Source of the DNA: an uncultured Arcobacteraceae bacterium
GTDB lineage: Bacteria; Campylobacterota; Campylobacteria; Campylobacterales; Arcobacteraceae
NCBI GenBank assembly: GCA_964022095.1
Contig: CAXHZO010000026.1
Coordinates: 1 to 23,826 of the forward strand
Length of the DNA stretch: 23,826 bases
Direction: 5' to 3'
Shown: in pieces, positions 1 through 23,826 of the stretch
Numbering within the stretch: position 1 is the first letter of the stretch
Layout: every line of letters starts with the position of its first letter
Notes under the pieces: model-generated
Told to the model about the DNA's origin: nothing
Seen by the model: the letters and a program-made list of their open reading frames with translations, nothing else
Database searches by the model: none
Translations under genes and position numbers: made by a program

Positions 1-445
1 GTAATGGTTCATGAACTGATTTTCTAGCCATGATTCCAGGAGCTTTTTCTTCAACAAATCTTGTTTCTGCTGCTTCAATTGCACCTTTACCATCAATTGG
101 CTCACCAAGAGCATTTACAACTCTACCAACCATACCGTCACCAACTGGAGTTTCTAAAAGTTTACCAAGTCTCTTACAAGAAGAACCTTCTCTTAAACCT
201 TCACCTTTTCCAAGAACAACGATACCTACAGCTGCTTCCTCTAAGTTTGACGCAAGACCTCTCTCACCATTTTCAAACTCTACTAGCTCACCAGCCATAA
301 CATTTTTAAGTCCGTAAACCTGAGCAATACCATCTGCAAAAGAGATGATCTTACCTGTTTCATTAACATCTACACTTAATTCAAAGTTATCAATTCTTTC
401 TTTAATGATTGAACTGATTTCATCTGCTTGAATTTTTGCACCCAT
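1..445 (-). CDS. atpA: F1 ATP synthase subunit alpha, 5' part (runs off the window edge)
   Basis: Not in the ORF track. Manual translation from ATG at 445 (AAGGAG RBS upstream) gives [23 protein letters not shown]...[15 protein letters not shown]...[15 protein letters not shown], the typical AtpA N-terminus; follows atpH. Confidence 0.97.
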
Positions 446-467
446 TCAATTTTCTCCTTTTTAAGTT

Positions 468-998
468 CTAAACTGCTTTTAAAATATGATCAATCATTTG
501 TGATTTTAATCTCTCTTTTGAGAAAGAGATTTCAACCCCAAGTCCATCAATATCTACTTTAATACCATCATAATCACAAACATTTTGAGATAATGATAAC
601 TTAACATCAAATTTTTTACTAAATTGTTGTTCAATCGAAGTGATGTAATCACCTGATAGTTCATTATTAGTATAAACAACACCAACATAAGTATTATTCA
701 TAGCTGCTAATTGAACTTCTAACTCTTTAGCTATTTCAGGAAGTAGTCCTAATCTTCTTTTTTCACCAAGTAATTTAACAAAGTTTGTAAAAGTATCATC
801 TGATTTTTTTACAAATGATATAACTAATTCAACTTTTTTGCTATCACTTACTTCTGGAGAAGAAATAATAGAGTTAAATTTCTCATCAGCGAATGCTGAA
901 GAAATCACATTTAAATTTTCACTTAATTTATTAATAGCTTTAGTTTCTCTTCCATCAACTAATGCTTTTACATATCTTTTCGCTACTAAATTACTCAT
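468..998 (-). CDS. atpH: ATP synthase subunit delta
   Basis: 176 aa, VAKRYVKAL start and LLGEKRRLGLLPEI motif; lies between atpF and atpA; start overlaps the atpF stop (TAATG). Confidence 0.95.
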   Translation of the reverse strand: MSNLVAKRYVKALVDGRETKAINKLSENLNVISSAFADEKFNSIISSPEVSDSKKVELVISFVKKSDDTFTNFVKLLGEKRRLGLLPEIAKELEVQLAAMNNTYVGVVYTNNELSGDYITSIEQQFSKKFDVKLSLSQNVCDYDGIKVDIDGLGVEISFSKERLKSQMIDHILKAV

Positions 999-1510
999 TA
1001 CGCTACCTTCTTAAGAACAATATTTGCTAACTCATCTTGAGTTAATTTAATATTATCTGATTTCAATAGCTCTTCAAGAACTTCAGCAACAATTTCTCTT
1101 TTTGCTTTTGATGTTTCAACTTTCATTGCTTCATCTAGATTTTTCTCTAAATTTGCAATATCAGAATCAACTCCATCTGCAACTTTTTGCTTGATAGAAT
1201 CAATATCATCTTTAGCACCTTCAACAATCTCAGTTGCAAGTTTCTTTGCTTCTTCTAATTGTTTTTGAGCGTCAGACATCTTATCTTGAGAAGCTTTTAA
1301 AGTATCTTGTACTTTATCAAGTTCCGCTTGAATAGATAATGATCTTTCTGCAAAAAATGCTTTAATTTTATCAGCAAGTAAATACCATAAAATTCCAGCA
1401 AATATTATAAAGTTAACGGTTCTTTGAACAATATCAGTTTCCGCACCTTCACTACTAGCAAATACTGCCACAGGAGCTAATGCTAACCCAAGTAATAAAA
1501 TTTTCTTCAT
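998..1510 (-). CDS. atpF: ATP synthase F0 subunit b
   Basis: Hydrophobic N-terminus, RTVNFIIFAGILWYL membrane anchor, then a long charged coiled coil; operon position. Confidence 0.93.
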   Translation of the reverse strand: MKKILLLGLALAPVAVFASSEGAETDIVQRTVNFIIFAGILWYLLADKIKAFFAERSLSIQAELDKVQDTLKASQDKMSDAQKQLEEAKKLATEIVEGAKDDIDSIKQKVADGVDSDIANLEKNLDEAMKVETSKAKREIVAEVLEELLKSDNIKLTQDELANIVLKKVA

Positions 1511-1520
1511 CCAATTCCCC

Positions 1521-1943
1521 TTAAATCGAGCTAAGCTTAGCTTTTAAGCTCTCATCAAATTGAGGCATTGTAGACACTAAAGACTCTTTTAAAGCTTTAG
1601 TCTCATCTTGTAGATTCTTAGCAAATTCAGAAGATTTTGCTTCTAAATCAGCTTTTGCACTAGCTAGTTTAGCGTCTGCCGTATCTTTTGCTTCCTTATA
1701 AGCTTGTTCCCTAATACCAGCTGCATCTTTTTTAGCGTTAGAAATGATCTCATTTGCTTCAGCTAAGATACCTTCTACATCAGCACCATTTGATTTTGCA
1801 TCTTCTAAATCTTTAGAAATAGATTCTGCTCTATCGTCCATGTGCTTAAGTAAAGGTTTGAATAGACAACTGTTAAGTCTAGCAACAACTAAAAGAAAGA
1901 TGATACCAGAACTAAGTAACAATACAGGACTTATGTCTAACAT
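1521..1943 (-). CDS. atpF': ATP synthase F0 subunit b' (second peripheral stalk subunit)
   Basis: One N-terminal TM, LFKPLLKHMDDR motif, coiled coil; GGAGG RBS at 1949-1953; tandem b'/b arrangement typical of Campylobacterota. Confidence 0.92.
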   Translation of the reverse strand: MLDISPVLLLSSGIIFLLVVARLNSCLFKPLLKHMDDRAESISKDLEDAKSNGADVEGILAEANEIISNAKKDAAGIREQAYKEAKDTADAKLASAKADLEAKSSEFAKNLQDETKALKESLVSTMPQFDESLKAKLSSI

Positions 1944-1989
1944 TCATTCCTCCATATTTTTTACAGTTTAGTTTAACTAAAACTCATAT

Positions 1990-1998
1990 ATTGTACCA
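1990..1998 (-). promoter_or_regulatory. Putative sigma70 extended -10 (TGGTACAAT) for the atp genes
   Basis: TGnTACAAT in the parB-atpF' intergenic region, 46 nt upstream of the atpF' ATG, with AT-rich upstream sequence. Confidence 0.6.
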
Positions 1999-2059
1999 AA
2001 GCAAAATATAAATTTATATTAAAGGAAAAAATTACATTTTAAAATTTTAGGTTTTGTTA

Positions 2060-2914
2060 CTATTGGATATTAAAATAGTGTGAAAGTTTCTCAATATCAT
2101 CTTGAGAGTTGATTTCTATCTTTAGATAATTCTTTTCAGCTTTTACTTTTAAATCATTAGCTTTTAACGATTCTAAGACATTATCTAAGGGTTTGAAATC
2201 AAAATTTGTAGTTTTTATTGTTTTTTTAGGTGTTTTGGAATCTTTTTCTTTTAATTGTTTAACTAAAATTTCAGTTTCTCTAACAGAAAGTTTTTGTCCA
2301 ACTATTGAATCAGCAACCATTTTTTGTTCTGTTTCACTAAGACCTAGCATAACTTTTGCATGTCCTGCACTAATTTTGTTCGTTGCAAGTAATTGTTGTA
2401 CATATGAGTTTAATTGTAACAGTCTTAAAGTGTTTGTAATTGAACTTCTACTTTTGAAAACTTTTTTTGATAACTCTTCATGTGTAATATTGTGTTCATT
2501 GATTAATTGTGCATAACAAAATGCTAATTCAATTATATTTAAGTCATCTCTTTGAATATTTTCAATTAATGCAAGTTCTCTTAATTTTAATTCTTCGATA
2601 TCTAAAATTATTGCACTAATTTCTTCAATATTTGCTAATTTATGAGCTCTTAGTCTTCTCTCACCAGAAACTAAAGTAAAAGAGTCTTCATCATCTTGAA
2701 CTACAGTAACTGGCTGTAAAAGTCCATGTTCTTTTATTGATTCGCTAAGTTGTACTAGCTTATCTTCATCAAAGATTTTTCTTGGCTGATTAGGATTTAC
2801 TTTTATATTATTAACATTGATTTTTTCAATTCCAGATCTGTTATTACTAGTTGAGCTTTCATAAGCACTTTCAACTTCCCCTAATAATTCTCCTAAACCT
2901 CTACCTAATGCCAT
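2060..2914 (-). CDS. parB: Chromosome partitioning protein ParB/Spo0J
   Basis: ALGRGL N-terminus, NPNQPRK, GLLQPV, GERRLRA arginine patch, ENIQRDDL, HTH region; follows parA. Confidence 0.97.
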   Translation of the reverse strand: MALGRGLGELLGEVESAYESSTSNNRSGIEKINVNNIKVNPNQPRKIFDEDKLVQLSESIKEHGLLQPVTVVQDDEDSFTLVSGERRLRAHKLANIEEISAIILDIEELKLRELALIENIQRDDLNIIELAFCYAQLINEHNITHEELSKKVFKSRSSITNTLRLLQLNSYVQQLLATNKISAGHAKVMLGLSETEQKMVADSIVGQKLSVRETEILVKQLKEKDSKTPKKTIKTTNFDFKPLDNVLESLKANDLKVKAEKNYLKIEINSQDDIEKLSHYFNIQ

Positions 2915-2935
2915 TAGTATTTCCTATAATAAAAT

Positions 2936-3712
2936 TTAACCAGCAATTGCTTTTGCTAGATTTGTGTAAGCTTTTGTTCCTGTTGCAGCTGCATCATATA
3001 ACATGATTGGCTTTCCAAAACTAGGACTTTCTGCAAGTTTAATATTTCTTGGTATAACTACATATGAATCTGCATCTACTTTAAATAGTTTTGATTCAAA
3101 ATGCTGTGCAAGATCTGCAAATACTTGCTTTGATAAGTTATTTTGAGAGCTGTACATTGTAGGTAAGAAACCTCTTATGTGTAATGACTTATTAATTGTT
3201 TGTTTAATAAGTTTAATTGTGTTTAATAACTGAGCTAAACCTTCTAATGCAAAGAATTCACATTGAATTGGTATTAATACAGAATTTGAAGCACTTAAAG
3301 TATTAATTGTAATTGGTCCAAGTGCTGGAGGTGAATCTATAATAATATAATCAAAATCTTTTTTTATTGGGTCAATTTTTCTCTTAAGAACTAACTCTCG
3401 CTCTTTAGTATTTTTATAGAATTCTTTTTCAATTCCTACTAATCCAATATTTGATGGAGCTACTTTTAAATTCTCAATTTCTGAGTCTAAAATTATTTCG
3501 TTTAATTCTTTAGTTCCTAGCATTACATGATAAATATTATATTCATATGTATCCCTTTGAAAACCTAAAGAAGTTGTTGCATTTGCTTGAGGATCAGCAT
3601 CAATTAATAATACTTTCTTACCCTCTAGTGCTAATGCTGCACTTAAGTTAACTGCTGTAGTAGTTTTACCTACTCCACCTTTTTGATTAGCTATTGAAAT
3701 TACTTCTGTCAT
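2936..3712 (-). CDS. parA: Chromosome partitioning ATPase ParA/Soj
   Basis: Deviant Walker A NQKGGVGKTTT, DADPQANAT, IIDSPP, IPRNIKLAESPSFG. Confidence 0.97.
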   Translation of the reverse strand: MTEVISIANQKGGVGKTTTAVNLSAALALEGKKVLLIDADPQANATTSLGFQRDTYEYNIYHVMLGTKELNEIILDSEIENLKVAPSNIGLVGIEKEFYKNTKERELVLKRKIDPIKKDFDYIIIDSPPALGPITINTLSASNSVLIPIQCEFFALEGLAQLLNTIKLIKQTINKSLHIRGFLPTMYSSQNNLSKQVFADLAQHFESKLFKVDADSYVVIPRNIKLAESPSFGKPIMLYDAAATGTKAYTNLAKAIAG

Positions 3713-4344
3713 CTTAAACTAAATACCTTTTTATTGTTTACTTGTATAGAGCCATCTTCATTTAACACTGAATTTTTTAATGAGATTTTCTCATTTTCAA
3801 TGGTTGCTTTAAAATTTTGACTGAGAACATATTCTATCTTAAAATCACTAAAAATTTCCTTCCAAGAAATCTTTTTATTTATTTTGGAAAAATAACTTTC
3901 TAAAGTACCATCTACATCTATACTTATATCAAGCTTTCCATATTCATTACTTACATCTAATAAATTTAAACCTATCCCACAATAAATTAAATCTGAACTC
4001 ATTGTAGTGATAGTTCCTCCAATTTTTTTGTCATTTATATAAAAATCATTTGGCCATTTTAGCCATATTTTTGAACCTAAATCTTTTAAGATAGTTTTTA
4101 ATATAAATGAAAAGTATATAGATGAACTTTGAATTTGTAAATCTTTTGGTAAATCATCTTTTCTTAAAACAAAAGAGAAAAAAAGATTTCCTTTTTTTCC
4201 ACTCCAAGAGTTTCCCCTACTTCCAATTCCATTAGTTTGGTAATTAGTTACTACACATAAGGGAGATTCATAAGCATTTGATTTAATATAATCTTTTAAG
4301 TATGTATGTGTTGAATTAACTTCATTTAATCTTATTATTTTCAT
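3709..4344 (-). CDS. birA: Biotin--protein ligase (monofunctional, no HTH)
   Basis: VNSTH, QTNGIGSRGNSW, LKWPND, KKIGG, GIGLN motifs. Start moved from 4359 to the ATG at 4344 because the extra MYNPK codons span a TATAAT box. ATGA overlap with parA. Confidence 0.93.
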   Translation of the reverse strand: MKIIRLNEVNSTHTYLKDYIKSNAYESPLCVVTNYQTNGIGSRGNSWSGKKGNLFFSFVLRKDDLPKDLQIQSSSIYFSFILKTILKDLGSKIWLKWPNDFYINDKKIGGTITTMSSDLIYCGIGLNLLDVSNEYGKLDISIDVDGTLESYFSKINKKISWKEIFSDFKIEYVLSQNFKATIENEKISLKNSVLNEDGSIQVNNKKVFSLR

Positions 4345-4350
4345 TTTTGG

Positions 4351-4356
4351 ATTATA
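4351..4356 (-). promoter_or_regulatory. Putative -10 box (TATAAT) for leaderless birA-parA-parB transcript
   Basis: TATAAT followed by 6 nt (CCAAAA) and then ATG; no Shine-Dalgarno sequence. Confidence 0.6.
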
Positions 4357-4384
4357 CATAATATATTTACAAGATTTTATTAAT

Positions 4385-4390
4385 TATAAT
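4385..4390 (+). promoter_or_regulatory. Putative -10 box (TATAAT) for the AEC transporter gene
   Basis: TATAAT 18 nt upstream of ATG 4409, followed by an AAAGG RBS. Confidence 0.55.
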
Positions 4391-4408
4391 CCTTTTAAAA
4401 AGGTTATC

Positions 4409-5302
4409 ATGCTAGATCCAGTTTTACCAATAGCTATGTATTTACTTCTTGGGTATTTATTTAAAATAATATACCAAGACAACTCTAAGCAATTAATAGA
4501 GTTTATAATCTATTTTTCTCTTCCAGCAATTGTATTTTCAAAAATCTATCCTTTGGTATTAGATGAAAAAATACTTGGGCTAATCTTAATGTTCATGGGA
4601 TTTATCCTATTTAATCTAATACTTGCGTATTTTGTTGGTAAAGCTATGAAGCTTAACCGATTATTACTTGCTACATTTATGATTATGGCAACATTTGGTA
4701 ATACTTCATTTATTGGGTTTTCATACATTGATGCATTTTATGGACAAGACTATATTGTATATGGTTTGATTTATGATTTATTTGGTTCATTTTTACTTTT
4801 AGTTTCTGTTGGTATGTTCATCATTACATGGGGAAGCGGAAGACAAAACAGTATTAAATCAATTTTTAAATCAATTTTTCTATTTCCACCAACAATTATG
4901 TTTTTTATTACTGTTATTGCAAAAAACTTTGAAGTACCAAATTTCTTGATTCTAACAAGTGATACACTTGGCGCTACACTTGTTCCTATTGCAATGATTG
5001 CAATTGGTATGAAACTAGAATTAAAACACATATTTGTAAAGTTTCATATTGTAACTATGGCAATGGTTTTAAAAATGGTAATTGTTCCAATAATAGTTTT
5101 AATAGGATTCCAGATATTTTACGGTATTGATCAAACTTGGGCAAAAGTAACTATTATAGAAGTTGCAATGCCACCTATGACTATGGCTACAGTTTTAGCA
5201 ATAAAAGGTGGGCTTGACGAGAAAGTGGCTATTAACTCACTTGTGTTAGGTGTTTTATTAAGTCTTATTACTATTACAGCTTATGTTAATTATTTAGCTT
5301 AA
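4409..5302 (+). CDS. AEC (auxin efflux carrier)/membrane transport family permease, substrate unknown
   Basis: 297 aa, about 10 hydrophobic segments; family motifs FSLPAIVF, FGNTSFIG, P(IA)MIAIGM, LKMVIVP, EVAMPP. Confidence 0.85.
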   Translation: MLDPVLPIAMYLLLGYLFKIIYQDNSKQLIEFIIYFSLPAIVFSKIYPLVLDEKILGLILMFMGFILFNLILAYFVGKAMKLNRLLLATFMIMATFGNTSFIGFSYIDAFYGQDYIVYGLIYDLFGSFLLLVSVGMFIITWGSGRQNSIKSIFKSIFLFPPTIMFFITVIAKNFEVPNFLILTSDTLGATLVPIAMIAIGMKLELKHIFVKFHIVTMAMVLKMVIVPIIVLIGFQIFYGIDQTWAKVTIIEVAMPPMTMATVLAIKGGLDEKVAINSLVLGVLLSLITITAYVNYLA

Positions 5303-5316
5303 TTAACATAGTTGTA

Positions 5317-6237
5317 TTAGTTTAATTCACTTCCAACTTCTAATCTTTGCCCTCTAATATAATCAGTTGATTTTATTGCTTTTTTTGATGGTGCTTGAAT
5401 AGTAGAAATTTTTAAAGAGCCTTTTTTACAAGCTACAATTATATAATCATTTCCAATTTCTAAAATCTCACCTTGGCTATTTAAAGAGTTGGTTTCTACT
5501 AATTCAATATCTTTTAATTTAAGCCCTGATTGCAAAAATACACCTGGCCAAAAAGAGTATGCTTTATATTTTGAATACAATTTTTTTGCATCACTTAAAT
5601 CAACTAAGCCATCATCTTTTTTTATTTTTTTACAAAAGCTAACTTCATTCTCATTTTGTTTTAAAGGATTTATATTTTCATAATTATCTAAAGTGGTAAT
5701 TGTCAAATCTGCTGCAATTGTAGATAATTTATCAAAGGCTTCAACAACTTCCATTGTTGGAGTAATTTTTAAATACTGTAAACCTAAAATATCTCCACTA
5801 TCTAGTCCTTCTTCCATTAACATTGAAGTAACTCCAGTGTATTTATCATCATTTAATAATGATTCTTGAATTGGACTTGCACCTCGATATTTTGGTAATA
5901 GTGACGCATGAAGATTGATACAAGGAGCAATATCTAAAATCTCTTTTGGAAGTATCTGCCCATAAGCAGCTACTATGATAAAATCAGGTTTTAAAGCTAT
6001 AATATCTTTTGTGATTTGCTCATTTCCCCTTAGTTTTTCAGGTTGAAAAATAGGAATTTCAATATTTTGCTCAATACAGTATTGCTTAATATGAGGAGGA
6101 GTTAAAAGTTGTTTTCTTCCAACTTTTTTATCAGGCTGTGTAAATAATCCTATTAACTCATAATCACTTTCAACTAATTTTTTAAATATAGTTGTTGCAT
6201 AATCAGGGGTACCCATAAATAGAATTCTTTTAGCCAT
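5317..6237 (-). CDS. fmt: Methionyl-tRNA formyltransferase
   Basis: ILFMGTPDYA, TQPDK, VAAYGQIL, INLHASLLPKYRGASPI, GLDSGDI. Confidence 0.98.
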   Translation of the reverse strand: MAKRILFMGTPDYATTIFKKLVESDYELIGLFTQPDKKVGRKQLLTPPHIKQYCIEQNIEIPIFQPEKLRGNEQITKDIIALKPDFIIVAAYGQILPKEILDIAPCINLHASLLPKYRGASPIQESLLNDDKYTGVTSMLMEEGLDSGDILGLQYLKITPTMEVVEAFDKLSTIAADLTITTLDNYENINPLKQNENEVSFCKKIKKDDGLVDLSDAKKLYSKYKAYSFWPGVFLQSGLKLKDIELVETNSLNSQGEILEIGNDYIIVACKKGSLKISTIQAPSKKAIKSTDYIRGQRLEVGSELN

Positions 6238-6252
6238 ATTTTATTTTCTCTC

Positions 6253-7023
6253 TTATTTTTTTGGTTTAAATATTGTTCCGTTGTTATGTTTTCCATCGCA
6301 TAAAAATTCGTATGCATTTGATAAATCAAATCCTGATGACAGATACATTGGTATATCTTTTTTCATTAAAAAATCTGCTGCTTTTAATTTAGTTACAATT
6401 CCACCTGTTGCAAACTCAGAATTAGCTGTATGCTTCATCTCTAACTCTTCAGGTTTAACTTCATACACTTCACTTAAAAGCTGAGCATCTTCATGCTCTC
6501 TTGGGTTTTTATCATAATATCCATCAATATCAGTTAATATTGCTAACATATCTGCTTTGAAATGATATGCAACATGTGCAGCTAATTGGTCATTATCCCC
6601 AAATAATAGCTCATAATTTGCAATTACATCATTTTCATTTACTATAGGTAAAACTTTGTTTTCTAATAAAATTTCAACTACTTCTTGAGCATTTGATGTT
6701 CTTCTTCTAGAATCAAAATCATCTGCTATTAATAATATTTGAGCACATGTAATATCATGTTCTTTAAACATTTTTTTATAGTTCTTTAATAAAAGAGGTT
6801 GCCCTACTGCAGCTAATGCTTGCTTATTAGATAAAACTGTTTTGTCTAGTTTTAAGGAAGTAAATCCAGCACCAACAGCACCTGAACTTACCAATATAAC
6901 TTCTAAATCTTTTTCATTTTTTAATTTAGCAATTAAATTTACTAAATTTTGCATTCTATCAATTGCTAATTTGCCATCTTGTGTTAAAACAGCTGTTCCT
7001 ACTTTTATAACTAAACGTTTCAT
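6253..7023 (-). CDS. proB: Glutamate 5-kinase (no PUA domain)
   Basis: [38 protein letters not shown]; 256 aa. Confidence 0.97.
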
Positions 7024-8111
7024 TTACCCTGTTCCAATAGATTATATAAAGCAAAACCTAATGGTTTTATATTTATTTTTGTTATTGATGAAATTGGTAA
7101 TACAAAATATGGTTTTGTATTGTCAAATCTATTAAATGTTAAATCTTGAACATAATATGGGAACTCTTTTTCAAAAGCAAACTCATTTGATGTAGTTACT
7201 TCTAATCCAATATCTGAAATAAACTGCTTTACATCACCTTCTAAATCTTCACCATAATATCCATCAACCTTACTTAATACAATTGCAAAATTTCTAGTTG
7301 ATAATTCACCTGAGAATTTTTTAACTTCTTCTTTTAAAACATTATATTGATCAATCATTGTTCTATAATTTGCAACATCAATAACAAATAATAAAGTTTT
7401 AGTTCTTTCAATATGTTTTAAAAACTCTAAACCTAATCCTCTACCTTCACTAGCCCCATCAATAATTCCTGGAATATCTGCCATTACAAATGAATTATAA
7501 TCACCAACATTTACAACTCCAAGTTTTGGAGTTAATGTTGTAAATTCATAATTTGCAACTTCTGGACTTGCATTAGATGTAGATGAAATTAGTGTTGATT
7601 TTCCAACATTTGGGTAACCAACTAATCCTACATCTGCAATTAGTTTTAATTCTAATCTAATATTTTTTGTATGACCTGGAAGTCCTGGTTGAAAATATGT
7701 TGGTCTTTGATTTCTTGAGTTCTTAAAGTGAACATTTCCAAGTCCACCTTTTCCACCTTCTAAAATTTTAACTTTTTCACCAACTTCAATTAAGTCTAAT
7801 AATACTTCATTTGTATCATCATCAATAACTTGAGTTCCTGGAGGTACAACTAATACTAAAGGTGCAGCTGATTTACCAGTCATGTTTGAACCCATACCCT
7901 GATTACCATTTTCTGCTTTAAATACTTTTCTACCTTTATAGTTTGATAATGTATCTGTGTTTGTATCTACTAAAAAGTAAACATCTCCACCTTTTCCACC
8001 ATCTCCTCCGTCAGGTCCACCTTTAACAACAAATTTTTCTCTTCTAAATGAGGCACACCCTTGGCCACCTTTTCCTGATGACACTGAAAACCTAGCGCTG
8101 TCTATAAACAT
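7020..8111 (-). CDS. obgE: GTPase Obg/CgtA
   Basis: Gly-rich Obg domain ([18 protein letters not shown]), [19 protein letters not shown]. Confidence 0.98.
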
Positions 8112-8175
8112 TTTGTGTTCCTTTTATAAATAATTAAAAATCAACATTATTAACTTTTAATTAGCTATATTTTAA

Positions 8176-8213
8176 ATAAAAAAAGGGTGTAGGCAAATGC
8201 CATACACCCTTTT
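8176..8213 (-). terminator. Intrinsic terminator after rplU-rpmA
   Basis: Minus strand AAAAGGGTGTA-TGGCATTTGCC-TACACCCTTTTTTT: GC-rich stem followed by a U7 tract, 21 nt after the rpmA stop. Confidence 0.85.
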
Positions 8214-8234
8214 AGAAATCAAATAAAGTCAGAA

Positions 8235-8492
8235 TTACGAAGCTGCGTAAACTGATACTTTTTTTCTTTGTTTGTCTTTAATCTCAAATTTAACTACACC
8301 GTCAATTAAAGAGTAGATTGTATGATCTTTACCAATACCAACGTTAGCACCACAGTGAACTTTAGTTCCTCTTTGTCTAACAATGATGTTTCCAGCTCTT
8401 ACAACTTCACCACCATATTTCTTTACACCAAGTCTTTTTCCAGCTGAATCTCTATTATTTTGAGTAGATCCTTGACCTTTCTTATGAGCCAT
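8235..8492 (-). CDS. rpmA: 50S ribosomal protein L27
   Basis: [16 protein letters not shown]...RLGVKKYGG...IIVRQRGT. Confidence 0.99.
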
Positions 8493-8518
8493 AGTTTATC
8501 TCCTTTTTAATTTTTAGC

Positions 8519-8836
8519 TTATGCAGCTATTTTAGTAATTCTAATTTTAGTGAAGCTTTTTCTGAAACCTCTTTTTAACTTAGAATCTTTTCTTCTTCTT
8601 TTTTTGTAAATGATAACTTTTCTATCTCTATTTACACCCGTACCGTCTAAAACTACTTCAGCTTCAACTTTTGCTGCAGAAACAGCTTCACCAGTTTTTA
8701 ATTCACCATCGTTTAAAGCTAAAACGTCAGTGATTTCTAAAGTTTCTTTAGCAGTTTTACCAGTATAATCAATATCTAAGATATCACCTTCAGACACTTT
8801 ATACTGTTTACCACCACACTTGATAATTGCGTACAT
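8519..8836 (-). CDS. rplU: 50S ribosomal protein L21
   Basis: [14 protein letters not shown]...[11 protein letters not shown]...GFR; adjacent to rpmA. Confidence 0.99.
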
Positions 8837-8910
8837 TTTCTTTCCTCTATTTCAATTCTTAATACTCTAGGTTCATAATTAACTATGTAAACTCTAATTT
8901 TCGAACCGGA

Positions 8911-8916
8911 ATAGTA
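8911..8916 (-). promoter_or_regulatory. Putative -10 box (TACTAT) for rplU-rpmA
   Basis: TTTAAAC-N10-TACTAT followed by GC-rich TCCGG, 74 nt upstream of the rplU ATG. Confidence 0.5.
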
Positions 8917-8951
8917 TCTTAAATTAGTTTAAACTTTCTTTAAGTCACTTA

Positions 8952-9335
8952 TTAATGGTAATCATTTGCTAATGCAATTGCATCAATCATAATTAAAGCA
9001 TCTTTTGGTAATCCCTTTGCAGAAATTGTTGAACGAGCTGGTTTATGCTCACCAAATGCTTCAGCGAATAATACATTAACTATACCAAAATCCTCAATAT
9101 TTTCTAAATAAACAGAAACTTTAACAACATTTTCCATTCCACTTTCTGCATCTTCAAGTAATGTCCTTAAGTTTGATAAGACTTGTCTAGTTTGCACTTT
9201 TATATCTTTTTCTACCATTGTACCATCTAATGTAACTGGAACTTGTGCAGAAGTATAAATTACACCATGTACTTTAACTGCAGGTGAGTAAGGTCCAATT
9301 GCTTGTGGTAAGTTATCACTCTCTATAAATTTCAT
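8952..9335 (-). CDS. Rid/YjgF/YER057c/UK114 family protein (RidA-like, atypical active site)
   Basis: AIGPYS, TSAQ, VVKVSVYL, PARST, LPKDAL motifs; 127 aa. Confidence 0.9.
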   Translation of the reverse strand: MKFIESDNLPQAIGPYSPAVKVHGVIYTSAQVPVTLDGTMVEKDIKVQTRQVLSNLRTLLEDAESGMENVVKVSVYLENIEDFGIVNVLFAEAFGEHKPARSTISAKGLPKDALIMIDAIALANDYH

Positions 9336-9365
9336 TATTTACCCTTAATTTTAGAAGTTTTTTGC

Positions 9366-9371
9366 ATTCTA
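9366..9371 (-). promoter_or_regulatory. Putative -10 box (TAGAAT) for the Rid gene
   Basis: TTTTTGTAGAAT 30 nt upstream of the ATG, AAGGG RBS downstream; centred in an imperfect inverted repeat at 9352-9385. Confidence 0.45.
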
Positions 9372-9411
9372 CAAAAAGTTTTCTACTAAGAAAATAAAAA
9401 TAAAAAATTAA

Positions 9412-11046
9412 TTATAAATTATAACTTACTAGTTTGCCAAGTTTTAATTGATAAATATTATCTTTTAATTTTCTAATAATATTAGCTTTTTGCCTAAAAT
9501 CCATCGTTTTATCGTATGAAATAGCTGTTAGTTTATTAGTATAGAATTTATATAATAACACTAATAATTCTTTTTTCAATCTTTCATCATCATAGTTTTC
9601 TAATTTTTCATTTAATGTAATTGCATTTAATGATAAACTTTCAGGATCACTCATAAGTAATTCAAACTCATCTTTATGTGTTTCAAACATTGTTGCATCT
9701 ATCAAATCTAAAGCCATATCTAATCTTTTAGGGTTTTCTAGTATAGATTTGATAATGCACAATTCTTGAATATTTACTTTTGATAAATTAACCTCAAAGT
9801 TTCTGCTTTTATCAGTACTTGTTTTCACCAAATTTTCTCTGATGTTCAATTTTTGAGCAATATATCTTTTATATTCATCTTGATAAATTAAACTTAAAGA
9901 CTTTAAGTAATCATTCGCTTCATTTAGTGCTTTTTGTTTTTGAGATGGCTCATTTATATTATATTTTGCAACAATATAATCAATTACATAAGTAATAAAA
10001 TTTTGTGAAGTGTTAAACATTTTTTCTAACTCTTCTATTTTACTGTCATTTACCATATCAGCTGGATCTTTTCCATCTCCAAAAATTACAACACCACCTT
10101 CAAACTCACTTTGAGATAGCATAACTGAAGCTTTATAAGCAGCTGCAAGTCCAGCTTTATCTCCATCATAAGCTAAAATTACTTTTGGCTCACCTCTTCT
10201 TAAAAGAGGTAAATGATCAGCTGTTAAAGCAGTACCTAATGTTGCAACAGCAGTATTAAAACCTGCTTGATGAAGCATTATTACATCTAGATACCCTTCA
10301 CAAACAATAAGTCTATTTTTTTTATAAATATTCTCTTTTGCTACATGATAACCATAAAGTAATCTTGATTTATTAAATATTTTAGTTTGAGGTGAATTAA
10401 CATATTTTGCATTATGTCCTGTAATAGTTCTTCCACCAAAACCGACAAGTTTTCCATTTATTGAATAAATTGGAAAAGTAATTCTTTCTATAAACCTTGA
10501 ATATAAGCCATTTTGCCCAGTATCAATTACACCAAGCTCTATTGCTTCACTTAAGTTATAGTGATTAGATTTCAAAAAATTTATTGTTTCATGGGACTTT
10601 GGAGCATAACCAATTTCAAACTTTTCAACAGAAAATTCTGATATCCCTCTATTGTGAATATACTCTTTTGCCGTATTATTTCCAACAAAAAGTTTTTGAT
10701 AGTATTTATTTACATCTTCAATAATTTTTGTATCTTGTTTTTTTTGATTGTTGTTATCATACTCTAGCTGTACGTTATACATTGAAGCTAATTTTTCAAT
10801 AGTTTCAGGGTATGAAAGTTTTTCATACTCCATTACAAATTTAATAGAATCTCCACCTACTCCACACCCAAAACAATGATATATTTGTTTTGAAGGACTT
10901 ACTACAAAAGATGGTGTTGTTTCCCCATGAAATGGACAACAAGCTTTAAAATTTGCTCCACTTTTTTTTAGTTCTAAAAACTGTGAGACTACATCAACAA
11001 CATCAAGGTGATTTTTTAAATTCTCTATGGACTCTTTTTTTATCAT
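9412..11046 (-). CDS. dnaG: DNA primase
   Basis: Zn ribbon CPFHGE...HCFGC, RITFPI, FGGR, KYVNSP, TOPRIM EGYLDV and YDGDKAG. Confidence 0.98.
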   Translation of the reverse strand: MIKKESIENLKNHLDVVDVVSQFLELKKSGANFKACCPFHGETTPSFVVSPSKQIYHCFGCGVGGDSIKFVMEYEKLSYPETIEKLASMYNVQLEYDNNNQKKQDTKIIEDVNKYYQKLFVGNNTAKEYIHNRGISEFSVEKFEIGYAPKSHETINFLKSNHYNLSEAIELGVIDTGQNGLYSRFIERITFPIYSINGKLVGFGGRTITGHNAKYVNSPQTKIFNKSRLLYGYHVAKENIYKKNRLIVCEGYLDVIMLHQAGFNTAVATLGTALTADHLPLLRRGEPKVILAYDGDKAGLAAAYKASVMLSQSEFEGGVVIFGDGKDPADMVNDSKIEELEKMFNTSQNFITYVIDYIVAKYNINEPSQKQKALNEANDYLKSLSLIYQDEYKRYIAQKLNIRENLVKTSTDKSRNFEVNLSKVNIQELCIIKSILENPKRLDMALDLIDATMFETHKDEFELLMSDPESLSLNAITLNEKLENYDDERLKKELLVLLYKFYTNKLTAISYDKTMDFRQKANIIRKLKDNIYQLKLGKLVSYNL

Positions 11047-11051
11047 AAGTG

Positions 11052-11057
11052 ATTATA
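11052..11057 (-). promoter_or_regulatory. Putative -10 box (TATAAT) for leaderless dnaG transcript
   Basis: GAGTATAAT-CACTT-ATG: 5 nt spacer and no RBS between the box and the ATG. Confidence 0.55.
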
Positions 11058-11128
11058 CTCTTTTATTATTTTATATGAACTTTTATGATAATATATATAA
11101 ATTAAACAAACATATATTAAGGTACTTC

Positions 11129-12178
11129 TTGGACAATATAGCCTTAGAGTATAGAGACCCTTTATTTGGGGTAATAATACTTTTCACACTTATTTTTTTA
11201 ATTTCATTTTTTACCTATTCTTACGGTATTTATAAAGAAAGACTTGCAAGAAAAGAGTATAGAAAACTTTATAAAAGATTTGAACTTGGGAAATTAAAAG
11301 AAGAAGATTATGTACATCTATACAAAACTTATAACCTACCATTTGATTCTATTTTACTTTTAGCATCAACTTTTTTACACAAAGGTGATTATAATAAAGC
11401 CATAAATGTATATTTGACTTTATTAGAACATGTAAACGATAGAGTAAAAAAAGAAGAATTATTAGAACACCTAGGTATGACATACTTTAAAGGTGGTTTC
11501 TTACAAAGATCAAAAGAGATATTTTTAAGAATTTTAAAATTCTCTCCAAGAAATAAAAAAGCATTAGATCACTTGCTAATAATATATGAAAAACTAAAAG
11601 ATTTCAAAAAAGCTAAGGAAGTAGTTTCATCCCTAGAAGAATTAGATGTAGATAAGACAAAAGATAAAGTTTACTTAAAAAGTTTAATGGTTATAAATGA
11701 TCCAATTTTATCGTATGAAAAGAAATCTCAAAAACTATTTGAAATATATGAAGAAGACAAAATTATAGAAAGAATTTTAATATCTTTTTTAATCCAGTTT
11801 AATAAACAATTCTTTTGGGAAAATGTTCATAAATTTGATTGTAAAAAAGCTATTGATTTAATGTGGTATTTAAACTTTGAAGATATTAATTTTGATAAAG
11901 TTATAGAAAATGAATTTTTAGTTGATTTATATAATGCAAAAGGCTATTTAAAGACTCAAGATCATTGTAATGATTTTGATTTAGATCTTTTAATATTAGT
12001 AAATAAGCATGACCATGACATAAATGCATCATTAAATTTTGAGTTTATTTGTAATTCATGTAAGCACTCACATCCTGTTTTTGATACAAGATGTCCACAT
12101 TGTCACACAATTTTATCATTTGATGTAAAACATCATTTAAGCAAAGGTTATTATGAAGAAAATCAATCTTTACAGTGA
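11129..12178 (+). CDS. Membrane-anchored TPR protein with C-terminal rubredoxin-like metal site (LapB/YciM-like)
   Basis: Start reassigned to in-frame TTG at 11129 (AAGG RBS 6 nt upstream; removes the head-to-head overlap with dnaG). N-terminal TM after EYRDPLFG, TPR-like repeats, C-terminal CNSC...CPHC. Confidence 0.8.
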   Translation: MDNIALEYRDPLFGVIILFTLIFLISFFTYSYGIYKERLARKEYRKLYKRFELGKLKEEDYVHLYKTYNLPFDSILLLASTFLHKGDYNKAINVYLTLLEHVNDRVKKEELLEHLGMTYFKGGFLQRSKEIFLRILKFSPRNKKALDHLLIIYEKLKDFKKAKEVVSSLEELDVDKTKDKVYLKSLMVINDPILSYEKKSQKLFEIYEEDKIIERILISFLIQFNKQFFWENVHKFDCKKAIDLMWYLNFEDINFDKVIENEFLVDLYNAKGYLKTQDHCNDFDLDLLILVNKHDHDINASLNFEFICNSCKHSHPVFDTRCPHCHTILSFDVKHHLSKGYYEENQSLQ

Positions 12179-12605
12179 TGGTTCTAGTTTAGGTAATCCA
12201 GGACCTGGAGGCTGGGGAACTATACTTGAATACAATGGAAAAGAAAGAGAGCTTTGTGGTGGACAAGATAACACTACAAATAATCAAATGGAACTAAAAG
12301 GTGTAATTGAAGGTTTAAAAGCTTTAAAAGAACCTTGTGAAGTTCATATTACCTCTGATTCATCATATGTTGTTAAAGCAATAAATGAATGGCTTGTAGG
12401 TTGGGTTAGAAATAATTGGCGAAATGCCAGTAAAAAACCTGTAAAAAATGTAGAGTTATGGCAAGAGTACCTAGAGGCATCAAAGCAGCACAAGGTACAT
12501 GCACAGTGGGTAAAGGGGCATGCAGGTCATGAGCATAATGAAAGATGTGATATACTTGCAAGAACATTTGCAGAAAATTTAAAAGAAGGGAAAAATAATG
12601 AGTGA
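12153..12605 (+). CDS. rnhA: Ribonuclease HI
   Basis: [43 protein letters not shown]. Confidence 0.98.
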
Positions 12606-13275
12606 TTATTCACAATTAGAGAGGTGTTTGGATTATCAGTTTAAAGATAGAAATCTGATAATCGAAGCACTTACACATAAAAGTTTTAAAAAGCCATATA
12701 ATAATGAGAGACTAGAGTTTTTAGGAGATGCTGTTTTAAACTTAATAGTTGGAGAGTATTTATATAAAAAATTTCCAAAGTCAAATGAAGGTGATCTTTC
12801 TAAGATAAGAGCTTCACTTGTAAATGAAACTGGTTTTACAAAACTTGCAAGAGATATTAAATTAGGCGATTATATTTATATTTCGAGTGCAGAAGAGAGA
12901 AATAAAGGTAGAACAAAAGCTTCAATTCTTTCAGATGCTTTTGAAGCAATTATGGGTGCAATATATTTAGAATCTGGACTTGAAGTTTTAAAACCTATTA
13001 TTCTAAATTTACTTGAAAATTCATACGATAAAATTAATCTTGATGTATTATTTAGTGATTATAAAACTGCACTACAAGAAATAACTCAAGCTAAATTTGG
13101 TTCAATTCCTGAATATAAAATAGAAGGTTCATATGGACCTGACCATAAAAAAGAGTTTGAAGTATCTATATGGATAGATGGAAATACTTATGGTAAAGCA
13201 AAAGGGAAAAGTAAAAAACTAGCTCAACAAGCAGTTGCAAAAATCGCAATTGATATTTTAAAAGGTGAAAATTAA
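12598..13275 (+). CDS. rnc: Ribonuclease III
   Basis: [18 protein letters not shown] signature, DAFEA, C-terminal dsRBD (DYKTALQE...GKSKKLAQQ). Confidence 0.98.
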
Positions 13276-14348
13276 TGAACACATTTGGTCATAGGTTTAG
13301 GTTTACAACTTTTGGAGAGTCTCATGGAAAAGCTCTTGGTTGTATAGTTGATGGAGTGCCAGCAGGAATTAAAATAGATGAAGAATTTATTCAAAATGAG
13401 ATGGATAGAAGAAAACCTGGTAAAAATAAATATGCAACTGCTAGAAAAGAAGGTGATAAAGTAGAAATTCTTTCAGGAGTATTTGAAGGAATTACTACAG
13501 GAACTTCGCTTGCAATGGTAATTTTTAATGAAAATCAAAAGTCAAAAGATTACTCAAATATAAAAGATTTATTTAGACCAGGACATGCAGACTTTACATA
13601 TTTTAATAAATATGGGACTAGAGATTATAGAGGTGGAGGAAGAAGTAGTGCAAGAGAAACAGCAGCAAGAGTTGCAGCTGGTGCTATTGCTAAGCTTATG
13701 TTAAAAGAGCTTGGAATTAAAATTCAAAGTGGTATTTATGAAATTGATGGAATTGAAGCTAAAGAGTTTGATTTTTCAAAGGTAGCTGATTCTGAGATTT
13801 TTGCCCTTGACAGAAATGTAGAACAAGCTCAAAAGGATGCAATACTTGCTGCTAAAAACAAGCACAATAGTGTTGGTGGAGTAGCCTTAATAAATGTATC
13901 AAATGTTCCAATAGGTCTAGGTGAACCACTTTACCATAAACTTGATTCACAAATTGCAAATGCAATGGTTAGTATTAATGCAGTTAAAGCAATTGAAATT
14001 GGTGATGGGATATTAGCTTCTAAAGTTAAAGGCTTAGATAATAATGACCAAATAAGATCCAATGGATTTAAAACTAATCATAGTGGTGGAATGCTTGGTG
14101 GTATTTCTAATGGTGAAGATATAAATGTAAAAGTATATTTTAAAGCAACTCCTTCTATATTTATAAAGCAAGACACAGTAGATATTTATAATCAAGAAGT
14201 GAATTGTGAACTAAAAGGAAGACATGACCCTTGTGTTGCTGTTAGAGGAAGTGTAGTTGCAGAATCTATGATGTCACTTGTTCTTGCAGATATGGTATTA
14301 TTAAATATGTCATCAAAAATTGAAAATGTTAAGAAAGTATATAGCTAA
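13275..14348 (+). CDS. aroC: Chorismate synthase
   Basis: [37 protein letters not shown]. Confidence 0.99.
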
Positions 14349-15096
14349 GCTAATTTTTCTTTTTTTTATTTCTCATAATTTGTTTGCTAACACTACAGAT
14401 TATGAGAAAGCTCACAAACTTATAGACGCCTATCCAAACCATCTTTTAGCATATAAAGATAACTACATAATCTGGAAAAATAAAGAGAAAATCTTATTTG
14501 ATGACTTGAAAGAAAAAAACTCATATAAAGAGCTTTTAAATAATGCTTCATTAAAAAATCAACTTCATATTGAATATATAAAAGTAACTCATAAAGAGCA
14601 CCATAAACCTTTAAAAAATGAAGATCCAGGAAGAGTAAGAAATGAAGAGTTTTTTAGAAAAATGTATGGAGCTACTAAAGATAAAATAAAAAAGAATTTA
14701 GTTCAAATTAAATGGATGCCAAAAACCACTAATAAAACTTTATATGTAACAACCGTAAATAATGTGCATAAAAAACTTCAAAATATTTCAAAAGAACTAG
14801 ATCAATTACCAAAAAAGTTAAAAAAGTTTGTTCATCAGCCAGCTGGCACTTACAAGTATAGAAAAATAGCTGGAACAAATAGATTAAGCATGCATAGTTT
14901 TGGCATGGCAATTGATATAAATATTAAAAAATCACACTATTGGAAATGGGATAAAAACAGAAATAAATTTGAGTATAAAAATTTAATTCCAATGAAAATT
15001 GTAAAAATATTTGAAAAATATGGTTTTATTTGGGGTGGTAGATGGTATCACTATGATACTATGCATTTTGAATATAGACCTGAACTTTTAAATTAA
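14326..15096 (+). CDS. Secreted M15-family Zn metallopeptidase (peptidoglycan L-Ala-D-Glu endopeptidase or D,D-carboxypeptidase-like)
   Basis: Signal-peptide-like [31 protein letters not shown] (SxHxxGxAxD) and [17 protein letters not shown]n-ligand motifs. Start is ATG 14326 or TTG 14320; overlaps the aroC 3' end. Confidence 0.85.
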
Positions 15097-15131
15097 TAGT
15101 TATTTAAACTTTTTTGATTATAATTTCACCC

Positions 15132-15163
15132 AAGCAACTCTTTGGTCAAGGGTTGCTTTTTTT
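15132..15163 (+). terminator. Intrinsic terminator between the convergent M15 peptidase and purE
   Basis: AAGCAACTCTT-TGGTC-AAGGGTTGCTT: 11-bp stem with one G:U pair on the + strand, ending in a T7 run. Confidence 0.8.
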
Positions 15164-15167
15164 ATGG

Positions 15168-15695
15168 CTATTTTTTTGGCATTTGAGCTAGGTAATCTTT
15201 GTATTTAATTTTTTCTAACTTTTCAATTTTTGTATTTACTTCTTCAAGCATCTCTTCTTTATATGCAGATACTTTTTTTCTAACTTTTTTAGACTTTACA
15301 CCTATTATTTGTGCTGCTAGTATTCCTGCATTTTTTGCTCCATTAATAGCAACTGTAGCCACAGGAACACCACCAGGCATTTGCACGATTGATAATAAGG
15401 AATCCATTCCTTCTAAGTTTGAAGCTTTAACTGGAACTCCAATAACAGGAAGTGCACTCATAGATGCAACCATACCTGGTAAATGTGCAGCTCCTCCAGC
15501 ACCTGCAATAATTACTCTTAATCCTCTTTTTTCAGCACCTTTTGCATACTTTACTAATCTATCAGGAGTTCTATGAGCTGATACCACAGTAACTTCATAC
15601 TCTATTCCAAACTTCTCACATATTTGCGCTGCTGCACTCATTACTGGAAGATCTGAATCACTTCCCATAATAATTCCTACTAATGGTTTACTCAT
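15168..15695 (-). CDS. purE: N5-CAIR mutase (class I PurE)
   Basis: [51 protein letters not shown] overlap with the purK stop. Confidence 0.98.
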
Positions 15696-16846
15696 AATTT
15701 TTTGCTCCCTTTTATTTTTAATATACTTTTAGCTTCATTTGCTTTTTCTAAAGCCTTATTTATATCATCATCTAAAACTGTGATATGTCCCATTTTTCTA
15801 AATGGTTTAGTAAAACTTTTTCCATAAAAATGAAATGATAATTCTGGAATTTCTAAAGCATCATGAATTCCATCAATAAATGGTTCACCTTCATATCCTA
15901 TTTCACCTAATAAATTAACCATTACTGCAGGTGAGATTAGCTTTGTAGACCCCAAAGGAAGGTTTGTAACTGCTCTTATTATTTGTTCAAATTGTGATGT
16001 TGCACAAGCTTCTACTGTATAATGTCCTGAGTTATGTGGTCTTGGCGCAATTTCATTTACTAAAACTTCACCTTTTTTATTTAAAAATAATTCAACTCCA
16101 AAAATACCAACACCATTTAAAGCTTCAATTGATTTTATTGAAACTTCAAAACATTTTTCTTCTATTTGTTTTGAAATTCTAGCTGGTGCCATAACACTGT
16201 CACAAATATTTACTCTTTCATCAAATAGCATTTCAACTACTGGATAGCACTTGATCTCACCTTCTATATTTCTTGCAACTATGATTGCTAATTCTTTATC
16301 AATATCAACAAGCTCTTCAATAAATGATTCAGCTTCAATTGCAATTGTATTAGCTTCTTCTTGAGATTTTAGCATTTGAACGCCCTTCCCATCATATCCA
16401 CCAAGCTTCGCTTTTTGTATAACAGGAAAACCAAAAGCAGCTAAATCTTCTGTAGTTTCAATACTTTTATATGCAGGAACAGGAATTCCTTTTTCATCTA
16501 AAAGCTTTTTTTGTTCATATTTATTTTGAATTAATTCCATTACATATGGTGATGGATGAATCTTATGACCATGATCATATAACTCTTTTAAAATTGAAGT
16601 ATCTACATGCTCTAATTCAAATGTTGTAACATCATTTTCTTGAACTAATTGTTCTAATTTATCTTTATCATAAAAACCACCCATGATATGTTTGTCAGAA
16701 ACTTGAGCTGCTGGACAATTAAATGTTGGGTCAAGTATAGTTACATGAAAGCCCATTTTTTTTGCTTTTTGAGACATAATTTTACCAAGTTGTCCACCAC
16801 CAATGATTCCTAATTTTAAATTAGAATAATTAAAATCTTTATCCAT
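15692..16846 (-). CDS. purK: N5-CAIR synthetase (ATP-grasp, bicarbonate-dependent)
   Basis: [27 protein letters not shown] (PurK-type, not PurT-type HDTG), SQFEQ, YGK...RKMGH; coupled to purE. Confidence 0.96.
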
Positions 16847-16872
16847 AAATTTTCTCTTTTTAATTTAATATA

Positions 16873-17163
16873 TTATTGTAGTAACATTACATCTGTAATG
16901 ATACATTTTCCGCCATACTTTTTAATAAAACTTCTTACATCTTCAATCATTGAATATAAAATCTCTTCTTCAAATACTGAAAAGATATAATTATTGCTAG
17001 ATACATCAGTTACATTATCAGCAGTTTTTAAGCCATGCCCACCACAACCTTCAATATCTCTAATGATTGTATATCCAGTAATCTGTTTTTTTGAAAATAA
17101 ATCAAGAAGTCTATTTGTATAAACAGACTCTATTATTATTTCTATTTTTTTCATATTTTTCAT
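16873..17163 (-). CDS. sbtB: PII-like regulator, SbtB-like
   Basis: 96 aa with PII-fold pattern KKIEIIIE...ITGYTII...GxGxxG...YGG; starts 1 nt after the sbtA stop. Confidence 0.8.
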   Translation of the reverse strand: MKNMKKIEIIIESVYTNRLLDLFSKKQITGYTIIRDIEGCGGHGLKTADNVTDVSSNNYIFSVFEEEILYSMIEDVRSFIKKYGGKCIITDVMLLQ

Positions 17164-17164
17164 A

Positions 17165-18145
17165 TTATCCCCACAATTGATTAATTAAAAAGTAGTAAAG
17201 CGGTATTCCAAGGGAAATATTAAATGGAAAAGTAATAGCCAAACTCAATGGCAAATATATCCCTGGATTTGCTTCTGGTACTGATAATCTCATAGCAGCT
17301 GGTACAGCTATATATGAAGCACTACCACTTAACAATGCTAATAAAAATGCATCCCCTTTTGATAATTCAAAGTAGTATCCAAGAGACATTGCAATAATTG
17401 CATTAAATATTGGCATAATAATAGCAAATCCTATTAAAAAAACACCAAGTTTTTTTAACTCATAGATTCTTTTTGCTGCAACTAAACCCATATCTAAAAG
17501 GAAGAATGCTAAGAACCCTTTAAATAAAACTCCGAAAAGTGGCTCCATAGAGTGCCAACCTTTTTCACCTGTTAAAATACCAATTAATAATGCACCCATT
17601 AGTAAAAATACAGATGGGTTTAAAAATGCTTCTTTAAAAATCTCTTTAAAACTTGTAGTACTATTCTCATCATTATTAGATTTTTTATTTATCATTGCAG
17701 CAAATACTAAACCAATAACAATAGCTGGCGATTCCATAAGAGTCATTGCAGCAACCATATAACCACCATACTCAACACCAATAGTTTGAAGATAAGTAAT
17801 ACCTGTTATAAAAGTAACTGCACTAATTGAACCATAGGTTGCAGCTAGTGCAACACTATTGTAGGAGTCTAATTTAGTTCTTAAAATAAAGAAACTATAA
17901 ATTGGAACTAAAATAGCCATAAAAACTGCTAAGCCAAGTGCTTTGAAAACATCTAAACTTAATCCACTTTGTGATAATTCATATCCACCATGTAGTCCAA
18001 TAGCAATTAAAAGGTATAAAGAAAAAAACTTTGGTAATGGTTGAGGAATAGACAAGTCTGATTTTAAAAAGACTGCTAACATTCCTAAGAAGAAGAATAA
18101 AATAGGTGGATTTAAAATATTTTGTAAAATCAAATCAATATTCAT
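17165..18145 (-). CDS. sbtA: Sodium-dependent bicarbonate transport family permease (SbtA-like)
   Basis: About 10 TMs; family motifs PPILFFFLG, KSDLSIP, YLLIAIG, YGSISAVTF, MESPAI, FLLDMG, SASYIAVPAAMR, SLAITFPFNI; followed by a PII-like gene. Confidence 0.9.
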   Translation of the reverse strand: MNIDLILQNILNPPILFFFLGMLAVFLKSDLSIPQPLPKFFSLYLLIAIGLHGGYELSQSGLSLDVFKALGLAVFMAILVPIYSFFILRTKLDSYNSVALAATYGSISAVTFITGITYLQTIGVEYGGYMVAAMTLMESPAIVIGLVFAAMINKKSNNDENSTTSFKEIFKEAFLNPSVFLLMGALLIGILTGEKGWHSMEPLFGVLFKGFLAFFLLDMGLVAAKRIYELKKLGVFLIGFAIIMPIFNAIIAMSLGYYFELSKGDAFLLALLSGSASYIAVPAAMRLSVPEANPGIYLPLSLAITFPFNISLGIPLYYFLINQLWG

Positions 18146-18187
18146 ATTTGTATCTCTTATTTAAAATTTTGAAATCCTATCAAATTG

Positions 18188-18193
18188 ATTATA
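18188..18193 (-). promoter_or_regulatory. Putative -10 box (TATAAT) for sbtA-sbtB-purK-purE
   Basis: Perfect TATAAT 42 nt upstream of the sbtA ATG in the 78-nt htpX-sbtA gap; AAGAG RBS-like sequence near the start. Confidence 0.5.
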
Positions 18194-18223
18194 AAGAGTT
18201 TATTAACTAGGATAATTAGTATC

Positions 18224-19075
18224 CTATTTATTCAACTCACTTTTTAACTCTTCAAGTCTAGCTATTCTATCTTCAGTTGTTGGATGAGTTCTAAATAAGC
18301 CACCTAAACTAGACTTTAAACCAGAAAAAGGATTTATTATAAACATATGTGCTGTTTGTTCTGTTGCATTATTTATTTGATGTCCATTTTTTGCATATCT
18401 ATCAAGTTTTGATAAAGCTGCTTGAAGACCAGAAGGATTTCCCGTCATTCTAGCTGCACCCTCATCTGCCATAAACTCTCTACTTCTGCTTACTGTCATT
18501 TGAATAATTGAAGCTGCAAGAGGTAACAATAAAGCCATGACAATCATTACTATTGGATTTCCATTTTGCCTATTATTTCCAAACATTGCACCAAATTGCA
18601 TCATATTTGCAATCATAGCTATTGCACCTGCAAAAACTGCAGCAATAGTACCTATTAAAATGTCATAATGTTTAATATGAGATAACTCATGAGCAATTAC
18701 ACCTTCAAGCTCATCTTCACTTAACATTTCATATAAGCCCATAGTAACTGCAACTGCAGCATTTTCATGGTTTCTTCCTGTTGCAAATGCATTTGGAGTA
18801 TGATCTGCTATTAAATATACTTTTGGCATTGGCAAACCAGCTTTTTGTGTAAGCTTTTTAGTAATTTTATAAACTGGATGTCTTATATCTTCAATTGGTG
18901 TAGCATTATAATGTTTTAAAACTTGTTTATCTGAGTAGTAATATGCATAAAAATTCATTCCACCTGCAATTAAAAATGCAATTAGCATACCAGTGGTTCC
19001 ACCAAATGAATATCCAATAAAAACAAATAATACTGTTAAGCTTGTTAATAAAAATACAGTTTTTACTTGTTCCAT
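18224..19075 (-). CDS. htpX: Membrane Zn protease HtpX (M48)
   Basis: [16 protein letters not shown] (HExxH), [16 protein letters not shown]. Start moved to ATG 19075, which has an AGGAG RBS at 19081-19085. Confidence 0.96.
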
Positions 19076-19104
19076 TTTTTCTCCTAAAATATTTTGTAAA
19101 TTTA

Positions 19105-19113
19105 ATGATACCA
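19105..19113 (-). promoter_or_regulatory. Putative extended -10 (TGGTATCAT) for htpX
   Basis: TGnTATCAT preceded by a T-tract, 29 nt upstream of the ATG. Confidence 0.55.
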
Positions 19114-19403
19114 AAAATTAATACCTTTGTTAAATAAAAGAGTAAATATAAAGAACTTTTAAAATTAATAATTCAATTATAATAAAGATTTCTAAAATTT
19201 ATAACTTAAAAGTATCTATATTATAGGTATAATTTTAAATTTATAATTTAATTGTTGTAAAAAATAATATATATGTGTTATTTTTAAAATATTTCTTGTA
19301 TTTCTTACAATGAACTATTGATTATTTACAAATTTTTAATTTTTATTAAAAAAAAAGCTAACTTAATTTAAAATCACTTACTAAATTTATTTAAAGACGG
19401 GTA

Positions 19404-19886
19404 ATGAAAAAACTTTATATTGTTAGACATACACAAAAAGAAGAAATTGATGGTAATACTGATGACTATGATAGAGAGCTTAGTTCAAAAGGTATAGAAG
19501 ATGCTAACTTAATTGCACAAACGTTAGCAGATAAAAATGATAAAATTGACTTAATTGTTGCTAGTCCTTCATCAAGAACTAGAAGTACAGCTGAAATTAT
19601 CTCAAAAAAAATTAATTATAGAAAAGCTGTTATGTACAATGAAGTGTTGTATATGGCTTTTGTAAATGAATTACTTGAAACAATTACTTATACCTATGAT
19701 ACAGTAAATACTATGGTATTAGTAGGGCATAATCCTTCACTGACTGCACTTGCCATTACATTAGTAGGATTTAAAGAGAAATTTGAGATGGGTGGAATAA
19801 TGGAAATCCAATTTGATTGTGATTCTTGGATAGATATTAGTAAAGAAAATGCAAAACTAATATCTTATGAGTTACCAAATATTTAG
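19404..19886 (+). CDS. sixA: SixA-like phosphohistidine phosphatase
   Basis: LYIVRH, DYDRELSSKG, ASPSSRTRST, LVGHNP; 160 aa. Confidence 0.85.
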   Translation: MKKLYIVRHTQKEEIDGNTDDYDRELSSKGIEDANLIAQTLADKNDKIDLIVASPSSRTRSTAEIISKKINYRKAVMYNEVLYMAFVNELLETITYTYDTVNTMVLVGHNPSLTALAITLVGFKEKFEMGGIMEIQFDCDSWIDISKENAKLISYELPNI

Positions 19887-19911
19887 GAAATAGTTAAACT
19901 ATTTTCCTAAA
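19882..19911. terminator. Inverted repeat spanning the convergent sixA and mnmE stop codons; possible bidirectional terminator
   Basis: TTTAGGAAATAGTT-A-AACTATTTTCCTAAA (14/15-nt arms, one bulge); AT-rich with no clean U tract. Confidence 0.5.
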
Positions 19912-21239
19912 CAAAACTCTCCAAACATTACATCTAACATCTCATCATTTTCATATGGTCTAGTTATTGTAGAAATATTTTCCAATGCTTCAGTTATATA
20001 GTGAGCAAAGAACTCTAACTCTCCACCTTGAAGTGGCATTTTAGATTGTTTAATATTATGTAGTGTATCTTCAACAGCAAATACTTGTCTTTTAGAAATT
20101 AATGACATTTCATCACTGTGCGTATTGTTATCTAAAATAGTTTCTATTTGTTTTATTAAAGGATTAATATCCTCTTTAGTAGAAATCTCAATATAATTGC
20201 TTATTAAACTTTTATCAAATTTATTTTCTAAATCTGATTTATTTAAAACTTTTATTATCTCTTTATTTTCAGTTTGATTTATAAGTTTTATAATCTCATT
20301 ATCTTCAGTATCACAAAGTTTACTATTATCAAATAAAGATATTACAATATCAGCTTCATCAATTGCTTTAATTGATTTTTCGATACCAATTTTTTCTATT
20401 ACATCATCTGCATTTCTAATACCAGCAGTGTCAACAATTTTTATAATATGAGTTCCAATTTTAACTGACTCTTCAATTGTATCCCTAGTAGTTCCTGCAA
20501 TATCAGAAATAATAGCTCTATCATAGTTTAGAAGCTTATTAAGAAGCGAAGACTTACCAACATTAGGCTTTCCTATTATTGCAACTTTAAAGCCTTCTAT
20601 CATGCCCTCTCTTCTTTTACTAGCTTCTAGGGTATTTTCTAGTTTTATTATGATTTTATCCATCTTGTTTTGAATTTGTTCATAAATATCACTAGGAAGG
20701 TCTTCTTCTGCATAATCAATTGATACTTCTGTATAAGCTAACATAAATAACAGATCTTCTCTAATATCATTTACAAAATCAGTTAATTCACCTTTTAACT
20801 GTCTTGCAAGTAATTTAACTGCGTCTTCACTTCTAGCTTCAATTATTTTTGATATTGCTTCTGCTTTTGATAAATCAATTTTATTATTAAAAAATGCTCT
20901 TTTTGAAAACTCACCTGGATTTGCTAATCTAGCACCTAGTTTTAAAACTTCATTTACAACCATATTAGCAATTGCAACTCCACCATGACATTGAAACTCA
21001 ACAACATCTTCACCAGTAAATGAAAAGGGAGCTTTAAAATATAAAACTAAAGCTTCATCAATAACTTCATTTTGTTTATCATGTAAAACACTAAGTGTTG
21101 CAAGTCTTGGTTGGAAATTTTCTTTTTTTGAGATTTTGCAAGCAATATCTAAAGCATTAGCTCCAGATATTCTAATAATTGAAATAGAACCTATTCCATT
21201 TGCAGTTGCAATTGCAACTATTGTACTATCATCAAACAA
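19899..21239 (-). CDS. mnmE: tRNA U34 modification GTPase MnmE/TrmE
   Basis: TIVAIAT, SFTGEDVVEFQCHGG, GKPNVGKSSL, GTTRD, DTAG, NKSD, terminal FCLGK. Start is probably TTG 21239, 1 nt after the jag stop; alternative ATG at 21266. Confidence 0.97.
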   Translation of the reverse strand: MFDDSTIVAIATANGIGSISIIRISGANALDIACKISKKENFQPRLATLSVLHDKQNEVIDEALVLYFKAPFSFTGEDVVEFQCHGGVAIANMVVNEVLKLGARLANPGEFSKRAFFNNKIDLSKAEAISKIIEARSEDAVKLLARQLKGELTDFVNDIREDLLFMLAYTEVSIDYAEEDLPSDIYEQIQNKMDKIIIKLENTLEASKRREGMIEGFKVAIIGKPNVGKSSLLNKLLNYDRAIISDIAGTTRDTIEESVKIGTHIIKIVDTAGIRNADDVIEKIGIEKSIKAIDEADIVISLFDNSKLCDTEDNEIIKLINQTENKEIIKVLNKSDLENKFDKSLISNYIEISTKEDINPLIKQIETILDNNTHSDEMSLISKRQVFAVEDTLHNIKQSKMPLQGGELEFFAHYITEALENISTITRPYENDEMLDVMFGEFCLGK

Positions 21240-21240
21240 T

Positions 21241-22113
21241 TTATACTTCTTTTGATCTGTACTCATTTACAAGTACATATTTATCACCTCTGACATTTGT
21301 TTTAACTGCTACATATTTATCAGGGAATTCATCTCTTAATCTTTTTAGTGCAATGTGAACTAATATACCATCTAAAGGTTTAGTCTTAAAAGTACCTTTT
21401 TCTTTGATAACTTCAATTACAGGCTCAAGATAAGTATGAATTGCATCTTCTTGATTCTTTAAAAATTCTGCAACTTCAAGTCTTAACATTAGCCCATATT
21501 TTTCATTTATCCAGTTAAATAAAATATATGATAAAGCTTTATATCTATAACCCTCTTTCCCTATTAAAAGTGCGCTATCACTACCTGTAAACTCTACATA
21601 TACAGTCTCTTCATCATAAAATTCAACTTTTATATCATCAATTCCATAACATGATTCACTAAATAAAGAGTTTATTCCTGCTTTGATTTCAACTAAAATA
21701 TCTTCTTTATCTTTTTTTACTACAATTTTTGACATTTGTGATTGAGTATCATCTTCATTATAAAAGTTGTCAAATATTTTGTCTTTTGGTTTTGGAGAGT
21801 CAAAACTTTTTTTCTGTTCTTTTACAGTTTGTGTTTGAGTTTGAGTTTTTTTATTGTTTGTTTCAATTCTTTGAGAAACTTCTTCAATATGAATATCTTT
21901 TTTCTCAAATGTTTTTACTTTTGTTTCACTTTTATATACTTTACAATTATCTTTATAACATACTTCAATAATTGCATTTTTTTTGCCAAAACCAAGAAAA
22001 CCTTTACTTGGTTGTTGGATTATTTCAATTTGTAAGTCAGTAATTGAGCAAGTAAAATCTTTACTTGCTAATTCATATACTGTCTCTAAACAATCTGCTT
22101 CAAACTTTTTCAT
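21241..22113 (-). CDS. jag: Jag/EloR-family RNA-binding protein
   Basis: Jag N-domain (IIQQPSKGFLGFGKKNAII), low-complexity linker, KH motif LLIGKEG; lies between yidC and mnmE. Confidence 0.88.
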   Translation of the reverse strand: MKKFEADCLETVYELASKDFTCSITDLQIEIIQQPSKGFLGFGKKNAIIEVCYKDNCKVYKSETKVKTFEKKDIHIEEVSQRIETNNKKTQTQTQTVKEQKKSFDSPKPKDKIFDNFYNEDDTQSQMSKIVVKKDKEDILVEIKAGINSLFSESCYGIDDIKVEFYDEETVYVEFTGSDSALLIGKEGYRYKALSYILFNWINEKYGLMLRLEVAEFLKNQEDAIHTYLEPVIEVIKEKGTFKTKPLDGILVHIALKRLRDEFPDKYVAVKTNVRGDKYVLVNEYRSKEV

Positions 22114-22122
22114 AATTGTTTC

Positions 22123-23736
22123 CTATTTTTTTAAAGCTCTTTGTCTCTCAAAAATTTTATTAATTGAGTATTGTTGAGCAATTGTAAATAAGTTATTTAC
22201 GAACCAGTATAACGTTAATCCTGCTGGGAACCATAAGAAGAAGAATGTAAAGATAACTGGTAAGAACTGGAATATCTTTTTTTGCATTTCATCTTGCATA
22301 GTATTTGGTGTAATTTTTTGTTGAATAAACATAGTAGCACCCATTAAAATTGGTAATACAAACCATGGATCCATCTCTGCTAGGTCATTAATCCATAAAA
22401 TCCACTCTGCACCTTTAAGCTCAATTGCATTTAATAAAACTCTATAGATTGCGAAGAAAACTGGAATTTGTAAAATCAGTGGTAAACATCCACCCATTGG
22501 GTTTGCACCATGTTTTTTGTATAATTCCATCATATGCATAGATTGTTTTTGTTTATCATCTTTATATTTAGTTTGAATCTCTTTCATTTTAGGAGCCAAA
22601 TCTTTTAGCTTCTGCATAGAAACCATACCTTTATAAGATAATGGATATAAAACTAATTTAATTAAAATTGTTAAAATAACAATAGTCCAACCCCAGTTTC
22701 CAACATATGATTGAATAAACTGTAATAATAAGAACATTGGTTTTGCAATAAATGTAAACCATCCATACTCAATAACATCAGTTAATTCAGGATTTAAAGC
22801 TTCTAAATCTTTGAAGTTTTTTGGTCCCATGTATCCTGAAAAAGAGATATTATTTCCACCATGAATAAATGCTTGTGGATTACTTTCTGCATCTGGCATT
22901 AAAGATAATGCTAATGATTTTTCAAAGTTATAAATAACTGTTGCATAGTATCTATCAAAGTTAGATACAAATTTAATTCCAACATAGTTTTTAGTTTTAT
23001 CTAAATCACCATCTGTTGTTAATTCCATGATTCCATCATTAAGTTTTAAATATAAACCATGGTCTGCATACATATCTGCTAATACATTTGGTCTAAATCC
23101 ATTTGTAATAAAAAATTTCTTTTCATTAGTAGAACTAACGGCTAAGTCATAATGACCATTTGGGTAAATAGTGAATTTTTTAGTTAATACTGTTTCACCT
23201 AAATCTTGTGTTAATACAATTTCTTGCTTAGAAGATGTAGCATCTACATTTGAAGAAGTAGTACTAGAAGCCACCTGGAAAGCTTTTTTATTAATATTAG
23301 CATCAGCGAATCTAACCTCTAAAGGTCTTAATTGATTAGCTTCAAATAATTTAATTTGATTTCCATCTTCATCTTTATACTTTGGCTCTAATAGTGTAAC
23401 TTGTGCTACTCTACCTAATGTATCAATCTCAATAATATTTCTTGCTGTTTTAATAACTGTTAATATTTCTGAAGATGCAATTGCTTTTGAAGATAAAGCA
23501 TCAACTGACTTTGACATATCAATTGGATTGCCAGTAGGATCAGTTTGTACCATTCCATCAATATTTGCATCTGGTGTTGCTTTTTGAGTTTGCTCAGTTT
23601 TAGCTTGCGCTTCTTTTGCCTCTTTTTGAGGCTTTAATACTAAGAACTCATATGCTATAAAAAACACAAAAACAACTAATGTCATAATTAACATTCGTTT
23701 TTGCATACCATTATTTTGATTCAAATTGTTATTCAT
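22123..23736 (-). CDS. yidC: Membrane protein insertase YidC
   Basis: N-terminal TM, periplasmic domain, IEYGWF, GNWGW, NPMGGCLP, QIPVF, PAGLTLYW. Confidence 0.98.
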   Translation of the reverse strand: MNNNLNQNNGMQKRMLIMTLVVFVFFIAYEFLVLKPQKEAKEAQAKTEQTQKATPDANIDGMVQTDPTGNPIDMSKSVDALSSKAIASSEILTVIKTARNIIEIDTLGRVAQVTLLEPKYKDEDGNQIKLFEANQLRPLEVRFADANINKKAFQVASSTTSSNVDATSSKQEIVLTQDLGETVLTKKFTIYPNGHYDLAVSSTNEKKFFITNGFRPNVLADMYADHGLYLKLNDGIMELTTDGDLDKTKNYVGIKFVSNFDRYYATVIYNFEKSLALSLMPDAESNPQAFIHGGNNISFSGYMGPKNFKDLEALNPELTDVIEYGWFTFIAKPMFLLLQFIQSYVGNWGWTIVILTILIKLVLYPLSYKGMVSMQKLKDLAPKMKEIQTKYKDDKQKQSMHMMELYKKHGANPMGGCLPLILQIPVFFAIYRVLLNAIELKGAEWILWINDLAEMDPWFVLPILMGATMFIQQKITPNTMQDEMQKKIFQFLPVIFTFFFLWFPAGLTLYWFVNNLFTIAQQYSINKIFERQRALKK

Positions 23737-23826
23737 TATTCTTTTTCCACTCCCGGTTTTTTACTACTAAATACTTGCCATTTTCTAATGGAATATACCA
23801 ATATTTTATTTTGATTTTTTCAAAAT
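23729..23826 (-). CDS. yidD: 3' end of upstream gene, probably membrane protein insertion efficiency factor YidD (partial)
   Basis: Open frame from the window edge: ...FEKIKIKYWYIPLENGKYLVVKNREWKKNNE*, overlapping the yidC start by 8 nt. Identity comes from conserved yidD-yidC-jag-mnmE synteny; the conserved Cys core is outside the window. Confidence 0.65.
   Translation of the reverse strand, partial: FEKIKIKYWYIPLENGKYLVVKNREWKKNNE

Follow-up and report, generated by a model that had tools for sequence, protein, structure and literature searches.

The four-gene block sbtA-sbtB-purK-purE of an uncultured Arcobacteraceae bacterium is, in our judgement, probably a transferable low-CO2 cassette, consisting of a bicarbonate pump and an adapter for purine synthesis. 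It lies in a window of 23,826 nucleotides (the whole stretch of DNA analysed here) from a genome designated G000. The native state of this lineage is a purE gene without purK, and the presence of the block at several chromosomal places in a family whose own form of this purine-synthesis step needs plentiful CO2 suggests a transferable means of adapting to water poor in CO2. The low-CO2 role already proposed in an initial annotation of the window is supported, as are its gene identities, operon-like packing and conserved linkage; its further proposals (a module dedicated to purine synthesis, release of the cell from high-CO2 dependence, and feedback from purines) are too narrow or lack support. 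The block and its flanks are arranged as follows:

14320-15096, plus strand: M15 D,D-carboxypeptidase-family gene, the convergent downstream flank
15132-15158, plus strand: hairpin of 11 pairs with a T run, closing the convergent M15 peptidase gene and marking the edge of the block
15168-15695, minus strand: purE, 175 aa, a second, acquired N5-CAIR mutase (TIGR01162; PDB 1o4v, E 1e-74)
15692-16846, minus strand: purK, 384 aa, N5-CAIR synthase (TIGR01161; PDB 3ax6, E 7e-152)
16873-17163, minus strand: sbtB, 96 aa, PII-like partner with an altered T-loop base and without R-loop (P-II, PF00543, E 9e-13)
17165-18145, minus strand: sbtA, 326 aa, SASYIAVP-motif clade permease, not SbtA1 (PF05982, E 6e-120; PDB 7cye, E 2.6e-28)
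18188-18193, minus strand: TATAAT, a candidate -10 hexamer beginning at 18193, 48 nt before the sbtA start
18224-19114, minus strand: htpX, the upstream flank, on the same strand as the block

All four genes lie on the minus strand, HMM searches returned the families originally named for them, and the junctions are as first described: a 1-nt gap between sbtA and sbtB, 26 nt between sbtB and purK, and a 4-nt ATGA overlap between purK and purE. The signals in and around the block are also as had been claimed: it contains no terminator-like site (between 13500 and 19500 only the plus-strand hairpin at 15132-15158 qualifies), and the TATAAT upstream of sbtA is single, the other minus-strand copy in 15100-18300 lying past purE, at 15122. 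A promoter consensus scan, which by itself did no better than chance (33 sites against 36.0 expected), did not list the TATAAT at 18193. The position of the hexamer is conserved, however: 16 of the 19 family loci, which are kin, have TA[TC]AAT 20-75 nt 5' of sbtA, against a shuffle mean of 4.3, and none of 1000 shuffles reached this count. We propose that the block is transcribed from one promoter. Read-through may also occur from htpX, a same-strand gene 78 nt upstream that is separated from the block by a weak, AU-rich hairpin (z -1.45). Of the 19 family loci compared, just those of the window and its congener G001 have htpX next to the block. A second allele, on one contig of an independent-looking DNA run, covers purE to sbtA (15227-17993) and differs at 37 positions, of which 32 are synonymous and 5 non-synonymous. 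Contigs of runs X1 and X3 cover the block and leave htpX uncovered, and no contig joins across the block; neither uncovered parts nor depth are taken as evidence here.

PurK scores 404.8 bits against TIGR01161 (cut-off 318.4) and 159.4 against the PurT model TIGR01142 (cut-off 502.15), which makes it a PurK, and PurE scores 224.1 bits against TIGR01162 (cut-off 149.6), which makes it a class I PurE; as with an ordinary purE-purK pair, both proteins score above curated cut-offs and align over their full length with 1o4v and 3ax6, which we take to be Thermotoga maritima structures. The window pair differs from an ordinary one in its order (purK-purE), its place behind a transporter and away from other pur genes, and its coexistence with a second purE. 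This native copy, overlooked in the initial annotation, whose four genes otherwise stand, lies at G000:C8:28576-29070 without purK and is 52% identical to the cassette copy; both have SAHR and AAHL loops, presumably markers of class I PurE. The cassette purK is the only one found in the genome, a match on contig C6 having a PurT-like start. Organisms lacking PurK rely for AIR carboxylation on CO2 or on the spontaneous formation of N5-CAIR at high inorganic carbon. In PMC10880623 and PMC3261824, purE without purK is tied to dependence on plentiful CO2, and in the former PurK is treated as a low-CO2 adaptation.

The mechanism that we envisage joins these two halves. With its native PurE and no PurK, the cell would depend on CO2 or on spontaneous N5-CAIR formation for AIR carboxylation. 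SbtA would import bicarbonate into the general cytoplasmic pool, gated by SbtB, probably by adenylate state, as its family membership suggests. The pump alone would supply bicarbonate-using carboxylases, not AIR carboxylation; PurK and its own PurE would turn that carboxylation into an ATP-driven, bicarbonate-using step, so that both halves would pay off in the same condition, travel together and be transcribed together, presumably with induction at low CO2 and a fitness effect there.

The distribution of the block was followed in 167 family genomes, which are kin and not independent, so that the tallies overstate. sbtA occurs in 30 and purK in 40 plus one split copy. The linkage of the two, postulated from the window, is conserved: purK stands directly behind sbtB in 27 of the 30 sbtA genomes (26 by coordinates, and G019) and occurs in 14 of the 137 without sbtA, with 360-381 nt between the HMM matches in the 26 and a fixed 313-340 nt from the end of sbtA to the start of purK in family loci. 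Native purE alone is found in 124 of the 167 genomes and no purE in two, while among the 41 purK carriers 33 have two purE genes and eight only the purK-linked one; the latter is alone in five of the six genomes of genus g3. We read the block as an addition to native purE, which it replaced in that one genus.

In some genomes purK-purE stands without the pump. Of the 14 genomes with purK and no sbtA, two have deletion scars before purK, namely G398 (sbtB codons 73-96) and G500 (sbtA codons 1-29). Where purK alone occupies the moaA-rpsO or nrdD-argF site, the genomes retain a GATATAAT resembling that of sbtA carriers. These cases, the replacement of native purE in genus g3 and a beta-carbonic anhydrase that is near universal in the family all fit a reading in which purK-purE is the selected cargo and sbtAB a co-regulated or hitch-hiking passenger of small or habitat-limited benefit. 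We consider this unlikely, as sbtA is intact in 30 genomes, six of its eight second-allele differences are synonymous, and the co-occurrence is repeated in a sister family, that of G507 (purK in 18 of 19 sbtA genomes and 10 of 142 others) with a different purK that is unlinked to sbtA, mostly of another type and 41-42% identical, and was acquired separately; hitch-hiking does not explain this.

Movement of the block is suggested by its surroundings and by phylogeny. Across the 19 family loci, seven distinct neighbourhoods were found, that of the window being htpX and the M15 peptidase gene. In quick LG+G4 trees, the PurK rows of Sulfurimonadaceae and Sulfurovaceae nest among those of Arcobacteraceae, and an AU test (12 rows, namely duplicates, outgroup and other PurK types, having been dropped beforehand) gave p 0.009 against the family as one clade, a group named after seeing the tree; for SbtA, with five loci dropped beforehand, family monophyly was not rejected (AU p 0.054). 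In these trees, the group nearest to the window's PurK is not the one nearest to its SbtA. We propose that the lineage acquired the block from elsewhere and that the block has moved between genera and families. Its GC3 (0.11-0.18, against 0.10-0.19 in housekeeping genes) gave no sign of recent foreign composition; carriage on plasmids was not found, the best of 20 sbtA plasmid records being 58% identical and the best of 88 purK records 49%, with none of the three regions inspected joining the two genes. No donor of purK-purE was found either: the 120 homologues among the matches listed are all at least 86% identical, and the named ones are Campylobacterota.

SbtA matches PF05982 (Sbt_1) over its full length (400.6 bits, cut-off 27; profile 1-307 of 308) and is 59-60% identical to homologues from three cyanobacteria, Acaryochloris, Nostoc and Chlorogloeopsis; members of the family are expected to have some ten membrane helices arranged as two inverted halves, and a crude scan gave nine hydrophobic segments, with two halves aligning to 7cye. 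As in cyanobacterial sbtA-sbtB (Synechocystis Slr1512/Slr1513; PDB 7cye, 7cyf, 7egk), a PF05982 permease is followed directly by a PII-like gene; the window pair differs from these, including SbtA2/SbtB2 of marine Synechococcus (PMC13187645), in being joined to purK-purE in a genome without RuBisCO. Transport by SbtA1 requires S114, Y140, S324 and S327 (PMC8352866). By alignment, the window protein keeps only the two membrane crossover serines (S108 for S114, S277 for S324), has M134 for Y140 and A280 for S327, and also differs at D325; by these residues it falls outside SbtA1, from which it is as distant as SbtA2 proteins are. The latter are about 25% identical to SbtA1; of five from cyanobacteria, three take up bicarbonate when placed in E. 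coli, uptake being reduced by SbtB2 and stimulated by chloride rather than sodium (PMC13187645), so that sodium dependence is not to be assumed for the window SbtA.

It is quite unlikely, in our view, that this clade moves another anion or is no active bicarbonate importer, its link to carboxylation genes having another cause. The substituted residues and D325 would agree with this, as would one Labrenzia SbtA-like protein and two Prochlorococcus SbtA2 proteins that had no function in E. coli, but bicarbonate is transported by SbtA2 proteins that stand just as far from SbtA1, and in two phyla inorganic-carbon genes recur beside sbtA relatives (carbonic anhydrases, SulP, PurK, Sua5, biotin carboxylase and a LysR gene).

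SbtB has the PII fold (PF00543, 48.9 bits, cut-off 25), and in a profile search SbtB structures (E 1e-13 to 2e-11) rank above canonical PII proteins. Its T-loop carries C40, H43, K46 and N57 against K40, R43, R46 and N59 of Synechocystis, that is, one identical, one conservative and two changed positions, with two phosphate-binding residues, K40 and R43, absent. Different again from Synechocystis SbtB, it ends at residue 96, without the CGPxGC redox R-loop, which is found in only some SbtB proteins. The nearest single-sequence PDB match is 5d4n (E 1.4e-7), the carboxysome-associated PII protein CPII, with which it has the G-x-G-x-H-G T-loop base in common and from which it differs in its distant sequence and the lack of a carboxysome context. 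CPII binds bicarbonate and nucleotides, and SbtB proteins bind AMP, ADP, ATP and cAMP (10.1101/762807), the published role of SbtB being adenylate charge sensing. With C, H and K at K40, R43 and R46 and no R-loop, the ligands of Synechocystis SbtB are not transferable to the window protein, and the purine feedback loop first proposed for it lacks support. For a predicted complex of an SbtB trimer with PurK the best score was 0.17, where the mark is 0.32 (controls not folded), which counts neither for nor against an interaction.

A supply dedicated to purines, in which SbtA feeds PurK specifically and SbtB senses purine end products and throttles import, is likewise quite unlikely: in all seven family neighbourhoods sbtAB keeps purK-purE, and no other partner, at a fixed spacing, SbtB proteins bind adenylates and a human bicarbonate transporter is raised for nucleotide synthesis (PMC10912719), but 7 of 24 scorable loci of close sbtA relatives have isocitrate dehydrogenase (IDH) or biotin carboxylase and no purK (one more has neither), the cell has a cytoplasmic carbonic anhydrase and no compartment, SbtB lacks K40 and R43, no Rfam match or riboswitch was found anywhere in the window, and by eye no shared operator was visible upstream. 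A carboxysome-type concentrating mechanism is absent, with no match to RuBisCO (PF00016) in G000, where controls were positive, and with a leaderless beta-carbonic anhydrase in the cytoplasm. That enzyme (PF00484) is present in 162 of the 167 family genomes, including all 30 sbtA carriers, and most relatives live without the block, which argues against the suggestion that the block frees the cell from high CO2. An exchange between SbtA and carbonic anhydrase is ruled out by the same 162 genomes. DabA was found in one of the 167 genomes and not in G000.

The transferable low-CO2 cassette has points against it as well. Only S114 and S324 of the four substrate residues are kept, and the Labrenzia and Prochlorococcus proteins were without function; the carbonic anhydrase of every carrier provides bicarbonate from respiratory CO2 as it is, and would let a pumped pool leak away. 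The halves separate, three of the 30 sbtA genomes lacking purK, and purK-purE outlasts the loss of sbtAB. Family monophyly is compatible with the SbtA tree, the nearest groups of SbtA and PurK differ, and a class-wide sample had sbtA in none of 350 other genomes, 245 of them from two families. The family is a natural experiment, with relatives that have native purE only, purK-purE only, sbtAB only, all four genes, or native purE replaced, so that the tie of purine synthesis to the need for CO2 is directly testable in Arcobacteraceae. The role of SbtA in non-photosynthetic bacteria and the absence of PurK from many Campylobacterota are the questions it addresses; if SbtA transports, a non-cyanobacterial pump and a divergent SbtB would join the few characterised ones.

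Beyond Arcobacteraceae, purK occurs in 10 of 11 sbtA genomes of a second sister family, that of G509 (five adjacent by coordinates), and 4 of 180 others, and outside the phylum it lies within 1.6 kb, at 39-43% identity, in 3 of 80 Bacteroidota-like sbtA loci. Transcription of purK independently of sbtAB, which the initial annotation held would contradict its reading, is in part indicated among relatives, by the 14 genomes with purK alone and by six loci outside the family where, as judged by eye, the sbtB-purK spacer is longer and contains a putative -10-like hexamer of its own.

We found no sbtA-purK operon in the literature searched. In two surveys of rTCA autotrophs (PMC10880623, PMC13147460), inorganic-carbon transporter genes likewise adjoin carbon-fixing enzymes, Table S4 of PMC13147460 listing SBT with IDH, carbonic anhydrase, DAC and OFOR; with transporters beside carboxylases thus already published for autotrophs, the surprise is limited. 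The difference is that the surveys concern autotrophs, whereas the window partner is a biosynthetic step supplementing native purE. purK does not occur in the text and supplement of PMC13147460, nor sbtA-purK co-location in the passages of PMC10880623 covered. Tentatively, the block may be a horizontally spread conversion cassette for heterotrophs, by which a high-CO2 purine pathway is made bicarbonate-driven in one piece, put together at least twice in the phylum with purK genes of different origin. It may then represent the smallest version of a wider, modular low-carbon kit (SbtA with PurK-PurE, Sua5, IDH, biotin carboxylase, SulP or DUF6671) that would decide which of the free-living Campylobacterota are able to grow in alkaline water poor in CO2. 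A search for ATP-citrate lyase had no match in G000 or in any control and so lends no support to heterotrophy. Among the sbtA neighbours, a 216-aa gene beside biotin carboxylase had no Pfam, NCBIfam or Atlas match, and the best NCBIfam match of the LysR gene is CbbR, below the cut-off.

The four co-oriented genes described in the initial annotation are present on the minus strand of the window, and profile searches match all four family identities:

17165-18145, minus strand: sbtA (PF05982, E 6e-120)
16873-17163, minus strand: sbtB (PF00543)
15692-16846, minus strand: purK (passes TIGR01161)
15168-15695, minus strand: purE (passes TIGR01162)

The genes are separated by gaps of 1 nt and 26 nt, followed by a 4-nt overlap, with no terminator inside the block, as claimed (the sole terminator-like site lies on the plus strand, past purE); we infer that they are co-transcribed. 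The TATAAT proposed as their promoter, at 18193, is absent from the picks of a consensus scan, which itself performed at chance level (33 sites vs 36.0 expected), but its position is kept: TA[TC]AAT occurs 20-75 nt 5' of sbtA in 16 of 19 Arcobacteraceae loci (shuffle mean 4.3). Since htpX lies 78 nt upstream of sbtA in the same orientation, a weak hairpin separating the two, the 5' end of the block transcript is a candidate only. One contig of X1, an apparently independent DNA run aligned to the window, covers purE to sbtA; of its 37 differences from the window, 32 are synonymous. The block matches its host in base composition, and no integrase or transposase flanks it among the profile matches of the adjoining window genes. 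The arrangement is real, and the suspicion that no operon of this layout had been characterised agrees with the literature searched (mostly outside subscription papers), which yielded no description of an sbtA-purK operon; new here are the native background without PurK, the extra purE copy, and the block having been acquired more than once.

Among 167 Arcobacteraceae genomes, each at least 85% complete, 30 carry a full sbtA and 40 carry purK, in addition to G019, where a contig end interrupts purK. A genome survey bears out the conservation of the sbtA-purK linkage: purK directly follows sbtB in 27 of the 30 sbtA carriers. The other three have sbtA without purK, and 14 of the remaining 137 genomes have purK without sbtA (one, G006, with another purK type). 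purE was found in 165 of the 167 genomes: 124 have the native copy alone, while purK carriers have either two copies (33) or the purK-linked copy only (eight, of which five, the single-contig G024 included, belong to genus g3, represented by six genomes). These tallies, 124 native only and 33 double, indicate that purE alone is the ancestral state in the family and that the block was added on top. In G000, the genome of the window, the native purE (C8:28576-29070) is 52% identical to the block's, has no purK alongside, and lies between two genes that we take to be peptidase-like and glyQ-like; the window purK is the sole one found. G000 also holds a leaderless beta-carbonic anhydrase, an alpha-type enzyme whose N-terminus includes a hydrophobic stretch, and genes of the SulP family; searches of G000 found neither DabA nor RuBisCO. 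In the accessible portions of PMC3261824 and PMC10880623, purE without purK is read as reliance on plentiful CO2.

Seven different neighbourhoods surround the block in the window and the 18 carriers, out of 26 others, with which it was compared. In the PurK tree, Sulfurimonadaceae and Sulfurovaceae rows nest among those of Arcobacteraceae, and an AU test rejects the latter as a single clade (p 0.009, 37 vs 12 rows, for a group chosen after inspecting the tree); the SbtA tree shows similar nesting, with family monophyly not rejected (AU p 0.054). The nearest groups of the window SbtA and PurK differ, so the block has also recombined. Over their full length, the window PurK and PurE align with PDB 3ax6 and 1o4v, presumably Thermotoga proteins, far better than with E. 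coli-type entries; no donor was identified among the 120 homologues listed.

We consider the block to be probably a pump plus adapter suited to scarce inorganic carbon. Bicarbonate brought in this way would serve all bicarbonate-using enzymes, and PurK-PurE would let the PurK-less purine step also draw on it; bicarbonate transport and a phenotype of the block are thereby predicted. The strongest objections are universal beta-carbonic anhydrase (162 of 167 family genomes, all 30 sbtA carriers included), separable halves and missing SbtA1 residues. As to the halves, sbtB codons 73-96 remain before purK in genome G398, sbtA codons 1-29 in G500, and two shared sites still show the upstream GATATAAT in genomes with purK only; these remnants and the retained GATATAAT show that sbtAB is deletable while purK-purE persists. 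That sbtAB is a passenger is nonetheless unlikely in our estimation, and the two halves co-occur in sister families. The G507 family (locus annotated Sulfurovaceae; sbtA in 19 and purK in 28 of 161 genomes) has purK in 18 of 19 sbtA genomes vs 10 of 142 others, and that of G509 (locus annotated Sulfurimonas) in 10 of 11 vs 4 of 180, with extreme Fisher tests whose significance is overstated, kin being taken as independent. The genes are unlinked in the former, where sbtAB stands alone or with IDH, biotin carboxylase and an AraC regulator, and where, in the three purK regions examined fully, a purK-purE pair of different type (41-42% identical) is inserted after the glyQ-like gene, the native purE lying two genes away. 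In the latter, five pairs are adjacent, one is 7 kb and one 283 kb apart, and three lie on separate contigs. A class-wide sample of 350 genomes, 245 from two families, contained no further sbtA.

The window SbtA retains S114, S322 and S324 of Synechocystis SbtA1 (7cye), but Y140, D325 and S327 are replaced by M134, Y278 and A280; the accessible text of PMC8352866 lists S114, Y140, S324 and S327 as required. Transport of another substrate is accordingly conceivable, though improbable, and in the accessible part of PMC4275256 uptake was not found for a Labrenzia SbtA homologue. The protein groups with a wide clade bearing SASYIAVP, is 59-60% identical to three cyanobacterial homologues, and may be an SbtA2; three of five SbtA2 proteins assayed take up bicarbonate, in a process that chloride stimulates and SbtB2 reduces (PMC13187645, accessible portion).

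Purine-dedicated feedback, as first proposed, is the least probable alternative: in the window SbtB the fold is preserved along with the YT motif and N59, and adenylate gating is plausible, but nothing here points to purine-pool sensing. K40, R43 and R46, linked to phosphate binding in the available parts of PMC9974498 and 10.1101/762807, are C, H and K, the R-loop is absent, and the nearest single match is CPII. Nor is the partnership with purine synthesis exclusive: purK lies behind sbtAB in 16 of 24 scorable Campylobacterota sbtA loci, and seven of the other eight have IDH or biotin carboxylase near sbtA. Some loci hold several partners at once: in G798, sbtA, sbtB, araC, IDH, SulP, DUF6671, bioA, purK and purE fall inside 10 kb. 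The best 80 of 589 metagenome loci, picked by likeness to a Bacteroidota SbtA, include purK in 3, IDH in 8, Sua5 in 12, DUF6671 in 25, beta-carbonic anhydrase in 5 and LysR in 34; the three with purK lend partial support to a recurrence of the sbtA-purK pairing in other phyla. Sua5/TsaC uses bicarbonate (PMC11648230, in part), and SBT with IDH and carbonic anhydrase already appears in Table S4 of PMC13147460. Such varied neighbours (IDH, Sua5, DUF6671, carbonic anhydrase) are what a general low-carbon kit would show, the window carrying a minimal form of it.

Several minor observations concern these loci. TIGR02924-type IDH adjoins sbtA in Campylobacterota and in 8 of the best 80 of 589 Bacteroidota-like loci (L040:4415-5875, L091, L204, L207), and monomeric IDH replaces it elsewhere. 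Two-domain Sua5, a bicarbonate-using t6A enzyme, lies near sbtA at 20 loci (one a duplicate) in two phyla (L214:3382-4455, L108:9539-10540, L046:6995-7957); bioA, pyrC and DUF6671 also recur. In loci annotated Sulfurimonadaceae (L021:2737-9153, L036:2791-9070, L215, L216), sbtA-sbtB-purK-purE comes after a divergent regulator of AraC/GyrI-like type, a subunit of biotin carboxylase and a protein of 216 aa; this protein, without a match in Pfam, NCBIfam or Atlas, is encoded in 9 of 35 sbtA loci, each time behind the carboxylase.

At L109:3760-4254, L114:7257-7751 and L120:3557-4051, where a second purK-purE is inserted two genes away, native PurE carries E or A at the position of G in the MGS motif, and two of the three proteins show further changes following SAHR; at these three loci the changes may represent decay. 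More distant SbtA-SbtB types (38-44% identical) occur in the family of G507 (L107:5288-6652, L110:5058-6322, L112:5393-6644), where one SbtB has an R-loop-like C-terminal extension with two cysteines and G657 holds two SbtA types. In G743, purK is broken in two within an sbtB-purK-purE-biotin carboxylase string (L221:3895-5046). The sole family genome with DabA (G427:C6:65838-68609, L054) is also among the five without a beta-carbonic anhydrase match. In the window, a Mem_trans (PF03547) permease (4409-5302, plus strand) sits between what we take to be birA-like and fmt-like genes. Finally, purK-purE adjoins argF, whose product uses carbamoyl phosphate, itself made from bicarbonate, at two separate sites (L018:9047-9973, L209:4325-6407): after purE in one Arcobacteraceae genus, and before purK in G835.
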